DNA of 64,000 nt, taken from the sequence record NC_018855.1. One strand, given 5' to 3'. Positions within the stretch are counted from its first letter, which is position 1; every line of letters begins with the position of its first letter. The translations under genes and the position numbers were made by a program. Shown here in pieces: positions 1 to 64,000 of the stretch. Below the pieces are notes generated by a model that saw nothing but the letters and a program-made list of their open reading frames with translations, did no database searches and was not told where the DNA came from. This DNA comes from Escherichia phage HX01.

Positions 1-8690: not shown

Positions 8691-8892
8691 TTCTAAAGCA
8701 GATTATTTTAATTCTGTTAATGATAAGAATAAAGCTTTAATTCGCCACTTTATTACTGAGATGGGATACACTGACTCTAAAGATTTGAAAGAGCACATTA
8801 TCGAATGTTCTGTGGCTAAAAAGTTTTCTTTTACCGATAAATGTTTAAACGAGGTTATAAAGCATTATGAACAATCTTGTAGCAAAACATAA
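8674..8892 (+). CDS. hypothetical early protein (72 aa)
   Basis: ORF with AAGGA RBS, overlaps upstream gene by 17 nt. Confidence 0.45.
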   Translation: MMRIIDSKADYFNSVNDKNKALIRHFITEMGYTDSKDLKEHIIECSVAKKFSFTDKCLNEVIKHYEQSCSKT

Positions 8893-8975
8893 TTTCAATA
8901 AGGCTTCTGTTCATAAGGACAAGAAGAAATCAGAACTTCAATCTAAACGTAAACAAAAACATAAGGGTAAAGACT

Positions 8976-9275
8976 ATGCTTATTAAAATCAAAGAAAATC
9001 CTGCAACTGAACTTGTTATTCGATGCGAAGAACTTGCAGAGCTTTATCAGGTTAACCGAGAAGTATATCGTAGTGTTGTTGCAGATATGGCAGACGAAGT
9101 ATGTTCTCGTATTCCTTTTAGTGTTGATTTCAATCACATGAAGCCTGGTGAAATCACTATCGTCTTTGGTTCTGACTATACTGAAGAACGGGCTCTTAAT
9201 GCCCTAGAATATGAAATGTCGTTCTTCGACATACAGGACTATATTGATAGTTATAAGGAACGATATGAGTCATAA
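8976..9275 (+). CDS. arn: acidic small protein, possible anti-restriction nuclease Arn-like
   Basis: 99 aa acidic protein in the arn position between motA and asiA (T4 Arn about 92 aa); assignment by synteny and composition only. Confidence 0.45.
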   Translation: MLIKIKENPATELVIRCEELAELYQVNREVYRSVVADMADEVCSRIPFSVDFNHMKPGEITIVFGSDYTEERALNALEYEMSFFDIQDYIDSYKERYES

Positions 9276-9426
9276 TCTTCAGAACGTAGTAGAGGCCGAA
9301 CGTGAGCGTGAGGCTTTAGTCTATAATGAACTATTAGTTCCGTTCTTGGCCTTACACTCGTACGAACAGGAAGACTACACCAATTACGTTAAAAGCGTAG
9401 AAAAAGCCATTTACAATCAACACTGA
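9265..9426 (+). CDS. hypothetical small protein (53 aa; asiA.1 position)
   Basis: Internal ATG with AAGGAA RBS inside track ORF 9211..9426; the longer version would overlap the previous gene heavily. Confidence 0.35.
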   Translation: MSHNLQNVVEAEREREALVYNELLVPFLALHSYEQEDYTNYVKSVEKAIYNQH

Positions 9427-9472
9427 TAATGGTACTATATCCATATCAACTAAGTGGAATGAATAAAACGTT

Positions 9473-9745
9473 ATGAATAAAGACATTGAAATCGTACGTG
9501 AAATTATTACTATTGCTTCTATTTTGATTAAATTCTCTAGGGAAGATATTGTTGAAGACCGAGCAAGTTTCATCGGATTCTTGAATGAGATTGGAATTAA
9601 AAAAGATGGTCGGCAGCTAAATCAGAATTCGTTCAGAAAACTAATTACAAATTTAACTGCCGAAGAAAAGAAAACACTGATTAGTGAATTCAACGAAGGT
9701 TTTGAAAATATTTATCGTCATTTAGCGATGTATTCTAACAACTAA
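9473..9745 (+). CDS. asiA: anti-sigma70 factor AsiA
   Basis: 90 aa, N-terminus MNK.I..VREIIT.ASILIKFSREDIVE; same length as T4 AsiA; adjacent to holin t. Confidence 0.9.
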   Translation: MNKDIEIVREIITIASILIKFSREDIVEDRASFIGFLNEIGIKKDGRQLNQNSFRKLITNLTAEEKKTLISEFNEGFENIYRHLAMYSNN

Positions 9746-10405
9746 TTATTTGGCCCTTCCTAGTATTCGGACCGCTTGGTTGCATATAGCCGCTAAGCGA
9801 TCCTCCTCAAGTATATTATTCCCCTTATACCAATACATCGTCACAGTTCCAGCATAGATGTTATCCAAATTAAAGTATGGACAACTATACATATAAGAAA
9901 GTTCGGCAGTCTTAGATTTTGTAGGCAAAAATGCAAATTCTGATTTAGATGAGAAATGACGGCCACTTAAATGAATTATATATTCATTGGCCGTTTTATC
10001 CACCGGGAATCCACCAAGGGACTTTTCAGAAATTGTGCTAGGTAGTTTGCCTTCATAAGCTATAAGGTCGACAAAATAATTTAAGTTTTTAGGTCTGAAA
10101 GAATACACAGCACTAAAATCTGCACCAGATGAGATATGAACTATTTGCAGTTGTTCTAGAGCCGCAGATTCAAAACGTAAAGCTCGTTCTTTTTGGATTA
10201 TTTCAGTATAAGTATCATACTTAGCTCTTACGTAATAATCCAGCAAAATACTTCCTTTGTACCATATTAGTGCCATTAGGAACAAAAGAATAATTACCGC
10301 TACTCGTGACATTAAAACCTTTCCAGTAGCGTTATCTTTGAAAATACGATCTAGCAACCCAAATAGAATATCACTAGGTGAAAATGACACTTTTGGTGTT
10401 GCCAT
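9746..10405 (-). CDS. t: holin T
   Basis: 219 aa (T4 T 218 aa), N-terminal TM segment, located downstream of gene 38. Confidence 0.9.
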   Translation of the reverse strand: MATPKVSFSPSDILFGLLDRIFKDNATGKVLMSRVAVIILLFLMALIWYKGSILLDYYVRAKYDTYTEIIQKERALRFESAALEQLQIVHISSGADFSAVYSFRPKNLNYFVDLIAYEGKLPSTISEKSLGGFPVDKTANEYIIHLSGRHFSSKSEFAFLPTKSKTAELSYMYSCPYFNLDNIYAGTVTMYWYKGNNILEEDRLAAICNQAVRILGRAK

Positions 10406-10414
10406 AATACCTCC

Positions 10415-10966
10415 TTACTTAAAGATATTTATAATCGCTTTGAAAATAGATTTGTTTTCAAGGTCAGGGAATTTAGGGAATTCGCCGCCAAGATGTTCAT
10501 GTTTTTCTAAAAGGGCAAAGAATTTTTTGAGCTCTTTAAATTTTCGTTTTTCTTCTCTATTAGCAACCTCTGCGTCAATAAGAGAACTTAAAACACCGAA
10601 TAATTTATAGAGTTCATGAATTTTCTTGTCACGTTGAACTACGCGTTTATATGCTTCATCTTCCTTCCACCCGTCACCGGACCAAATGTCAAATTCACCA
10701 GGTTCTTCTGTAGTAACATTTTGAAGAGTACCTGGAGTGTCAATAACAATTTTTTGCTTATCATAAGTCCATACTGTTTTTCCACGATGGTCTTCGACAT
10801 ATACCCATTCTTGTTCGCGTTCATCAAATACAACAGCATAGCCTTCTTTAGGGTCTAAAGGTTTTTTTGGTGTCGAATGAGCCGGAAATCCTACGCCTTT
10901 TAATGGTTTATAATTTTCTTCTTTGTAAAATTCTTTAGTGTCAAAATAATAGTGATAGAGTTTCAT
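10415..10966 (-). CDS. 38: distal long tail fibre assembly chaperone gp38 (T4-type)
   Basis: 183 aa, same length as T4 gp38; directly downstream of gene 37. Confidence 0.85.
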   Translation of the reverse strand: MKLYHYYFDTKEFYKEENYKPLKGVGFPAHSTPKKPLDPKEGYAVVFDEREQEWVYVEDHRGKTVWTYDKQKIVIDTPGTLQNVTTEEPGEFDIWSGDGWKEDEAYKRVVQRDKKIHELYKLFGVLSSLIDAEVANREEKRKFKELKKFFALLEKHEHLGGEFPKFPDLENKSIFKAIINIFK

Positions 10967-10973
10967 ATTATAA

Positions 10974-10989
10974 AAAGGGACCGAAGTCC
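10974..10989 (-). terminator. hairpin terminator/attenuator between genes 37 and 38
   Basis: On minus strand AGGGAC-UUCG-GUCCCU followed by UUUUUAUA. Confidence 0.6.
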
Positions 10990-10996
10990 CTTCTCC

Positions 10997-13900
10997 TTAT
11001 GCTAAACGAACGATATAGTTAAAAGCAACGTTTTTAACTGTGTTTTCTGTATTTCCTGTGGCATTTACAGTTATTGTATGTCCATGGGAACCAATTGCAA
11101 CAGTATGAGAATGAGCACCAATACCCACAGTATGCGTATGAGCACCAATACCCACAGTATGAGCATGGTTACCCGTAGCGCTAGTAGTTCCTGACCAACT
11201 ATGAGTGTGGGCACCATCTGAAGAAGTTTTGGCTATATTCGACCCTGCAGTAGCACCATTCACGGTTCCAGTGAATTTAGCGTTGGCGTTTGCACCTACA
11301 CTATTATATCCGTCATAGAATATGTTATTGGGTATGCCGGCTTGTATCTGAGGGCCTGAACGCGCGTGTTGGTGCGCACCGGCGGAACTAGTATTACCGC
11401 TCACTGTATGGTTATGGTTACCAGTGGTATTACTGGTCTTAGTACCATAATCAAAGCTTGAAGTCGTTTTGCTACCGTAATCAAAACTAGAAGTGGTCTT
11501 AGTACCCAAATCCGTGTTTGATGCACTTGCACTATGGCTATGTGACTTAACACCGTCTGCTTCTGTACTTAATACAGCACGCCCAGATGGTTTACCCTTG
11601 ATAGTTTGACCACGCATATCAGGCAGAGAGCCGGAAGGATACACAGCAGCTAACTTAGGATACAAGCCAGCATCAAATGTTTGACCTTCCATTATGGCGT
11701 AACCTTCAGGAGGTGTATCAGTAGGCCAAGGAATCGGAGCACCAATTGGATAACTTGAGACAATATCCGTCTTAAGGTTATTTATTGTGGTATTCAAGTT
11801 AGCAAAATTGCCAGAACCACCGGTGATATTACCATCAGTACCAATACGAACATTACCAGCGCCTAATTTACCAGGAGAGTAAAAATCACCGTTTTTATTA
11901 AATTCCCAACCTAAATCCTTTATAATTGCGCCAGTAGAACCGCCATCGCCACCTTCGTGATAATGAACTCTAAAGTTACCACCATTAATTAAAGTACCAA
12001 TAGAATAGCAACTATTATTTTGAACGTATCTTTGTTTCACAATAGGAACATAAGTGCTTGTATCTGTTCTATCAATATTCATATAGAAAGGAGCACGAAC
12101 GTTTTCATTATTTTGTGAAGCAAAAGAACCGGCTCCAGCTGGGCGAACAGCATCAGTACATTCTGCATCAATGTACGCCGACTGACCTATCTGCATTCTG
12201 AAATTAGGAGAAATGCGACTATTACTAGTAACAACAACAAGTTTGTTATCGTTGTCCACAGTAATCATATTACCACCAGCACCATCATCGCCTAACGTAA
12301 CAGAATGACGCATTTGCACCATACCATTATTAAGGCTAATACTAAGCGGGCGGAGATTACTTATTCCACCACTTTCACCTGCATCTTTAAGTGTAGGTAT
12401 AATATACAAAGACGCTTCAGAACGACGGAAAATAGCTCCATATTCAGCATTGTAAATACGGAAAGCATCTGCGGTATTACCGATTTTAACTTGACCTGTA
12501 ATAGAACCACCGCCGGATAAAACAAGCCCGTTATCCATAGTAACTTGTCCGGATAATGTACTTAATCCATTAACTCTAAGACTTCCATCGGTGATAATGC
12601 TCCCTCTTGCATTCAGTTGTCCATTAATTTGTGTTACAACAGGTCCCACAGTTTCTGAACCGGTTGGAGCCACACGCTGTGAATAAAAATAATATCCTTG
12701 TCCGTCAGCTACTTCAAAAACTGTTTCACGATTACGATCGCCGGATGCGTTAAATGAATTACCCCATGCTTTAACAGTTACATAACTCTTATTCTGACCT
12801 GCTCGAGTACCGCCTTCCCACATGATTTGCTTAGTGCCGTCAATACCTGAAGCTGCTTTAAAAACTAGAGAAGCATTAGTTCCATCACCATTAAAATATA
12901 ATCCATTATTAAGCTTTAACGTTTGAACAGAAGCGACGGTACCATCAGCACGCAAACTTAATGTATTTGAACTAGTTTTAATATCTAAAATTCCTGGTTC
13001 AACAATAAGTCCTTCGGCCATGCCAACAGCCATACGACCTGTACCACGGAAATAGTGATACATCTTGGCATTGCTGCTATAACCTATATGAGTCTGACCA
13101 TCGCCGTTATTATTACCATCAATATCGGTGCGTGCGGTAAACATTGCTTGGTTGTTATTTGGAAAATCCCAGGTAGAACCGGAATCTCGACTATAACCAA
13201 CCATCAATTTTTTAGTACTGTTAATACCGTTATTAAGAATAGTGCCGGCAGAAATACCATTCGCAACTAAATCGATAACCCCGTCACGAACCCATTTAAT
13301 ACCAGTATCATTGTCACCAATTGCAATACCTTTACCAAACGAAACCAATGGATAACGTCCTTGGTCACCAACATCAGCAAGACCTATACCTATCGAATTA
13401 GCAACAGACATACGCCCATCTGTGGTATAAGACCATTGATAAACTTCAGCATTACGTCCCGTCCAATACGAAATATTCTGTGGTTTACCTGAACGAGCAT
13501 CAGCAACTTCATGGAAAATAGCAGAAGAAACATGTCCGCGGAATTTACGAAGGTAGTTTATACCATTAGTATCCAAATCCGTTTCGGTTGGAGTATACTG
13601 CCAAGTCGGTAATGAAACTAAATCATATGCAGTATCAATATTAGTGTCCCAAGATTTAGTGCTCACATTGATATTTTTGGTAATAACTTTAGGACCAATT
13701 AAAGAACCAGCTTTAGTTTCAATATTACTTTGAGTAACTAAATATCCATTAGATACTAATAAACTTCCGGAATCAACTTGAAAATTACCGTTTCGATTAA
13801 AAGTCCAGTATTTTGAAGTCCCGGTTTCATCAATATAATGGAATTTAAAACTACCTTCGTTTACTAATGTACCAGCAGAAAAAGTTCCATCTTTATAGCG

Positions 13901-14290
13901 TTGTTTAATCAGCGGATGGTATTCTGAAACAGAAGTAGTTGAACTTAAATCTGTAAAGATAGGGGCTTTATTCAAATGTTGGTTGGCCCAACGAGCACCA
14001 TTTCCAGCGGTTTTAGGTAAAAATTCAATATACTTACCGGCGTAAACGAACATATTACCATTGAGGTTAAATGTGCCGTTTTGTAAATAATCACCATTTT
14101 GAGTTACATTACCGTTAATATCCCCGCCCTTAGCAAAGCCTAGGCTAATAATATTACCGAGGTCATCTTTAGTAAAAAGAGTTCGATCTTTTAAGTTTAT
14201 CGCTAATTCGCCTTCGGCTAATTGTGCCGCAGTAGGATTAACTCCTGCTACTTTGCTTCTTTTAAATTGTATCTGTTTTAATGTAGCCAT
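10997..14290 (-). CDS. 37: long tail fibre distal subunit gp37 (receptor-binding tip)
   Basis: 1097 aa; C-terminal His-x-His repeat boxes ([25 protein letters not shown]) typical of the T4 gp37 iron-binding needle; synteny 34-35-36-37-38. Confidence 0.9.
11100..11170 (-). repeat. in-frame tandem repeat within gene 37 encoding His-x-His boxes
   Basis: Repeated unit CAGTATG(A/C)G(A/T)ATGAGCACCAATACCCA on plus strand, encoding VGIGAH(T/S)HT repeats. Confidence 0.8.
11437..11515 (-). repeat. in-frame tandem repeat within gene 37 encoding TSSFDYG(S/T)KT
   Basis: Near-identical about 30-bp units visible on plus strand (ACCATAATCAAAGCTTGAAGT / ACCGTAATCAAAACTAGAAGT). Confidence 0.75.
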
Positions 14291-14298
14291 AAGTCCTC

Positions 14299-14961
14299 TT
14301 AATAATAGCCGAAATCTTGAACAGAATCTTTAATTACAATCTGGTCGAAACGAGGAACATGATTAGCCTCGGATGCCGGATTCTGTGAGAAAAAGTTTGG
14401 TGCTGTTAAAGTACCAGTCATGGTGTCGCCTTTACGCAATACACGGGAATTTGCGTTATCCGTAACAATATTTATTCGTCCATCAACATAGTCCTTTCTA
14501 GTAAGGTCATTCGCTGCTACAGGAGCAGTAGCGTTAGAACGAACAGGACCGGTTGCATAAAAACCGCCCTTAGTGCTGACATCACCGGTACGAGCGTTAA
14601 TAACAACAGTTCGTTCTGCTGAACCTTGTGATGATTTAAAACCAATACCATTCCATGAAACGATGTCAATATTTGCCATAGCAAAAGTAGCTGCATCACC
14701 GTTACCTGGATAAACACCGCACTGTTGACTACTACCTATAGTAGGAACATGTACGCCTCCATTAAATCGAACGGTCGCGCCGTAAGTACCACCATTAGCT
14801 TTAGAAACGAAATCGTTATCAGCCGCTTGTGGTTTATTATATTCTGAATAGAGTTTAAACGTTTTATACAGGACGTCATCACCTGCTGGCATTAAAGGGA
14901 AATTACCTTGATGCCATATGACAGCACCGCCAGTTGTACTACCAGCTTTTAAATCGGCCAT
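14299..14961 (-). CDS. 36: long tail fibre distal connector gp36
   Basis: 220 aa (T4 gp36 221 aa); late promoter immediately upstream. Confidence 0.85.
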
Positions 14962-14985
14962 AGTTGTCTCCTTATATGTATACCA

Positions 14986-14993
14986 TATTTATA
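14986..14993 (-). promoter_or_regulatory. late promoter (TATAAATA) for gene 36
   Basis: Reverse complement of TATTTATA; about 20 nt upstream of gene 36 start. Confidence 0.6.
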
Positions 14994-15000
14994 CAAAAAT

Positions 15001-15018
15001 GGGAGACCGAAGTCTCCC
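15001..15018 (-). terminator. hairpin terminator/attenuator between genes 35 and 36
   Basis: On minus strand GGGAGAC-UUCG-GUCUCCC followed by AUUUUU; gene 36 late promoter immediately downstream. Confidence 0.6.
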
Positions 15019-15023
15019 TAAAT

Positions 15024-16151
15024 TTATTCCGATGCTTCTTTAAATTCTTGTCCAAATACCTTACCAGTATCAGTTGAAGATTGAGTAGGTAATGTCATTA
15101 TGTCTGGGGCACTTAAAGATTCTGAAACATAATTTACACGAATACCATTTACACCAAACTCAGCAGGTTTTGAAACGCTTCCATTACATGATACTTCAGT
15201 GAATATAATGTTTCTTAATCCACCTTGCCCGACTGGAGCTGTACGATAACAATAAATCGTGAACCCGTCAGCACCAGCAGGAATTTCTATGTAGTCTTCA
15301 TATATCTTCCATTCACCTGCAGCCCCATCAAAGTTTATATCCTTAAATGAAATAGGTGAAGTAGAAGGAGATTTAAAGAAACGAATAGAAAGTCGTGTCG
15401 TCCCTTGTGCTAACAAATCAGCATCGGCCATTAGTTGGAATTTCATATAAAGGAAATCTCCAGGCTTCAATTTATACCCAGCGAGAGGTGTAATAAGGGA
15501 TGTTGTAGGCATCCTTTTAATTTCATTATTAGTACCTCCAACGGCAGATAAAAATGTGTCTGTCGATTCATACGTACGACTAGGGAAGCCGGTAGCACCA
15601 ATATCGTCGATCGTGTCATACACAACATCAAGTGGTGTACTATAGTCGGTTGAAGTTTTCTTATTACTATACTTAATATGTTCTAGTGCTATAGCATTCT
15701 TACCAGAAATATAAAATGCCGAATAAGAAATGTCCACTATATTTAAAACTTGTTGAGCTAATGGAATAGCAGAACTTCCGGCTTTATTAAACCATGTAAG
15801 AACTTCAGGCGGAAAGTTTGTTTTAGCGTTAGTAACAAGAGCAAATATAAAATTTGAAGCATATGTGTCCATGAAAGTAACAAATGCACTTGACGTTGTG
15901 TCGTTTTCAGTAGAGAAATTATATGACTTAGATTCAACTACTGCACCTGTTGTAGGATTTATTACACGAACGTTTAATCCAACGGAAAAAACCTGGGACC
16001 CAAGTGGATTATCTTGGAACTTAATATAAGCAGGAGATGTTGATAGCGGGCAAGAGCCCGCTATGCTTAATTTAAATCGTACTGAATTGCTTTCCGATAA
16101 AAATGGCGTTTGGACGTATCCTTGTCCGAACTTAGCCATAAATTTTTCCAT
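15024..16151 (-). CDS. 35: long tail fibre hinge protein gp35
   Basis: 375 aa (T4 gp35 372 aa); synteny. Confidence 0.85.
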   Translation of the reverse strand: MEKFMAKFGQGYVQTPFLSESNSVRFKLSIAGSCPLSTSPAYIKFQDNPLGSQVFSVGLNVRVINPTTGAVVESKSYNFSTENDTTSSAFVTFMDTYASNFIFALVTNAKTNFPPEVLTWFNKAGSSAIPLAQQVLNIVDISYSAFYISGKNAIALEHIKYSNKKTSTDYSTPLDVVYDTIDDIGATGFPSRTYESTDTFLSAVGGTNNEIKRMPTTSLITPLAGYKLKPGDFLYMKFQLMADADLLAQGTTRLSIRFFKSPSTSPISFKDINFDGAAGEWKIYEDYIEIPAGADGFTIYCYRTAPVGQGGLRNIIFTEVSCNGSVSKPAEFGVNGIRVNYVSESLSAPDIMTLPTQSSTDTGKVFGQEFKEASE

Positions 16152-16159
16152 AATACCTC

Positions 16160-19100
16160 TTATTCAATCCACTCAAATTTAACAGTTTTATTCACAGGGT
16201 CTGGAATAATGCGAACATTACCAATCCTTAAGAAATCCCTTATTGTCAAGTTTCCGATTGTTGCATTATCAGAAGGTAAAGCGCCAATATCAGAAGGTTG
16301 AGGAGGGTTTCCGCCATCAAATACCTGAACAAAACTCGACCAAGAATTTTTAGTTTTCTGCCATGTACGTGTCCAACGGGTTGTACGTGCTTCTGGAGTT
16401 GTTGGATAAGTAATCCAATCTTGGTAAAGTGAATCAAGTGTATTACCAAACTGAGTCAATGTACCAGGAGATTTAACTTCTTCGCCACGTTCTAAGTATG
16501 GAAGCCCAGTCACTTCATTAGTTTTTTCAACCATTTTAAAATAACCCGGGAATTGGTTATAAGTAGCTGAATCATTAATGTCAATTGACCAGAATCCTAC
16601 AGTATCAGATGTCGGTGCACGGGTGTATAAATCAGCGGTTTTAGTGCCCTGAGAACGAATTCTCGAGTTAACAGTTAAACCACCTGAATTTATAGTAGCA
16701 CCTTTGGCAATGATTAAGCTTTCACCAATCGTTACTTGGCCGGATGCATTATTAATAGCTAAAGGACGTAATCCATTAAATCCGCCAGTCTGATCACCTG
16801 ATGCAGTAAGCATAAAATAGGTATTAGCAGCATCATTACGAATAAAGAATCCGTAATTACCACTAATTGCTCTGAATGCGTTTGCACTATAGGTTATAAA
16901 TTCACCCTGTGCTGTCACCGAACGTCCAAATGTTGCCGCACCATTAGCATTCAATGTTCCGGATGCATTAACATTAATCGGCCGAACTGTACCGTTGATG
17001 CTGAAAGTAATATTACCAAGGTTATCCCGTTGTGAATAAAAGTGGTTAGATGTTTCATCACCAACTTCAAATATCGTAGCACGAGATGTATCAGAACCGC
17101 CGGCGAATTGGTTACCCCATACACGGATATTCATCGCCTGAGCAGGGTTGTTTCCAGTTTGTGGACCTTTTTCAAATATTAAGCGAGTTGAAGCACCTGT
17201 ATTAGAAATAGTTAATGTACTATTAGCAGATACCGAACCACCAAACGTAGCCGTACTAGATGATACAAGAGGGGCACTCAGATTCGTTTGTTGGGTTAAG
17301 GTTAGTGAACCATTAACCGTCTGTGCAATGTCCCTACGAATGAACTGAGATGAATCTAGGCCATCTAATAAATTTGCGTCAGCAGCTTTTGCTTTTAATG
17401 GCAAGTAATTTGCCAATACACGGTTTAATTCATACGGTGATACTGCATAGCTATTTTTCTCGTATAGCTCTAAGTTTTGTGTAGAACCGACTGTATCATT
17501 ACCAACGAATGTAATAGAACCGGATGAAGTTTTAACGAATCCGCGAATTGCTGTAGTAGCAGCCCATGTTGGTTCACTCTGCACAATCCATTTTAAATTC
17601 TTAGGAGATACAGCAGTGTTCGCTGACGTTCCAGTCACAGTTTCAGACTGGGTTGCAACCTTGATTACACCTTCAGACGTTTCAGTGGACTTAGTCCCTA
17701 AAAGCTTTTTAGGAGTAATAAGAACATCATCTAAAGTTCCTGCATTAGATTCTGCCTGGGTCGCTACGCGAAGTGTACCACGTTGTGTTTCATTTGCTTT
17801 AGAAATATCAAGAGTATAATGGTTCCACAAGGTTCCTTCTTCAATAAGTCCGGAATCAGAATTAACACTGGTACGGTCAGAAGAATCAAAATGAGTTTTA
17901 ATTTTCAGTGGAGTCGAGATACGAGTATCATCAGTTCCAGTATCAAATTCAACTTGCGTAGCAATTTCGGCTATGCCGGATAATCCTTCCGTCGCTCTCC
18001 TATCATTTAACGTCTTAGGCGTTACTGCACGTGTATAATCAGTCCCAGCATTAGTTTCTGCTTGCGTAGCAATTTCAATTAAACCAATACGTCCATCAGT
18101 AGAAGTTTTCTTATGTAGTGTTTCAGGAGTTACTACAGCATGAGAGTATCCAGACTGAGATTGTCCAGCAATTACTTCACTATCAATAGCTAAAATTACT
18201 GCACCTTGTTGGGCGTAAGTTGCTTTATATTGGTCAAGGGCTTTAGGAGAAATAGTTAAATTATTTACGGTTTTATTATAAACATTAGTGCCTGCAGCCC
18301 CACGAGTTTCGGCAGGAGTAGCAGAAGTAGTTGATACATATTTAACTATACCCGATAGTGTTTCGGAACCCTGACGTGCCTGTAATTTCTTAGGCGTAAT
18401 AATCGTTGTGTCATCAAGACCAGCATCGGTTTCAGTCTGAGTAGCAATTTCAGCAAGACCGCGACGAGTTTCAGTTGCTGTACGCTCATTTAGTTTTTTA
18501 GGCGTAACAATAGTATCGTCCACAAATGATGCTGTGGAATTCTGGTTAACTTGTGCTGTTGTAGCAATTTTAGCGATACCACGTCGAGCTTCAGTTGCTG
18601 TACGATTTGCCAACGTTTCAGGAGTAATAGCAACTTCTTTAGCCGGAGTATTCTCTAAATCAACATTTGCTTGCGCTTGAGTAGCAAGAGCAATAACACC
18701 TAAACGAGCTCGTGTAGCATCAGTTCCAGCATCAACACGTTCTACCGTAGGGACATTCTGTTGCACAACCCAATAATGGGTGTCAGAATCGGTATCTTCA
18801 ATATATGCTAATTCTAATACAGGAACATATGAATTAGTACCATTGAATTCCAATTCAGTAACAGAAACCCATTGAGCATCAGGTGGATATTCAGAACGTT
18901 TAGGGAACTGAAGCAATGCAACAGAAGAAGCAATTGTATCACCAGTAGCTGCTTTAATTTTTACTGTTTGGCCTTTACGCATGTAGTTCATTGAAATTTT
19001 AACAGTGTCACCACTCAAAATTCCAGTAGGCAGCGTAAGATTAATAGTTCCGGTTGTAGCGTTATTTGTGCCAAAAATAAGAACTTCTTCATTTGGACGA

Positions 19101-20035
19101 ATATTTGAATCAGCACGGATAATACGAAGACGCGATTTCTGGTCGCCTTCCCATATACGCCATAAACTATTTGAAGCATCAAAAACAAAAAACGCGTCAG
19201 AGTCATTTCTGCCTTCGGCAATATGAGTCCCGACTTCACCAATAGACGTTGTATCATCAAATGTTTTAACAATTGTATGATACAGTGGGTTTAATTTATC
19301 TAAATCGACTAGGGTGATTATATCACCATTGTTAGCATTACGTGGAAGTGTAATGTTGATTGGTGCTGCACTAGTAAAACGACGAACGATAAAATCATTT
19401 GCTTGTGCTTGATATGGTGTCGCAGGTGTAACAGTGATTGATTCTTTACCGTAATCAATGATATACATCTGCCACAAACGATTACTAAACACAAACACTA
19501 GTTGTGAACGTGGGCGCGTCATTAAAACTGTACGAACTTGTTCACCTCTAAAGTTTAAAATACTCTGCACAGATGCGTTAATCTGTACTTTAACTGTCCC
19601 GGTTCTTCCACCAATATCAGCCAAAACAACAGTATCACCATCAACTGGTGCACTTGGCAACGTGAAAACCATATCATTGCCGGCACCAGTGTTAACCGAA
19701 ATCGATTCACCTGAAGAAAGTTGATAAGTCCCAGAAGCGACAGTTATCCATTGTGCATCAGTACGAACTGCACGCCATTGTAAAAGGTTAAATGCCCCGG
19801 AAGGAGACACGATATCATTTATTGCTTGATATAATCGGTTGTCATAAAGAACAACAAATCCTTTGTTATATCCACGCGTAGAATCATATACTTGAACGGT
19901 GTTTTCTTGTACCAGGAAGTCAACGTTTACGCCATCAGTACCTACTGTACGGTCGGCTAATGCTACGTTAACAATCTTGTCGCCACCGGCGTCCAGACCG
20001 TCTTCGGCTCTGAACTTACGTTTGATGTCGGCCAT
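16160..20035 (-). CDS. 34: long tail fibre proximal subunit gp34
   Basis: 1291 aa (T4 gp34 1289 aa); late promoter upstream; synteny. Confidence 0.9.
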   Translation of the reverse strand: MADIKRKFRAEDGLDAGGDKIVNVALADRTVGTDGVNVDFLVQENTVQVYDSTRGYNKGFVVLYDNRLYQAINDIVSPSGAFNLLQWRAVRTDAQWITVASGTYQLSSGESISVNTGAGNDMVFTLPSAPVDGDTVVLADIGGRTGTVKVQINASVQSILNFRGEQVRTVLMTRPRSQLVFVFSNRLWQMYIIDYGKESITVTPATPYQAQANDFIVRRFTSAAPINITLPRNANNGDIITLVDLDKLNPLYHTIVKTFDDTTSIGEVGTHIAEGRNDSDAFFVFDASNSLWRIWEGDQKSRLRIIRADSNIRPNEEVLIFGTNNATTGTINLTLPTGILSGDTVKISMNYMRKGQTVKIKAATGDTIASSVALLQFPKRSEYPPDAQWVSVTELEFNGTNSYVPVLELAYIEDTDSDTHYWVVQQNVPTVERVDAGTDATRARLGVIALATQAQANVDLENTPAKEVAITPETLANRTATEARRGIAKIATTAQVNQNSTASFVDDTIVTPKKLNERTATETRRGLAEIATQTETDAGLDDTTIITPKKLQARQGSETLSGIVKYVSTTSATPAETRGAAGTNVYNKTVNNLTISPKALDQYKATYAQQGAVILAIDSEVIAGQSQSGYSHAVVTPETLHKKTSTDGRIGLIEIATQAETNAGTDYTRAVTPKTLNDRRATEGLSGIAEIATQVEFDTGTDDTRISTPLKIKTHFDSSDRTSVNSDSGLIEEGTLWNHYTLDISKANETQRGTLRVATQAESNAGTLDDVLITPKKLLGTKSTETSEGVIKVATQSETVTGTSANTAVSPKNLKWIVQSEPTWAATTAIRGFVKTSSGSITFVGNDTVGSTQNLELYEKNSYAVSPYELNRVLANYLPLKAKAADANLLDGLDSSQFIRRDIAQTVNGSLTLTQQTNLSAPLVSSSTATFGGSVSANSTLTISNTGASTRLIFEKGPQTGNNPAQAMNIRVWGNQFAGGSDTSRATIFEVGDETSNHFYSQRDNLGNITFSINGTVRPINVNASGTLNANGAATFGRSVTAQGEFITYSANAFRAISGNYGFFIRNDAANTYFMLTASGDQTGGFNGLRPLAINNASGQVTIGESLIIAKGATINSGGLTVNSRIRSQGTKTADLYTRAPTSDTVGFWSIDINDSATYNQFPGYFKMVEKTNEVTGLPYLERGEEVKSPGTLTQFGNTLDSLYQDWITYPTTPEARTTRWTRTWQKTKNSWSSFVQVFDGGNPPQPSDIGALPSDNATIGNLTIRDFLRIGNVRIIPDPVNKTVKFEWIE

Positions 20036-20065
20036 TCGTTTTTCCTTTATTGTTTCAATAATACT

Positions 20066-20073
20066 TATTTATA
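20066..20073 (-). promoter_or_regulatory. late promoter (TATAAATA) for gene 34
   Basis: Reverse complement of TATTTATA at 20066..20073; about 30 nt upstream of gene 34 start. Confidence 0.65.
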
Positions 20074-20076
20074 CCA

Positions 20077-20110
20077 GTTTACGCTTTCAAATGAGTGTGT
20101 TACTATAGAC
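20077..20110 (+). promoter_or_regulatory. early promoter for rnh
   Basis: GTTTAC at 20077 and GTGTGTTACTATAGAC; divergent from gene 34 late promoter. Confidence 0.55.
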
Positions 20111-20138
20111 AAGTTGACTAACTGAACAAGAGGTTCAT

Positions 20139-21056
20139 ATGGATTTAGAAATGATGTTAGATGAAGATTACAAAGAAGGTATTGCACTTGCCGACTTTAG
20201 TAACATTGCATTGGCCGCCGCATTAAACAACTTTGAAGACGGCGATAAAATTACTGTTCCGATGGTTCGCCATGTAATCTTGAATTCAATTCGTAAAAAC
20301 GTGGTGATGTTCCGTAAGCAAGGCTATACAAAATTTGTATTGTGTATGGATAATGCTACTTCAGGTTATTGGCGTCGTGACTTTGCTTACTATTACAAGA
20401 AAAATCGTAAAACCGATCGTGAAGCTTCAAAGTGGGATTGGGAAGGATATTTTACTGCACTCCATCAAGTTGTTGATGAGATTAAGAAATACATGCCATA
20501 CGTTGTAATGGATATTGACAAGTATGAAGCGGATGACCATATCGGTGTATTAACTAAATATTTGTCATTAGCTGGACATAAGGTGTGTATTGTTGCATCA
20601 GATGGTGACTTTACACAATTACACAAATACCCTAACGTTAAACAGTGGTCGCCACCACAGAAAAAATGGGTTAAAATTAAGAACGGTTCTGCTGAAATTG
20701 ATTGCATGACTAAAATTCTTAAAGGTGACCGTAAAGATGGCGTTGCATCTGTTCGAGTTCGTGGTGACTTCTGGTTTACTCGAGTTGATGGTGAACGAAC
20801 TCCGAGCATGAAAACAACGATTATTGAAGCAATTGCCAATGACCGTTCTCAAGCCGAAGTATTATTAAGTGCAGAAGAATATAAACGGTATCAAGAAAAT
20901 TTGGTTCTCATTGATTTTGATTATATCCCTGATAATATTGCTTCAACCATTATAGAGTATTATAACTCATATAAACCACAACCTAAAGGCAAGATTTATT
21001 CATACTTTGTAAAATCTGGTCTTTCTAAATTAACAAGTGTAATTAATGAATTCTGA
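20139..21056 (+). CDS. rnh: RNase H / 5'-3' exonuclease (FEN family)
   Basis: 305 aa, same as T4 RNase H; divergent from gene 34. Confidence 0.9.
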   Translation: MDLEMMLDEDYKEGIALADFSNIALAAALNNFEDGDKITVPMVRHVILNSIRKNVVMFRKQGYTKFVLCMDNATSGYWRRDFAYYYKKNRKTDREASKWDWEGYFTALHQVVDEIKKYMPYVVMDIDKYEADDHIGVLTKYLSLAGHKVCIVASDGDFTQLHKYPNVKQWSPPQKKWVKIKNGSAEIDCMTKILKGDRKDGVASVRVRGDFWFTRVDGERTPSMKTTIIEAIANDRSQAEVLLSAEEYKRYQENLVLIDFDYIPDNIASTIIEYYNSYKPQPKGKIYSYFVKSGLSKLTSVINEF

Positions 21057-21063
21057 GGTAAAC

Positions 21064-21333
21064 ATGGCTAAGAAAGAAGCAGTTGAATTTAATCAAGATG
21101 TGCATGGTGAAGAACTGGCTAAACTAGTCAAAGAAGCTTCCGATAACAAACTTAAAATTTCTGGTTATAATGAACTGATTAAAGACATTCGTACTCGTGC
21201 TAAAGAAGAGCTTGGCGTCGATGGAAAAATGTTTAATCGTTTGTTAGCTCTTTATCATAAAGACGCACGTGACCAATTTGAAGCTGAAAACGAAGAGGTA
21301 GTCGAGCTTTATGACACAGTTTTCACTAAGTGA
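21064..21333 (+). CDS. dsbA: dsDNA-binding late transcription enhancer DsbA
   Basis: ATG at 21064 with GAGGT RBS gives 89 aa (T4 DsbA 89 aa); synteny rnh-dsbA-33. Confidence 0.65.
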   Translation: MAKKEAVEFNQDVHGEELAKLVKEASDNKLKISGYNELIKDIRTRAKEELGVDGKMFNRLLALYHKDARDQFEAENEEVVELYDTVFTK

Positions 21334-21649
21334 TATTAAACCGGTTGATGAGACCGGTTTATCTGAACAAGAATTAGCAGTAAAACACGATAAAGATGAT
21401 ATCGCTAAATTGCTTGACCGACAAGAAAATGGATTCATTATCGAATCCATGGTTGAACAATTTGGTATGTCTTATTTAGAAGCAACAACTGCTTTCTTGG
21501 AAGAAAATTCTATTCCAGAAACACAATTTGCTAAATTTATTCCTACAGGAATTGTTGAAAAAATTACAAGCGAAGCAATTGACGAAAATATGCTTCGCCC
21601 ATCAGTTGCTCGTGGTGAAAAAACTAATACGTTAGATTTCTTATTATGA
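21311..21649 (+). CDS. 33: late transcription co-activator gp33
   Basis: 112 aa, same as T4 gp33; synteny. Confidence 0.8.
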   Translation: MTQFSLSDIKPVDETGLSEQELAVKHDKDDIAKLLDRQENGFIIESMVEQFGMSYLEATTAFLEENSIPETQFAKFIPTGIVEKITSEAIDENMLRPSVARGEKTNTLDFLL

Positions 21650-22299
21650 TTAAAATACGCATGCCTCCTGATGGAGAACGTTATATTAACGGAAAATCGG
21701 TATACAAACTATACTTGATGTGCAAACAACATTTTAATGGTCGGTATGACGTAATCAAATATAACTGGTGCATGCGTGTTTCGGATAATGCGTATCAAAA
21801 ACGCCGAGATAAATATTTCTTTGAAAAACTAGCAGAGAAATATAAATTGAAGGAACTCACCTTGATATTCATAAGCAACTTAGTTGCTAACCAAGACGCA
21901 TGGATTGGTGAGATATCAGACGCTGATGCATTAGTTTTCTATAGGGAATATATTGGACGTCTCAAACAAGCCAAGGAGACGTTTGCTGAAGATGTACGTA
22001 ACATCTACTATTTCGGTAAGAAAGTTGAAGTTAGCGCGCTTCAAGAGATATTTGATTATAATAATAAAGTTCAGTCGAGCTACATATTTAAATTGCTACA
22101 AAGCAATATAATTTCATTTGAAACCTTCTTGTTGTTAGATTCATTTTTGAATATTATAGATAAGCACGACGAACTCACCGATAACTTAGTCTGGCAAAAT
22201 TATTCTACCAAATTAAAGGCATATCGAAAAATACTTCAAATCGATGGAAATGCTGCTAAGAAATTGTTCATAGAAACAATCAAATCATGTAAGTATTAA
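21646..22299 (+). CDS. 59: helicase loader gp59
   Basis: 217 aa, same as T4 gp59; directly downstream of gene 32 region. Confidence 0.85.
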   Translation: MIKIRMPPDGERYINGKSVYKLYLMCKQHFNGRYDVIKYNWCMRVSDNAYQKRRDKYFFEKLAEKYKLKELTLIFISNLVANQDAWIGEISDADALVFYREYIGRLKQAKETFAEDVRNIYYFGKKVEVSALQEIFDYNNKVQSSYIFKLLQSNIISFETFLLLDSFLNIIDKHDELTDNLVWQNYSTKLKAYRKILQIDGNAAKKLFIETIKSCKY

Positions 22300-22328
22300 G
22301 CTTTATTTCTTGTGTGTTAAAATTACTT

Positions 22329-22336
22329 TATAAATA
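22329..22336 (+). promoter_or_regulatory. late promoter (TATAAATA) upstream of gene 32 leader
   Basis: TATAAATA about 85 nt upstream of gene 32 ATG, ahead of the operator region. Confidence 0.5.
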
Positions 22337-22346
22337 AATCATACCA

Positions 22347-22421
22347 GCTACGAGGTATAAGTGTCGTAGCAACCAACTGTAAGTAAATAAATTAAATAAT
22401 CTAAATAAAAGGTAATAATCC
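22347..22421 (+). promoter_or_regulatory. gene 32 autogenous translational operator (hairpin plus unstructured A/U-rich tract)
   Basis: Hairpin GCTACGA..8 nt..TCGTAGC followed by AACCAACTGTAAGTAAATAAATTAAATAATCTAAATAAAAGGTAATAATCC up to the ATG. Confidence 0.7.
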
Positions 22422-23324
22422 ATGTTTAAACGTAAATCTACTGCTGACCTCGCTGCTCAAATGGCTAAACTGAATGGTAACAAAGGTTTCTCTTCAGAAG
22501 ATAAAGGCGAATGGAAGCTGAAGCTAGATGCATCCGGTAATGGTCAAGCGGTAATTCGTTTCTTGCCAGCAAAAACTGATGATGCACTACCATTTGCAAT
22601 TCTTGTTAACCACGGTTTCAAGAAAAATGGTAAATGGTATATTGAAAATTGCTCTTCTACACATGGTGATTACGACTCTTGTCCTGTATGTCAGTACATT
22701 AGTAAAAATGACCTGTACAATACCAACAAAGCTGAATATTCTCAACTGAAACGTAAAACTTCTTATTGGGCTAATATTCTGGTTGTTAAAGACCCTCAAG
22801 CTCCAGATAACGAAGGTAAAGTATTTAAATATCGTTTCGGTAAAAAGATTTGGGACAAAATCAATGCAATGATTGCAGTTGATACCGAAATGGGTGAAAC
22901 TCCAGTTGATGTTACTTGTCCGTTTGAAGGTGCTAACTTCGTTCTGAAAGCTAAGCAGGTTTCTGGTTTTAGCAACTATGACGAATCTAAATTCTTGGGT
23001 CAATCTGAAATTCCTCGTATTAATGATGAAGCATTCCAGAAAGAACTATATGACCAGATGGTAGACCTTACCACTTTGACGGCTAAAGACCAGTTCAAAT
23101 CCTTTGAAAAATTAAATGAATCTTTCGCTAAGGTTCTTGGTACTGCCGCTCTTGGTGGTGCAGCAGCCGCAGCAGCTTCTGTTGCAGATAAAGTTGCTTC
23201 TGACCTTGACGATTTTGATAAAGACATGGAAGCCTTTAGTTCTGCAAAAACTGAAGATGACTTCATGAGCTCTACCTCATCCTCTGATGATGGTGACCTC
23301 GATGACCTGTTAGCCGGTCTATAA
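22422..23324 (+). CDS. 32: single-stranded DNA-binding protein gp32
   Basis: 300 aa; Zn-binding H..C..C..C segment ([16 protein letters not shown]); acidic C-terminal tail; classic A/U-rich operator upstream. Confidence 0.95.
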
Positions 23325-23330
23325 TAAATC

Positions 23331-23352
23331 GGGAGACTTCGGTCTCCCTTTT
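23331..23352 (+). terminator. rho-independent terminator after gene 32
   Basis: GGGAGAC-TTCG-GTCTCCC followed by TTTTG. Confidence 0.8.
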
Positions 23353-23379
23353 GAGTATCTGTAAATTGCCGAAAAAGTT

Positions 23380-23412
23380 GTTTACTTCTTCCCTGGATGT
23401 GTTAGTATAGAC
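23380..23412 (+). promoter_or_regulatory. early promoter
   Basis: GTTTAC at 23380 and GATGTGTTAGTATAGACC; precedes ORF 23438. Confidence 0.55.
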
Positions 23413-23437
23413 CTATCAACAACATGAGGAAATCAAA

Positions 23438-23842
23438 ATGGAAATCGGAAAATCTTATATCATTAACCCTTTATTTAAAGATGACTTTGTTCAAGAAGCA
23501 CCACACAATAACGCTAAGATGTTAAAATTGATTGAACTCCACGGGCCTAGTTTTGTTGTAAACGGAATGGAACCTGATTATGATAGCGATACGTCAAACG
23601 TAGTAAGTGTAACTATGGAAGATGGTACTGTATGTTCTGCCGGTGGTGAAATTGAAACTTATTTTGAGATTTATCCTGACGAGTTCAAATACTTTATTGA
23701 GTACTTTACTGAGGTAACTTTAGAAAAGCCTCAACCTACTAACGAAGGTATAACTTTAGGTGTAACAAAAATCCATTGTATCGTAGATGAAACCAACGTC
23801 GACGAAATCATCAAACTTTTGCAAAAAACTTTTAAAAAGTAG
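23438..23842 (+). CDS. hypothetical early protein (134 aa)
   Basis: ORF with GAGGAAA RBS after early promoter. Confidence 0.55.
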   Translation: MEIGKSYIINPLFKDDFVQEAPHNNAKMLKLIELHGPSFVVNGMEPDYDSDTSNVVSVTMEDGTVCSAGGEIETYFEIYPDEFKYFIEYFTEVTLEKPQPTNEGITLGVTKIHCIVDETNVDEIIKLLQKTFKK

Positions 23843-23880
23843 TGTACAATCAGATAGGGTTATGTTATAGTAGCCCTATC
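23843..23880 (+). promoter_or_regulatory. early promoter embedded in stem-loop (arms ATAGGG/CCCTAT)
   Basis: GTGTAC -35-like; core TTATGTTATAGTAG flanked by perfect 6-bp inverted repeat. Confidence 0.6.
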
Positions 23881-23906
23881 AAATCAAAAGTGAAGCGGAG
23901 AATAAA

Positions 23907-24155
23907 ATGAGATTGCAACGCCAGAGCATCAAAGATTCGGAAGTTAGAGGTAAATGGTACTTCAACATCGTCGGTAAAGACGCTGAACTCCTTGAACAAG
24001 CTGAAGAAGCTTTACGAGAAATGGGTTGGAACGAAGAATGTGATGGATGTCCACTCTACGAAGATGGTGAAAGTGCAGGATTCTGGATTTATCATTCTGA
24101 CGTCGATCAGTTTAAAGCTGATTGGAAAGTTGTTAAGAAAAATCTGAGGAAATAA
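23907..24155 (+). CDS. hypothetical early protein (82 aa)
   Basis: ORF with GGAGAATAAA RBS after early promoter with inverted-repeat arms. Confidence 0.55.
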   Translation: MRLQRQSIKDSEVRGKWYFNIVGKDAELLEQAEEALREMGWNEECDGCPLYEDGESAGFWIYHSDVDQFKADWKVVKKNLRK

Positions 24156-24157
24156 TT

Positions 24158-25843
<1,686 letters not shown>

Positions 25844-25844
25844 A

Positions 25845-26099
25845 ATGATTTTACGTTTTATTAATTCATATGGCACCACAATTTTTGAAATGAAAAATCC
25901 TACAGAACTAGATATCCCTTCGCCAAATAGTGAAATCACAGTTAAAGGTGAACGATTCATTTGCTATTCACATGAACGAATTTATGAATATCGTGAATTT
26001 TGTGGTGGTTACGGTATGGAAAAAGAACCATTGGTTTATTTCGATATCACAGTTTTGACTCCTAAAGAATACAAAGAAATTATTGCTAAGAATAATTAA
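25845..26099 (+). CDS. hypothetical protein (84 aa)
   Basis: ORF starting 2 nt after td stop. Confidence 0.5.
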   Translation: MILRFINSYGTTIFEMKNPTELDIPSPNSEITVKGERFICYSHERIYEYREFCGGYGMEKEPLVYFDITVLTPKEYKEIIAKNN

Positions 26100-26101
26100 C
26101 G

Positions 26102-26124
26102 CTTCAGTTTAAAAGTGTATAATA
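26102..26124 (+). promoter_or_regulatory. possible middle promoter for nrdA
   Basis: GCTTCA at 26102, 11-nt spacer, TATAAT at 26119..26124; followed by leader hairpin. Confidence 0.35.
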
Positions 26125-26186
26125 AATTAACGGGATAAATACTATCCCGTTTGGAGTAATGTCTATCAACCTATACTGAGGAATAT

Positions 26187-28442
26187 ATGCAAGTAACTAA
26201 GAGCAGTGGTGTATCCCAAAATTTTGATGCACAGAAAATTATTCAAGTATTAACTTGGCAATGTGAAGGAACACAAATCGACCCATATGAATTGTACGAA
26301 GAAATTAAGACCCATCTTGTCGATGGGATGAGCACCAAAGATATTCAGAAGATTTGTATTAAAGTTGCAGCTAACTCGATTTCTGTCGAAGAACCCGATT
26401 ATCAATATGTTGCCGCTAAAGGATTAATGTTTGCACTTCGTAAAGATGTATATGGACAGTTTGAACCTCCTGCTTTTATCGACCATATTTCTTACTGTGT
26501 TAATGAAGGCAAATACGATCCCGAGTTGTTGTCTAGATATTCTGCAGAAGAAATCATTTATCTTGATTCTCAGATTAAACACGAGCGAGATTTCGACCTG
26601 ACTTATGCTGGTGCTATGCAGCTTAAAGAAAAATACCTGGTTAAAGATAAAACAACTGGTAAGATTTATGAAACTCCCCAGTTTGCTATCATGGCTATTG
26701 GTATGGCCTTACATCAAGACGAAACTCATGACCGTTTGAAACATATTATTCGTTTTTATGATGCCGTTTCTACTCATCAAGTTTCATTGCCTACTCCAAT
26801 TATGGCAGGTGCTCGTACTCCAACTCGCCAGTTCTCTAGTTGTGTAGTTATTGAAGCCGGTGATTCGTTAAAATCTATTAACAAAACTTCAGCATCAATT
26901 ATTGAATATATTTCTAAACGAGCTGGTATAGGTATCAACGTTGGTATGCTTCGTGCAGAAGGTTCTAAGATCGGTATGGGTGAAGTTCGACATACGGGTG
27001 TTATTCCATTCTGGAAACATTTCCAAACTGCAGTAAAATCTTGTTCTCAAGGTGGTATTCGTGGTGGTGCTGCTACAGCGTATTATCCGATGTGGCACTT
27101 AGAAGTAGAGAACCTATTAGTTCTGAAAAATAACAAAGGCGTGGATGAAAACCGTATTCGACATATGGACTACGGAATTCAAATTAATGACCTTATGATG
27201 GAACGCCTTGGTAAAAATGATTATATTACTTTATTTAGCCCTCACGAAATGTCAGGCGAACTATACTACTCGTTCTTTGAAGATCAAGATAAATTCCGTG
27301 AGCTTTATGAGAAAGCTGAAAAAGACCCGACAATCAGAAAGAAAAGAATTAAAGCACTAGAACTCTTTGAATTGTTCATGACTGAACGTTCTGGTACTGC
27401 TCGAATTTATCCACAGTTTGTTGATAACACGAATAACTACACTCCATTTATTCGTGAAAAAGCTCCAATTCGTCAGAGTAACTTATGTTGTGAAATCGCT
27501 ATTCCAACTAATGATGTGAATGGCCCTGATGCTGAAATTGGTTTATGCACATTATCTGCTTTTGTATTAGATAAATTTGATTGGCAAGACCAGGATAAAA
27601 TTAATGAACTTGCTGAAGTGCAAGTACGTGCACTTGATAACCTGTTAGACTATCAAGATTATCCGGTTCCAGAAGCTTTAAAAGCTAAAAAGCGTCGTAA
27701 TCTTGGTGTTGGTGTTACGAACTATGCCGCGTGGTTAGCTTCTAACTTTGCTTCATATGAAGACGCTAACGATTTGACTCATGAATTGTTTGAGAGATTG
27801 CAATATGGCCTTATCAAAGCTTCAATCAAACTCGCCAAAGAAAAAGGATGTTGCGAGTATTATTCAGACACTAAATGGTCTAGAGGCGAATTACCTATCG
27901 ACTGGTACAATAAAAAGATTGACCAAATCGCAGCCCCGAACTACGTCTGTGACTGGGAAGAACTTCGAGCTGAACTCAAAGAACATGGAATTCGTAACTC
28001 AACGTTGTCTGCACTCATGCCTTGTGAGTCAAGCAGTCAAGTATCAAACTCTACAAACGGGATTGAGCCCCCGCGCGGTCCAGTAAGTATTAAAGAATCT
28101 AAAGAAGGCAACTTCCGTCAGGTTGTTCCTAATATAGAACATAACATGAGTCTTTACGACTACGCGTGGAAACTTGCTAAGAAAGGTAATAAACCTTATT
28201 TGACCCAAGTTGCTATCATGTTGAAATGGGTGTGCCAATCTGCTTCTGCTAATACTTACTATGACCCTGCAGTATTTGAGAAAGGTAAAGTGCCAATGTC
28301 AGTAATGCTTGACGATCTGCTTTACTTCTGGTACTTTGGCGGAAAAAATCTCTACTATCATAACACTCGTGATGGGTCAGGTACAGATGACTATGAATTA
28401 GAAACACCTAAAGCTGAAGATTGTTCTGCTTGTAAGCTTTAA
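26187..28442 (+). CDS. nrdA: ribonucleotide reductase class Ia large subunit
   Basis: 751 aa; catalytic segment SNLCCEIAIP; C-terminal Cys pair; synteny with nrdB. Confidence 0.95.
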   Translation: MQVTKSSGVSQNFDAQKIIQVLTWQCEGTQIDPYELYEEIKTHLVDGMSTKDIQKICIKVAANSISVEEPDYQYVAAKGLMFALRKDVYGQFEPPAFIDHISYCVNEGKYDPELLSRYSAEEIIYLDSQIKHERDFDLTYAGAMQLKEKYLVKDKTTGKIYETPQFAIMAIGMALHQDETHDRLKHIIRFYDAVSTHQVSLPTPIMAGARTPTRQFSSCVVIEAGDSLKSINKTSASIIEYISKRAGIGINVGMLRAEGSKIGMGEVRHTGVIPFWKHFQTAVKSCSQGGIRGGAATAYYPMWHLEVENLLVLKNNKGVDENRIRHMDYGIQINDLMMERLGKNDYITLFSPHEMSGELYYSFFEDQDKFRELYEKAEKDPTIRKKRIKALELFELFMTERSGTARIYPQFVDNTNNYTPFIREKAPIRQSNLCCEIAIPTNDVNGPDAEIGLCTLSAFVLDKFDWQDQDKINELAEVQVRALDNLLDYQDYPVPEALKAKKRRNLGVGVTNYAAWLASNFASYEDANDLTHELFERLQYGLIKASIKLAKEKGCCEYYSDTKWSRGELPIDWYNKKIDQIAAPNYVCDWEELRAELKEHGIRNSTLSALMPCESSSQVSNSTNGIEPPRGPVSIKESKEGNFRQVVPNIEHNMSLYDYAWKLAKKGNKPYLTQVAIMLKWVCQSASANTYYDPAVFEKGKVPMSVMLDDLLYFWYFGGKNLYYHNTRDGSGTDDYELETPKAEDCSACKL

Positions 28443-28495
28443 GACTTTTGATTATAATTTACTCATGGATGAGTTAAACTAAGTGAGAAAATATA

Positions 28496-29635
28496 ATGAG
28501 TACAGTTTTTAACACACAACAAGTCGATGTTTTGAATGAACCGATGTTCTTTGGTTCCGGTCTTGGCCTCGCACGTTACGATATTCAGCGTCATAAAGTT
28601 TTTGAAGAACTTATAGAAAAATCCTTGTCATTTTTCTGGCGTCCTGAAGAGGTAAACTTGATGTTGGACTCTGCGCAGTTCAATAAGCTTCCTCAGTTCC
28701 AACAGGACATCTTTACAAACAATCTTAAGTATCAATCATTATTAGATTCTATCCAAGGCAGGGCCCCATCTGCGGTACTTATGGCACTGATTTCCGACCC
28801 TTCATTAGATACATGGGTTGCAACATGGACATTCAGTGAAACTATTCACTCTCGTTCGTATACTCATATTATGCGAAATCTTTATACAGACCCATCTAAG
28901 GTATTTGATGAAATTGTATTAGACGAAGCAATCATGAAACGAGCTGAATCAATAGGTAAATATTACGATGATGTTCTAGTCAAGACTCGCCTTTACCGGA
29001 ATGCTTTAGAAGAATATCACGAGTTTAGCGAAGGCGTAAAACAGGCTAAATATGAACTAATGCGTTCTCTTTACCTCTGTCTGCACGTAATCAACGCACT
29101 GGAAGCTATTCGTTTTTACGTATCATTTGCATGTACTTTCAACTTCCATAAAAATATGGAAATTATGGAAGGTAATGCAAAGATTATGAAGTTCATTGCT
29201 CGTGACGAACAACTCCATCTCAAGGGTACTCAGTACATTATCCGTCAACTTCAATCTGGTACTGATGGTGATGAGTGGGTTCAAATTGCTAAAGAATGTG
29301 AACAAGAAGCAGTTGACATTTTTATGGAAGTAAATAGACAAGAGAAGGAATGGGCTGCACACCTCTTTAAAGACGGTACATGTCCAGGTATCAATACGCA
29401 GAGTATGTGTGCTTTTGTTGATTACTTGACTGTGTCTCGTATGAAACAGTGTGGTTTACCATGCCCAATCACTGATGCTCCGTCCAAGCATCCATATCCT
29501 TGGATTCGTGAATATCTGAACTCTGATTTAGTTCAAGCAGCTCCTCAGGAAGTTGAAATCAGTTCTTATCTTGTCGCACAAATTGATAATGATGTAGACC
29601 AAAATGTAATCAATTCATACAAAAAATATTTCTAA
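28496..29635 (+). CDS. nrdB: ribonucleotide reductase class Ia small subunit (uninterrupted)
   Basis: 379 aa; di-iron ligand motifs (FSETIHSRSYTHI); continuous reading frame, no intron. Confidence 0.95.
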   Translation: MSTVFNTQQVDVLNEPMFFGSGLGLARYDIQRHKVFEELIEKSLSFFWRPEEVNLMLDSAQFNKLPQFQQDIFTNNLKYQSLLDSIQGRAPSAVLMALISDPSLDTWVATWTFSETIHSRSYTHIMRNLYTDPSKVFDEIVLDEAIMKRAESIGKYYDDVLVKTRLYRNALEEYHEFSEGVKQAKYELMRSLYLCLHVINALEAIRFYVSFACTFNFHKNMEIMEGNAKIMKFIARDEQLHLKGTQYIIRQLQSGTDGDEWVQIAKECEQEAVDIFMEVNRQEKEWAAHLFKDGTCPGINTQSMCAFVDYLTVSRMKQCGLPCPITDAPSKHPYPWIREYLNSDLVQAAPQEVEISSYLVAQIDNDVDQNVINSYKKYF

Positions 29636-29639
29636 GGAC

Positions 29640-29660
29640 GGGACTTCGGTCCCACTTTAT
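29640..29660 (+). terminator. hairpin terminator after nrdB
   Basis: GGGAC-TTCG-GTCCC followed by ACTTTATTAT (weak U tract). Confidence 0.5.
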
Positions 29661-29661
29661 T

Positions 29662-30072
29662 ATGAAAGATATCGCCGCCGAATATTCCTTTATTAAATAT
29701 ACAGAATTGGAGCTATTAGAAGATGCAACAATTAAAACAGTTGATGTCCCTAATAAGAAAAATGTCATATATGCTATTGCTATAGATGACGAACTTGTGT
29801 ATATTGGTAAAACCAAGAATTTAAAGAAACGCATTAACTATTATCGAACAGCCATAAATCGAAAAGACCAGACTTCAGATTCAAGAAAATCACTTATGAT
29901 TTTGGATGCCTTAATGCAAGGCAAAAAGGTTGAATTCTGGGCCCGCCAATGTTTTGACCTTTCAGTCACCAACGAACTTGGTTCAATGACCATCGCAACA
30001 ATGGACCTTGAAGAACCGCTTTTTATCAAAAAGTTCAACCCGCCTTGGAATATCCAACATAAGAAAAAGTAG
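29662..30072 (+). CDS. denA: endonuclease II (GIY-YIG family)
   Basis: 136 aa (T4 EndoII 136 aa); GIY-YIG-like segment VYIGKTKNLKKRINYYR; between nrdB and rnlA. Confidence 0.8.
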   Translation: MKDIAAEYSFIKYTELELLEDATIKTVDVPNKKNVIYAIAIDDELVYIGKTKNLKKRINYYRTAINRKDQTSDSRKSLMILDALMQGKKVEFWARQCFDLSVTNELGSMTIATMDLEEPLFIKKFNPPWNIQHKKK

Positions 30073-30100
30073 TTTACACACCACAAGGATTGTGGTACAA
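30073..30100 (+). promoter_or_regulatory. early promoter for rnlA with hairpin in spacer (CCACAA gga TTGTGG)
   Basis: GTTTAC at 30073, inverted repeat in spacer, -10 TACAAT. Confidence 0.5.
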
Positions 30101-30118
30101 TTTAAAAAAACTAACTGA

Positions 30119-31252
<1,134 letters not shown>

Positions 31253-31314
31253 TGGTTTACAAACACCAAGGAAGGTGTTACTATGGCTTTTATCAACATC
31301 ACGAGGAGAAAATT

Positions 31315-31815
31315 ATGAATATGCAATTGATTACTAACGATATGGTTGTGGCAGCATTCGGTGATTCTACAGATGGAATCCGGGTCTTTAAGAAAGGACG
31401 TCCAGTTGGTTATCTTACTGACCTACGTGTTACACTGGCCAAAAATCTTAAAAAGAAGTTAAAGCAAAAGGAATATTCAACACGTTACACCGAAGAGAAA
31501 CGCGAAGCGATGCCGGAAGCAGTTAATGCCATGGTAGAATTTCTTCAAAATAATTTGACTAAATATGACGCTAATGTGTTCATTAATATTAGTCAACCAA
31601 ACGTACATATCGCAGGTATAAAATTCTACATTATTTGCGACCCTCTTACCGACAAATTCAACCGTCTCGGAATCTCAAGTCCGTATCATACAGCAGAAGA
31701 GTTGTGTGTATTGTTTGAATCGTACAAAATCCAGTGTGATGGTCCGAAAACCGTTCTTATCAATGGATTATCCCGAGATGAAATCATTGAGATTATTAAA
31801 ACATGCTTAAAGTAA
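31315..31815 (+). CDS. alc: host transcription shutoff protein Alc
   Basis: ATG at 31315 with GAGGAG RBS gives 166 aa (T4 Alc 167 aa); position between rnlA and spanins. Confidence 0.65.
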   Translation: MNMQLITNDMVVAAFGDSTDGIRVFKKGRPVGYLTDLRVTLAKNLKKKLKQKEYSTRYTEEKREAMPEAVNAMVEFLQNNLTKYDANVFINISQPNVHIAGIKFYIICDPLTDKFNRLGISSPYHTAEELCVLFESYKIQCDGPKTVLINGLSRDEIIEIIKTCLK

Positions 31816-32159
31816 ATCCGATTTATGCTATAGTAGCAGCTTTTGCTCTAGTTTCTACGGCAACAATAGTTGTCTTAAACAACAAAGTTGATTCGTTGAA
31901 TACTGAATTAGCTTCTGTCAAAGAGACTGCTAAAAACAATGCTAAAGTATTAGACGACTTCAAGGTTCAGTATCAGTCAATCGAAGAAATGACTTATAAG
32001 AACCGTGTTTTAGTTGACCAACTTAAGGCCGAAAATGAAAAGCTCCGTAAGGATTCGAAGAAGAAGAACGTGGTGGCAAGTAAACCAGGATTGGTCGAAA
32101 AACAAATCAACAAGTCCTTCGATTCCTTTGCAGAAGACCTCAGGAAGCTCTCAGAATGA
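31803..32159 (+). CDS. inner-membrane spanin (i-spanin, PseT.3-like)
   Basis: 118 aa; N-terminal TM helix then charged helical region; followed by overlapping lipoprotein gene. Confidence 0.7.
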   Translation: MLKVNPIYAIVAAFALVSTATIVVLNNKVDSLNTELASVKETAKNNAKVLDDFKVQYQSIEEMTYKNRVLVDQLKAENEKLRKDSKKKNVVASKPGLVEKQINKSFDSFAEDLRKLSE

Positions 32160-32446
32160 TTAAATTAACCGCAGTTGTATTATCTATTAGTATTTTGGCT
32201 GGATGTGCCCAGGATGTGCCCTTAAGCCCTAAAGAAACTTTACATCCGCCATGGCCTGAATCTATTGTTGAATATAACCAGAAATGGCAAGTAAAGGTTA
32301 TTGATGGTAATCCGTGGGTTGGAATGCCGTTTGAAGACTCTCAAGAATTTCGTATCTGGTTAAACGATGTAAAAAGATATGTACATGACCAGAAGACTAT
32401 GATATGTTATTATCGTAGTGGTTTAAAAGAGGAAAAATGCCAATGA
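32156..32446 (+). CDS. outer-membrane lipoprotein spanin (o-spanin, PseT.2-like)
   Basis: 96 aa; signal peptide with lipobox LAGC; overlaps i-spanin stop. Confidence 0.75.
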   Translation: MIKLTAVVLSISILAGCAQDVPLSPKETLHPPWPESIVEYNQKWQVKVIDGNPWVGMPFEDSQEFRIWLNDVKRYVHDQKTMICYYRSGLKEEKCQ

Positions 32447-32661
32447 CTAAAGAACAACATGAATACATTAAAGGGCTTATCTATGAATCTGAAATGGCGG
32501 CTATGATTTATGGGCGCCAGATTCAACGATTAGAATCTTTGCCTCCGACTAATGACCGATTGTTAGTTCAGTCTCGTGCTAATCTGAAAAATGAATATCA
32601 GAATAAGTGGGCAGTAGCGACTAAAGCTCTTCACGAGTATATTGAATCTTTAGTAAAATAG
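32437..32661 (+). CDS. hypothetical protein (74 aa)
   Basis: ORF overlapping upstream stop. Confidence 0.5.
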   Translation: MPMTKEQHEYIKGLIYESEMAAMIYGRQIQRLESLPPTNDRLLVQSRANLKNEYQNKWAVATKALHEYIESLVK

Positions 32662-32698
32662 TTTACAAACTCTCAGGAGCAGAGTATAATGCTCCTAT
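32661..32698 (+). promoter_or_regulatory. promoter with -10 TATAAT inside hairpin AGGAGCA...TGCTCCT
   Basis: GTTTAC at 32661; TATAAT 32685..32690; stem-preserving changes relative to 4269..4305. Confidence 0.6.
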
Positions 32699-32718
32699 GG
32701 ATAATTGAGGAAATCTAA

Positions 32719-33017
32719 ATGAAAACATTACTAGAGAATTACATCAAACGGTCTGATGAGTATATTGATATCTGTCGTGGAATGTCACTCGGCAATTATG
32801 ACAAAGATGCAGCAAAGGCACTAGATGAAGCAGGTAAAGCTCTTCGTAAAGCTGCTAAAGAAAAAGGGTTGGATTTGCAACAACTCAAAAGTCATATGAT
32901 TAAATTTATTTCTTCAAACGTTAGAAGTACGTCAATTAATAAAAACGTTGCTGAAATTAATAAAGACCGGCGCGAGCATAACATTCGTATTCTTGAAATT
33001 TTCTTAGGAATAAAATA

Positions 33018-33018
<1 letters not shown>
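32719..33018 (+). CDS. hypothetical early protein (99 aa)
   Basis: ORF after promoter with stem AGGAGCA...TGCTCCT; GAGGAAAT RBS. Confidence 0.5.
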
Positions 33019-34104
<1,086 letters not shown>

Positions 34105-34105
<1 letters not shown>

Positions 34106-34296
34106 TGAAACGATTATATGAAGTGATTGAGGCCATCGAACAGCATAAAGAATATTTGTTTGTAGTATGGCCTTTAGTAAATGGACGGTTCGGTATTGAT
34201 GTGCTGGACTATGAACATGAAGAATGGTTGGACGGCAGTATATTTGATAACGTCGACCAGGCAATTGAATGGTTAAATGAAAACTATGTACGATAA
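34105..34296 (+). CDS. hypothetical protein (63 aa)
   Basis: ORF with start overlapping pseT stop. Confidence 0.45.
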
Positions 34297-34501
34297 ACAT
34301 CATGAAATCGAAGATGAAGCATACAAAATGCTTCGTAAACTAGTGGGACTTAATATGAGTCCTACATTAATCAACAAACTCGCAGGAATTCGTAATGATC
34401 TGAATACTCGTTACAAAGGTGAATATCATGTAGAGTTTGTTCCTGTAGGTGAACCAACCGAGCGATTTGTTGTTCGAGTTAAAGTAAATACTGTACACTG
34501 A
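34277..34501 (+). CDS. hypothetical protein (74 aa)
   Basis: ORF overlapping upstream gene by 20 nt. Confidence 0.45.
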   Translation: MKTMYDKHHEIEDEAYKMLRKLVGLNMSPTLINKLAGIRNDLNTRYKGEYHVEFVPVGEPTERFVVRVKVNTVH

Positions 34502-34508
34502 GGTAATT

Positions 34509-34784
34509 ATGTTCCCAACTTATTCTGAAATTGTAAAGGTAGTCTTCAGTCAGATTATTGCTAATAATATGTTTGAAGTGCTTGATAATGCAGCCGAACT
34601 CAGAGTTCATGCTCAACTAACTCATGTACTCAATGCTTTGCTCCCAGACCAAGTAGATTCTATTGCTATTACTCTTCTCCCTGGGTCTGCACACGTCATA
34701 GTGGTATTTGATCTTGACGGCGATTTAGTTATCCAATGTGATATCAATTTCGGTACACAAAAAATTGAATGCAAAGCAATTTAA
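34509..34784 (+). CDS. hypothetical protein (91 aa)
   Basis: ORF with GAGGTAAT RBS. Confidence 0.45.
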   Translation: MFPTYSEIVKVVFSQIIANNMFEVLDNAAELRVHAQLTHVLNALLPDQVDSIAITLLPGSAHVIVVFDLDGDLVIQCDINFGTQKIECKAI

Positions 34785-34786
34785 TG

Positions 34787-34826
34787 GTTTACAACATGGT
34801 GGAGTTGTGATACTATAACTCTACCA
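34787..34826 (+). promoter_or_regulatory. early promoter with imperfect stem-loop
   Basis: GTTTAC at 34787; GGTGGAGTTGTGATACTATAACTCTACC (arms differ at one position). Confidence 0.5.
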
Positions 34827-34844
34827 ACAAATGAGGAAATAGAA

Positions 34845-35081
34845 ATGCTAAGTGAAAACCCAATTACAGTACACGAATTTCAGATTAAAGTAAAAGAATT
34901 TGCTCAAGCACTCATCAATAAAGTGTCTGAACGTTTCCAAGATGCAACATTACGAGTTATTCAAGAATCTCCACGTTCTTTTCTCATAATCGTTAATCCT
35001 AAAGATGGTGACCAAATTACTAATCTTAAATTAGGCAGTGATGGTCTTGTTGAAGCAACTCGAGTATATGGAACACTATAA
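34845..35081 (+). CDS. hypothetical early protein (78 aa)
   Basis: ORF with GAGGAAATAGAA RBS after early promoter. Confidence 0.5.
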   Translation: MLSENPITVHEFQIKVKEFAQALINKVSERFQDATLRVIQESPRSFLIIVNPKDGDQITNLKLGSDGLVEATRVYGTL

Positions 35082-35201
35082 TGAGAGCTATCTCATTACT
35101 ATCGAGAATGGTCATAAATCTGAGCACTACCAACTTAGCCTGTCTAATCCGGTTAAAGGTATTGTTGAATCAGAATCTGTTTATATCTCCTAAGGATTGT
35201 T

Positions 35202-36194
35202 ATGTTACCTGTCATCAGAAAACTTATTTCTCCAAAAGAACTGGCTGAGATTATTCCTTTGTCGGAAGCTTACGCATCACAAGTGGCTTCTCATCGCGAA
35301 CAAGTTAATTCGATTATGAATGGTGAAGACCCACGCAAACTTATTGTTGTAGGTCCTTGTTCAATTCATGACCCTATTGCTGCTGTTGAATACGGCAAAC
35401 GTCTGGCTGAACTTCAAACTCGTCTTCCTAATGTTCTGTTAGTGATGCGCGTTTATTTTGAAAAGCCTCGAACTACCGTAGGTTGGAAAGGTCTTGTAAA
35501 TGATCCATATCTTGACGGAAGTTTTGATATGAACCACGGTCTTATAGTTGCACGAACATTGTGTCGTAAACTTCTACGTATGGGACTTCCATTAGCAACT
35601 GAAGTATTAGACCCATTCACGATTAAGTATCTTTCTGGTATTTTCTCATGGGTTGCTATTGGCGCCCGTACGACTGAAAGTCAGACACATCGTGAAATTG
35701 CTTCAGGTCTACCGATGTGCGTAGGCTTCAAGAACGCAACCAATGGTTCTATTAAAGTAGCTACAGACGCGATGTATAGTGCCGCCTGGCCTCATCGGTA
35801 TATGGGTATGGACGTCGATGGTACTGTAGGCATTGTTGAAGCTGAAGGTAATCAGAATACGCATATCGTATTGCGTGGCGGGACTAACGGCCCGAACTAT
35901 CATTCTTCTGATATTCAAGAAGCTTCTAACAAAGCAAGTGCAGTAGGTCTGAATCATTATGTAATGGTTGACTGTAGCCATGCAAACGCTGATGGGTATT
36001 ATAGCAATCAAATTGGTATTGGTAAAAATTTAGCAGCTAATGATTTGGTCAAAGGAATTATGATAGAATCATTCCTACATGAAGGAAATCAAAAAATTTC
36101 TGATAATATGTCCTATGGCGTTTCCGTTACCGATGCGTGCATCGGTTGGGAACAAACTAAAGAGCTGTTAACTTATATTAATAAGGTTCAATAA
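35202..36194 (+). CDS. 3-deoxy-D-arabino-heptulosonate 7-phosphate (DAHP) synthase, AroG-type class I-alpha
   Basis: 330 aa with hallmark segments GPCSIHDP and EKPRTTVGWKGLVNDP plus GARTTESQTHRE, colinear with E. coli AroG/AroF/AroH; stop overlaps cd start. Confidence 0.85.
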   Translation: MLPVIRKLISPKELAEIIPLSEAYASQVASHREQVNSIMNGEDPRKLIVVGPCSIHDPIAAVEYGKRLAELQTRLPNVLLVMRVYFEKPRTTVGWKGLVNDPYLDGSFDMNHGLIVARTLCRKLLRMGLPLATEVLDPFTIKYLSGIFSWVAIGARTTESQTHREIASGLPMCVGFKNATNGSIKVATDAMYSAAWPHRYMGMDVDGTVGIVEAEGNQNTHIVLRGGTNGPNYHSSDIQEASNKASAVGLNHYVMVDCSHANADGYYSNQIGIGKNLAANDLVKGIMIESFLHEGNQKISDNMSYGVSVTDACIGWEQTKELLTYINKVQ

Positions 36195-36775
36195 TGAAAG
36201 CTAGCACATATCTTCAAATTGCTTATTTGATTTCTCAAGAATCAAAATGTTGTTCATGGAAAGTTGGTGCCGTCATTGAAAAAGATGGACGCATTATCTC
36301 TACTGGATATAATGGCTCACCCGCAGGTGGCGTTAACTGTTGTGAACATGCATCCGAAAATGGTTGGTTGAAGAATAAACCAAGCCCGGTCATCGTTGCT
36401 GGACATAAAGAAGGCACTACAGCATTTGGACGGGCAGATAATTTTGTTTTGGCTAAAGAACATCGGGCCGCTCATAGTGCATGGTCTGCTAATAATGAAA
36501 TCCATGCAGAATTGAATGCAATTTTGTTTGCAGCTCGTAAAGGTAATTCTATTGAAGGTGCTACGTTATATACTACGCTTTCTCCATGTCCTGATTGCAC
36601 TAAAGCTATTACGCAGTCAGGTATTAAAAAGGTTGTATACGCAGAATTATACGATCGATCTCCTGAAAATTGGGCAGACATTCTAAAACAAGCCGGTATT
36701 GAAGTAATTCAGTACTCTCGTAATAATCTTCGTTCTCTGAATTGGGAACAAATCCGAAACTTTTGTGGTGAATAA
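36194..36775 (+). CDS. cd: dCMP deaminase
   Basis: 193 aa (T4 Cd 193 aa); zinc-binding motifs HAELNAI and SPCPDC. Confidence 0.9.
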   Translation: MKASTYLQIAYLISQESKCCSWKVGAVIEKDGRIISTGYNGSPAGGVNCCEHASENGWLKNKPSPVIVAGHKEGTTAFGRADNFVLAKEHRAAHSAWSANNEIHAELNAILFAARKGNSIEGATLYTTLSPCPDCTKAITQSGIKKVVYAELYDRSPENWADILKQAGIEVIQYSRNNLRSLNWEQIRNFCGE

Positions 36776-37073
36776 TATGATTTTAACTGAACAAGAAACT
36801 ATGGTTCTTCGTGAACGTATTAAAACTATTCTGTCTGTAGGCGTTCATTGTGTTGTATTTGAAAAGGCTAACGGCGAGGTACGCACTATGTTTGCTTCGC
36901 GCGATGAACTTGAAGTCAAATATGAAAATAACAATCCAGCAACAGAAGTTCGTTATGAACCTCGTGAATCAGTTCGAGCATTCGATACCAAGTTAGGCCA
37001 GTGGCGTTCTTTCCGCCTTGATAAAGTAATTTCGGTTGATGGTACTCCGGCGGAACGTTTGCTTCTTATGTAA
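36765..37073 (+). CDS. hypothetical protein (102 aa)
   Basis: ORF overlapping cd stop; alternative start at 36777. Confidence 0.5.
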   Translation: MVNNMILTEQETMVLRERIKTILSVGVHCVVFEKANGEVRTMFASRDELEVKYENNNPATEVRYEPRESVRAFDTKLGQWRSFRLDKVISVDGTPAERLLLM

Positions 37074-37130
37074 TATGCTTTACGAATAGTATGGTATTAT
37101 TAATCTATCGTCAAACAACAAGGAAATAAG

Positions 37131-37463
37131 ATGTCTGAAGTACAACTCCCAATTCGTGCTGTTGGTGAATATGTCATTCTGGTTTCTGAACCCGCTCAAG
37201 CAGGTGATGAAGAAGTTACAGAATCAGGACTTGTGATTGGTAAACGTGTTCAAGGTGAAGTTCCTGAACTATGTGTAGTTCATTCTGTAGGTCCTGATGT
37301 TCCTGAAGGTTTTGTTGAAGTCGGTGATTTGACTCCACTACCAGTTGGACAAATTCGAAATGTTCCACATCCATTTGTGGCTTTGGGACTTAAACAACCT
37401 AAAGAAATTAAACAGAAATTCGTAACATGCCACTATAAAGCTATTCCGTGTCTTTATAAGTGA
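37131..37463 (+). CDS. 31: co-chaperonin gp31 (GroES analogue for capsid protein folding)
   Basis: 110 aa (T4 gp31 111 aa); GroES-like start [17 protein letters not shown]; AAGGAAATAAG RBS. Confidence 0.85.
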
Positions 37464-37471
37464 TATAAATA
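37464..37471 (+). promoter_or_regulatory. late promoter (TATAAATA) upstream of rIII leader
   Basis: TATAAATA just after gene 31 stop; 116-nt structured leader follows. Confidence 0.5.
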
Positions 37472-37587
37472 ACTATATGAAGAGAACACTCTTCTAAGCG
37501 GTAGCCTACAACTGAGAGACTTGTCGAAAGAAGGTGAAATTCAGACGAACGTGGCTACTAAATATTATCTCGAATTGAGAATTTAAA

Positions 37588-37836
37588 ATGATTAAACAAT
37601 TACAACACGCTCTTGAACTGCAACGAAACGCATGGAATAACGGTCACGAAAACTACGGTGCGTCAATTGATGTTGAAGCCGAAGCACTGGAAATCCTGCG
37701 ATATTTCAAACATCTGAATCCTGCTCAGGCTACTCTGGCTTCTGAACTGGAAGCTAAAGATGAATTGAAATATGCTAAGCCTCTGGCTTCTGCAGCACGC
37801 AAAGCAGTTCGTCATTTTGTTATTACCCTGAAGTAA
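37588..37836 (+). CDS. rIII: lysis inhibition accessory protein rIII
   Basis: 82 aa (T4 RIII 82 aa) downstream of gene 31; long structured leader with late promoter. Confidence 0.6.
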   Translation: MIKQLQHALELQRNAWNNGHENYGASIDVEAEALEILRYFKHLNPAQATLASELEAKDELKYAKPLASAARKAVRHFVITLK

Positions 37837-37858
37837 GTTAAATCGAGGAGCCGTCGAA

Positions 37859-38050
37859 TTGTCTGATTATCGATTTGCGAATCGGTATGTTTTAGAAGTA
37901 CCGCCCCGACAATTTTACGGTGTACCTCTTGAATGTTACTATCATGCGTCAGAAAAGTGTTATCTGTGTAAGTCTTGGTGGTATGATGACGAGGTTTATG
38001 GTTATCCTGTCGTTAAATATCCAAAACCTATGTTCCCCTTGAGGGCTTGA
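37859..38050 (+). CDS. hypothetical Cys/Tyr-rich small protein (63 aa, TTG start)
   Basis: Track ORF begins at TTG 8 nt after GAGGAG; no ATG alternative. Confidence 0.3.
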   Translation: MSDYRFANRYVLEVPPRQFYGVPLECYYHASEKCYLCKSWWYDDEVYGYPVVKYPKPMFPLRA

Positions 38051-38098
38051 GCAGGCAATGTCAATAAGTCCTGCATTTTCATTTAAAGAGAATTTATA

Positions 38099-38278
38099 AT
38101 GGCAAAACAAGCTAAAGCAAAGAAAGCAGTTGAAAAGAAAGTTGATGGTACCTCTAAACGCGCTGGATACAAGCGTGGGTCGAACTCTCGTATTAATCAA
38201 ACAGTTGAGAAGATCATGCGCAGAGCACGTGCAGTTCTTCGAGATGATGCTTCTCGTTTTGGAAAGGTTGTTGCATAA
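38099..38278 (+). CDS. small lysine/arginine-rich basic protein (59 aa), not in ORF track
   Basis: ATG at 38099; product MAKQAKAKKAVEKKVDGTSKRAGYKRGSNSR...; stop 5 nt before a perfect UUCG terminator hairpin. Confidence 0.45.
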   Translation: MAKQAKAKKAVEKKVDGTSKRAGYKRGSNSRINQTVEKIMRRARAVLRDDASRFGKVVA

Positions 38279-38283
38279 TTTTA

Positions 38284-38305
38284 GGGAGACTTCGGTCTCC
38301 CTTTT
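38284..38305 (+). terminator. rho-independent terminator after 59-aa basic ORF
   Basis: GGGAGAC-TTCG-GTCTCCC followed by TTTTG. Confidence 0.8.
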
Positions 38306-38338
38306 GTGCGTTTAGGGCAGAAAAAGTTTAAAAAAGAT

Positions 38339-38372
38339 GTTTACTCTCCTGTAGGATGTGTTACTATAGACT
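38339..38372 (+). promoter_or_regulatory. early promoter
   Basis: GTTTAC at 38339; GGATGTGTTACTATAGAC; precedes ORF 38409. Confidence 0.55.
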
Positions 38373-38408
38373 TGTACCACCTAATCAATAAAACAATCGG
38401 AGAATAAA

Positions 38409-38777
38409 ATGAAAATCAATCTGAACTCATACATCAAATGTAAAGACCACGACGGTTATAAAGCTATCGAAATTAAAGAATTCCAGTGGATGTTATACAA
38501 AGAGCAATTTGAGTTCGTAGGTTGTATGACCCCTGAAGGTCCTTCAGATGATTTCTCTTGGAAAATTGTGCTAGCAAACTTTTTCACAGGTGACACATAT
38601 GAATTAAAAACTATTATTACCGGTAAAATTCGTTCAGAAACATATGTTGACGAAGAAACTGGTTACTCTGAAGATGTTACATGGTATCAAAATGGACGCA
38701 TTACAGCAGATAACCTGATCGAAAAAATGAAAGCCAAAGGTGTTTTAAATTTAGACAATTGGATTAAAGTTGCATAA
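38409..38777 (+). CDS. hypothetical early protein (122 aa)
   Basis: ORF with GGAGAATAAA RBS after early promoter. Confidence 0.55.
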   Translation: MKINLNSYIKCKDHDGYKAIEIKEFQWMLYKEQFEFVGCMTPEGPSDDFSWKIVLANFFTGDTYELKTIITGKIRSETYVDEETGYSEDVTWYQNGRITADNLIEKMKAKGVLNLDNWIKVA

Positions 38778-38781
38778 AACA

Positions 38782-38821
38782 GTTTACTTTGGTACAGGTT
38801 ATGTTATTATAGACCTGTACC
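38782..38821 (+). promoter_or_regulatory. early promoter embedded in stem-loop (arms GGTACAGG/CCTGTACC)
   Basis: GTTTAC at 38782; core TTATGTTATTATAGA flanked by 8-bp inverted repeat. Confidence 0.6.
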
Positions 38822-38851
38822 AACAAACAACTTAAACATCTGGAGAATAAA

Positions 38852-39217
38852 ATGAACTACACCAACTTCGAACGCAAATATGTTTCTAACGGTATCGCTG
38901 GTTCTATCGATATGGTTTGTTTGTGGAAGCATAAAAATGGTTCAGTATGTGAAATTGAGCAGTGCATGACTCCTAATTATGTTTATATGCGATTTGAAAA
39001 TGGCATCACGGTTTCAATCACGACGGAAGGTTCAAATTTTAAAATTGCATTAGATGATGATTTCCGTCAGCGTGATTTAGGTACTCATCCTTGCTGGAAC
39101 GGCGTTAATCGTAAACTTCTGGTTAAAACTTGGATTCGTCATATCCTGAGTAACCGAGCTAAACCTGAACATCTCGAAGCAATCTTTGATGTAGTTCTTA
39201 ACGAATTCGATATCTAA
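38852..39217 (+). CDS. hypothetical early protein (121 aa)
   Basis: ORF with GGAGAATAAA RBS after early promoter with 8-bp inverted-repeat arms; hairpin after stop. Confidence 0.55.
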   Translation: MNYTNFERKYVSNGIAGSIDMVCLWKHKNGSVCEIEQCMTPNYVYMRFENGITVSITTEGSNFKIALDDDFRQRDLGTHPCWNGVNRKLLVKTWIRHILSNRAKPEHLEAIFDVVLNEFDI

Positions 39218-39224
39218 TTTAACT

Positions 39225-39240
39225 GGGAGCTTCGGCTCCC
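39225..39240 (+). terminator. UUCG hairpin after ORF 38852..39217 (no U tract; possibly a stabilising or processing hairpin)
   Basis: GGGAGC-TTCG-GCTCCC followed by ACTGAGG. Confidence 0.35.
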
Positions 39241-39252
39241 ACTGAGGAAATT

Positions 39253-39867
39253 ATGTTTAAAGTTAATACTTTTTATAAAATGAATTTTAAAAATGGGGAT
39301 ATTACTCCACGCCTTAAAAACATGTTCTCATATGACCTTATCGAGCCTTTTGAAGTTTTAGAAGTTACTGATGCCGGCTCGGTTTGTGAAATTAGAACTT
39401 CTGAAGGTAAAATTTATCAGGCAGGTGTTGGTAAATTTAGTAATTGTTTTACTTTAATATTCTCGACCGATTTAGATGAGCATTTTATTGAATGTCCTAG
39501 CCCTAAGGTCTACGAAGTTCCACATCAAGAAACTAAGAAAAATGGCCCACACGAATATACGAAGGTTGAAACTCCTCATGGCGTGATGTGGCGTCATAAC
39601 TCTCCTTTTGGAAGTAAAGGAACATTTGCTCAACCGTCTAAACCGTATGATGATGAAAAATACATCGTCGTCTTTTTATCTGAACAGGGTACTCAAGACC
39701 GTGGATGCCAACGAAGTGGTTTACTAAGTGAACTTGAAGCTCATAACCAAGCACGTGAATTCGTTGAGAAAAATCCTGGTTCTGAAGCTCTAGTCATGAA
39801 AGCAATTACTCAATATATCACTGCTCAACCTGTTGTTCATCCGGTAGAAATTAATTTCGTTAAGTAG
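39253..39867 (+). CDS. hypothetical protein (204 aa)
   Basis: ORF with GAGGAAATT RBS; no recognised motif. Confidence 0.55.
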   Translation: MFKVNTFYKMNFKNGDITPRLKNMFSYDLIEPFEVLEVTDAGSVCEIRTSEGKIYQAGVGKFSNCFTLIFSTDLDEHFIECPSPKVYEVPHQETKKNGPHEYTKVETPHGVMWRHNSPFGSKGTFAQPSKPYDDEKYIVVFLSEQGTQDRGCQRSGLLSELEAHNQAREFVEKNPGSEALVMKAITQYITAQPVVHPVEINFVK

Positions 39868-39898
39868 TTTACATCCAAGGACGGATTAGAGTATAACG
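39867..39898 (+). promoter_or_regulatory. early promoter
   Basis: GTTTAC at 39867; -10 TATAAC; precedes ORF 39922. Confidence 0.45.
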
Positions 39899-39921
39899 AT
39901 TTCTTTAGTAAGTGGAAAAAT

Positions 39922-40119
39922 ATGAAATTTTTAATAGCACAAACAGTCCAATTAAAAGGTGTTGGAATTCCTGGGGTGATTTTTAAAGTTCTCCCTGAAT
40001 TTAAAACCGCCGCTGGAATTATCAATGAAGCGTATGCTGTTCAATGGGTTGATTGGACTTCTGACATACGTATGGGTAAAGAGTTATCTCCTATTAAAGG
40101 GTTGAAACATGTTGAATAA
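39922..40119 (+). CDS. hypothetical protein (65 aa)
   Basis: ORF after early promoter. Confidence 0.45.
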   Translation: MKFLIAQTVQLKGVGIPGVIFKVLPEFKTAAGIINEAYAVQWVDWTSDIRMGKELSPIKGLKHVE

Positions 40120-40321
40120 ATTAATCCAGAAATTGTTAGGTACAGAAATGGTTGAAGTTACGTATCGTGTGACTGACTGCTCGCCTATTCATCCACAGGA
40201 TGAACCATTTATCAAGACAATTAAAATGCTTAAAAACGATGGTGGTTTATCTATTGAAGACCGTCTGCCTAGTTACGGTCATTGGGCTGATGTTGAAATT
40301 ATAAGTGTTAAAGATGTCTGA
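40109..40321 (+). CDS. hypothetical protein (70 aa)
   Basis: ORF overlapping upstream gene by 11 nt. Confidence 0.45.
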   Translation: MLNKLIQKLLGTEMVEVTYRVTDCSPIHPQDEPFIKTIKMLKNDGGLSIEDRLPSYGHWADVEIISVKDV

Positions 40322-40772
40322 ATTAGAAATAAGAAGCAATTTCAAATGGCCGTCATGCGCATTAAGTAATTTCGCCCAATGGCCTTTTGTTATGGATGGT
40401 ATTCAATTCGGAGGACTTGAAGGATTTCTCCAAGGATGTAAGGTGAAAAACGTTGAACAACAAAAACGTATATTTGGGTTGTCTGGATTGGCTGCACAGC
40501 AAGCTGGAAGGTCTTATGCAAGAGCTCAGGACCGTGGGACTCTCTTCTGGTTAGGAGTTCCATTTTCAAGATACTCTGAAGCGTGGAAAGAATTATACAC
40601 AAATGCATATTTTGAAGCCGCGATCCAAAACAAGGGGTTTCGTGATGCCTTACAAGCCTCTAAAGGAAAAATTTTGAAGCACAGCATGGCCAGCCACCTA
40701 ACAAAAGATGATACAATATTAACCGAAGCTGAATTTATTGATGTGTTAAACCTATTAAGAGACTCTTTATGA
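40314..40772 (+). CDS. NADAR / YbiA-like domain protein (putative ADP-ribose or N-glycoside processing enzyme)
   Basis: Segment SNFAQWPFVMDGIQF...EGFLQGCKV aligns by eye with the YbiA/NADAR signature (SNFA.WP...DG...E.YFQA.KF); ATG at 40314 chosen over the upstream GTG. Confidence 0.55.
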   Translation: MSELEIRSNFKWPSCALSNFAQWPFVMDGIQFGGLEGFLQGCKVKNVEQQKRIFGLSGLAAQQAGRSYARAQDRGTLFWLGVPFSRYSEAWKELYTNAYFEAAIQNKGFRDALQASKGKILKHSMASHLTKDDTILTEAEFIDVLNLLRDSL

Positions 40773-41605
40773 AACCTACTATTTTGACTGATATTGATGG
40801 TGTATGTTTAAGCTGGCAATCTGGACTTCCTTATTTTGCCCAAAAATATAATCTTCCATTAGAACATATTTTAAAAATGATTCAGGACGAAAAATTTATT
40901 TCTCCTGGTAAACTATTCAATACCGACGATGACCTCGGTAAACAATTAATAGAAAAATATAATCGCTCTGATTTTATTCGTTACTTAGCGCCTTATTCGG
41001 ATGCTCTTCGAGTTATCAATAAACTAAAAGAAGACTATAATTTTGTAGCCGTGACGGCGCTAGGTGATTCAATTGATGCTCGATTGAATAGACAATTTAA
41101 TTTGAATGCTTTGTTCCCAGGCGCTTTCTCTGAAGTAATGATGTGTGGTCATGATTCTTCAAAGGAACAATTATTCGAACTAGCTAAAACAAAATATAAC
41201 GTGATTTGTTACGTTGACGATTTAGCTCATCACTGTGACCATGCAGCAGAAATTCTTAATGTACCGATTTATTGGTTGGCTCGTGGTGAACGTGATGATA
41301 TTCCTCGCACTGCACAACGTGTACACACGTGGGATGATATTGAATCTCGTTTGGTTCTACCAGAGCATAATTCAGATTCAGATCGTGAAGACCTTTTAAA
41401 ACGATTGGCGGATTTGCTTAAAGAATCTGGTGCAACAAGTCCAGGTGCATGGCCTAATCAAATTGGCGCTCCGTCGAATCCGTACACCTGGCGAACTCCA
41501 GGACCAACCGATATGCTGCCTCATTGGCGATACACTAATGTAGGCGAACATCCTGTTCCTCCGTATTGGGCAGTTCCACAAGGTTACGGCACAACTAAGG
41601 GTTAA
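40769..41605 (+). CDS. HAD-superfamily phosphatase (putative nucleotidase) with Pro/Trp-rich C-terminal tail
   Basis: N-terminal HAD motif I ILTDIDGV; second Asp-rich segment CYVDDLAHH; 278 aa; stop overlaps next start. Confidence 0.6.
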   Translation: MKPTILTDIDGVCLSWQSGLPYFAQKYNLPLEHILKMIQDEKFISPGKLFNTDDDLGKQLIEKYNRSDFIRYLAPYSDALRVINKLKEDYNFVAVTALGDSIDARLNRQFNLNALFPGAFSEVMMCGHDSSKEQLFELAKTKYNVICYVDDLAHHCDHAAEILNVPIYWLARGERDDIPRTAQRVHTWDDIESRLVLPEHNSDSDREDLLKRLADLLKESGATSPGAWPNQIGAPSNPYTWRTPGPTDMLPHWRYTNVGEHPVPPYWAVPQGYGTTKG

Positions 41606-41607
41606 TT

Positions 41608-41877
41608 ATGTTTGTAGTTCATGATATTACAGATGGCAAAAACACCACACGTGACTACGGTCACGTTAACATGTTCTTTCGAGACTGGCCATTGTTTCGT
41701 TCAGTAAAAGACGCAGAAATATTTAAAGAGTGTGTTGAACAAGGGTTCATCTACATTTCAGAATACTATGTTGAAGGACTCGGTAAATGGATTACCACTT
41801 ATCAGAAAACGCTGAAATCGCTTCTAGATGAAGTGGCTTATAATAGAACCGTAACCAAAATCGAGGACATCAAATGA
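41608..41877 (+). CDS. hypothetical protein (89 aa)
   Basis: ORF between HAD phosphatase and ligase; overlaps ligase start. Confidence 0.5.
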   Translation: MFVVHDITDGKNTTRDYGHVNMFFRDWPLFRSVKDAEIFKECVEQGFIYISEYYVEGLGKWITTYQKTLKSLLDEVAYNRTVTKIEDIK

Positions 41878-43367
41878 TTTTAGATATTTTAAACCAAATA
41901 GCTGCGATCGGTTCTACTAAAACAAAACAAGAAATCCTTAAGAAAAATAAGGACAACAAATTACTTGAACGTGTGTATCGTTTAACATATGCACGTGGTA
42001 TCCAGTATTATATTAAGAAATGGCCAGGACCAGGTGAAAGGTCTCAAGCGTATGGTCTTCTTGAATTAGATGACATGTTGGATTTTATTGAGTTCACATT
42101 AGCCACTCGTAAACTCACTGGTAATGCTGCAATTAAAGAGCTCATGGGTTATATCGCTGACGGTAAACCTGATGATGTAGAAGTCCTTCGTCGTGTAATG
42201 ATGCGAGACCTTGAAGTAGGTGCTTCAGTGTCTATCGCGAATAAGGTGTGGCCTGGACTTATTCAATTGCAACCACAGATGTTAGCATCTGCATATGATG
42301 AGAAATTGATTACTAAAAATATTAAATGGCCCGCATTTGCCCAATTAAAAGCAGATGGTGCTCGTTGTTTCGCTGAAGTTCGCGATGATGGTGTTCAATT
42401 CTTTTCTCGTGCCGGTAATGAATACCATGGTCTTACTCTATTAGCTGATGAACTAATGGAAATGACTAAAGAAGCTCGTGAAAGACACCCTAATGGGGTT
42501 TTAATCGACGGTGAATTAGTTTATCATTCATTTGATATTAAAAAGGCTGTGAGCTCAGGAAATGACCTGTCGTTCTTATTTGGTGATAATGAAGAATCCG
42601 AAGAAGTACAAGTTGCAGACCGTAGCACTTCAAATGGTTTAGCAAATAAATCTCTTCAAGGGACTATTTCTCCTAAAGAAGCGGAAGGTATGGTTCTTCA
42701 AGCCTGGGACTATGTTCCTTTAGATGAAGTCTATTCTGATGGCAAAATTAAAGGTCAGAAATACGATGTTCGTTTTGCTGCTCTTGAAAATATGGCTGAA
42801 GGCTTTAAGCGAATTGAGCCAATTGAAAATCAGTTAGTTCGTAATCTTGACGAAGCTAAAGTGGTTTATAAAAAATATGTTGACCAAGGTCTTGAAGGTA
42901 TTATCCTTAAAAACCGTGATTCATACTGGGAAAACAAACGCTCTAAGAACCTAATTAAATTTAAAGAAGTTATTGATATCGCTTTAGAAGTTGTAGGATA
43001 CTATGAACACTCTAAAGACCCTAACAAATTAGGTGGTGTCGAACTCGTATCACGTTGTCGTCGTATTACAACCGATTGTGGTTCAGGGTTTAAAGATACA
43101 ACTCATAAAACAGTTGATGGTGTAAAGGTTCTTATTCCTTTAGATGAGCGTCATGATTTGGACCGTGAACGATTAATGACCGAAGCTCGTGAAGGTAAAT
43201 TGATTGGACGTATTGCTGATTGTGAATGCAATGGTTGGGTTCATTCTAAAGGACGTGAAGGCACTGTAGGTATTTTCCTTCCAATTATTAAAGGGTTCCG
43301 TTTTGATAAAACAGAAGCGGATTCGTTTGAAGACGTATTTGGACCGTGGTCCCAGACAGGTTTATAA
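41874..43367 (+). CDS. 30: ATP-dependent DNA ligase gp30
   Basis: 497 aa; adenylation motif AFAQLKADGARC (KxDG); start MILDILNQIAAIGSTKTKQEIL. Confidence 0.95.
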   Translation: MILDILNQIAAIGSTKTKQEILKKNKDNKLLERVYRLTYARGIQYYIKKWPGPGERSQAYGLLELDDMLDFIEFTLATRKLTGNAAIKELMGYIADGKPDDVEVLRRVMMRDLEVGASVSIANKVWPGLIQLQPQMLASAYDEKLITKNIKWPAFAQLKADGARCFAEVRDDGVQFFSRAGNEYHGLTLLADELMEMTKEARERHPNGVLIDGELVYHSFDIKKAVSSGNDLSFLFGDNEESEEVQVADRSTSNGLANKSLQGTISPKEAEGMVLQAWDYVPLDEVYSDGKIKGQKYDVRFAALENMAEGFKRIEPIENQLVRNLDEAKVVYKKYVDQGLEGIILKNRDSYWENKRSKNLIKFKEVIDIALEVVGYYEHSKDPNKLGGVELVSRCRRITTDCGSGFKDTTHKTVDGVKVLIPLDERHDLDRERLMTEAREGKLIGRIADCECNGWVHSKGREGTVGIFLPIIKGFRFDKTEADSFEDVFGPWSQTGL

Positions 43368-43555
43368 TGAAAGCTTATTTAGAAACAGTTATTGTAGCTA
43401 AGAAGGATGGTGGAGATGTTTCCACCTCTTGCTCTCAGATTATATTAGATTTTCCTAATGAAAATTCGTATCGGGTTTTCGTAGATAACGTTAATGGGTA
43501 CGAAAAAGGCCCTAATTTTGAAGTTTATCGTACTTTGCTCCCGATTGTGGATTAA
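43367..43555 (+). CDS. hypothetical protein (62 aa)
   Basis: ATG overlapping ligase stop (TAATG); followed by UUCG hairpin terminator. Confidence 0.4.
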   Translation: MKAYLETVIVAKKDGGDVSTSCSQIILDFPNENSYRVFVDNVNGYEKGPNFEVYRTLLPIVD

Positions 43556-43574
43556 GAGCCTTCGGGCTCTTTTT
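43555..43574 (+). terminator. rho-independent terminator after ligase operon
   Basis: AGAGCC-TTCG-GGCTCT followed by TTTTGG. Confidence 0.7.
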
Positions 43575-43610
43575 GGCATAAATATAAATTATTACTAAAA
43601 GGAAAACACT

Positions 43611-45698
43611 ATGTCTGAACAATTAAATGAAGTGTTTGAATCTGAAGGCAGTCTTCCTGTCGTCAATTTGAACCCTAAAGCTAAAGTTCCACAAGTCTGG
43701 AAAATTGGTGATATCGATACAAACATCGTAGTTCGCTTATTCTCTTACCTTTCTGAAGGCGATGCTGTAAAACAAGTTAAACTTGGCGACAAATACGCTC
43801 ATGTTGTTATTATGAGTCTGTCTGAAAAGGGTAATCTCGCTGAATTGAAAAATGGCCTTGGTCCTGCTCCTATTGATGCAATCAACACCATTTTCAATAC
43901 AGTATATGAACAGGTTAAAGCTCTTCGTATGGATGCAGTTCTGTTCCGATTCCCTACCAAGAAATTGAAAGGACGTGGACAACAACTTCAAACTCTTCTT
44001 GCTCGTTTAGTTTCTACTAAAACCGGTGGACGTTTTAAAGTATTGTCGGCAATGTATCAATTCACAGGTAAACACACCTATGTGATGATGGTTCGTAAAA
44101 ATGCCAACATTGACGATATTAAAGGCATCCCTAACATTAACACAGAGTTGTACACGAAAGTAGATTCTGATGTTGGTGAAGTTTATGTGAGTAAAAAGAC
44201 CGGCGAAACGGTCACCAAAGAAACGGCTATCGCTGGTTCTATTGCTGCTGTAGAAGAAAAACGTAAAGATAAGCCTGTTATTGCTCGTACTAAAATTTCT
44301 CGTCGTGCTATTGCAGCAAGTCAATCTTTAGAAGCTGACCGTCAAGAAGGTGAGTTATTCCAGAAATACGAAAATTCTGCTAAAGAAGTTAGTGGCCCAG
44401 CTACAGCCGAATTACTTCCTGAAGCATATGAAATCGTACTAGCCCAAGCATCGTCCACAGCAAAAGGCACTTTAGTTGCTGATATCGAAAATAAGATTTA
44501 TAATCGTATTGATGAATCCTTTAGATTTGCTGATGAAGTTTCTTATGGTAGTGTTATTAAGCCAACTTTAGAAAAGTTTGCTAAGAAAATTAAAACTGAA
44601 AAAACAACATCTGTTAAAGCATTAGCTGCTTTTGTTGAAGCTGCAAATGAAATTGCAGACTCTATTAAAGACGAATGGTTTGAAGATTTTAGACGTGATA
44701 ATTTCCAACTGGCTGACGACGTTTTAGCTGAAGTATCTGAAAAAACTTGGAAACAACGTAAATCAGCGTTCTTGTCTAATGTGATGTATACTTATGCACG
44801 AGAATCGGCTAGAGGCACCTTTAATATAACAATGAATCGGGACCCTAAACAATACTCTGTTGCTGAAAAACGAGCTATTCGTGAATATGCCTCTTCTGCG
44901 TATACCGATATCAATAATATGTTGTTAGGTCGTTATAAACCAGATTTTTACGATGTTGCAGATGAAGATGAAGTTAAACGCGCTATTGATGGTCTTGATT
45001 CGGCGTTCTTAAATGGAGACCGTTTACCTGAAGGACTAACGTTATATAGAGCTCAGTCTATCAGAATGCCTATTTACGAAGCAATGGTTAAAAATAAGGT
45101 ATTCTACTTCAGAAACTATGTTTCCACTTCACTAGCTCCTATTATTTTCGGTGGGTTTAAAGAGAACGTTGCCCTTGGACTTGCTCCTGAAGAAGTTCGC
45201 AAAGAGCTTAACATTGACAATAATGACGAAGGTGTTACTATTTCTCCTAGTCAAGTAAGAACAGCTATGCATGCACCAGACCAAATCCGTGTTAACGTTG
45301 GATGGGCTATTGATGGCGCCCATAAAGTTAACGTGATTTATCCTGGACAGTTGAGTAATCACCCTAATGAGCAAGAAATTATTTTGCCTAGAGGCATTCT
45401 CTTGCAGATAAATAAAATTACGGATGCGTCATCTGACACTGGTGCAGGTTTAGAATCCAACCTTAAATTTATTCAAGCTGAAGTTATGTCCTCAGACCAG
45501 TTGGACGAAGCTGTCATTTACGATGGTGATGTTCTCATGGAAACAGGTGAGGTGGTTGCTATGACTGGTGAAATCGAATCAGATGAACCGATATCGTTCT
45601 CTTCATTTGTAGAAAAAACTAGTGCTCCTAAAGGATTGAAATTGTTAGCATCTTTAATGGATTTAGAATCAGTTCCGTTTAAATTTGTCCAAGGATAG
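43611..45698 (+). CDS. alt: ADP-ribosyltransferase Alt (head-packaged)
   Basis: 695 aa (T4 Alt 682 aa) located between ligase and the gene 54 baseplate block as in T4. Confidence 0.8.
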   Translation: MSEQLNEVFESEGSLPVVNLNPKAKVPQVWKIGDIDTNIVVRLFSYLSEGDAVKQVKLGDKYAHVVIMSLSEKGNLAELKNGLGPAPIDAINTIFNTVYEQVKALRMDAVLFRFPTKKLKGRGQQLQTLLARLVSTKTGGRFKVLSAMYQFTGKHTYVMMVRKNANIDDIKGIPNINTELYTKVDSDVGEVYVSKKTGETVTKETAIAGSIAAVEEKRKDKPVIARTKISRRAIAASQSLEADRQEGELFQKYENSAKEVSGPATAELLPEAYEIVLAQASSTAKGTLVADIENKIYNRIDESFRFADEVSYGSVIKPTLEKFAKKIKTEKTTSVKALAAFVEAANEIADSIKDEWFEDFRRDNFQLADDVLAEVSEKTWKQRKSAFLSNVMYTYARESARGTFNITMNRDPKQYSVAEKRAIREYASSAYTDINNMLLGRYKPDFYDVADEDEVKRAIDGLDSAFLNGDRLPEGLTLYRAQSIRMPIYEAMVKNKVFYFRNYVSTSLAPIIFGGFKENVALGLAPEEVRKELNIDNNDEGVTISPSQVRTAMHAPDQIRVNVGWAIDGAHKVNVIYPGQLSNHPNEQEIILPRGILLQINKITDASSDTGAGLESNLKFIQAEVMSSDQLDEAVIYDGDVLMETGEVVAMTGEIESDEPISFSSFVEKTSAPKGLKLLASLMDLESVPFKFVQG

Positions 45699-45735
45699 TT
45701 TACAAACACATGGATGTGTGATACTATCATCCCAT
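45698..45735 (+). promoter_or_regulatory. early promoter with stem-loop (GGATG...CATCC)
   Basis: GTTTAC at 45698; GGATGTGTGATACTATCATCC. Confidence 0.55.
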
Positions 45736-45756
45736 CAACAACATGAGGAAAACGTT

Positions 45757-46050
45757 ATGAAATCTATGCTTCGCTTTAATGGTCAAGAACTAGTAGTTGA
45801 AGATGTTATCCCAGCGGATGATGCTTTTAACGAAGCTGTGATTGACGAATTGAATCGAGTATTCCCAGGTGCATTCCATATTGCTATGGAACCTCTTAAA
45901 AACTTTCGTGACCCTGAGCACACTGATCAAATTTTTGTCGGTGTAGTGACAGGTCATTTAGAAACAGAGGTACCAATGGTCGTATTAGTTAAATACTCTA
46001 AAGATGATACTCCATTCCGAGCACCAGCATTCCTTTCATTCCGTAAATAA
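45757..46050 (+). CDS. hypothetical protein (98 aa)
   Basis: ATG at 45757 after early promoter and GAGGAAAA RBS; track ORF start at 45685 lies inside the promoter. Confidence 0.5.
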   Translation: MKSMLRFNGQELVVEDVIPADDAFNEAVIDELNRVFPGAFHIAMEPLKNFRDPEHTDQIFVGVVTGHLETEVPMVVLVKYSKDDTPFRAPAFLSFRK

Positions 46051-46056
46051 ACCCCT

Positions 46057-46080
46057 AAAGGGAGACGTTGTCTCCCTTTT
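46057..46080. terminator. bidirectional terminator between + ORF 45757..46050 and gene 54 (-)
   Basis: AAA GGGAGAC gtt GTCTCCC TTTTT: hairpin flanked by A tract and T tract. Confidence 0.7.
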
Positions 46081-46083
46081 TCT

Positions 46084-47046
46084 TTATAGTCCTAAAACTC
46101 TTGACGCAGAATTCACCACACCTGTCAATGTGTTTATATTAGACACACCTCCAGCAGTCCCACCTAATCTAGAAAGTCTTGATACTGCACTTCCTAGACC
46201 AGAATCATTCTGATTATTTCCAAACATTCCTGAAACACTACTAATAAGTCCTGATTCCAGCCATTCTAAAGCAGCCTGTCTATTTACAGCACCTGATTGC
46301 ATAACGCGATAAGCAAATGTTACATCAAAAACTGTTATCTGATTATCACCGTCATACGTTAACTCAGGAGAAGAGACACTAACAGGAATACATCCAGTGA
46401 ACATGACAGCGGTATGTGGTAAACCATTTCGTGCATGTAAATTAACCTGAATATCTGCTTCGACGTCTTGTGGTAAAGCGCGAAGACCTGTTACAGGGTC
46501 TTGGACTGAGTTTACCCAGTCTTGCATTGCTCTAAAGTTAGATGCTTCAGAATCCATTCTAAAGCTTATTACTAACGGGTCCATTTCACGGCCGGTAATT
46601 CGGATGTTCGGTGAGTTATAGTTGAAATCTGTTTCATAAGATAATCGGTTCTCAGGCATTTTTACAGAATAAATCATTAAACCTGTATTATTATATGCCA
46701 TATTGAAGAAGTCTATCAGATAAGCTCCTACTGTGAACTCGCCTAACAAGCTTTGTACCGTACGTTGACTCATTGCTCCAATCAGATATTTACTTACACC
46801 TGATTTTCGAATTAATTTCTGTGTCCCTGCTGTAATCAGGGTTGTTACGCCCTGATTGATATCACCTTGAGTCAATCCTAGCCAATCGGAATCCAACCCT
46901 AAGTTATTATAAGCAAAACTACCAATTGACGAAATTAGTGAAGACGATTTGGTTGATGGTGTAGTAGCAAATACACAACTAAACATATTGTTTCGTTGGA
47001 AATCTGCATTTATAGCTTGGTTATTAAATTCTTCTAAAGAGTACAT
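46084..47046 (-). CDS. 54: baseplate tail-tube initiator gp54
   Basis: 320 aa, same as T4 gp54; synteny 54-48-29. Confidence 0.9.
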   Translation of the reverse strand: MYSLEEFNNQAINADFQRNNMFSCVFATTPSTKSSSLISSIGSFAYNNLGLDSDWLGLTQGDINQGVTTLITAGTQKLIRKSGVSKYLIGAMSQRTVQSLLGEFTVGAYLIDFFNMAYNNTGLMIYSVKMPENRLSYETDFNYNSPNIRITGREMDPLVISFRMDSEASNFRAMQDWVNSVQDPVTGLRALPQDVEADIQVNLHARNGLPHTAVMFTGCIPVSVSSPELTYDGDNQITVFDVTFAYRVMQSGAVNRQAALEWLESGLISSVSGMFGNNQNDSGLGSAVSRLSRLGGTAGGVSNINTLTGVVNSASRVLGL

Positions 47047-48155
47047 TAGAAAGTCCCCGCATAAAGTGAAGAACGGTTTAATGTAATAATTTCTCGCATT
47101 GTTATCTCTAACGTAAATGTTGATGGTAAGTTAGGAGCAATAGCGAGACCATTAAATTGACCATTTGGAGTTTTATCAAAACGTACGCTTTGAATTTGGC
47201 ATGGGCCAAATACGTCAGTTAATCCATCAAATTTAGACGTATAACCAAAGTTTTTAACCATCCAAATTGTAGGGTTGCTTACAACTAATACGTTTGTTAA
47301 TGACGCAGTAATCTTTTCAAACAATGTCTTATTTTTTACTGCATCATCCGGCGTCATAGGCTCAATAAACGTTGAACGGTACCATTCGTCTAAATAACTT
47401 TTAATCTCTTGGGCGTACTGTGATTTACCGGTCTCACCATATGAGAAATAGTTAAAATACTGGTAAATGTTTATAATAGCCATAAGGTCTTCAGTTGAAC
47501 GTGGAGTTAAATCCCATGTAAAGACTTTAGTACGGTTCTCAGCACCGCCATACATACTACGAGAAGTCGTATAAATCTGTTCATTATTATCAGCCATAAG
47601 CCCTTGAGTAATAGAATCTAATGCACCAAAAACTGCAGTAGAAGCAATGTTACTTAAAACACCCGTAGCAGTACCTCCACCTTTAGTAATAAGGCTATCA
47701 CCGATATCATTAAAACGATGTGAAGTTGTATCAACGTCAGATTTGGAACGTGGCAAAAGTATATTAGCAACAGGAGTTTTATTTATAGTAGGTTTATTAG
47801 CTCCGGCAGGAAGCAACCCATTAGAGAATTTAGTCACTGCATCTTTCACATTATCAGTTAAATCTGATATGATACCATTAGATGAAGTGCCGGCGTATGC
47901 CGGACGTAAATTCCTGAGGGATCCTGAATCGCGTGCAGACATATTGTACGCGGTAAATAATAATCCATTCTTATAAAGGTCTGTTACCTGGAAGTCTCCT
48001 GCGGAGTCATTTCCGGCTGCTCTTCCTGTAGGAAATTGAGCAACGTAAGTTTTAGTAGTTGTTTCGGTTTTAGTGCTTTGCCCAGCACTTTCTGAGACTG
48101 GGATTGCTTTATTTAAATCCTTTGCATCTACTACTATTTCTTTTACACTAATCAT
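47046..48155 (-). CDS. 48: baseplate tail-tube cap gp48
   Basis: 369 aa (T4 gp48 364 aa); synteny. Confidence 0.9.
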   Translation of the reverse strand: MISVKEIVVDAKDLNKAIPVSESAGQSTKTETTTKTYVAQFPTGRAAGNDSAGDFQVTDLYKNGLLFTAYNMSARDSGSLRNLRPAYAGTSSNGIISDLTDNVKDAVTKFSNGLLPAGANKPTINKTPVANILLPRSKSDVDTTSHRFNDIGDSLITKGGGTATGVLSNIASTAVFGALDSITQGLMADNNEQIYTTSRSMYGGAENRTKVFTWDLTPRSTEDLMAIINIYQYFNYFSYGETGKSQYAQEIKSYLDEWYRSTFIEPMTPDDAVKNKTLFEKITASLTNVLVVSNPTIWMVKNFGYTSKFDGLTDVFGPCQIQSVRFDKTPNGQFNGLAIAPNLPSTFTLEITMREIITLNRSSLYAGTF

Positions 48156-48163
48156 AATAATCC

Positions 48164-49936
48164 TTAATTAACACCGGTGGCATGGAAAATTCCAGGAGCC
48201 GTTGTACTTGTTACAGGGGTCATATTCTGGACTACGGTATTCTTTTTGACGACATTATTTGTGTTACTAATCGCCGCTACCGGTTGCTGTTGTTTAGATT
48301 CAGAAGCACGTCCTTTCTCTATTGACTGAACTTGTTTTGCTTCCGGAGATTTAGTCGAAGATTCAGGCTTAACTGTTGTCTGAGCCTTTTTGGCTTCAGC
48401 CATTTTATTATTTAGCTTTTCAAATCTAGCATCTAATTCCTTTTTAACAACAGGAGTTTTATTAAGTTCAGGGTCTTTAATAAGTTTACTTAAATCGGCA
48501 TAAGACTTCTCGACGTTTTTAGCATTTTCCGGATTAGTCATATCGATTTTATCGATATAATCCTCAAATCTAACTAGTGCCGCACGAGTTTCATTAGCTT
48601 TTATATACGCCTCTTTACGCTCCTCTTCAGGTAACTCTTTTAATTTTGCCGATTCCGCAGCACGCTCATCGCTTGTACTAAACTCTTCTTTATTGTCATT
48701 ACCACGAACCCAGTTGGTAACGAATGTTTTGCCGCGTTGTAACATATCAAGACCTTTAGAAACGGTTCCTAATTCCCCATCATCACGCTTCATTTGATAT
48801 TTAGCGACTTTCTCTTGGTCTTCTTTCTTTAATTTGTTCCCAGTAGTTTCTTGGAATCCTTCCAAAGCACGTCCTTCTATTTCATCCGCGGTATCACCAA
48901 AACCTATAGCACGCAATATAGACGCGGAGAGTTTAGCCATTCCTAATTGAATTAGTTCACCTAAGTTCATTAATGCTGTTCCTACACCTTTGACAATAGC
49001 AACGGTTAAACCACCCCAGTCTCCAGCTTCCCACAATTGTTTTATAGAGTCAATGGAAGTGAATATATCACTTAAGAATTTACCCCACTCTTTAGCTTCA
49101 TCGGAGAATTTAGTAAAGTTTTCATCAAATAAATCCCAGGCAGAAGTGAACTTGTCTGTCCAATATTTGAAATGGACTATCAATAAATCAATACCGATAA
49201 CAATACCAAGAATAAGTGCGGCCATTTTTGCTGCTTCAATAGCAGCCGTTATAGTGTATTTGAAAAGCATTCCAGCAATTCTGTCCGAAATTGATATTGA
49301 TTTATTAAACCCGGCTTGAACTGTTTTGGTGAGCATTGCAATTTTATCGCTCAATTTAAAGCTAATTCCGCCTTTAGAATCAGAAGTAGAATTAGCACTT
49401 TCTTGAACCGGGGCTGGGAAGAAATCTTCGTCTGGCTTATTATCAATCTTTTCAGGTGTAGGTAATGCTTTAAACAGCTCATCATAAGTTTCATTCTCAA
49501 CCACTTTAACAGGTATTGCGTTCTCAATTACTTCAAGAGAGGTGCCTCCTGTATTTTGAATAGCGGTAGATGTTTGTAATTTTTGCTCTAATAATGTAGC
49601 TAATCGGTCTAACTTGGAGCTTATTGCACTAGAAACTTCGTTTATACTTTTAGTGACTTCAGTTTGTTTTTCAATAACTTCTGCGATAAGCTCTGTGCCT
49701 TCAGCAGTATTATCTGTCGAATTCTTTAAGTCTCCAATTGATTCAATAATTCCATTGCCTTTATCTTCTACACTTTGTGATGTGAGTTCAGACGCGGCTT
49801 GGACATCGTCTAGTTTTGATGAAATATCATTCAATGCTTCTAATGAATCAGTAGCTGCTGTTGCAGCTACTTTTTGTGGTTTATTATCGGCAATGACCTT
49901 ATTTCTACGCATGGATTTCATTTCTTCAGGTTTCAT
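48164..49936 (-). CDS. 29: tail tape-measure / baseplate hub protein gp29
   Basis: 590 aa, same as T4 gp29; coiled-coil-rich; synteny. Confidence 0.9.
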   Translation of the reverse strand: MKPEEMKSMRRNKVIADNKPQKVAATAATDSLEALNDISSKLDDVQAASELTSQSVEDKGNGIIESIGDLKNSTDNTAEGTELIAEVIEKQTEVTKSINEVSSAISSKLDRLATLLEQKLQTSTAIQNTGGTSLEVIENAIPVKVVENETYDELFKALPTPEKIDNKPDEDFFPAPVQESANSTSDSKGGISFKLSDKIAMLTKTVQAGFNKSISISDRIAGMLFKYTITAAIEAAKMAALILGIVIGIDLLIVHFKYWTDKFTSAWDLFDENFTKFSDEAKEWGKFLSDIFTSIDSIKQLWEAGDWGGLTVAIVKGVGTALMNLGELIQLGMAKLSASILRAIGFGDTADEIEGRALEGFQETTGNKLKKEDQEKVAKYQMKRDDGELGTVSKGLDMLQRGKTFVTNWVRGNDNKEEFSTSDERAAESAKLKELPEEERKEAYIKANETRAALVRFEDYIDKIDMTNPENAKNVEKSYADLSKLIKDPELNKTPVVKKELDARFEKLNNKMAEAKKAQTTVKPESSTKSPEAKQVQSIEKGRASESKQQQPVAAISNTNNVVKKNTVVQNMTPVTSTTAPGIFHATGVN

Positions 49937-50466
49937 TCAAGCAATCCAATAATTTCTGCTATACCCTTAATAGGACCATTAGGGCCTGGAATAGCAATAG
50001 TTGTCGAAAGGTCTTCTGCCCATTTGATTACAAAAGCAGGCATCTCAAGGAAAGAAATTTCTTTCTCTTCGTCATTAACTTTTATTAAGCAATTTGATAG
50101 CATTTCACTGATTGTAGCGAATTGTTCAAATTTGCCTGGGGGTCTAAAATAAAAAGTATTACCTTGAAATTGGAATTCTGTTCGTTGGCATACATAGACG
50201 TCATCTAGTTTATAAGTGAATCCATCTTTTTCAACTTCAGACTTAAGTTTGTTATTAAATTCCAATATGTGTAGACATGCAAAATCAAAATCCGCTGGAC
50301 TCATATTTTTACAAATAGAATCAGCTAAGATTTTCATGTTTTCGTCAGGGCCTTTAACGTCCTTTAAAAGATTATAATGTTTGAGCCCTAATTTGGGAAT
50401 CATTACCTTTTTATTAGACTGTGGTAGAATTATTTTCTTTAGAGGTAGAATCAGATTTAAGTTCAT
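49933..50466 (-). CDS. 28: baseplate hub distal subunit gp28
   Basis: 177 aa, same as T4 gp28; overlaps gp27 end by 53 nt (an internal start at 50403 would remove the overlap). Confidence 0.8.
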
Positions 50467-51586
50467 TTTTAACCTTAACTGGGTTAACAGGTTCTAACAC
50501 CATTGAGTTGGTAAACATGTACAGATGAGTTTGTGAGTTGTTATTTGATAACTCATGAATAACTTCATCCACGTAAAATTCGGATTTGAATTGGTTCTTT
50601 TGGTCAACAAATATAATTTTAGTAGCAGGCGTTATGTTAAAATTACCTGTAGTAGTGCATTTAGCATATCCGTCATATTGAGCCATTGTCTGAAGACGAC
50701 TTGCTTCTTCAAATCCATTACGATAGGTCATTTCGGAATATCCACCTGATCTTGACACAAGAATAGCATTATCACCATCACCTGTAACAATAACCGGAAT
50801 AGATGTATCTAAAAATGAATGAGCGAATATCGTGGCGTTTTTAATAGGGTCTCTTGTAAATTGGTTAGCTTTAGTCATCCAGGTGAAATCCCATACTAAT
50901 GGATACTCAAGCTCTTGAATATACTGACCTACAGTATTTGGCTCGCCTACAATCATCTTAATGCCTTCCTGACCAATAAGAGTATCATAGTCAATCATGT
51001 TTACGCCTAAAATATCTTGCCATACGAATACGAACTTATCACTCGCTGTAGCAAGTCCTAATTCTCTGACATATGCCAAATAATCATCAAACGTGCTTGT
51101 CCAAGGAATATCAGGAACATAAGCATTAATAGTGTTTATTGGCGGAGTAATTAACGTACGGTCTTTATATATGACACCTAACATTTCACGTATAGATTCT
51201 CCTGCGTCTGAGAAGAATGGTCGCCCAAATTTAAGATTCTCTATAGAATGTATTGTTCCAAGCTCAATTGCAATAATATTGTCACCTTTTGAGTCTACAG
51301 ACACAGAATAATGTCTACATCCGTAAATTCGAGTTCTAACTTGGAGAGGTGTGTTTGAATTTGAAACAGAGATTTGGACTATCTGTCTACCATCCATTTT
51401 AGTGTGGATGTTTTTAGTGTCATAAAATTGAAGAATCCCTTCATTTCTTCCATATAGTGAATCTCGCATGGTTAAAGTTGTTATTGTTGCGGCGAGTTCA
51501 ACGTATCTATTTTCTTGCCAAGCCGAATAATCTTGATATAATTTAACGCTTAAGTTAGGATATCCTGGACGTTGGAATACTGTCAT
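50414..51586 (-). CDS. 27: baseplate hub subunit gp27
   Basis: 390 aa (T4 gp27 391 aa); synteny. Confidence 0.9.
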
Positions 51587-52335
51587 TTTTTATGGTCCTT
51601 TTCTACTAATGTTAAAGCAATACCACGTTCAACAGGAATCATTTGCATAATAGAATCCAATGTGTATTGACTCTTTACTAGTGAATGGTTTATCTGATAG
51701 AATGTAAAAATCTCATCAGGGTTAACTAACAATTTAAAAACCTCTAAGATATCAGTATATGTTTTAACATGACGTTCACAACAACCTAATCTAAGGGTCA
51801 AATTAATAGGGTTCATAGAAGCAATAACCTTCTCGAGAGAGTCAATGTCTATTGCTTCTATTACTTGGATTTGGTTCTCTTCAGTCAAATCATTCCATGG
51901 GTACCATTCATCATTATAATATATTTCTTTTATGTTTTCACTTATCATTAATGCTTTATTATCATAAAACTTTTCAGGGAAAGAAAAACGTATTTTTATA
52001 CCAGCAACATCAAGTTCAGGTTCGACTAGTTCTTTTTGATATATCTCAAATGGTGCAGTTTTTTCTTTAGAGCATTTAGGGCAAGTGAAAATAACGGGAA
52101 CTTTTGTTTTGCCTATAGAGCCTGCAAAAACTTGCAGGAATATAAATGGTTGCCATGTTTTAGGGTACTCGCCAAAATAATCATCAATCAGATCGGCAAT
52201 TATTTCTTTTTGTTCTTGTGGCGAACGATGTTCGATATCATTTCTAACTAGTAAAAAGTCTCTATAATCCGCCACGGTGAACGGCTTGAAACGATGAACA
52301 CCATCCGGTAATTTACAACGAATTATATTAGCCAT
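51583..52335 (-). CDS. 51: baseplate hub assembly catalyst gp51
   Basis: 250 aa (T4 gp51 249 aa); late promoter upstream. Confidence 0.85.
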
Positions 52336-52352
52336 AATTACTCCTTTTCTAT

Positions 52353-52360
52353 TATTTATA
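52353..52360 (-). promoter_or_regulatory. late promoter (TATAAATA) for gene 51
   Basis: Reverse complement of TATTTATA; overlaps the divergent gene 26 promoter. Confidence 0.6.
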
Positions 52361-52364
52361 AATA
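52357..52364 (+). promoter_or_regulatory. late promoter (TATAAATA) for genes 26-25
   Basis: TATAAATA about 18 nt upstream of AAGGAG RBS of gene 26. Confidence 0.65.
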
Positions 52365-52382
52365 CACAATAAAGGAGTTAAC

Positions 52383-53009
52383 ATGTACAAATATACGTTT
52401 ACCGTACGTTTAGGCGATAAAGAAGTGAATTGTAGAGCCTTTACTTTAAAAGAATATTTAGGACTCATAGGTGCGCGGGCTACCGGTACTATTGAATCAG
52501 CAGTGAACAATATTATCACTAATTGCTCTAACGCTAAAAACTTGACTAAACAAGAAGCCGAGTTATTGTTGGTAAATCTATGGGCACATTCGTTAGGTGA
52601 AGTGAATCAAGAACACACCTGGAATTGTTCCTGTGGGCATTCATTTCAAGTCTATATGAATTTATTGCACACTCAATTGGATGAACAGGCCGACCCCTGG
52701 TATTCGTTTAATGGTATTAAAATTAAGTTCCGACAACCTAAATTATTTGACGATAAAAATATCGCATTAATGATTGCTTCATGTATTGAGGCCGTTTTTG
52801 TCAATGGAGAGTCCATCCCTGTTGAAGATTTAACTGAAGCAGAAATAAACGACCTTTACGGCCTTATAACAGAAGATGACATGATCAATATTAAAAATCT
52901 TTTGGTATCGCCATCAATTTATCTGGCAACCCCTATTAAATGTCCCAAATGTGGGGCGTCACACGTTCACACAATACGAGGCCTCAAAGAATTCTTTGAG
53001 TTACTATAA
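52383..53009 (+). CDS. 26: baseplate hub subunit gp26
   Basis: 208 aa, same as T4 gp26; late promoter and AAGGAG RBS. Confidence 0.85.
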   Translation: MYKYTFTVRLGDKEVNCRAFTLKEYLGLIGARATGTIESAVNNIITNCSNAKNLTKQEAELLLVNLWAHSLGEVNQEHTWNCSCGHSFQVYMNLLHTQLDEQADPWYSFNGIKIKFRQPKLFDDKNIALMIASCIEAVFVNGESIPVEDLTEAEINDLYGLITEDDMINIKNLLVSPSIYLATPIKCPKCGASHVHTIRGLKEFFELL

Positions 53010-53407
53010 TGTCTAATATCAATAAACTTTATTCAGATATCGACCCAGAAATGCGTATGGATTGGAACAAGGACGTTGCTCGTTCTGTAGGACTTCGTTC
53101 TATTAAAAATAGTCTTCTTGGCATAGTGACAACTAGAAAAGGCTCACGCCCCTTCGACCCTGAATTTGGATGCGATTTGGTCGACGAACTTTTCGAGAAC
53201 ATGACACCACTTACAGCCGATACGATTGAGCGTAATATCCAGGCAGCCGTCCGTAACTATGAGCCGCGCATCGACAAACTTTCTGTAAGTGTAACGCCAG
53301 TATATGATGACTATACAGTTATAGTAGAGATTAGATTTTCGGTCGTAGATAACCCTGATGATATCGAACAAATCAAACTTCAGTTAGCATCAAGCAATAG
53401 AGTGTAA
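53009..53407 (+). CDS. 25: baseplate wedge protein gp25
   Basis: 132 aa, same as T4 gp25; start overlaps gp26 stop. Confidence 0.9.
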   Translation: MSNINKLYSDIDPEMRMDWNKDVARSVGLRSIKNSLLGIVTTRKGSRPFDPEFGCDLVDELFENMTPLTADTIERNIQAAVRNYEPRIDKLSVSVTPVYDDYTVIVEIRFSVVDNPDDIEQIKLQLASSNRV

Positions 53408-53487
53408 TGCTTCAAGGCAACCTATGTATAATGGTTTTAGGTCCTTCCGATACAGCCGGGAGATTATTAGTTAAAAGAGAGAATATT

Positions 53488-53901
53488 ATGAAGCTGGAAG
53501 ATTTACAGGAAGAGTTAGACGCAGACTTAGCTATTGATACGACAAAGTTGCAATATGAGACGGCGAATAATGTTAAGTTATACAGCAAATGGCTACGTAA
53601 GCACTCATTTATTCGTAAAGAAATGTTGCGTATAGAGACTCAGAAGAAAACTGCTCTAAAAGCAAGATTAGACTACTACTCGGGACGAGGTGACGGTGAT
53701 GAATTCAGTATGGACCGATACGAGAAATCTGAAATGAAAACTGTCCTGGCTGCAGATAAAGATGTGCTTAAAATAGAGACTACTTTACAATACTGGGGAA
53801 TTTTACTTGAGTTCTGTAGTGGTGCACTTGACGCAGTTAAGTCTCGTAGTTTTGCACTTAAACATATCCAGGATATGCGAGAATTTGAAGCGGGGCAATA
53901 A
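53488..53901 (+). CDS. uvsY: recombination mediator UvsY
   Basis: ATG at 53488 gives 138 aa (T4 UvsY 137 aa) beginning MKLEDLQEELDADL; track ORF start at 53407 is an upstream in-frame extension. Confidence 0.9.
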   Translation: MKLEDLQEELDADLAIDTTKLQYETANNVKLYSKWLRKHSFIRKEMLRIETQKKTALKARLDYYSGRGDGDEFSMDRYEKSEMKTVLAADKDVLKIETTLQYWGILLEFCSGALDAVKSRSFALKHIQDMREFEAGQ

Positions 53902-54125
53902 TGCGTTATTCAATTGAAGATGCCTTTAATAATGATGAAGAATTTGAAACTGAAATTAAATTCTTAATGGAAAAGTATCGTCTGCGTCGCCAGGATATTC
54001 GTATTCTGGCAGACCATCCTTGTGGCGAAGACGTCCTTTATATTAAAGGGAAGTTTGCCGGGTACATCGACGAGTATTTTTATACAAAAGATATGGGTAT
54101 CGATATGTGCATGCGAATGGTATAA
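53901..54125 (+). CDS. hypothetical protein (74 aa; uvsY.-1 position)
   Basis: ORF overlapping uvsY stop. Confidence 0.5.
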   Translation: MRYSIEDAFNNDEEFETEIKFLMEKYRLRRQDIRILADHPCGEDVLYIKGKFAGYIDEYFYTKDMGIDMCMRMV

Positions 54126-54128
54126 ATA
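54121..54128 (+). promoter_or_regulatory. late promoter (TATAAATA) for small Cys ORF
   Basis: TATAAATA at end of upstream ORF; AGGAGG RBS follows. Confidence 0.5.
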
Positions 54129-54157
54129 GATATGTAATTTCAACTTAGGAGGCAATC

Positions 54158-54325
54158 ATGTCAGATAAGATTTGTGTTGTCTGTAAAACTCCAATCGATT
54201 CTGCATTGGTTGTTGAAACAGACAAAGGTCCAGCACATCCTGGTCCTTGTTATAATTATGTCCAACAATTACCGGTTTCAGAAAGTTCAGAAGAGCAATT
54301 GAACGAAACCCAACTTTTACTATAG
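54158..54325 (+). CDS. small Cys-containing protein (55 aa), not in ORF track
   Basis: ATG at 54158 with AGGAGG RBS and TATAAATA late promoter 30 nt upstream; product contains CVVC and PGPC. Confidence 0.45.
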   Translation: MSDKICVVCKTPIDSALVVETDKGPAHPGPCYNYVQQLPVSESSEEQLNETQLLL

Positions 54326-54381
54326 TGTTACCTTTTTTGCCTATGGTTTTGGCCCTTCCAAAAAGGTCGGGCCTTTTTTAA

Positions 54382-54615
54382 TTAGAAGTCTTCTTCCTCA
54401 TCCTCATCATCGTCGCCTTCAAGTTCGGCACGCTTACCTGCTAAGGCATCCCTGACAGAAATATCATCTGTATCTTTTAATTCCGTTTCTTTTATACGTT
54501 TCTTATAATAAGCTTCCAATTCTTCAAGCCCTTCTAAGGTATGACAACTAGCAATTTTACCCATGAATTCGTCAATAGATGCTTCGTATAAAAATTGTTT
54601 AAATTCAAGTACCAT
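54382..54615 (-). CDS. acidic small protein (UvsW.1 position)
   Basis: 77 aa ORF immediately downstream of uvsW on the same strand; acidic C-terminus. Confidence 0.55.
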   Translation of the reverse strand: MVLEFKQFLYEASIDEFMGKIASCHTLEGLEELEAYYKKRIKETELKDTDDISVRDALAGKRAELEGDDDEDEEEDF

Positions 54616-54640
54616 TTTTATCTCCTAAGGGCCGAAGCCC

Positions 54641-56155
54641 TTATAAATTAATTGTTTTCATTACATAGTTAAATTTCTCATCAGCGTAACGTTGGATACG
54701 ATCAATACCGTGTTTTAACAAGTAATTAAGATGAGTATACTTCTTTTTAGTATTTAATGATTTAGGTTTTACACCTGCGTCATCGATTAGATCCCAAACT
54801 GTGGCAACAGCTTTAGAACCATGCTTACGAAGCACGCGACCTACGGTTTGAAGTACGATAATTTTTGATTTAACACCATGGGCAAAAATAACATGATGAA
54901 GATTCTTGACTGAAATACCAGTAGAGAATACTCCATATGATGCGACAATAATAATGCCTTTACCATTTTCTGCCATGACTTTAAGCGCGTTACGTGTTTC
55001 AGTATCAACTTCACCTGATACGTAATAAACTTTTTCGTATCCAAGCTCTTTAATAGCTTCAAATATTTCTTTACCGTGTGTAACGTGTTTAAACATTACA
55101 AAGGCGTTCTCGTCTTTCTTAGCCAATTTGACTGAAAGTTGAGCAATCCACTTTGTACGTCGTTTTAGTCCGGTAATAATTTTAACTTCTTCTTGGTATG
55201 TTTTACCTTTTAATTTAACAGTGAATTCGTCCGGATAACGAAGGAAAATACTATTAATCTTAAGCTCAGTTACTTGTCCGTCTTCCATTAATTTAGACGT
55301 GCTAACAGGACGGAAGATTTCGCCGAACATACCTACGTACTGCATTACATTGGCTTTTCCGTCTCTTAATGAGCCGGATAAACCGAATTTAAACATGCAA
55401 TTATTTAATCCTGAGATGATTGAAGAAATACTTTTGCCTGTTGCTAAGTGGCATTCATCATTCATCATCATACCGAACTGAGAGAACCATTCTTTAGGCT
55501 GCTTAACTACCGTTTGCCATGTGCCAACAATAATTGGAGCGTCGTTTTTAGCTCTGTCTGCTTTATCGGCACCACCGCCAATTTTCTTAATCATCGAATG
55601 ACTAAACAAGCGATAATCAACAAAATCATTAGCCATCTGGGTTGTCAATGCTGTTGTAGGGACGATAATGAGAATTTTACCTTCATAGTTCTCTAGATAA
55701 TATCGAGCTAAAAGTGCTTGGATTAGTGATTTACCTGCTGATGTCGGAAGGTTTAAAATTCGACGACGATTAACTAGTCCTTCATATACTGCATCTTTTT
55801 GATACCAATGTGGTTCAATTTTGGCGTTGCCCGAATAAATCTCTTGTTTAGAAAGCCATGCGTCAAAATCTTCCCTGGTAAGGTCTTCGGTCTCAAAGAT
55901 TTTAGGGTCAATCCATACAGAATAACTCATATTGTTACAGAACTTTTTTATTTGTCCTACAAGTCCATATGGTAACAAACGGTTGTAATCTAAAAGACGA
56001 ATTCTACCATCCCATTGCCCATAGCGATATTTTGGGTTAAATTTATACCCGTCAGCTTCAAAGCTAAAAAAGTCACGAAGTTCGTAAAACGTACTTTCGT
56101 CGCATTCAATGCGCACGTGACTAAAATCATAAAAATGTACTTTAATGTCAGTCAT
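54641..56155 (-). CDS. uvsW: ATP-dependent DNA/RNA helicase UvsW (SF2)
   Basis: 504 aa; Walker A LNLPTSAGKS and DExH-type MMMNDECHLA; late promoter upstream. Confidence 0.95.
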   Translation of the reverse strand: MTDIKVHFYDFSHVRIECDESTFYELRDFFSFEADGYKFNPKYRYGQWDGRIRLLDYNRLLPYGLVGQIKKFCNNMSYSVWIDPKIFETEDLTREDFDAWLSKQEIYSGNAKIEPHWYQKDAVYEGLVNRRRILNLPTSAGKSLIQALLARYYLENYEGKILIIVPTTALTTQMANDFVDYRLFSHSMIKKIGGGADKADRAKNDAPIIVGTWQTVVKQPKEWFSQFGMMMNDECHLATGKSISSIISGLNNCMFKFGLSGSLRDGKANVMQYVGMFGEIFRPVSTSKLMEDGQVTELKINSIFLRYPDEFTVKLKGKTYQEEVKIITGLKRRTKWIAQLSVKLAKKDENAFVMFKHVTHGKEIFEAIKELGYEKVYYVSGEVDTETRNALKVMAENGKGIIIVASYGVFSTGISVKNLHHVIFAHGVKSKIIVLQTVGRVLRKHGSKAVATVWDLIDDAGVKPKSLNTKKKYTHLNYLLKHGIDRIQRYADEKFNYVMKTINL

Positions 56156-56184
56156 GTCAAATTACCATGTAATAAATATAGTTA

Positions 56185-56192
56185 TATTTATA
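56185..56192 (-). promoter_or_regulatory. late promoter (TATAAATA) for uvsW
   Basis: Reverse complement of TATTTATA about 30 nt upstream of uvsW start. Confidence 0.55.
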
Positions 56193-56205
56193 ATGAGGAA
56201 ATACC

Positions 56206-56874
56206 ATGATCGATAAAGACTATATTGAAGAGTTACGTGCTCTTTCTGATAAAAAGGAAGCCAAAGCTAAACTGTTTGAATATGCGGAACAATTTGGTAT
56301 TAGTGTTAAGAAAACAAAATCATTCGATAATATTGTTATTGACATCGAAGAAGCTCTTAACGCACTGGCTGATGAACCATTACCTGAAACTGATGGATTA
56401 TCTATCACCGATTTAATTACTGCCGCAGATGATGTGGACGGTGTTAATTTCACCAACGAAGAAGTTAAAGAAGAAGCTATTCTGCTGTTTGATTCTCCAA
56501 CAGAACAAGTTGAAGTATTAGAAGTTGTCGAACAAGAAATAGAATTCGACCATGATAAATTTGAAGAAGCAATTACTCAGGTTGTTGAATCTGAAAAAGA
56601 GCCTGAGCCAGAAGTAAATAAAGAAGTAAAATTTGTTCTGCCTGAAAATTTTAGTCCTACACTCATTAAATTAGGCAAAGGCCCAGGGTATGTTACTGTT
56701 CCTTGGTGGATTTATCAATGGATAGCCGAAACACCTGATTGGAAATCTCGCCCAACCAGTTTTGAACATGCGTCGGCACACCAAACATTATTTAGCTTAA
56801 TTTATTATATTAATCGCGATGGATCAGTTCTAATTCGCGAAACTCGTAATTCTTCTTTCGTAACATTAAAATAA
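56206..56874 (+). CDS. inh: acidic protein in the Inh (prohead protease inhibitor) position
   Basis: 222 aa ORF between uvsW and hoc as in T4; assignment by synteny. Confidence 0.55.
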   Translation: MIDKDYIEELRALSDKKEAKAKLFEYAEQFGISVKKTKSFDNIVIDIEEALNALADEPLPETDGLSITDLITAADDVDGVNFTNEEVKEEAILLFDSPTEQVEVLEVVEQEIEFDHDKFEEAITQVVESEKEPEPEVNKEVKFVLPENFSPTLIKLGKGPGYVTVPWWIYQWIAETPDWKSRPTSFEHASAHQTLFSLIYYINRDGSVLIRETRNSSFVTLK

Positions 56875-56883
56875 GGATAACTT

Positions 56884-58014
56884 ATGGCTTTTACAGTTGA
56901 TATAACTCCTAAAACACCTACTGGGGTTATAGATGAGACTAAGCAGTTTACTGCTACTCCAAGTGGTGAAACTGGAGGTGGAACTATTACCTATGCATGG
57001 AGTGTAGACGATGCTCCTCAAGTAGGATCGGCAGAAACTTTTGATTACGTGTTAAAAGGACCTGCTGGAACAAAAACAATTAAAGTTGTTGCAACAAACA
57101 CAGTCCCAGATACTGATGCTGAAACAGCAGAAGCTACTACAACTATTACAGTCAAAAACAAAACTCAGACGACTACCTTAGCCGTAACTCCCAATAGTCC
57201 TCCAGCTGGAGTAATTGGAACAGCTGTTAAATTTACCGCTGCTTTGGCTTCGCAGCCTTCAGGTGCATCTGCTACGTATCAATGGTACGTTGACGGTTCT
57301 CCTGTGAGTGAAGCGACTAGCGCTACATTCAATTACGCTCCTGCCACAAGCGGAGTTAAAAAAATCAAGTGTGTAGCTCAAGTAACTGCAGCAAATTATG
57401 ATGCGCTGAGCGTTACTTCTAATGAAGTGTCACTGACAGTTAATAAGAAGACAATGAATCCACAGATTACATTGACTCCTCCTTCTATTAATGTCCAGCA
57501 AGATGCTTCGGCTACATTTACGGCTAATGTGACTGGTGCACCTGAACCGGCACAAATTACTTATTCATGGAAGAAAGATTCTTCTCCTGTAGAAGGATCA
57601 ACTAATGTATATACTGTTGATACTTCATCTGTTGGAAGTCAAACTATTGAAGTGACTGCAACTGTTACTGCAACTGATTATGATAGCAAAACTATTACAG
57701 CAGAAGGTCAAGTTCAGGTAACTGATAAAGTTGCTCCAGAACCAGAAGGTGAACTACCTTATGTTCATCCTCTTCCACATCGTACTTCAGCTTACATCTG
57801 GTGCGGTTGGTGGGTTATGGATGAAATACAAAAAATGACTGAAGAAGGTAAAGATTGGAAAACTGAAGATCCGGATAGTAAGTATTACTTGCATCGTTAT
57901 ACGCTTCAGAAGATGATGAAAGATTATCCAGAAGTTGATGTTCAAGAATCACGTAATGGATACATCATTCATAAAACTGCTTTAGAAACTGGTATCATCT
58001 ATACCTATCCATAA
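56884..58014 (+). CDS. hoc: highly immunogenic outer capsid protein Hoc (Ig-like domains)
   Basis: 376 aa, same as T4 Hoc; repeated Thr/Val-rich Ig-like modules. Confidence 0.85.
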   Translation: MAFTVDITPKTPTGVIDETKQFTATPSGETGGGTITYAWSVDDAPQVGSAETFDYVLKGPAGTKTIKVVATNTVPDTDAETAEATTTITVKNKTQTTTLAVTPNSPPAGVIGTAVKFTAALASQPSGASATYQWYVDGSPVSEATSATFNYAPATSGVKKIKCVAQVTAANYDALSVTSNEVSLTVNKKTMNPQITLTPPSINVQQDASATFTANVTGAPEPAQITYSWKKDSSPVEGSTNVYTVDTSSVGSQTIEVTATVTATDYDSKTITAEGQVQVTDKVAPEPEGELPYVHPLPHRTSAYIWCGWWVMDEIQKMTEEGKDWKTEDPDSKYYLHRYTLQKMMKDYPEVDVQESRNGYIIHKTALETGIIYTYP

Positions 58015-58020
58015 TCATAA

Positions 58021-58045
58021 GGGGCTTCGGTCCCTTTCTTCGTTT
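58021..58045 (+). terminator. hairpin terminator after hoc
   Basis: GGGGC-TTCG-GTCCC then TTTCTTCGTTTTT. Confidence 0.5.
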
Positions 58046-58102
58046 TTAAAGCATAAAAACACGACTTGAGATTGATGTATATAATGGCACCAACTCGATA
58101 AC

Positions 58103-58309
58103 ATGAGATTGATTATGAGAACTGAAGTTGAAGTTTATACATTACATGAGGCGGGATTTTCATTCGTAGAAATTGCTCAAAAAATCGGTTTACAACCTAA
58201 AGAAGTTGGATTACTATGGACTAAAGCCGAGACAGCTCGGTCAAAGTTTAAAGCAAAAGAAAAAGTTGTATACCGTAAACGTTTGATTAACAAAAAGGTG
58301 AAGAAATGA
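58103..58309 (+). CDS. small putative helix-turn-helix DNA-binding protein (68 aa)
   Basis: Segment EVYTLHEAGFSFVEIAQKIGLQPKEV resembles a sigma70 region-4 / LuxR-type HTH; basic C-terminus. Confidence 0.45.
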   Translation: MRLIMRTEVEVYTLHEAGFSFVEIAQKIGLQPKEVGLLWTKAETARSKFKAKEKVVYRKRLINKKVKK

Positions 58310-58557
58310 GTTTTGCACAGGAATTAAGAGAAAGGGCTCTGGCCACTAAAGCTAATTTGTTGAGTGATTTTATTACTAACTTCTCTGTGATGGCAGAGAA
58401 AGCTGCTGACAAAGGTCAGACACAATTCACGTACTATCCATCAAAGAATGATTTAACTATCACTGAGCAAGTTGGGCAGTGGTTACGTGATAACGGCTTT
58501 CAGTATAAAATTAATCACGACCAGCGTGATGGTCATTGGATAGAAATCAAGTTCTAA
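58306..58557 (+). CDS. hypothetical protein (83 aa)
   Basis: ORF overlapping upstream stop (ATGA). Confidence 0.5.
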   Translation: MSFAQELRERALATKANLLSDFITNFSVMAEKAADKGQTQFTYYPSKNDLTITEQVGQWLRDNGFQYKINHDQRDGHWIEIKF

Positions 58558-58559
58558 TA

Positions 58560-58585
58560 TGCTTTACATTTTTTGACGGTATAAT
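58560..58585 (+). promoter_or_regulatory. MotA-dependent middle promoter for rnlB
   Basis: MotA box TGCTTTA at 58560..58566, 13-nt spacer, TATAAT at 58580..58585. Confidence 0.5.
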
Positions 58586-58676
58586 GAATCTAGGTTCTAT
58601 CCATTCAAATTAAACATCTGGTCGGAGACAGAGTCTCTGCTAATTATTTTGATATTATTATTTATAATGGTGATTT

Positions 58677-59675
58677 ATGTTTAAGAAATACAGCAGTCTT
58701 GAAAACCACTACAACTCTAAGTTTATTGAAAAACTCTACACTAATGGTTTGACTACTGGTGTTTGGGTAGCACGTGAGAAAATCCATGGGACTAACTTCT
58801 CGTTAATAATTGAACGTGACAACGTCACATGCGCCAAGCGCACAGGCCCTATTCTTCCAGCAGAAGATTTTTATGGTTACGAAATCGTACTCAAGAAGTA
58901 TGATAAAGCTATTAAAGCCGTTCAGGAATTCATGTACACAGCTCGAGCCGTATCGTATCAAGTATTCGGTGAATTCGCCGGTTGTGGAATTCAGAAAGGT
59001 GTTGACTACGGTGAAAAAGATTTTTATGTGTTCGATATCCTTATCAATACAGAAAGTGGTGATAATACGTATTTGACCGATTACGAAATGCAAGATTTCT
59101 GTAATGAATTCGGTTTTAAAATGGCACCAATGCTTGGGCGTGGAACATTTGATTCTCTTATCATGATTCCAAATGACCTTGATTCCGTCTTAGCCGCTTA
59201 TAATGCTACTGCGTCAGAAGACCTTGTCGAAGCAAATAATTGCGTATTTGATGCTAATGTTATTGGCGATAATACGGCAGAAGGTTATGTTCTGAAGCCT
59301 TGTTTCCCTAAATGGCTGCCAAACGGTACTCGTGTAGCTATTAAGTGCAAGAACTCTAAATTCAGTGAAAAGAAAAAGTCTGATAAGCCTATTAAAACTC
59401 AGGTTCCATTAACCGAAATTGACAAAAACTTGCTTGATGTTCTAGCTTGTTATGTTACGTTAAATCGTGTTAATAATGTGATTTCTAAGATTGGGACTGT
59501 AACACCAAAAGATTTTGGCAAAGTGATGGGATTGACTGTTCAAGATATTCTGGAAGAAACTTCTCGTGAAGGTATTGTATTAACATCATCTGATAATCCG
59601 AATCTTGTTAAGAAAGAATTAGTCCGAATGGTGCAAGATGTTCTGCGTCCTGCATGGATTGAATTAGTATCATAA
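58677..59675 (+). CDS. rnlB: RNA ligase 2
   Basis: 332 aa (T4 Rnl2 334 aa); adenylation motif [10 protein letters not shown]; MotA-box middle promoter upstream. Confidence 0.9.
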
Positions 59676-59676
59676 C

Positions 59677-59708
59677 AAAAAAGGGACCGCAAGGTCCCTT
59701 TTTTTTTA
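59677..59708. terminator. bidirectional terminator between rnlB (+) and gene 24 (-)
   Basis: AAAAA GGGACC gcaa GGTCCC TTTTTTTTT. Confidence 0.8.
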
Positions 59709-60989
59709 TTCATCAATGATAATTTTTGGTAGTTTAACACCGAGTAAAACAGACAAGTCTGAACGTCCTGCCATTTTATCCATGTCCCCGCCATCAATTA
59801 TTCTCGCTTCTTTTTCATCTTTTGCTACTGTGTAAGGATTTGCTGATAAAGCATATCTAACCAATAATCCGATAGACGGTTGCAAGCTTTCTGGATCAAC
59901 TACAACTTTAAATGCACCAACATGTTCTGGGTCATCTAAATCTACTCCTTCAGTGTATGGAGCATAAAAGATGGACCCTACAATTTCTTTTTCGCCTATA
60001 TTTTCTACAACACCCACAATAACATAATCTAATGGGCTGTTGGTATCGCAGTAAAGAGGTAATCCATTTGCCAAGAATCCATAAGCATTTTGTGAAAGAT
60101 ACTTGTCATCTTCTGGCTTATGTTTTAACCAACCGGAAGCAGCAAGAATAGCAGCTGCACGAGCTGAGGCTACACAAAACGTTGCAGTATAAGTTGTCTC
60201 TTTTTGAATGTGTGATACCATTTCACACACCATTCGATATAATGAACGACCTGCTTCTGGAGCGGATGCATAGCTCAAGTCAATAAATCCAGTGTCAGTA
60301 ATTCCAGTAACTTTATAACGTTTCGATACAGTAATTAAAGACTGAAGAATATCTTTATTAATTTCATCTGCCATTTCAGTAGCAAGCAAATCTTCTAAGA
60401 AGTTAGGGGCATCAAATCCATTCGCTTCCAAATCTTGCGCTAATTCGACCGTGAGGCCAGTTTTAAGTTTACGTGATTTGACTGAAGTTTGCCATTTATT
60501 AATCTGGAATCTTGCATCAGAAATTTCGCTATCGGAGCTTTCAAATTTGCTTGTTACCGCTGCATCTGAAAATAACCGTACCTTTAAATGAACGACTGCA
60601 ATCTGAAGAGCTAGTTCTAGATCACTTTCTTGAATATCTGCAAATGGTGTATCTTCTAACACTTTATAGACGATATTATTATATTTGAAAAAATCACCTT
60701 TATTTAGTGTGACTTTTGATTCTTCTGTTAGCTCAGTAATTTTTTCTCGGTCTACATATCCAACTTCACCCGCATAAGTAGCGCCAGTTTTAAATGTGAA
60801 TTCGTTATCTGGGTTAAGATATTTGATACCATAAAAAGCAGCAACAGGTTGATTAGTTCTTTGTGTTGCTACAATGTCAGAATATATTAATTTAGTCGTA
60901 GCGCGAGTCAAAGCAACGAGATTTGGGCGACCAATTGAGTTGCTAGTAGACGTTGTAGATTCACGCAATAATTTTTGGATTTTACTCAT
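59706..60989 (-). CDS. 24: capsid vertex protein gp24
   Basis: 427 aa, same as T4 gp24; late promoter upstream. Confidence 0.9.
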   Translation of the reverse strand: MSKIQKLLRESTTSTSNSIGRPNLVALTRATTKLIYSDIVATQRTNQPVAAFYGIKYLNPDNEFTFKTGATYAGEVGYVDREKITELTEESKVTLNKGDFFKYNNIVYKVLEDTPFADIQESDLELALQIAVVHLKVRLFSDAAVTSKFESSDSEISDARFQINKWQTSVKSRKLKTGLTVELAQDLEANGFDAPNFLEDLLATEMADEINKDILQSLITVSKRYKVTGITDTGFIDLSYASAPEAGRSLYRMVCEMVSHIQKETTYTATFCVASARAAAILAASGWLKHKPEDDKYLSQNAYGFLANGLPLYCDTNSPLDYVIVGVVENIGEKEIVGSIFYAPYTEGVDLDDPEHVGAFKVVVDPESLQPSIGLLVRYALSANPYTVAKDEKEARIIDGGDMDKMAGRSDLSVLLGVKLPKIIIDE

Positions 60990-61016
60990 TGCATTTTTTC
61001 CTTATGTGATATAGAT

Positions 61017-61024
61017 TATTTATA
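61017..61024 (-). promoter_or_regulatory. late promoter (TATAAATA) for gene 24
   Basis: Reverse complement of TATTTATA about 28 nt upstream of gene 24 start. Confidence 0.65.
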
Positions 61025-61030
61025 AAGATT

Positions 61031-61062
61031 GTTTACAACGTATTTGGTATGTGATACTATAG
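61031..61062 (+). promoter_or_regulatory. early promoter driving ORF 61091..61360
   Basis: GTTTAC at 61031; GTATGTGATACTATAGAC; divergent from gene 24 late promoter. Confidence 0.55.
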
Positions 61063-61090
61063 ACTTATCAACTACAGAGGAGTAAACAAA

Positions 61091-61360
61091 ATGACTAAAG
61101 CACGTTTCTTACGAGATACTTTAAAAGTTCTAGAAGCTGAAGCAGTTAAGTTAGTAGAAAAATATGGTGCAAAAGTTAATGGTAATGCCTTCAACAAAGT
61201 ATGGATGAAAGTTGATTCTGAAGCTCGAGCTAAAGGTTATTGGGCCACTGATAAACTTGCATCATTCAAAAACAAAGACGGTTCTCTAGCATATGTCCAA
61301 GAAGGTATGCCTAATTGGCAAAATATTTTGAAAACTTACATCGAAATTGCACAGAAATAA
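61091..61360 (+). CDS. hypothetical early-type protein (89 aa) inserted between capsid genes 24 and 23
   Basis: ORF on the opposite strand to flanking late genes, with its own GTTTAC early promoter and GAGGAGTAAA RBS. Confidence 0.55.
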   Translation: MTKARFLRDTLKVLEAEAVKLVEKYGAKVNGNAFNKVWMKVDSEARAKGYWATDKLASFKNKDGSLAYVQEGMPNWQNILKTYIEIAQK

Positions 61361-61370
61361 AACCAAAAAT

Positions 61371-61388
61371 GGGAGACCGAAGTCTCCC
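61371..61388 (-). terminator. rho-independent terminator after gene 23
   Basis: On minus strand GGGAGAC-UUCG-GUCUCCC followed by AUUUUUGG. Confidence 0.75.
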
Positions 61389-61412
61389 AAAATAAGATTT
61401 AATCAATTAAGA

Positions 61413-62981
61413 TTAGATGCCTTTTACATATACACGGCGGAAGTAAGCGTTCTTACCAAGGCTGTTCAGGATAGACGGCATACCGGACTGGATGCGAGCA
61501 CCTGGAGCCTGCAGGGAACTTTCAGCAAACGGGTTAACACCGATACCGTAACGAGTTTTAAAGCCCATTACCGGCTGGAAGTTCTTAGGATCGGAACCAC
61601 GCAGTGGGGTAAGTGCAACGTAAGGAGCATAGTAAATACCTGCATCCATTTCGTTAGCGCCTTTGTAACCAACGGTGAAGTAATCCTGTTTAGCATACTG
61701 GTCGATGTATACGCGGTATTTACCACCAAGTACACCGGCAAATACGGACTTAGTAGTGTCGGTATTAAAACCAGAAGCCAGACCCTGTGCAGCATAAGAA
61801 ATACCAGTATCAACTGAAGCCAGTACGTTAACTACGTTACGGGAAGCGATAATGAAGTTACCTTCACCACGACCGGTTTGACGAGCAATTTCAACTGCTT
61901 CTTTATCAATCTGGAACAACAGAGATTTAAAGCTTTCACCGGCCCAACGAGCACCACGGATATCAATCGGGTCCTGGAAGTCAAATACACCAGCTTTAGA
62001 ACCCGGAGTCAGGGTCATACCAGATTTACCAACCTGTGCTGAGTAGTTAATCCAATCAACAACTTCACGGTTGATTTCTAGCATAATTTCTGTAGCCAGA
62101 ATACCGCTCAGTTCAGCATCAGCATCCATACCGTGTACTGCACGGAGGTCTTGTGCTAATTCGATAGAGTAAGCAGCTTTCAGCTGGCGAGATTTAGCTT
62201 CAATAACTTGTTTATCGATACGGAAGCCCATTTCATTCCATGGGTTATCGGTAGAACCGTTGAAACCTTCCTGGAGTTCAGCGATAGAAGTAGCCATACC
62301 TTCAGCGATTTCTACCAGTGCACCAGCTTCCATTTGTTTCTTAACTTCTGCATCTAATTTAGCTGCATCAGTTGCACCAGAATCAAGTGTTACGATAGCA
62401 GAAGCTTGCAGATATACAGTACCAGTTTCTTGGAAGAAGTGAGTATAGATATCACCTACAACAGTAGTAGTGTCAGCAGCCAGAGCTGGGAATTTCTTAG
62501 CAGCACCCTGACCAGAGAACATCGCGTCTGGGGCATACATCGGATGGAAAGCTTCTTTAGCGCCAGCAGCGATAGGGTCTTTACCATATACTGCACGGAG
62601 AGCAAATACCTGACCGGTCGGGCTGTTCATAGGCTGAACACCACAAATATCAAAAGCGATCAGATTAGGAATAGCACGACGAACCATACCCATAACTGCC
62701 GGCCCAATTTGGGTTACTGCACCAGAGGTTTGACCTGCTGCGATGTTCTGAGCATTATAACCATGGTCACCACCAATTTCAGCTTCGGTCAAGAAAGAAC
62801 CAAATGCCTGAGCGATTTTCTCGTCTTTATATTCAGGGGATACTTCGAAATCTTTTTCCTGGTTTTCGAAGATTTTAGCGATAATAGCCTGCTTGCTATT
62901 AGCGATTTCCGGCAGGCCTTCACCTTCCAGCAGTTCTTTCCATTTGTCTACGAGCTGAGCTTTAGTTTTGATAGTAGTCAT
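61413..62981 (-). CDS. 23: major capsid protein gp23
   Basis: 522 aa (T4 gp23 521 aa); terminator hairpin after stop; synteny 22-23-24. Confidence 0.95.
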   Translation of the reverse strand: MTTIKTKAQLVDKWKELLEGEGLPEIANSKQAIIAKIFENQEKDFEVSPEYKDEKIAQAFGSFLTEAEIGGDHGYNAQNIAAGQTSGAVTQIGPAVMGMVRRAIPNLIAFDICGVQPMNSPTGQVFALRAVYGKDPIAAGAKEAFHPMYAPDAMFSGQGAAKKFPALAADTTTVVGDIYTHFFQETGTVYLQASAIVTLDSGATDAAKLDAEVKKQMEAGALVEIAEGMATSIAELQEGFNGSTDNPWNEMGFRIDKQVIEAKSRQLKAAYSIELAQDLRAVHGMDADAELSGILATEIMLEINREVVDWINYSAQVGKSGMTLTPGSKAGVFDFQDPIDIRGARWAGESFKSLLFQIDKEAVEIARQTGRGEGNFIIASRNVVNVLASVDTGISYAAQGLASGFNTDTTKSVFAGVLGGKYRVYIDQYAKQDYFTVGYKGANEMDAGIYYAPYVALTPLRGSDPKNFQPVMGFKTRYGIGVNPFAESSLQAPGARIQSGMPSILNSLGKNAYFRRVYVKGI

Positions 62982-62998
62982 TTGTGTTAACCTTTAAA

Positions 62999-63811
62999 TT
63001 AGAAACGAGATGCGACTTTCGCATATAAACTTACATTAGAATTCTGTTCTACCTGAGTTGTGGTAGTGTCAACTGCTTCGGCAACAAAATTAAGACCGGC
63101 AGCGTCATTGTCAACTGTATTTATACTTTCGGTAATAGCGGCTTCTTCTTTAGTAGAACCTTTAACCATTTCTACAATAGCAGTTAACTTAGTACCAAAT
63201 GCGTCAGAATAATCCATACCTTCAACCAGGCCAATAACTTTTTCTTTCTGAGATTCAGTCAGGTCTTTTACGCTTTCATTAATAGCGGTTTCACGCTGAA
63301 CGTAATTGATATATGCATCACGTTTGGTAACTTCTTCGAACAAACGAGCGGTTTCTTCTTTATGTTCGGCCAGCTCTTCTTCCATTTCTGCTACAACATC
63401 TACAGATTCTTCTGGAACAACAACGTTATGTTCAACAAACAGTTCTTTCAGACCACCAAGCATGGATTCGAACAAATCAGCTTTAATGCCTTTATCAACT
63501 GCGATTTGGTTTTCTGCGAGCCATTCTTTTGCAAGATGGTCTAGGAATTTAGAAGCTTGTTCAGCCAATTTTTTATCAGCTTTCTCTTCAGCATCTTCTT
63601 TAGCCTTTTCAACTTCTTCTTCGGCTTTTTCGGCGATGGCTTTGATATGAGATTCAGCCAGTTTGACTGCTTCCTGCTTAACGGTGGCTTCGAATACAGT
63701 GCTGAAATTAGCTTTAACGTCCGGAGACAGTTCTACTGATTCGAAAACACTATTAAGAGCAACTGAAGTCTCGATGTTCTGAGCTTCTTTCAAAAGTTGT
63801 TCTTTGATCAT
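62999..63811 (-). CDS. 22: prohead core scaffold protein gp22
   Basis: 270 aa (T4 gp22 269 aa), Glu/Lys/Ala-rich; late promoter upstream. Confidence 0.85.
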   Translation of the reverse strand: MIKEQLLKEAQNIETSVALNSVFESVELSPDVKANFSTVFEATVKQEAVKLAESHIKAIAEKAEEEVEKAKEDAEEKADKKLAEQASKFLDHLAKEWLAENQIAVDKGIKADLFESMLGGLKELFVEHNVVVPEESVDVVAEMEEELAEHKEETARLFEEVTKRDAYINYVQRETAINESVKDLTESQKEKVIGLVEGMDYSDAFGTKLTAIVEMVKGSTKEEAAITESINTVDNDAAGLNFVAEAVDTTTTQVEQNSNVSLYAKVASRF

Positions 63812-63842
63812 TTTAGTGTCCTGTGGTTTAGATTACATTATT

Positions 63843-63850
63843 ATTTATAA
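63843..63850 (-). promoter_or_regulatory. late promoter (TATAAATA) for gene 22
   Basis: Reverse complement of TATTTATA about 32 nt upstream of gene 22 start, overlapping the gene 21 stop codon. Confidence 0.65.
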
Positions 63851-64000
63851 TGCTTTTAAACTCTCTGCGAGAGCTTTAAATGCTTCATCAGCACTGTTTT
63901 TGGTGGTTTCCACCGAATTTTCTGATTCTGATATTTGTTTAGGAGTAACCCAAGCATCTGGAGCAGAAGGTCCCCATACGGCATCTACGCCGACGGTTAA
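63845..64000 (-). CDS. 21: prohead protease gp21, C-terminal 51 codons (5' end outside window)
   Basis: Minus-strand frame open from window end to TAA at 63845..63847, in phase with window edge; position upstream of gene 22. Confidence 0.55.
   Translation of the reverse strand, partial: LTVGVDAVWGPSAPDAWVTPKQISESENSVETTKNSADEAFKALAESLKAL

Follow-up and report, generated by a model that had tools for sequence, protein, structure and literature searches.

The window analysed here, a 64,000-nucleotide stretch of Escherichia phage HX01 (NC_018855.1), carries on its plus strand an open reading frame (ORF) with an ATG start and a product of 330 amino acids (35202..36194), which an earlier note had linked to class I-alpha DAHP synthases on the basis of signature motifs. 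All of these motifs were found in the translation, with VGPCSIHDP at residues 50-58, EKPRTTVGWKGL at residues 87-98 and GARTTESQTHRE at residues 154-165. As had also been read from the sequence, the gene is located in the pseT-cd interval. Its upstream neighbour pseT (33206..34105) encodes HAD_PNKP (1.9e-58) and AAA_33 domains, while cd (36194..36775, plus strand) encodes a dCMP deaminase of 193 aa incorporating the deaminase zinc-binding domain (dCMP_cyt_deam_1, PF00383; 1.5e-26) and shares 75 % DNA identity over 447 nt with the cd gene of T4. The TAA stop codon of the DAHP synthase gene (36192-36194) has its final A in common with the cd start codon (ATG, 36194-36196), giving the overlap TAATG. 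With nrdAB, td and frd upstream, and pseT and cd on its flanks, the gene lies inside the nucleotide-metabolism block of the phage. The description of the product as full length has to be qualified, as the protein is 18-26 aa shorter than the AroH, AroG and AroF enzymes of E. coli (348, 350 and 356 aa, respectively), and alignment against these shows that it is without 8-9 N-terminal, approximately 7 internal and 5-12 C-terminal residues.

The gap separating cd.3 from cd.2 contains an early-promoter-like site (34788..34816, plus strand; GTTTACA, 17 nt, TG-A-TACTAT), and the T4 early promoter Pe133295 is annotated (misc_feature) in the same gap. The consensus scan as a whole performed at chance, with 19 sites found against 18.7 expected by shuffle, and the assignment of this site thus rests on its positional match with the T4 promoter; the other sites of the promoter and terminator scan were dropped, as their total equals the shuffle expectation. 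It is likely that 34788..34816 starts a transcript comprising cd.2, a 41-aa ORF, the DAHP synthase gene, cd and 31.1, and no plus-strand terminator-like site was found by consensus scan between this site and gp31. A Shine-Dalgarno sequence (AAGGA; 35192..35196, plus strand) is located 5 nt before the DAHP synthase ATG, while the Shine-Dalgarno core of cd (AAGG; 36183..36186, plus strand) falls within the 3'-terminal part of the DAHP synthase coding sequence, 7 nt ahead of the cd start codon. The gene would then probably be transcribed early, from the promoter between cd.3 and cd.2, and be translated from its own strong Shine-Dalgarno sequence.

Family, fold and active site

The phage protein was matched, well above chance level, by the Pfam family PF00793 (DAHP_synth_1; 1.5e-74, 250.8 bits, cut-off 25.5), and passed the class I-alpha family model TIGR00034 (427 bits, cut-off 173.2) as well as PRK12755/NF009395 (454.5 bits, cut-off 343). 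Its residues 1-330 align with profile positions 8-337 of the 341 in PHROG 5045 (1.3e-181), and its best solved relative is AroF (6agm; 2.9e-104). The AF2 model of the monomer (pLDDT 94.4) forms a (beta/alpha)8 barrel with the strands of the beta6a/6b hairpin at residues 198-203 and 209-214, and Foldseek aligned it with the DAH7PS structures 4hso and 1gg1 (TM 0.96, rmsd 1.4 A).

The metal ligands C53, H260, E289 and D311, equivalent to C61, H268, E302 and D326 of AroG, belong to a Cys-His-Glu-Asp set which is invariant in 120/120 aligned homologues. Furthermore, PEP and erythrose-4-phosphate (E4P) are accommodated by R83, K88, R90, T91, G154-A155-R156, K177 and R225 (R92, K97, R99, T100, G163-A164-R165, K186 and R234 in AroG). 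The thirteen metal, PEP and E4P positions are identical (13/13) in the query, the twenty-four other members of its phage clade and E. coli AroF, AroG and AroH, with the replacement of T100 by Ser in a few other bacterial homologues representing the only active-site change. A loss of catalytic metal- or PEP-binding residues, which according to the earlier note would have refuted the assignment, was not observed. KDO8P synthase (KdsA) belongs to the same Pfam family and shares the TIM-barrel aldolase chemistry with PEP, but the phage protein possesses both the KPRT motif, which binds E4P, and the hairpin of type I-alpha enzymes, and the NCBIfam matches comprise aroFGH-type models only, with no KdsA model among them; this alternative was rejected. 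With family models, fold and catalytic residues all in agreement on a phage-borne class I-alpha DAHP synthase, the gene product is most likely, as judged from its sequence, a catalytically competent enzyme converting PEP and erythrose-4-phosphate to DAHP and phosphate.

Isozyme type and the inhibitor-binding site

The phage protein shares 51 % amino acid identity with E. coli AroF, 48 % with AroG and 45 % with AroH, and reached the curated cut-off of neither the AroG equivalog model (NF006723; 365.3 bits, cut-off 568) nor the AroH model (NF009396; 384.7 bits, cut-off 463). The residues that make up the Phe site of AroG, P150, Q151, S180, F209 and S211, are I141, K142, P171, Y200 and G202 in the phage protein. 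The label "AroG-type" given earlier therefore had to be abandoned, with the AroG cut-off missed, AroF the closer relative and the Phe-site residues changed; cut-offs and residues together rule out an AroG identity. Among characterised enzymes the Tyr-sensitive AroF (PDB 6agm/6agl) is the closest; it has the same fold and chemistry, and the phage protein shares with it the Cys-His-Glu-Asp site, the KPRT and GARTTESQ motifs, the beta6a/6b hairpin and a glycine at G202, the position of S211 in AroG, where both AroG and AroH have serine. However, it is 26 aa shorter than AroF, is without equivalents of AroF residues 2-10, and has P151-Q152 replaced by I-K, D156-L157 by G-I, S181 by P, F210 by Y and T224 by A. 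The Tyr-site residues Q152 and S181 thus correspond to K142 and P171, most of the N-terminal part of the Tyr site around N8-I11 has no counterpart, and in view of these replacements and the missing N-terminus, the binding of Tyr in the manner of AroF is not expected.

The Phe site is formed by the N-terminal extension and the beta-hairpin, with the extension serving the site of the neighbouring subunit (PMC4735112). The main chain of the inhibitor is bound by Q151/Q152 and S180/S181, while a salt bridge of D155 stabilises the site (PMC9529685). Feedback resistance results from the AroG substitutions P150L, S180F, F209A and F209S (PMC9529685) and from the loss of Ile11 in AroF (PMC10729320). 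The phage protein is truncated at its N-terminus (35202..35231, plus strand), where its first residue aligns with AroG residue 9-10 and AroG residues 1-9 and AroF residues 1-10 are missing; the AF2 model shows residues 1-10 of the phage protein as coil. No full regulatory extension is thus present, and the same holds across the clade, where at most three residues precede the column of AroG I10 in 25/25 members (none or one in 24/25), as compared to between 7 and 44 in bacterial homologues (n = 98). The codons for I141-K142 and G146-I147 (35622..35642, plus strand) replace P150-Q151 and D155-L156 in the inhibitor-binding helix of AroG, that for P171 (35712..35714, plus strand) replaces the inhibitor-binding serine (AroG S180/AroF S181), and the beta6a/6b regulatory hairpin (35799..35843, plus strand) includes Y200, G202 and A214 at the positions of AroG F209, S211 and T223.

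An unbiased scan of the 330 columns identified seven which are fixed differently in the phage clade and in bacteria (P150I, Q151K, D155G, L156I, S180P, F209Y and T223A in AroG numbering), all of which are in the regulatory region. Four of the seven are among fifteen inhibitor-site positions which had been written down before the scan (hypergeometric p = 9e-5). At the regulatory positions, P-Q, S and F of the bacterial enzymes correspond to I-K, P and Y in the phage clade, with exceptions at one position each in two clade members, one with Pro at 150 (P0022) and one with Arg at 151 (P0020). Some bacterial isozymes with uncharacterised regulation (P0094, Acinetobacter paralogue) likewise have Pro in place of S180, and on its own this residue is therefore not diagnostic. 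The allosteric residues of AroG, AroF and AroH, the conservation of which the earlier note had suggested checking, are not kept; the inhibitor site is rebuilt clade-wide while the catalytic set is intact, and several of the seven replaced positions are known feedback-resistance sites. The phage protein resembles the engineered AroG(fbr) variants (P150L, S180F, F209A/S and D146N) in combining an intact catalysis set with changes at the engineered positions, but differs in that its changes are natural and multiple, are joined with an N-terminal truncation and stand in a protein of 48 % identity to AroG.

These features bear on whether the phage simply supplies the cell with extra DAHP synthase in the form of an ordinary, feedback-regulated, Tyr-sensitive isozyme. 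Such a role would be in keeping with AroF as the nearest characterised relative and the shared Gly202, and some GenBank records name the gene 'aroF, Tyr-sensitive'. It is nevertheless distinctly unlikely, as Lys and Pro take the place of both main-chain inhibitor binders (Q152/Q151 and S181/S180), Ile takes the place of P150 where the P150L substitution is fully resistant, and F209 has become Tyr; furthermore, AroF residues 1-10 are absent where the deletion of Ile11 alone suffices to desensitise AroF (PMC10729320), and the curated AroG and AroH cut-offs are missed. The more probable interpretation is a deregulated enzyme, in which the N-terminal extension has been cut away and the inhibitor-contacting residues replaced, with the catalytic barrel left untouched, in a clade confined to T4-like phages. 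The likeliest consequence would be that Phe, Tyr and Trp are unable to switch off the phage enzyme, and an enzyme insensitive to all three is predicted. The retention of the beta6a/6b hairpin was counted against the deregulated reading.

Each of the seven replacement residues (I141, K142, G146, I147, P171, Y200 and A214) is found in 95 % or more of the phage-clade members, which diverge down to 56 % identity, and 8/13 pocket-lining positions chosen beforehand are strictly invariant as compared to 34 % of all columns. This conservation, which was likewise counted against simple deregulation, is more readily explained by the purposeful rebuilding of a site than by plain decay. The regulatory pocket may thus have been repurposed, remaining allosteric but responding to a different and possibly anionic effector such as chorismate, prephenate or a nucleotide, the last of which would connect it with the nucleotide-metabolism genes nearby. 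In addition to the conserved residues and the retained hairpin, the replacement of Q151 by Lys and of D155 by Gly, which would shift the pocket charge by approximately +2, is consistent with such a role, as are the nucleotide-metabolism neighbours in two lineages, namely cd and, in an unrelated viral contig of 261 kb, a thymidylate kinase gene which the DAHP synthase gene adjoins. However, the phage enzyme is without the N-terminal segment with which the neighbouring subunit closes the pocket, and what remains of this segment, the positions of AroG residues 10 and 13, varies freely within the clade (L/R/N/K/M and I/V/T/S, respectively). A closed ligand pocket is hard to square with a segment that is missing and variable, and the residue conservation may equally reflect packing at the tight-dimer interface. 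A change of effector is therefore considered rather unlikely, and its more specific form, in which the old pocket, now more basic and lidless, senses another metabolite such as a nucleotide or chorismate/prephenate, is improbable; were it correct, entry into the shikimate pathway or the withdrawal of E4P would be tied to the nucleotide economy of the phage.

Distribution, origin and cassette structure

A homologue is carried by 211 phage records (138 at 95 % identity or above), most of which belong to Mosigvirus, within which identities reach 99.7 %. The gene occupies the pseT-cd slot in four genera, Mosigvirus, Marfavirus, Winklervirus and Bragavirus, and annotated carriers include JS09, ST0, F2, SSE1, Marfa, X20, phiP4-3, PEi20, EcS1 and KLB31. 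It is the same gene as PHROG 5045 and the 'phospho-2-dehydro-3-deoxyheptonate aldolase' of T4-like phages in GenBank. The absence from the canonical T4 gene set stated in the earlier note is borne out by the T4 annotation, and the gene maps show RB69 to be without the gene as well. It was conceivable that the gene would prove ubiquitous and already characterised: it is indeed widespread and routinely annotated, PHROG 5045 carries the auxiliary metabolic gene category, and published work counts the gene among auxiliary metabolic genes (PMC11845039; PMC8022965), but no experimental study of a phage DAHP synthase was found in the searchable literature (subscription journals lying outside it), which holds passing annotations only. 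While the gene itself is not new, the regulatory remodelling is, and neither this nor the cassette structure described below features in the PHROG 5045 and GenBank records or in the papers naming the gene.

The phage clade was monophyletic in 200/200 neighbour-joining bootstraps, with or without the signature columns. The best bacterial identity to the phage protein is 50-56 %, and together with the monophyly of the clade and the 51 % identity to AroF this rules out recent capture from an E. coli host. Two sequences (P0094 and P0114) were placed as sister to the phage clade in the first neighbour-joining tree only, and a grouping of the clade with L031 and HJ05 received support in 90/200 bootstraps. 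Pairs of Mosigvirus genes show between two and eight differences each, too few for an informative dN/dS. The DAHP synthases of giant-virus metagenome-assembled genomes (MAGs) in IMG/VR are, like those of the phage clade, class I-alpha enzymes with intact active sites. However, they keep the N-terminal extension along with the canonical P-Q, D, S, F and T, are 41-48 % identical and in some cases are fused to prephenate dehydratase (PDT), and thus fall outside the phage clade; approximately fifty-five giant-virus MAG copies, as well as host-type copies in IMG/VR, keep the canonical regulatory residues. Matches labelled 'Acinetobacter phage MD-2021a' were excluded as phage evidence, since they are bacterial contigs carrying cobS, cobT and clpA, and human-faecal 'Bacteriophage sp.' scaffolds, which are unverified, unannotated and of a different site type, were left out.

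In HX01 the gene forms part of a 1.1-kb module, upstream of which lies the resident Mosigvirus copy of a cd.2 homologue (34845..35081, plus strand; 78 aa, Pfam DUF7320, 1.5e-35), the counterpart of which is named cd.2 in the JS09 and RB69 annotations. The module is bounded on its left by one copy of an imperfect direct repeat (ATAATGAGAGCTATC; 35078..35092, plus strand), which includes the cd.2 stop codon in a TAATG, while the right copy (ATAATGAAAGCTAGC; 36191..36205, plus strand) includes the stop codon of the DAHP synthase gene together with the start codon of cd, again as TAATG. The two copies agree at 13/15 positions, and homology with RB69 ends at 35096 and restarts at 36191. Between cd.2 and the DAHP synthase gene, the 41-aa ORF (35068..35193, plus strand) constitutes, from 35083 on, what is left of the 3' part of a cd.2 homologue of foreign origin, brought in along with the DAHP synthase gene. 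It covers only positions 44-76 of the 78 in the DUF7320 profile, is absent from RB69, and shares merely 10/31 identities with the resident cd.2, compared with 20/31 with the cd.2 C-terminus of a Kanagawavirus-like phage (L021) and 18/30 with that of a Marfavirus (L005), in both of which the cd.2 homologue adjoins the DAHP synthase gene directly upstream. In all likelihood this ORF is a relic and not a working gene. As the module holds this foreign remnant, its source was lateral transfer from another T4-like phage, and in Mosigvirus it was inserted at the cd.2|cd junction.

This landing site also accounts for the overlap of the DAHP synthase stop with the cd start, which the earlier note had taken as translational coupling to the dCMP deaminase gene and as co-expression with the nucleotide-metabolism block. 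The TAATG overlap is specific to Mosigvirus, where it duplicates the cd.2/cd junction of RB69, whereas one or two small ORFs intervene between the DAHP synthase gene and cd in Marfavirus, Winklervirus and Bragavirus. A conserved, operon-like coupling is thereby ruled out, and a functional link with cd, which has an AAGG of its own, does not follow from the arrangement. The synteny and the cassette structure are observed directly in the genomes.

Possible role in infection

DAHP synthase opens aromatic (shikimate) biosynthesis as its flux-controlling enzyme subject to feedback inhibition, and the intact active site and rebuilt inhibitor site suggest that virulent enterobacterial phages of an entire clade possess a form of it that is naturally desensitised. 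On balance, and with moderate confidence, the gene is considered to encode an early-expressed, feedback-insensitive, catalytically competent DAHP synthase of a T4-like phage clade, residing in Mosigvirus on a laterally acquired cassette. Such an enzyme would keep up the flow of carbon from PEP and E4P through DAHP to chorismate in the infected cell, despite the feedback inhibition of the host isozymes and the shut-down of host gene expression. The "metabolic rewiring" proposed in the earlier note is sharpened by the rebuilt inhibitor site, as the phages would override a classic allosteric control of the host, beyond merely adding enzyme. The need for chorismate-pathway flux in lytic infection has so far been guessed at in the literature, and a deregulated phage enzyme would offer an inroad to why an infection of 25 minutes requires this flux or, alternatively, a sink for E4P and PEP. 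It would also provide metabolic engineers with a set of DAHP synthases that work in E. coli and have evolved feedback resistance.

The benefit to the phage may instead lie in such a drain on substrates, with the aromatic products incidental: an unregulated sink would pull F6P and GAP towards E4P and Xu5P, and thus towards pentose phosphates for nucleotides, or would lower PEP. The stoichiometry of these pathways is established, and a sink would need feedback insensitivity. The proposal addresses nothing but the purpose of the enzyme, which could be deregulated all the same. The location of the gene within the nucleotide-metabolism block, and beside thymidylate kinase in the unrelated viral contig, would suit it, but in T4-like early regions the identity of neighbouring genes says little about function, and the gene came to lie directly beside cd through the insertion. 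Furthermore, PEP would be wasted if DAHP accumulated as a dead end, and the downstream enzymes of the host are expected to convert DAHP in any case, which makes substrate drain an improbable main benefit.

A role for the phage DAHP synthase in the arabinosyl-hydroxymethylcytosine (ara-hmC) DNA modification of RB69-like Mosigvirus has next to no likelihood. Its sole support is that the gene is common in Mosigvirus, the type member of which has ara-hmC DNA (PMC6024577), but in RB69, where ara-hmC was demonstrated, the gene is absent and cd.2 abuts cd, so that the RB69 gene map refutes the link. Marfavirus, Winklervirus and Bragavirus are further carriers of the gene, and the ara-hmC papers make no mention of DAHP synthase. 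The absence from RB69 further indicates that the gene is dispensable, at least in the laboratory, and RB69, without the 1.1-kb module, and most other Mosigvirus, with it, constitute natural controls for the predicted effects of the enzyme.

Identity and distribution of the phage enzyme

The DAHP synthase gene occupies positions 35202..36194 on the plus strand, starts with ATG and encodes 330 aa, exactly as delimited in the earlier note, and the three DAHP synthase motifs quoted there occur in its translation. Its placement between pseT (33206..34105; PNKP phosphatase and kinase domains) and cd (36194..36775; dCMP_cyt_deam_1, 1.5e-26) was likewise correct, with a WYL_2/gp31.1-like ORF and then gp31 located past cd. 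Over 5 kb, the region shares 98.9 % identity with Escherichia phage F2, and its gene order is that of JS09, so that the window can be assigned to Mosigvirus.

Comparison against family models supported the proposed DAHP synthase identity, with the query matching Pfam DAHP_synth_1 (1.5e-74) and scoring 427 bits on the NCBIfam aroFGH equivalog, above its cut-off of 173, and 454 on the PRK12755 subfamily model, whose cut-off is 343. The finer label 'AroG-type' had to be abandoned, as the query reaches neither the AroG equivalog (365; cut-off 568) nor the AroH model (385; cut-off 463). Amino acid identity is highest with the Tyr-sensitive E. coli isozyme AroF (51 %), followed by the Phe-sensitive AroG (48 %) and the Trp-sensitive AroH (45 %), and AroF also represents the closest solved structure (6agm, 2.9e-104). 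Confidence in the AlphaFold2 model is very high (pLDDT 94.4, pTM 0.92), and the model matches type I-alpha DAH7PS structures from N. meningitidis and E. coli with a TM of 0.96 and an rmsd of 1.4 Å. All four metal ligands and all nine PEP/E4P residues are retained, and these thirteen positions are identical throughout the phage clade (25 T4-like-phage DAHP synthases) and the three E. coli isozymes, with T100->S in a few of the remaining homologues as the sole active-site variation. The family models, fold and complete active-site residues thus identify the query as a DAHP synthase and not a decayed copy; by residues and predicted fold, the phage protein is conserved, structurally intact and catalytically equipped. 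KDO8P synthase identity is ruled out by the aroFGH models, the DAH7PS fold and the active-site residues.

The query belongs to PHROG 5045 ('phospho-2-dehydro-3-deoxyheptonate aldolase', auxiliary-metabolic-gene category; 1.3e-181), and tblastn detected a homologue in 211/50,697 phage records. These include 138 Escherichia or Shigella Mosigvirus records at ≥95 % identity, 47 records at 60-80 %, including Klebsiella, Enterobacter, Edwardsiella, Erwinia and Serratia phages, and Proteus and Providencia phage homologues near 58-61 %. The gene is annotated in nearly all 211 records, is named in passing in the phiC120 genome paper (PMC8022965) and was considered an auxiliary metabolic gene (AMG) in a Klebsiella phage study, where a role in aromatic amino acid supply was guessed (PMC11845039). 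A literature search, with most subscription journals outside it, returned no biochemical or genetic study of a phage DAHP synthase. Of the two objections anticipated in the earlier note, that the gene might prove ubiquitous and already characterised, the former stands in that it is widespread, while the latter is limited to passing mentions. At the gene level it is already known and routinely annotated.

Genomic slot, probably inserted module and expression signals

The gene occupies one slot in four genera, represented by Mosigvirus JS09, Marfavirus P545, Winklervirus X20 and Bragavirus phiP4-3, in the order pseT, small ORFs, a cd.2 homologue, the DAHP synthase gene, cd, 31.1, gp31 and rIII, with one or two small ORFs between the DAHP synthase gene and cd in the latter three phages. 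The corresponding slot is filled by cd.1 in T4 and is empty in RB69, where cd.2 abuts cd. DNA comparison showed that RB69 lacks exactly positions 35097-36190 of the window, and this module is edged by an imperfect 15-nt direct repeat (13/15 matching), with the left copy ATAATGAGAGCTATC at 35078..35092 and the right copy ATAATGAAAGCTAGC at 36191..36205. The DAHP synthase stop (TAA, 36192-36194) and the ATG of cd do have one base in common, giving the TAATG overlap previously described and interpreted as translational coupling. Both repeat copies contain a TAATG stop/start junction, and the overlap with cd thus duplicates the junction of cd.2 and cd.

The DAHP synthase gene is separated from cd.2 by a 41-aa ORF (35068..35193, +), a hypothetical protein in GenBank records, whose match to the cd.2 family, DUF7320, is confined to the C-terminal half of the profile (positions 44-76). 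It shares 20/31 and 18/30 identities, respectively, with the Kanagawavirus-like and Marfavirus cd.2 homologues found just upstream of the DAHP synthase gene, compared with 10/31 for the resident Mosigvirus cd.2. It looks like a truncated second cd.2-family copy, a relic of the transfer that would have brought in the DAHP synthase gene. The observations are most simply explained by entry of a fragment from another T4-like lineage, comprising the 3' end of cd.2 and the DAHP synthase gene, into the cd.2/cd junction of a Mosigvirus ancestor. Under this insertion reading, RB69 would either have kept the site unoccupied or have lost the module precisely, through recombination between the repeats.

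The RB69 cd (NC_004928, 133742..134251) is annotated with 169 aa, as opposed to 193 aa in the window and T4. The annotated start may lie too far downstream, given that RB69 has the window's ATAATGAAAGCTAGC where cd.2 meets cd. The gp31.1/WYL_2 ORF was called mechanically at 36765..37073 (+), with a GTG start overlapping the cd end; in JS09 gp31.1 starts at an ATG two bases past the cd stop (36777 here, giving 36777..37073, +), which is probably the true start.

A promoter-like site (GTTTACA and TG-A-TACTAT, separated by 17 nt) occurs at 34788-34816 in the cd.3/cd.2 gap, where T4 has an annotated early promoter, and no plus-strand terminator-like site was seen in the scan between it and gp31. 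Both the DAHP synthase gene and cd have a Shine-Dalgarno sequence of their own, the former a strong AAGGA 5 nt ahead of it, the latter an AAGG 7 nt ahead. The promoter consensus scan as a whole yields no excess above shuffles, so that it is by position that early co-transcription of the gene with cd appears likely. A MotA-box-type middle-promoter match (TATGCTTTA ... TATTAT; 37074..37100, +) is found just upstream of gp31 (37131), and the late-promoter match TATAAATA (37464..37471, +) just past gp31, upstream of rIII (37588).

Regulatory site of the phage clade

In an alignment of the query, 120 database homologues and the three E. coli isozymes, the 25 phage clade sequences (319-343 aa; 56-98 % identical to the query), all from phage or phage-like contigs (P0022, one such protein, was checked), were sharply split from the bacterial sequences. 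The clade was recovered in 200/200 NJ bootstraps, also without the signature columns, and in 185/200 replicates after other viral sequences were added. None of the bacterial sequences exceeds about 56 % identity to the query, which rules out a recent donor. The N-termini of the clade proteins correspond to AroG residue 9-12 and leave no more than three residues ahead of the AroG-I10 column (0-1 in 24/25) against 7-44 in 98/98 bacterial sequences. An unbiased scan for columns ≥95 % fixed in the clade and ≥85 % fixed in bacteria, with differing residues, returned only 7/330: P150->I, Q151->K, D155->G, L156->I, S180->P, F209->Y and T223->A (AroG numbering). All seven fall in the helix, loop and beta6a/6b hairpin forming the inhibitor site, and four are on a 15-position inhibitor-site list set before the scan (hypergeometric p = 9e-5). 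The allosteric-residue comparison proposed in the earlier note thus finds this site systematically altered throughout the clade. In the paper on the 1KFL structure, Phe is reportedly also contacted by Asp6, Asp7, Ile10 and Ile13 of the neighbouring AroG subunit.

At the enzyme level, the phage protein is, judged by its sequence, a distinct phage-specific class I-alpha DAHP synthase variant with a truncated regulatory extension and a seven-residue inhibitor-site signature, a combination of which no published description was found in the literature searched. Feedback-resistant AroG variants include P150L, S180F and F209A/S, the main chain of bound Phe/Tyr is hydrogen-bonded by Q151/Q152 and S180/S181, and a D155 salt bridge stabilises the inhibitor site (PMC9529685), while AroF is desensitised by deletion of Ile11 (PMC10729320). 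With the aromatic-amino-acid site altered, the phage enzyme would not respond to Phe, Tyr or Trp and, if made early in infection, could continue to convert PEP and E4P to DAHP even with the isozymes of the host inhibited and its gene expression stopped. That ordinary Tyr-type regulation persists in the phage enzyme is very doubtful. The replacement residues are strongly conserved and 8/13 pocket positions are invariant within the clade, compared with 34 % of columns overall, so that a rebuilt site, serving as a structural plug or as a pocket for a new ligand, fits better than simple decay. This conservation would also suit a pocket that now answers to a new effector, which is nevertheless unlikely. 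S180->P by itself is not diagnostic, being shared by bacterial isozymes, namely P0094, encoded in a uvrC-pgsA context on a chromosome, and a paralogue from Acinetobacter. Because of the pocket conservation and these bacterial occurrences, a 'deregulated' DAHP synthase is considered reasonably probable rather than firmly indicated.

The phage could gain aromatic amino acids, chorismate-derived cofactors (folate, quinones) or an E4P/PEP drain favouring pentose phosphates. RB69 has arabinosyl-hmC without the DAHP synthase gene, which excludes a role for the enzyme in making this modification. An AMG in a T4-like phage will not surprise the specialist; the noteworthy part is the putative clade-wide, natural feedback-resistant architecture. 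The insensitivity is a simple testable prediction, for which RB69, lacking the module, provides a natural control.

Other viral and bacterial copies

Among the compared loci, the T4-like IMG/VR loci L019-L028 carry the signature. Canonical regulatory residues are present in about 55 giant-virus-MAG copies (IMG/VR), some fused to prephenate dehydratase, and in several host-type AroF copies in IMG/VR; the signature is not a general trait of virus-associated DAHP synthases. Proteins of ~650 aa on GVMAG and other contigs (L057, L066, L070, L079-L081, L085-L087, L089, L095, L096) have canonical regulatory residues, and the one member scanned, L085, is a DAHP synthase-prephenate dehydratase fusion (PF00793 + PF00800); these contigs may include contaminating eukaryotic or host DNA.

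Two further bacteriophage lineages show changes that partly resemble those of the phage clade. The residues are P-N, H155, P180, Y209 and S223 in L031, which with L032 belongs to a large viral contig (IMG/VR UViG 3300028829_003504, 261,788 bp). Its DAHP synthase gene (L031:2971..4020) has a topoisomerase-IB-like gene on one side and a thymidylate kinase gene on the other, the start of the latter overlapping the DAHP synthase end. Adjacency to nucleotide genes in two lineages (cd and this thymidylate kinase) is only a hint to the payoff. Aeromonas phage HJ05, the second lineage, has the non-canonical residues A-H, P155, P180 and V209. L031 and HJ05 group only weakly with the T4-like clade (90/200). 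HJ05 (OQ594355; L014) is a 79 kb phage, not T4-like, whose 387-aa DAHP synthase (CDS 3899..5062) is annotated as 'hypothetical'; the next gene (CDS 5196..5546) encodes an Acb2/Tad1-like anti-defence sponge (Pfam 8.5e-17).

The two aroF genes of 'Acinetobacter phage MD-2021a' are not of phage origin: L017 (CAKLQH020000056) and L018 (CAKLQH020000043) are bacterial chromosome contigs with cobS, cobT, clpA, clpS and fadH and locus tags near 3,700-3,980, and the record appears to be mislabelled. A bacterial subgroup comprising P0094 (L010, JGI Ga0495607_0000243), P0114 and the L018 Acinetobacter paralogue has non-canonical regulatory residues (A/T-G at AroG 150-151, Pro 180, His or Phe 209), with uvrC, pgsA and a response regulator as chromosomal neighbours, and emerged as sister to the phage clade in just one NJ tree.

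Follow-up and report, generated by a model that had tools for sequence, protein, structure and literature searches.

Positions 38099-40321 of the window, as we call the whole 64,000-nt stretch of Escherichia phage HX01 DNA (NC_018855.1) analysed here, appear to represent the T4 gene cluster 30.9-30.4 in its Mosigvirus (JS09-like) form, arranged in two expression units, and we put the probability of this reading at about 85%. The cluster, which lies between rIII and the DNA ligase gene, is non-essential, has long been catalogued in T4-like phages and is already known as such. The phage DNA is 99.1% identical to that of Mosigvirus JS09 across 3.5 kb, and the JS09 record annotates gp30.9 through gp30.4; the same block is annotated in RB69. 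ORFs of 59, 122, 121, 204, 65 and 70 aa were found where the original prediction had placed them. These six ORFs are colinear with T4 30.9, 30.8, 30.7, 30.6, 30.5 and 30.4, except that the 30.6 slot holds an unrelated gene, 30.6A, and the same order emerged when the ORF map of the window was compared with the T4, SP18 and JS09 annotations. As in the T4 block, the genes lie between rIII and 30.3/30.2/30.1/ligase, on the same strand and in the same order (Table 1), and the products of 30.9, 30.8, 30.7, 30.5 and 30.4 are significantly similar to the T4 proteins at the corresponding positions (E 2e-35 to 8e-19). Judged from these sequences, the cluster is syntenic across the Tevenvirinae.

Table 1. 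Features of the cluster, its surroundings and its T4 counterpart
Feature	Position	Strand	Details
MotA-box middle promoter upstream of 30.9	37076-37100		
Late promoter TATAAATA upstream of 30.9	37464-37471		
Conserved rIII-30.9 spacer	37837-38098	+	mean column identity 85% across 7 phages
63-aa TTG ORF in the spacer	37859-38050	+	probably no conserved gene
Spacer hairpin, UGCG loop	37868-37887	+	100% paired; both sides changed in 2/8 pairs
Gene 30.9, 59-aa basic protein	38099-38278	+	96% identical to T4 gp30.9; phrog_1427 match
C(UUCG)G hairpin and short U tract	38283-38306	+	hairpin 38283-38302; -14.1 kcal/mol, z -3.8
P30.8 cassette, copy 1	38323-38413	+	AT-rich tract; -35 GTTTAC 38339-38344; TGn and -10 TACTAT 38362-38367
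Gene 30.8, 122 aa, RB69/SP18-type allele	38409-38777	+	Pfam PF06019 (Phage_30_8), E 6.7e-44
P30.7 cassette, copy 2	38766-38856	+	-35 38782-38787; TGn and -10 TATTAT 38805-38810
Gene 30.7, 121 aa	38852-39217	+	Pfam PF06919 (Phage_T4_Gp30_7), E 3.1e-51
C(UUCG)G hairpin after 30.7, without U tract	39224-39241	+	-13.1 kcal/mol, z -3.3
Gene 30.6A, 204 aa, two-domain	39253-39867	+	phrog_17531 match
Degenerate promoter-like site before 30.5	39867-39897	+	GTTTAC, 19-nt spacer, TATAAC
Gene 30.5, 65 aa	39922-40119	+	64% identical to T4 30.5; phrog_1690
Gene 30.4, 70 aa	40109-40321	+	46% identical to T4 30.4; phrog_2042
30.3/adfN, NADAR-type (context gene)	40314-40772	+	Pfam PF08010, E 2.6e-69
T4 counterpart block 30.9, 30.8, 30.7, 30.6, 30.5, 30.4	NC_000866, 128758-130540		

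Genes and products of the cluster

The likeness to the T4 block extends to regulatory elements: both early promoters, their RegB/SD boxes, the putative terminator and the hairpin after 30.7 occupy matching places. In contrast to T4, the unrelated two-domain 30.6A stands here for 30.6, a degenerate promoter lies in the new 54-nt spacer behind it, and 30.8 belongs to the other allele class. In the window, P30.8 resembles the P30.7 cassette (74% over 91 nt) as a diverged copy would; the spacer of P30.8 is different in T4. In T4, genes 30.4-30.8 are early in both RNA and protein, and the 30.9 transcript is early; our statements on promoter use, termination and RegB cleavage in HX01 combine its sequence with the T4 and RB69 literature.

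The absence of any assignable motif, as first proposed, does not hold for two of the products: 30.8 matches PF06019 with 149.2 bits (gathering threshold 25), and 30.7 matches PF06919 with 172.5 bits (gathering threshold 27). Both are families of unknown function. With 37% identity to the T4 protein and 87% to that of SP18, 30.8 represents one of two deeply diverged alleles, and the gene is absent from T2 and KP179. The 30.7 protein is 93% identical to its T4 counterpart, and its AF2 model (pLDDT 84) comprises a 7-stranded sheet and 2 helices, for which no informative structural neighbours were found. Fold and family searches left 30.9, 30.8, 30.7, 30.6A and 30.4 without a function. NCBIfam profiles yielded just sub-threshold chance matches to the cluster proteins, PADLOC anti-phage defence profiles no family at E<=0.1, and PDB sequence/profile searches with 30.9, 30.8, 30.7, 30.6A, 30.5 and 30.4 no match better than E 0.02; those to SlmA, WD40 and Tudor proteins were dismissed as chance-level. 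An Rfam search of the region likewise returned sub-threshold chance matches only.

By its distribution, 30.6A appears to be a Mosigvirus-restricted replacement for T4 30.6. It was found in 119 phage records and shows no similarity to T4 30.6 (E 1.6). The idea that its N-domain is a diverged T4 30.6 was dismissed, as the PHROG families differ and BLAST was insignificant. This domain has a profile-level link to the KP179 phrog_8920 protein, with which pairwise BLAST was negative, and the C-terminal domain is also found on its own, both in SP18 gp30.6A and in proteins 118-152 aa long. A HMMER search of the whole library recovered just 8 relatives of 30.6A, and the AF2 model built from 7 of them was unusable (pLDDT 49.5).

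Promoter cassettes, hairpins and predicted RegB sites

Each gene had been proposed to stand behind its own promoter cassette, but a good T4-type early promoter precedes only 30.8 and 30.7 among the six. The site before 30.5 is degenerate and falls outside the GTTTAC-N15-19-TANNAT pattern, at a place where T4 has no intergenic space; no promoter-like site was found upstream of 30.9 or of 30.6A; and 30.4, without a promoter, shares 11 nt with 30.5 and 8 nt with 30.3, so that it is probably translationally coupled. The window has 14 sites of the form GTTTAC-N17-TAnnAT, where 1.45 would be expected, and every one is on the + strand. The two cassettes constitute a 91-nt direct repeat with 74% identity (38323-38413 and 38766-38856) that flanks 30.8. 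The P30.7 cassette is conserved in T4 and SP18, and equivalent promoter motifs are present at homologous places in T4, SP18, T2 and KP179.

These promoter and stem-loop units appear to match the published PeSL cassettes (Arbiol et al., 2010, PMC2839356; Comeau et al., 2014, PMC4122927), in which a sigma-70-like early promoter is combined with a stem-loop, an AT-rich tract, a start codon and its Shine-Dalgarno sequence. The PeSL consensus for T4/PST, TTTACW-N17-TAYWAT (PMC2839356; PMC4122927), together with the upstream AT-rich tract fits 38339-38367 and 38782-38810 and fails at 39867-39897, leaving the third site only a "half" PeSL. As in the published cases, the copies are repeated between small non-essential genes and at indel/replacement breakpoints; published PeSLs also form excised mini-circles when flanking cassettes recombine (PMC2839356). 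Predicted stem-loops adjoin both promoters, at 38283-38302 upstream of P30.8 and at 38789-38823 at P30.7, the latter overlapping the spacer and the -10 box rather than lying upstream of the promoter. Private GTTTAC/stem-loop promoters, as originally proposed, are borne out for the promoters beginning at 38339 and 38782 and for the second stem-loop (-17.9 kcal/mol, z -4.4, significant), but the first stem-loop, at P30.8 itself, is not significant (-5.5 kcal/mol, z 0.18). P30.8 and P30.7 probably act as tandem strong early promoters that would start immediate-early transcripts, and that these would run through 30.8, 30.7, 30.6A, 30.5 and 30.4 into 30.3/adfN and 30.2.

The "perfect terminator" assigned to the 3' side of 30.9 has a perfect 8-bp stem closed by a UUCG loop, but just 4 U's follow, and it fails the T-run rule of the scan. 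The homologous hairpins in T4, T2, SP18 and KP179 carry longer T runs (T6-T9 in homologues), and ARNold calls a terminator at the homologous 30.9 site in the ATK47 record. The element is best described as a putative intrinsic terminator of the rIII-30.9 unit. The UUCG hairpin expected after 30.7 was recovered as well; it precedes the Shine-Dalgarno sequence GAGGAAA of 30.6A, and hairpins stand in the same place in T4 (GGGGC-UUCA-GCCCC) and KP179 (GGGGC-UUCG-GCCCC). The window has 30 copies of the hexamer CTTCGG where 15.9 would be expected, an enrichment of about twofold. C(UUCG)G tetraloop hairpins were reportedly described from T4 intercistronic regions by Tuerk et al. in PNAS in 1988, and the two found here are likewise intergenic, one with a U tract (the putative terminator) and one without. 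On read-through RNA, the hairpin at P30.7 and the UUCG hairpin behind 30.7 would most likely form 3' barriers or attenuators.

An identical ribosome-binding-site context had also been noted, and GGAGAATAAAATG is indeed the same before 30.8 (38399) and 30.7 (38842); by sequence, it corresponds to the published RegB/S1 site GGAGAAUAAAA, the 11-nt cleavage consensus of Durand et al. (2006, PMC1702504). An exact GGAGAATAAAA ends on the A of the ATG of both genes (38399-38409 in the P30.8 cassette and 38842-38852 in the P30.7 cassette), and both Shine-Dalgarno regions fit the 11-nt consensus (GGAGRAYARAA) exactly, within translation initiation regions of early mRNAs. Allowing one mismatch, GGAGAATAAAA occurs 6 times in the window versus 2.8 expected, a count that alone is not above chance; the weight of the box comes from its position and its cross-phage conservation. 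The T4 30.7 Shine-Dalgarno sequence is a RegB target used in experiments, with documented cleavage, and RB69 and TuIa regB have been tested experimentally. The window does not include regB itself; the gene was found only in the JS09 genome, which is 99% identical. Since both ribosome-binding sites are perfect copies of the RegB/S1 target, RegB of the phage itself should cut them, within minutes, and would switch off translation of 30.8 and 30.7. The genes downstream of 30.7 would use other Shine-Dalgarno sequences or translational coupling.

Probable gene exchange at shared regulatory junctions

Comparison with T4 by blastn gave the blocks 37018-38266, 38782-39259 and 39922-41338. The breaks in homology coincide with the 30.9 terminator, the -35 box of P30.7, where a block begins exactly at 38782, and the 30.6A and 30.5 start codons. 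In T2, a P30.8-type promoter is joined to 30.7 within the GGAGAATAAAA repeat, which amounts to a precise junction deletion of 30.8, and in SP18 a 30.6A relative is inserted between duplicated terminators. The repeated cassette copies coincide with these insertion, deletion and replacement breakpoints, and the region has been transferred experimentally in T4 x RB69 crosses. The shared junctions (terminator hairpins, cassettes, RegB/SD box, start codons) are most likely sites where homologous recombination swaps, deletes and inserts single genes between related phages, and the mosaic seen here would result from it.

The region had been taken for an accessory island built from independently acquired one-promoter-one-gene cassettes (morons). 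Two genes with private promoters in a repeated 91-nt cassette would agree with this, as would the lineage restriction of 30.6A, which sits in different slots of different phages, and the lack of 30.8 in T2 and KP179. However, the gene order is shared with T4, SP18 and JS09, 5 of the 6 ORFs have T4 orthologues, 4 of the 6 lack a good promoter, and the genes, with a GC content of 0.34-0.43, lie on either side of the window mean (0.38) and bear no foreign signature. Besides, gp30.9 is present in 1005 phage records of many genera, which together with the synteny argues against a set of independent acquisitions. We therefore regard the island as very unlikely and as already largely refuted by synteny. 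The modular layout stands in so far as T4 homology breaks at regulatory junctions, 30.8 exists as two alleles and 30.6A replaces 30.6, but independent acquisition does not, with colinear genes of which 30.9 and 30.7 share 96% and 93% identity with T4.

Vertical inheritance, with an identity mosaic that merely reflects a different selective constraint on each protein, is a highly unlikely alternative to junction recombination. Stronger purifying selection could account for the strong conservation of 30.9, 30.7 and 30.3, but synonymous divergence from T4 alternates too, from 0.22-0.56 up to 1.5-2.3, as protein-level constraint does not predict: dS is about 0.2-1.0 for 31, rIII, 30.9, 30.7 and 30.3 and 1.5-2.3 for 30.8, 30.5, 30.4, 30.2 and the ligase gene. 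The nucleotide homology blocks that begin and end precisely at a -35 box and start codons, the precise T2 deletion, the SP18 insertion and the experimental crosses speak against it as well. Codon or RNA constraints, rather than recombination, could nonetheless be partly responsible for the dS mosaic.

The basic protein gp30.9 and its upstream spacer

The 59-aa ORF had escaped the ORF list because it is one residue shorter than the 60-aa default, and its product is highly basic as described (pI 11.4; K+R = 18 of 59 residues). It is predicted to close the 31-rIII-30.9 transcription unit, the tail of which would be read from the upstream middle and late promoters and ended by the C(UUCG)G terminator. 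Conservation and expression had been named as its test. It is strongly conserved, with tblastn matches in distant genera at 61-76% identity; as to expression, the transcript has been detected in T4, whereas the protein is absent from T4 proteomics detections. An alignment of 27 diverse homologues shows an invariant core, SKRAxYKR...RARAV...FG, beside a variable, gapped lysine-rich N-terminal part. It is extremely unlikely that this ORF is no real gene and owes its conservation to an RNA or DNA element, as its unusually low dS versus T4 (0.22), the conserved yet non-coding spacer adjoining it and the missing proteomic signal might suggest, because the frame is open in 27/27 homologues with the residue pattern just described, dN is 0.055 and dN/dS about 0.25, homology at the protein level reaches distant genera, and a K/R-rich 59-mer would give few detectable tryptic peptides. 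Its charge and conservation tentatively suggest a nucleic-acid-binding or regulatory protein, a suggestion that we rate somewhat below even odds.

The spacer between rIII and 30.9 occurs in three states, being absent in T4, present here in a 48-nt form and carrying elsewhere a 146-nt structured insert, which was found in 404 other Straboviridae and belongs to no Rfam family. Frame-breaking 1-nt indels separate the 7 phages compared. The 63-aa TTG ORF within the spacer was dismissed as a missed conserved gene, as it is interrupted by stops or frameshifts in T4, T2 and ATK47 despite high nucleotide conservation. That the spacer, as a structured leader, and gp30.9 form one RNA-protein module, with gp30.9 as a subfamily-wide nucleic-acid-binding regulator tied to rIII and RegB/S1, seems improbable. 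If it were true, the spacer would either control gp30.9 translation or be bound by gp30.9.

Published functions among the cluster and its neighbour cover the T4 orthologues of 30.5 and 30.3 only. The product of T4 30.5 activates bNACHT11 and binds Ppk of E. coli (bioRxiv 10.1101/2024.12.17.629029), and 30.5 of the window, its syntenic orthologue with 64% identity, may by homology share the Ppk-binding role. T4 30.3/AdfN is an anti-DarTG1 NADAR enzyme (bioRxiv 10.1101/2024.07.11.602962); the syntenic orthologue here is full length and 96% identical to it, which makes the same function probable by homology. The label "accessory" is a fair one for these small early genes, given also that T4 30.3/adfN is dispensable on E. 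coli K-12; they are conserved, but are neither core genes nor, as a set, genes of known function. It may be added, as to this accessory character, that the T4 orthologue of 30.5 is a defence trigger and the adjacent 30.3/AdfN a counter-defence enzyme. The cluster products are small early proteins, each of them most likely binding a host or defence protein; only for these two has such a role been demonstrated, in T4.

Nothing in the cluster is new in kind: its genes have been on record since T4 was sequenced, and both the PeSLs and the RegB site are published. The region is also said to have been compared across T4-type phages by Truncaite et al. in Virology in 2006. It rather provides a worked example, at the nucleotide level, of how gene swaps in a hyperplastic region of T4-type phages fall at shared regulatory junctions. 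Beside a defence trigger (30.5) and a counter-defence enzyme (30.3/AdfN), the block contains 30.9, 30.8, 30.7 and 30.4 of unknown function and the lineage-specific 30.6A, and its proteins are reasonable candidates for host-interaction screens.

Gene content of the rIII-ligase block

Lowering the minimum length of the ORF listing to 30 aa recovered the same six ORFs between rIII and ligase that the original prediction had delineated, including a 59-aa ORF missed by the ORF track because it lies one residue under the usual 60-aa cut-off. The 3.5 kb around the block match 791 phage records and share 99.1% identity with Escherichia phage vB_EcoM_JS09 (Mosigvirus), in which the six ORFs are annotated as gp30.9, gp30.8, gp30.7, gp30.6A, gp30.5 and gp30.4, and the gene order of the rIII-to-ligase gene 30 interval is the same in T4. 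In addition, 30.8 and 30.7 match Pfam families PF06019 and PF06919, respectively, well over threshold, and all six ORFs belong to PHROG families of unknown function. Thus, the ORFs are catalogued genes and the block is no unassigned island.

Features of the block and its flanks, with protein identity and dS relative to T4
Feature	Position	Strand	Description	Identity	dS
31					0.55
rIII					0.56
30.9	38099-38278	+	59-aa ORF	96%	0.22
30.8	38409-38777	+	122-aa ORF	37%	2.3
30.7	38852-39217	+	121-aa ORF	93%	1.0
30.6A	39253-39867	+	204-aa ORF		
30.5	39922-40119	+	65-aa ORF	64%	1.5
30.4	40109-40321	+	70-aa ORF	46%	1.8
30.3					0.50
30.2					1.8
ligase					2.2
Middle promoter	37076-37100		MotA-box TGCTTTA-N12-TATTAT, upstream of gene 31		
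Late promoter	37464-37471		TATAAATA, directly after gene 31, before rIII		
UUCG-loop hairpin after 30.9	38283-38302		-14.1 kcal/mol, z -3.8		
Hairpin overlapping the 30.7 promoter	38789-38823		-17.9 kcal/mol, z -4.4		
UUCG-loop hairpin after 30.7	39224-39241		-13.1 kcal/mol, z -3.3		

The 59-aa product gp30.9 is highly basic, as had been noted (pI 11.4; 18 Lys and Arg among 59 residues). It occurs in 1005 records of phages of Escherichia, Klebsiella, Enterobacter, Yersinia, Salmonella, Serratia, Proteus and Pseudomonas, with an invariant core (SKRAxYKR...N..R...RARAV...FG) behind a variable lysine-rich N-terminus, and its dN/dS relative to T4 is about 0.25. Judging from this conservation, 30.9 is clearly a genuine and widely conserved gene, and nucleic acid binding is a reasonable guess from charge alone. 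For gp30.7, a confident AF2 model (pLDDT 84) predicts a seven-stranded sheet with two C-terminal helices packed on it, and a structural neighbour search with this model returned nothing informative. The 30.6A protein shows no similarity to T4 30.6 (E 1.6) and consists of two domains, the C-terminal one of which is found alone in a handful of proteins; its family has only 8 representatives among the 1.8 billion proteins searched, and its predicted structure model was unusable and gave no fold information.

Exchange of modules within a syntenic scaffold

The block had been interpreted as a set of independently acquired cassettes. Its accessory and modular character was borne out, while independent acquisition goes against the synteny with T4. 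Nucleotide homology with T4 (blastn-type) falls into three blocks (37018-38266, 38782-39259 and 39922-41338): it is lost where 30.9 and its putative terminator end, regained exactly at the -35 box of the early promoter before 30.7 (P30.7), interrupted once more at the start codon of the 30.6 slot, and regained exactly at the ATG of 30.5. Protein-level constraint alone is unable to explain the gene-to-gene alternation of dS relative to T4.

Events of this kind can be seen directly in natural variants. In T2 (L006, 780-965), 30.8 is missing and a T4-type early promoter of 30.8 (P30.8) is fused to the 30.7 ORF; the fusion point falls within the GGAGAATAAAA(A)TGAA repeat common to both promoter cassettes, a position as expected if recombination had occurred between them. 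KP179 (Jiaodavirus; L005, 3620-3770) is likewise without 30.8 and carries a terminator, one promoter, a RegB box and 30.7, followed by a UUCG hairpin, an extra phrog_8920 gene and then 30.6. Moreover, in SP18 (Gaprivervirus; L004, 3620-4060) a 116-aa protein related to the C-terminal domain of 30.6A is encoded between 30.9 and 30.8, bounded by two C(UUCG)G terminator copies, and a normal 30.6 is kept as well; the same module therefore occupies different slots across genera. Such deletions and insertions in natural variants correspond to the published behaviour of promoter-early stem-loop (PeSL) cassettes. Taken together, these comparisons argue that modules are exchanged within a syntenic scaffold, rather than independently acquired.

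Predicted promoters, RegB sites and hairpins

There are 14 matches to GTTTAC-N15-19-TAnnAT in the window versus 1.45 expected, all of them on the + strand, and a single long leftward-equivalent early/middle transcription region takes up most of the window. Two matches lie in the block (38339 and 38782). P30.8 and P30.7 are arranged in tandem, each with an AT-rich tract upstream and a TGn-extended -10 box separated from GTTTAC by 17 nt, and agree both with T4 early promoters as described ("UP/-35/TGn/-10") and with the PeSL consensus of T4/PST, TTTACW-N17-TAYWAT. Of the private GTTTAC/stem-loop promoters that had been proposed, these two were recovered, the stem-loop being significantly stable at the second but not at the first (z 0.18); the two UUCG-loop hairpins are likewise significantly stable. 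The hairpin overlapping P30.7 is seen only where its unit contains a gene further upstream (window, T4 and SP18). Both promoter junctions form part of a direct repeat of 91 nt (74% identity; 38323-38413 and 38766-38856) that brackets 30.8. The claim that each ORF stands behind its own promoter cassette overstates this layout: 30.6A is preceded by the predicted UUCG hairpin after 30.7 and a GAGGAAA Shine-Dalgarno, 30.5 by a degenerate site (GTTTAC, 19-nt spacer, TATAAC), and 30.4 shares 11 nt with 30.5 and 8 nt with 30.3; together with 30.9, these genes have no good promoter, so that one promoter per gene is true of two ORFs in six.

The identical RBS context that had been noted was confirmed as GGAGAATAAAA before 30.8 and 30.7, present exactly three times in the window and twice in the block, each of the latter ending on the A of ATG. 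A comparison of 16 T4-type phages, RB69 and TuIa among them, by Truncaite et al. in 2006 (Virology 344:378) reportedly described the terminator, two early promoters, stem-loop and RegB sites of this region. The repeated context matches the RegB/S1 target consensus GGAGAAUAAAA at every position (Durand et al., 2006, PMC1702504). In the literature, the T4 30.7 Shine-Dalgarno is a standard RegB substrate and activity has been demonstrated for regB of RB69 and TuIa; JS09 encodes RegB at a site outside the equivalent of the window. T4 30.4-30.8 are expressed early as RNA and protein according to the literature, and 30.9 as an early transcript with its protein undetected. The block genes are already catalogued, and each regulatory feature noted is already explained in publications on T4 early promoters and PeSLs, RegB sites and UUCG hairpins.

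No promoter-like site was found upstream of 30.9, and downstream of the gene stands a C(UUCG)G hairpin with a short U tract; 30.9 is therefore read as the final gene of a 31-rIII-30.9 unit. The middle and late promoters (table) fit with rIII and 30.9 being expressed in the middle and late phases. The "perfect" terminator after 30.9 is a stable hairpin annotated as a terminator in the ATK47 record, but the terminator scan makes no call because the tract has only four U's; T6-T9 runs stand behind the homologous hairpins of T4, T2, SP18 and KP179. CTTCGG is about twofold over-represented in the whole window (30 versus 15.9 expected).

Spacer elements, neighbouring genes and host interaction

The rIII-30.9 spacer (37837-38098) is highly conserved in nucleotide sequence across Tequatro-, Mosig- and Dhakaviruses, yet contains frame-breaking 1-nt indels. 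Its 63-aa TTG ORF (37859-38050; GAGGAG Shine-Dalgarno) is intact only in some phages, and a UGCG-loop hairpin (37868-37887) keeps pairing through both-side changes in two of eight pairs. The spacer has the appearance of a functional non-coding element, a leader or a 3' UTR, and not of a gene; this conserved, apparently non-coding stretch may, with low probability, be functionally linked to gp30.9. SP18 (L004, 3215-3360), VR26 (L008) and KP179 (L005) carry a 146-nt insert here that the window lacks. The insert occurs in 404 phage records of many genera, most at least 90% identical and mostly unannotated; an Rfam search gave no match, and the multi-helix fold predicted by RNAalifold contains three pairs in which both sides have changed. 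The insert is a candidate undescribed phage ncRNA.

Three further observations concern the surroundings. Just upstream of cd (about 35200-36194), JS09 has an annotated gene for phospho-2-dehydro-3-deoxyheptonate aldolase (AroG-like DAHP synthase), a host-like metabolic function for a Mosigvirus; in T4, small cd.x ORFs take this position. The last ~21 residues of HAD-like gp30.2 (278 aa; 41540-41605) do not align to JS09, ATK47 or T4, the alignments ending at residue 257-259, so that the C-terminal tail either differs from that of the nearest relatives or is frameshifted with respect to them. Besides, a 2-kb ENA contig (P0014) encodes a 154-aa predicted protein with PF08010 (30.3) and PF06919 (30.7), which probably comes from a phage variant that has lost 30.6-30.4, with 30.7 fused to 30.3 as a result.

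The 30.3 product AdfN is a NADAR DNA ADP-ribosylglycohydrolase that defeats DarTG1 (bioRxiv 10.1101/2024.07.11.602962). The window copy (40314-40772), next after 30.4, is 96% identical to T4 and full length, in contrast to the truncated RB69 30.3 of the literature, and its low dS amid flanks of about 1.8 points to fairly recent exchange with the lineage of T4. Polyphosphate kinase of E. coli is a binding partner of T4 30.5, which also counts among the three T4 activators of the NLR-like defence protein bNACHT11 (bioRxiv 10.1101/2024.12.17.629029), and its orthologue in the window probably acts alike in both respects. In view of these roles of 30.5 and 30.3, the cluster resembles a host-interaction and counter-defence neighbourhood, which we infer to be the best-supported role for the unassigned members of the block.

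Follow-up and report, generated by a model that had tools for sequence, protein, structure and literature searches.

Escherichia phage HX01 carries a full-length gene 30.3, predicted to encode the anti-DarT factor AdfN, beside a gene for a nucleotidase-like HAD phosphatase

Two overlapping open reading frames of Escherichia phage HX01 (sequence record NC_018855.1) are best explained, in a reading that we hold as a whole with high confidence, as genes 30.3 and 30.2 of a T4-like Mosigvirus near phage JS09. The first (ORF1), judging by its 96% identity to the T4 protein, would be AdfN, a guanine-ADP-ribose DNA glycohydrolase giving protection from DarTG1; the second (ORF2) would be a separate HAD phosphatase, Mg-dependent and bearing a helical C1 cap, and the two would not be a functional pair. 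The anti-DarT role of gp30.3 is already known, having been established for T4 in 2024-25.

The affiliation with T4-like phages was apparent from the DNA itself. Around the two genes, 2 kb of the window (the whole stretch of 64,000 nucleotides that was analysed) had 97% identity with Escherichia phage JS09 and 94-97% with many others among the relatives listed, and the 30.x-30-alt gene order was that of T4 and RB69, where it lies on the opposite strand (Table 1). From gene 30.5 to the ligase gene, packing was tight, with starts and stops that overlap or abut. A promoter and terminator scan of positions 37000-46000 gave counts not above those of shuffled controls (30 versus 25.8; 8 versus 5.0), and for this reason no claim about transcription units is drawn from it. 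Every peptide string quoted in the original prediction was found in the sequence.

Table 1. Positions of genes, codons and protein regions at the 30.5-alt locus, numbered along the window
Feature	Position	Strand	Basis or remark
Gene 30.5	39922..40119	+	
Gene 30.4, 70 aa	40109..40321	+	phrog_2042, E 5e-34; 8-nt overlap with adfN start
adfN (gene 30.3), 152-aa NADAR-superfamily predicted DNA ADP-ribosylglycohydrolase, full-length allele	40314..40772	+	PF08010, T4 identity, AF2, Foldseek
E36 codon, catalytic glutamate (PnNADAR E43)	40419..40421	+	GAA in frame; invariant in 45-sequence alignment
K43 codon, ADP-ribose-contacting lysine (PnNADAR K50)	40440..40442	+	AAG in frame; invariant in 45-sequence alignment
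H123 codon	40680..40682	+	CAC in frame; invariant in 45 sequences; directly after model strand 120-122
Codons 138-152, C-terminal helix	40725..40769	+	Intact here, lost in RB69; model helix 138-151
ATGA start/stop overlap, adfN and gene 30.2	40769..40772	+	Direct sequence reading
Gene 30.2	40769..41605	+	HAD phosphatase (predicted)
gp30.2 residues 1-195, C1-capped HAD phosphatase core, NT5C-like	40769..41353	+	
gp30.2 motif I, D8/D10	40790-40798	+	
gp30.2 motif II, T96	41054-41056	+	
gp30.2 motif III, K132	41162-41164	+	
gp30.2 motif IV, D150-D151	41216-41221	+	
Linker helix, gp30.2 residues 203-219	41375..41425	+	AF2 secondary structure
Pro/Trp/Gly-rich tail, gp30.2 residues 220-278 and stop	41426..41605	+	Predicted disordered, pLDDT 45-55
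Gene 30.1 (DUF3045)	41608..41877	+	Pfam PF11243, E 1.4e-26
Gene 30, ATP-dependent DNA ligase	41874..43367	+	Pfam DNA_ligase_A_M, E 1.9e-26
alt.1	between gene 30 and alt	+	
alt, ADP-ribosyltransferase	43611..45698	+	Pfam ADPrib_exo_Tox, E 6e-28

Neither protein gave a direct Pfam or NCBIfam match above threshold, to NADAR in the case of ORF1 or to a HAD subfamily in the case of ORF2, and family profiles and predicted folds were therefore used for both. The ORF1 product matched Pfam PF08010 (Phage_30_3) at E 2.4e-69 and had no match at E<=1 to the Pfam NADAR model, PF08719; its assigned family is a separate one. Both families were assigned together in one homologue (P0182), and several homologues are labelled YbiA/DUF1768 by JGI. 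When a profile of 45 diverse gp30.3 homologues was compared with the PDB, the sole match was E. coli YbiA (2b3w, E 0.0015), covering the SNFA...E..Q..K segment and aligning E36 and K43 with the E..Q..KF segment of YbiA. The AF2 model of gp30.3 (pLDDT 93.9, pTM 0.89) has strands at residues 3-5, 25-27, 30-32, 76-79, 82-85 and 120-122, six helices of at least seven residues (35-41, 47-54, 58-66, 89-105, 107-115 and 138-151) and a short turn at 14-17. Its top three Foldseek matches were the only NADAR structures in the PDB, namely YbiA 2b3w (E 1.6e-4, query-normalised TM-score 0.67), the Phytophthora NADAR-ADP-ribose complex 8bau (probability 0.99) and the Geobacter DarT1-linked NADAR 8bat (probability 0.93), and all remaining matches had a probability of <=0.04. 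By three independent lines, i.e., the profile, the AlphaFold/Foldseek comparison and the dual-assigned homologues, ORF1 is placed in the NADAR superfamily. The YbiA/NADAR-type protein that had been proposed here is thus borne out by profile match, predicted fold and the invariance of E36, K43 and H123.

In NADAR proteins the conserved Glu and Lys touch the distal ribose and the phosphates of ADP-ribose (E43 and K50 of PnNADAR), and a residue of the last strand sorts the superfamily, being Glu in YbiA, Asp in the DarG1 type and His in the phage gp30.3 subgroup (PMC11543638, PMC11125620). HX01 gp30.3 has a His, H123, where the others have the last-strand Glu or Asp, and its 152-aa reading frame keeps the C-terminal helix (138-151) intact. 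The DarG1/DarT1-associated NADAR antitoxins (BC4488 family; G. lovleyi 8bat, E. coli C7) and E. coli YbiA (2b3w) have a fold in common with gp30.3 (Foldseek probability 0.93-1.00), and they share with its family the Glu and Lys contacts to ADP-ribose and the guanine-ADPr hydrolase chemistry (PMC11543638, PMC11125620). Identity between them and gp30.3 is only 16-19%, however, with His replacing the Asp of DarG1 or the Glu of YbiA, and gp30.3, unlike the DarG1 antitoxins, is an orphan with no linked toxin and no antitoxin action in uninfected cells.

Far closer is T4 AdfN, which over all 152 residues is 96% identical to HX01 gp30.3, lies likewise between 30.4 and 30.2, and has E36, K43, H123 and the C-terminal helix; six substitutions separate the two proteins (K11R, K51R, E89P, I120V, M125I and H128G). 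The T4 protein hydrolysed guanine-ADP-ribose in vitro and left thymine-ADP-ribose intact (Toxins 2024, PMC11125620), and it was named AdfN, for anti-DarT factor NADAR, by Johannesman, Carlson and LeRoux (bioRxiv 2024, PMC11257639; Nat Commun 2025, PMC11825919). In their work, AdfN was necessary for the DarTG1 resistance of T4 and T2, deletion of adfN from either phage lowered plaquing on DarTG1 hosts by ~4 logs, and rescue or activity of the T4 protein was impaired by E36A, by K43A and by C-terminal truncation (PMC11257639, PMC11825919). An independent transposon study of T4, HIDEN-SEQ, found 30.3 insertions to be neutral on K-12 and lost under DarTG1, with a tabulated log2FC of -7.25 and an adjusted p of 0. 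Gene 30.4 was mildly depleted under DarTG1 in the same study, which is probably a polar effect.

The comparison with RB69 was instructive as to the C-terminal helix. RB69 belongs to the same genus, and its gp30.3 is 97% identical to that of HX01 over residues 1-137, but an extra T shifts the frame and creates a TGA, so that the RB69 protein stops at T137 and is short of its final 15 residues, which make up the C-terminal helix. HX01 lacks that T: the stretch reads ACCGAAG where RB69 has ACTTGAAG. RB69 is sensitive to DarTG1, and ectopic AdfN brings back its plaquing on DarTG1 hosts (PMC11257639, PMC11825919); the cause is the premature TGA, which removes the last helix of gp30.3 and leaves a naturally inactive allele. 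HX01, with its intact adfN allele, is accordingly predicted from its sequence to resist DarTG1, unlike RB69. One difference between HX01 and T4 may lie in the DNA on which the enzyme would act, since HX01 is a Mosigvirus, and in the related Mosigvirus RB69 the DNA is arabinosylated rather than glucosylated (AdfN paper).

In the mechanism that we propose for HX01, infection of a DarTG1 host would expose guanines of the phage DNA to DarT1, which would place ADP-ribose on them and block replication; AdfN, acting as a stand-alone NADAR-fold N-glycosidase, would cut the guanine-ADP-ribose bond and strip the adducts, and phage replication would go on. These steps come from data on T4 and T2, and they would extend to HX01 by virtue of sequence identity, of E36, K43 and H123, and of the intact C-terminal helix. 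It had been suggested from the HX01 sequence that gp30.3 might counter host defence by reversing guanine ADP-ribosylation of the DarT type, and the experiments on the 96%-identical T4 AdfN support it.

It had also been suggested that the protein might tune ADP-ribosylation driven by the phage's own Alt, and a role mainly in regulating the phage's ADP-ribosylation (Alt, ModA and ModB targets), rather than in opposing host DarT, was weighed accordingly. The alt gene lies ~2.8 kb downstream of adfN on the same strand, and NADAR genes of T4-like phages are expressed early along with the ADP-ribosyltransferases (PMC9503650). Yet T4 30.3 insertions had no fitness effect when DarTG1 was absent (27/28 sites hit; LB versus M9 +0.12), and under DarTG1 alt was neutral in T4 (log2FC -0.01). 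Moreover, AdfN is known to act on guanine-ADPr in DNA, while Alt, by a note in the T4 record, modifies protein arginine, and many relatives have their NADAR gene a long way from alt. The proposed tuning of Alt thus found no support, and we regard such a role as very improbable.

On the question of whether adfN and gene 30.2 work together, their ATGA overlap is of interest, and so is a feature of AdfN itself: in uninfected E. coli it gives no rescue from DarT1 (AdfN paper; PMC11125620), and some phage-specific context is therefore required. One counter-defence unit could be imagined in which gp30.2 acts downstream of AdfN, dephosphorylating ADP-ribose, ADPr-1''-phosphate or ribose-5-phosphate, or clearing a phosphoribosyl remnant. 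HX01 shares the adjacency and overlap with every close T-even relative (at 14 loci the genes overlap or abut), the failure of AdfN alone to protect uninfected cells leaves room for a phage-encoded helper, and RB69, which was used in the tests of AdfN sufficiency, has a gp30.2 of its own. For DarTG1, the T4 transposon data largely refute such a unit: 30.2 was neutral over 71 sites (log2FC -0.12, p 0.61) against -7.25 for 30.3, and 30.1 was similarly unaffected (log2FC -0.01). T4 30.2 insertions stayed neutral in M9 (-0.10) and when the host was a clinical isolate (-0.21), and with 72/72 sites hit the gene counts as non-essential, although this neutrality pertains to laboratory conditions and is compatible with an auxiliary or redundant role of gp30.2. 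From the chemistry, too, no phosphatase step is needed, as NADAR hydrolysis yields free ADP-ribose and an intact base (PMC11543638).

Gene context among other phages argued in the same direction. A gp30.2 homologue was within 6 kb in only 19 of 80 viral contigs with a gp30.3-family NADAR and no such HAD gene was that near in the other 61, and at least 10 complete genomes (~160-175 kb) had the NADAR and gp30.2 genes 50-60 kb apart. Viewed from gp30.2, a NADAR was found within 6 kb at only 37 of 78 loci; a DNA ligase lay downstream at 71 of the 78, mostly at <300 bp and at most ~1.5 kb away. These counts are to be read with the caveat that conserved gene order in Straboviridae owes something to shared ancestry and not to function alone. 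With the nearest family of gp30.2 apparently being the NT5C nucleotidases, and not an ADP-ribose-related phosphatase, the ADP-ribose-processing module of NADAR and HAD proteins put forward in the original prediction was not upheld by transposon data, gene context or family affinity, and there is scant likelihood that the two proteins form such a unit. The adjacency of adfN and 30.2 and their ATGA overlap would instead be a consequence of the dense early gene run 30.5-30.4-30.3-30.2-30.1-30 of T-even phages. As for the phage-specific context of AdfN, its authors account for the failure in uninfected cells by a preference for hydroxymethyl-cytosine DNA; gp30.2 as the missing phage cofactor was considered and, for DarTG1, rejected on the T4 transposon data, and a phage cofactor other than gp30.2 could still lie behind it.

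A literature search for gp30.2 found no papers, and a broader one gave irrelevant matches only. Against curated models the scores of the protein were low (HAD_2, 15.2 bits with a cut-off of 23.8, E 0.024; TIGR01428, 12.5 with a cut-off of 125.4). The four HAD motifs (DxD, T/S, K and DD) are nevertheless all present on a Rossmannoid core, and in 42-43 homologues D8, D10 and K132 were invariant and T96 and D150-D151 nearly so. The AF2 model has a pLDDT of >90 over residues 1-200, with a helical C1 cap (~13-88) right after motif I. The assignment of ORF2 as a HAD hydrolase has therefore stood, on all four motifs and the C1-capped fold.

The fold of the model by itself selects no HAD subfamily. 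Its HAD-fold matches include the deoxyribonucleotidases 3bwv, 2jao, 2i7d and 4yih, and deoxyribonucleotidase structures ranked first both by target-normalised TM-score and by identity. Sequence and profile searches of the PDB were marginal only, returning mouse cdN 2jao at E 0.18 and 0.63 together with a spurious amidase; 2jao was the sole recurrent match at sequence level, with the DxDGV of gp30.2 and its W16 aligned to DGVLADF. W16 is invariant, eight positions past the nucleophile Asp, and aligns with F20 of 2jao; the Phe of cdN/mdN at this position is one that we take to stack on the nucleotide base. When 1.84 billion representative proteins were searched with a profile, 1,084 relatives came up, and in a Pfam scan of 82 remote ones the matches were to NT5C in 35 (best E 4e-10), HAD_2 in 16, Hydrolase in 15 and HAD_PNKP in 1. 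Four multidomain proteins among the remote relatives (P0261, P0303, P0207 and P0249) have extra regions that match no Pfam family. For NT5C (PF06941) there was no match with HX01 gp30.2 itself; 6 of 42 close homologues matched at E<=0.1 (best E 0.003), and a distant viral homologue (L156) scored 24.0 bits against the cut-off of 24.8. The nearest relatives of gp30.2 thus appear, from profiles and predicted structure, to be the NT5C 5'(3')-deoxyribonucleotidases, with the reservation that identity to the known enzymes (cdN/mdN 2jao, 2i7d and 4yih; S. epidermidis 3bwv) is 16-19% and that the HX01 protein falls below all curated thresholds. From this likeness, gp30.2 most likely dephosphorylates a small nucleoside monophosphate.

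The closeness of gene 30.2 to the ligase gene led to consideration of a role in DNA end-healing, in which gp30.2 would be a 3'-phosphatase readying nicks or breaks for gp30, by analogy with T4 Pnkp and its HAD phosphatase domain. This is unlikely, given the size of the helical C1 cap: Burroughs and colleagues, in 2006, are said to have found that capped HADs generally act on small substrates, and capless (C0) ones, such as Pnkp, on macromolecules. The 35 to 1 ratio of NT5C to HAD_PNKP matches among remote relatives also counts against end-healing, as does the fact that T4 already encodes Pnkp, and the linkage to ligase may be mere inherited gene order.

Beyond its NT5C-like core, gp30.2 has two elements that the NT5C enzymes are without, an extra helix and a tail of ~60 residues, predicted to be disordered and rich in Pro and Trp. 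The homologues range in length from 196 to 347 aa, many are tailless, and the tails that exist barely align; those of HX01, T4 and RB69 have only W...TWRTPG in common. Comparison of HX01 with RB69 at the DNA level was revealing in this regard, as the two are nearly identical to ~41525, have nothing in common over the next ~75 nt, and come together again at the 30.2 stop codon. The possibility that the two tails are frameshifted versions of one another was rejected, since the DNA itself is unrelated over those ~75 nt. The extreme C-terminus of gp30.2 is thus a small hypervariable cassette. More speculatively, the tail with its many Pro and Trp residues may serve for docking. In its fullest form, which we consider a long shot, the idea is that the tail docks an NT5C-like nucleotidase onto a phage or host partner (the ligase, the replisome or a dNTP-synthesising complex), where it would remove a harmful NMP, e.g., one that is defence-derived or non-canonical.

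The NADAR of these phages matters because it counters a host defence enzymatically, as an orphan antitoxin reversing the ADP-ribosylation of DNA, and in this respect the published work on T4 has precedence. To it HX01 makes a modest addition, a Mosigvirus with an intact adfN, which is useful to know when phages are picked for hosts bearing DarTG1. Homologues of gp30.2 are present in about 1,400 phage records, and why T4-like phages keep this nucleotidase-like protein beside their DNA ligase is a small gap in T4 biology. Were the docking idea true, the tail-docked gp30.2 would be no housekeeping relic but a second, DarT-independent function in counter-defence or pool-sanitising, maintained beside the ligase throughout the Straboviridae.

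Under DarTG1, the toxin-antitoxin defence countered by T4 AdfN, transposon insertions in T4 gene 30.4 were significantly depleted (log2FC -1.79, adjusted p 0.014), and those in 30.5 gave a log2FC of -3.0 that was not significant. Since gene 30.4 overlaps the start of adfN, the NADAR-superfamily gene 30.3, by 8 nt, its depletion is likely a polar or translational-coupling effect; that 30.4 acts as a helper is less likely. The out-of-frame internal ORF 30.3' annotated in T4 gene 30.3 is not conserved in the window: the equivalent frame lacks an ATG start and is interrupted by a stop codon, which speaks against a genuine gene 30.3'. Further upstream, where T4 and RB69 carry gene 30.6 (~95 aa), the window instead has a 204-aa ORF that matched no Pfam family, and what looks like a mosaic gene replacement sits in an early region that is otherwise syntenic.

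Features of the adfN region in the window, and locus pairs in which the NADAR gene and the gp30.2-ligase pair lie apart
Feature	Coordinates or loci	Strand	Remark
204-aa ORF	39253..39867	+	phrog_17531, E 9e-146
Gene 30.4	40109..40321	+	upstream of adfN
Frame equivalent to T4 30.3'	40450..40677	+	inside adfN
Hypervariable C-terminal cassette, 3' end of gene 30.2	~41526..41600	+	window vs RB69 DNA comparison
Separated locus pairs	L028/L127, L031/L146, L050/L102, L055/L154, L056/L105, L060/L098, L061/L116, L072/L104, L076/L100, L077/L101		50-60 kb

Gene 30.2, encoding the HAD phosphatase gp30.2, is nearly identical in the window and RB69 until ~75 nt of unrelated DNA, after which the two reconverge at its stop codon and the 30.1 start; the divergent stretch is a small hypervariable C-terminal cassette. 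Among gp30.2 homologues, P0016 (302 aa) is apparently joined to the gp30.1 domain DUF3045 (PF11243); the fusion may be genuine, or it may stem from read-through or a sequencing error on its 1.4 kb source contig. A distant homologue (28% identity) in locus L159 (2405..10366), where neither ligase nor NADAR is present nearby, is in a DNA-replication context, its neighbours being clamp-loader AAA, Pol III alpha fragment, PhoH and HNH genes. In 10 complete Straboviridae genomes, 50-60 kb separate the gp30.3-family NADAR gene from the gp30.2-ligase pair, and thus in these genomes the NADAR gene moved or was acquired separately, with gp30.2 remaining beside the ligase.

Follow-up and report, generated by a model that had tools for sequence, protein, structure and literature searches.

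ORF89, a small early-type gene between capsid genes 23 and 24 of RB69-like phages

The gene 23–24 interval and its transcription signals

The window analyzed here, a stretch of 64,000 nucleotides, comes from a Mosigvirus (an RB69-like T-even phage), and its local sequence is 100% identical to that of Escherichia phage JS09. The 423 bases between the two capsid genes (60990–61412) are 100% identical also to DCP548 and PNJ-6, and are found at 95% identity or above in about 140 Mosigvirus records. The plus strand carries hoc, 24.3, 24.2 and rnlB; these are followed by gene 24 on the minus strand, an 89-codon open reading frame (ORF89) on the plus strand, and genes 23 and 22, again on the minus strand. 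Gene 24 is assigned as the head vertex protein from the annotation of SA79RD, a 99%-identical phage in which gene 23 is annotated as well. T4 gp24 is 95% identical to the window protein, and the two gp23 proteins are 94.6% identical. The initial annotation described ORF89 as a plus-strand frame between two minus-strand capsid genes, equipped with its own GTTTAC early promoter and a strong ribosome-binding site, and bracketed by the gene 24 late promoter and the gene 23 terminator. Every one of these features is present, with coordinates that are exact or differ by at most 2 nt (Table 1).

Table 1. Features of the gene 23–24 interval and its flanks, in window coordinates
Feature	Position	Strand	Details
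Gene 24 (capsid vertex protein), left flank	59706..60989	-	427-aa ORF
Gene 24 late promoter TATAAATA	61017..61024	-	reads TATTTATA on the plus strand
Predicted T4-type early (sigma-70) promoter	61031..61060	+	GTTTAC (61031–36), 18 nt, TG (-15/-14)-n-TACTAT (61055–60)
Shine-Dalgarno sequence GAGGAG	61077..61082	+	8 nt upstream of the ORF89 ATG
ORF89, 89 aa	61091..61360	+	ATG 61091, TAA 61358–61360; family phrog_6003
Gene 23 intrinsic terminator	61354..61389	-	stem GGGAGAC/GUCUCCC (hairpin 61370–61389), UUCG loop, U-tract over the ORF89 stop codon
Gene 23 (major capsid protein), right flank	61413..62981	-	522-aa ORF

The predicted promoter of ORF89 agrees with the T4-type early class in its -35 element, its gap, its -10 element, the TG, its position on the early strand, and the presence of an ORF downstream. 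The pattern GTTTAC-N17-19-TANNAT has 14 matches in the window where 0.95 are expected, an enrichment of 14-fold or more, and all 14 lie on the plus strand. With a generic sigma-70 scan the region is not enriched (5 found, 8.9 expected). Because the GTTTAC pattern is enriched and confined to one strand, we regard 61031–61060 as belonging to a genuine, strand-specific promoter class. The ORF89 transcript would start near 61067. The early promoter is kept in the JS98 locus and in loci L012 and L013, with near-matches in VR7, P8 and L011, and a GGAG is retained upstream of the ORF in all related loci.

The gene 24 late promoter, which is also annotated in SA79RD, stands back-to-back with the early promoter, with 6 bp separating it from the early -35 element. 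All seven related loci have it at an unchanged offset, and in all of them the ORF is flanked by the complete set of signals, with the late promoter, early promoter and Shine-Dalgarno sequence on one side and the gene 23 terminator on the other. On the plus strand the interval contains no consensus late promoter; the only late-like sequence, TATAAAGA, is not conserved.

The hairpin at the other end of the interval is GC-rich and stable (-15 to -18 kcal/mol, z about -4.5). Its UUCG loop and U-tract are found only on the minus strand (UUUUUGGUUUU); on the plus strand, the stem is followed by AAAAUAAG. We therefore attribute this hairpin to gene 23 and not to ORF89. Since the plus strand has no U-tract, early transcription of ORF89 probably continues past the hairpin and enters gene 23 in antisense from its 3' end. 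Between rnlB and gene 24, which are convergent, lies a symmetric A6-stem-T6 hairpin (59677–59704) that looks like a true bidirectional terminator, unlike the one-directional hairpin after ORF89. No RNA element in the 23–24 interval was matched in Rfam.

The terminator module GGGAGAC-UUCG-GUCUCCC occurs at four sites in the window (14994–15023, 23331–23348, 38284–38301 and 61370–61389), each time oriented so that the transcript to be terminated carries the UUCG loop. Both plus-strand copies have a GTTTAC early promoter no more than about 50 bp downstream. Just upstream of one such terminator and early-promoter pair lies a plus-strand ORF of 59 aa (38099–38278) with a pI of 11.4 and a net charge of +12.5.

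The cassette is thus real and was correctly described by the initial annotation, but it had already been catalogued. The GenBank record of SA79RD annotates the same promoters and terminators. For the same locus in RB69, the supplements of Nolan et al. 2006 (PMC1524935) list an early promoter (Pe:109605), a late promoter (Pl:109573) and a terminator ('23-><-RB69ORF188c'). Of the 57 early promoters predicted for RB69 in that study, 13 stand in front of novel ORFs.

The ORF89 protein and its family

The product of ORF89, identical to JS09_0270, has a mass of 10.2 kDa, a pI of 9.6 and a net charge of +5.5. Its residues 1–89 align to positions 1–90 of the 90-position phrog_6003 profile (E 7.2e-45), and it shares the characteristics of that family: a length of 83–93 aa, a conserved N-G-N-x-x-N motif that opens helix 2, and an invariant Gln that closes strand 2. 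ORF89 is a plain member of phrog_6003, together with RB69ORF188c/189c, JS98 orf173 and VR7ORF190c, with the same slot, strand and regulatory layout. The AlphaFold2 model, computed from only 20 sequences, has a pLDDT of 93.8 and a pTM of 0.79. The predicted fold is a three-helix bundle (residues 3–25, 31–48 and 76–88) with a beta-hairpin (strands 52–60 and 66–70) inserted between helices 2 and 3. When a BFVD model computed independently for a 30%-identical member is superposed on it, the TM is 0.87. Across the 20-sequence alignment M1, K3, F6, G31, N32, N35 and Q70 are invariant, and no His, Asp, Glu or Cys is conserved.

Among unsaturated pairs, dN/dS is 0.19 for VR7 versus P8 and 0.04 for L006 versus ABPH49. 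These low ratios, the confident structure model, and the retention of the ORF in its slot at 30–38% identity suggest that ORF89 is more than a chance reading frame. Judged by these comparisons and the model, it is a genuine protein-coding gene under purifying selection. This conclusion bears on whether the selected element could instead be the early promoter, making antisense ('anti-late') RNA across gene 23, with the ORF incidental. Read-through into gene 23 is to be expected from the missing U-tract after the plus-strand hairpin, and the rnlB/gene 24 pair, in contrast, has a symmetric bidirectional terminator. Yet it is the protein that is under purifying selection and that is predicted to fold confidently; furthermore, the family is present in genomes where no gene 23 lies downstream, and most T-even genera have no promoter in the slot at all. 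We consider an antisense function of this kind very improbable.

Sequence and profile searches and structure prediction connect ORF89 to no characterized protein, in line with the initial annotation, which recognized no motif in it. In Pfam, ORF89 matches only DUF4859, below threshold, and none of 20 family members carries a Pfam domain. Sequence searches with ORF89 against NCBIfam, PADLOC and the PDB returned nothing meaningful, and Foldseek found no relative of the predicted fold in the PDB. Database records of phrog_6003 members are all labeled 'hypothetical', with no function given, and neither ORF89 nor phrog_6003 is named in any paper found by literature search. No paralogue was found in the window or in 15 kb of T4. 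The small size of the protein (89 aa), the lack of conserved His, Asp, Glu or Cys and the basic charge suggest that it acts by binding and not by catalysis.

The charge of the protein is conserved. Net charge lies between +4 and +7.5 in 11 of the 12 members compared, including those of 30% identity; in the window, only a minority of the small ORFs encode basic proteins, and most encode acidic ones. We asked whether this small basic protein, instead of inhibiting a host protein, might bind nucleic acids, for instance to regulate early or late expression through contacts with DNA or RNA. The conserved charge, unusual among its neighbors, would suit such a role, as would the helical bundle with a beta-hairpin 'wing', for which Foldseek returned very weak winged-helix hints (ORC2, Cdt1, MarR; probability <0.1). 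These hints have TM values of 0.2–0.3 and E >0.8, however, and neither Pfam nor the PDB yielded a helix-turn-helix or any other DNA-binding match. A core regulator is impossible, because the gene is broken in several viable phages. Nucleic-acid binding is therefore, in our estimate, an unlikely function, although one that deserves some weight.

The same charge separates ORF89 from the DNA-mimic anti-restriction proteins (Ocr, ArdA, Arn). Like ORF89, these proteins are small, early and without enzymatic motifs, but they are strongly acidic. Because ORF89 is basic (pI 9.6, net +5.5), a DNA-mimic mechanism is excluded; nor does it match their fold.

Occupancy of the 23–24 slot and distribution of the family

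Comparison of the 23–24 interval across T4-related phages shows that it varies among relatives and is not identical in all of them; neither does its ORF correspond to a known structural factor. In six lineages (Tequatrovirus RB7, Karam-, Gelderland-, Jiaoda- and Winklervirus, and Acinetobacter phage Acj9) the slot is empty, with 81–109 bp that hold only the terminator and TATAAATA. Elsewhere it is occupied by other genes: segD on the opposite strand in T4, a homing endonuclease on the same strand in RB16, a Hef-like homing endonuclease on the opposite strand in Yersinia phage JC221, and two tiny ORFs in Krischvirus KFS-EC. Mosig-, Dhaka- and Gaprivervirus and their relatives carry the ORF89 cassette. 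Its homologues in the same slot and on the same strand (30–38% identity) are orf173 of Dhakavirus JS98, ORF190c of Gaprivervirus VR7, and ORFs of Yersinia phage P8 and three uncultured relatives. The limits of the cassette are exact, running from the U-tract of the gene 23 terminator, which overlaps the ORF89 stop codon, to the gene 24 late promoter. The homing endonucleases occupy this same site, and those of T4 and JC221 lie, as ORF89 does, on the opposite strand. They differ from ORF89 in size (roughly 210–510 aa versus 89 aa), and ORF89 contains no GIY-YIG, HNH or any other nuclease domain. These comparisons indicate that the 23–24 intergenic slot is a recurrent insertion site in T4-related phages.

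The type of ORF in the slot does not always follow its flanks. Contig L011, from an uncultured T-even phage (ENA ERZ27245996 k123_278436, 173 kb), encodes gp23 and gp24 that are 92% and 94% identical to those of JS98, and its flanks are JS98-like down to the gp24 duplication. Its ORF, however, is 60% identical to ORF89 of the window and only 29% to the JS98 protein. A JS98-like flank combined with a Mosigvirus-type ORF implies that the cassette has been exchanged independently of its flanks. T4, too, lacks the ORF in spite of capsid proteins that are 95% identical to gp23 and gp24 of the window. From these sequence comparisons we conclude that ORF89 is exchanged, gained or lost independently of the neighboring capsid genes.

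The picture of an early-type cassette inserted on the opposite strand, as originally proposed, is supported by the empty slots of six lineages, by the different mobile genes found elsewhere, and by the mismatch between ORF and flanks. A recent or window-specific insertion, by contrast, is contradicted by the layout common to Mosig-, Dhaka- and Gaprivervirus and uncultured relatives. The composition of ORF89 matches its genome (GC 0.344 versus 0.379 for the window; GC3 0.22 versus 0.23 for gene 24), and its acquisition is not recent. Its presence in three genera and their uncultured relatives indicates that the insertion is old. The description of the cassette as 'moron-like' holds in part. Like the morons of temperate phages, which are units of promoter, gene and terminator, ORF89 is inserted between adjacent genes, has its own promoter and is predicted to be transcribed independently. 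In contrast to a moron it has neither a terminator of its own nor a composition different from that of the genome, and the term thus applies only loosely. A further difference from morons is that the phage carrying ORF89 is virulent and forms no lysogen from which the gene could be expressed. The cassette also stands apart from most of the small 'novel ORFs' of the T4 early type, which are found mainly in early-gene clusters; ORF89 is isolated between late capsid genes.

The family is small, with 26 clusters at 90% identity among 5.8 billion proteins; an exhaustive phmmer search of 1.84 billion representatives gave only eight matches, and a scan of IMG/VR found nine T-even loci, on contigs of about 155–172 kb. 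The hosts of the named records are nearly all Escherichia, Shigella and Yersinia, with one labeled Acinetobacter. Two giant bacterial repeat proteins, P0009 and P0011 (2191 and 1347 aa; E 1e-11 and 7e-6), were rejected as chance matches, in which 5–10 matches to cadherin/Big-like repeats are summed.

Outside the T-even phages, the family has a second context in Vequintavirinae-like (rV5-like) phages, represented by three metagenomic contigs and by a record that bears the name Acinetobacter phage ABPH49. Here the homologues lie inside long arrays of small ORFs on the same strand, with a T7 gp0.6-like gene among the neighbors, and no capsid genes are nearby. None of the neighbors in these arrays has a known function from which that of ORF89 could be deduced by association. 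The array context supports an early accessory role and disfavors a role in the capsid.

The place of the gene between two capsid genes raises the question whether it could act in head assembly, as a chaperone, an internal protein or a regulator of gp23/gp24. Its position is constant in three genera, and the phrog_8765 profile ('internal virion protein') matches ORF89 below threshold (E 0.022). Several observations argue against such a function. ORF89 lies on the opposite strand behind an early promoter, and the late-like sequence on its own strand is unconserved. It is absent from T4 and RB7, although both phages have gp23 and gp24 at 95% identity to the window proteins. Its rV5-like homologues are found in small-ORF arrays far from capsid genes. 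T4 internal proteins are expressed late and have a capsid-targeting N-terminus with a conserved L/I-x-E protease site. The N-terminus of ORF89, MTKARFLRDT, is unlike the T4 targeting sequence, and its only L-x-E (L21-V22-E23) is not conserved in VR7-type members. A role in head assembly is, in our view, scarcely credible.

Broken copies of the gene are found in several phages. In RB69 (AY303349; L004 2437–2677), a +1 and a -1 frameshift split the ORF into ORF189c and ORF188c, and substitutions are clustered around the first frameshift; these frameshifts might reflect a real pseudogene or errors of the 2003 sequence. The ORF is cut to 51 aa in mogra-type phages and to 64 aa in 310Ecol104PP, and P0013 is a frameshifted allele. 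The broken copies suggest that ORF89 is dispensable, at least in some hosts, and repeated pseudogenization could mean that the gene is of little benefit.

These alleles are relevant to the possibility that ORF89 is selfish or neutral cargo of a recombination hot spot, which persists because it disrupts the target site of a homing endonuclease or hitch-hikes with capsid-gene exchange, and which brings little direct benefit. Apart from the frequency of broken copies, this possibility could account for the three different homing endonuclease genes in the slots of T4, RB16 and JC221 and for ORF types at odds with their flanks. It is harder to reconcile with the strong purifying selection on intact copies (dN/dS 0.04–0.19), with a fold and charge that are conserved over deep divergence, and with homologues kept in unrelated rV5-like phages away from the capsid slot. 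Nor does ORF89 contain a nuclease domain, and it was rejected as a SegD remnant (hhalign against T4 SegD, probability 1.4%). We judge the cargo explanation to be quite unlikely.

A possible role in early infection

The ORF89 unit is best explained, from its signals and distribution, as a putative monocistronic early accessory gene cassette in the 23–24 slot. As to what the protein does, we tentatively propose, as a plausible reading that falls somewhat short of an even chance, that it is an immediate-early protein, dispensable under some conditions, which serves takeover or counter-defence by binding to an acidic partner in the enterobacterial host. Unmodified host RNA polymerase would transcribe ORF89 during the first minutes after infection. 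As the unit lacks its own terminator, the transcript would extend in antisense into gene 23 from the 3' end of that gene, until it is stopped by Rho or by RNA decay. Expression would cease once early promoters are silenced and convergent late transcription has begun. The small, non-enzymatic protein would act stoichiometrically on a partner specific to Enterobacteriaceae, for which a component of a defence system, a housekeeping protein and a nucleic acid are candidates; the isolation hosts of the named phages would fit such a restriction. The basic charge would agree just as readily with a nucleic-acid-binding function. Binding of this partner would aid takeover or counter-defence, and the gene would be needed only under some conditions. 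The host-takeover or anti-defence role suggested by the initial annotation is a prior expectation only, as no sequence, profile or fold links ORF89 to a characterized protein.

A more specific version of this proposal is possible but rather unlikely. The ORF89 family might be an early inhibitor with a new fold that acts on an immune system or an essential host machine of the Enterobacteriaceae, and T-even genera would trade it among themselves as a cassette at the homing-endonuclease hot spot between the capsid genes. The two allelic types, Mosig and Dhaka (about 30% identical), would in that case be the outcome of an arms race in which the host targets differ.

For a specialist ORF89 is no surprise; it is one more annotated hypothetical early ORF and a reasonable candidate for screening. 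The one early-protein screen found for a Mosigvirus, a study from 2026 that covered 45 proteins of phage AV110, chose its candidates by homology to T4 early proteins, and for this reason ORF89 is missing from it. Should ORF89 prove to act in counter-defence or takeover, the repertoire of such factors would gain a new fold, and there would be an explanation for the differing host ranges of therapeutic Mosig-, Dhaka- and Gapriverviruses, which include many candidates for phage therapy or biocontrol. The natural broken alleles (RB69, mogra-type phages, 310Ecol104PP) offer ready comparisons with phages in which the gene is intact. The locus is also of modest general interest for the movement of accessory genes in T4-like phages, with the 23–24 spacer as a landing site and the type of cassette uncoupled from the capsid genes.

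Other differences between these phages concern gene 24 and its left-hand neighbors. Gene 24 and rnlB abut directly in the window; in Karam-, Jiaoda- and Winklervirus, a DprA-like gene lies between them. Such a gene is located directly downstream of gene 24, on the opposite strand, at L016, L018, L019 and L029 (Karam-, Jiaoda-, Winkler- and Krischvirus). Six loci (L002, L003, L009, L011, L013 and L017) contain a tandem duplication of gene 24 (24a/24b, copies about 55% identical). The carriers are Dhaka-, Gapriver- and Gelderlandvirus and uncultured relatives; the window and T4 have a single gene 24. Finally, a match to the early-promoter pattern (GTTTAC..TACTAT) at 58188–58217 lies inside the coding sequence of gene 24.3 (58103–58309) and could drive 24.2 and rnlB.
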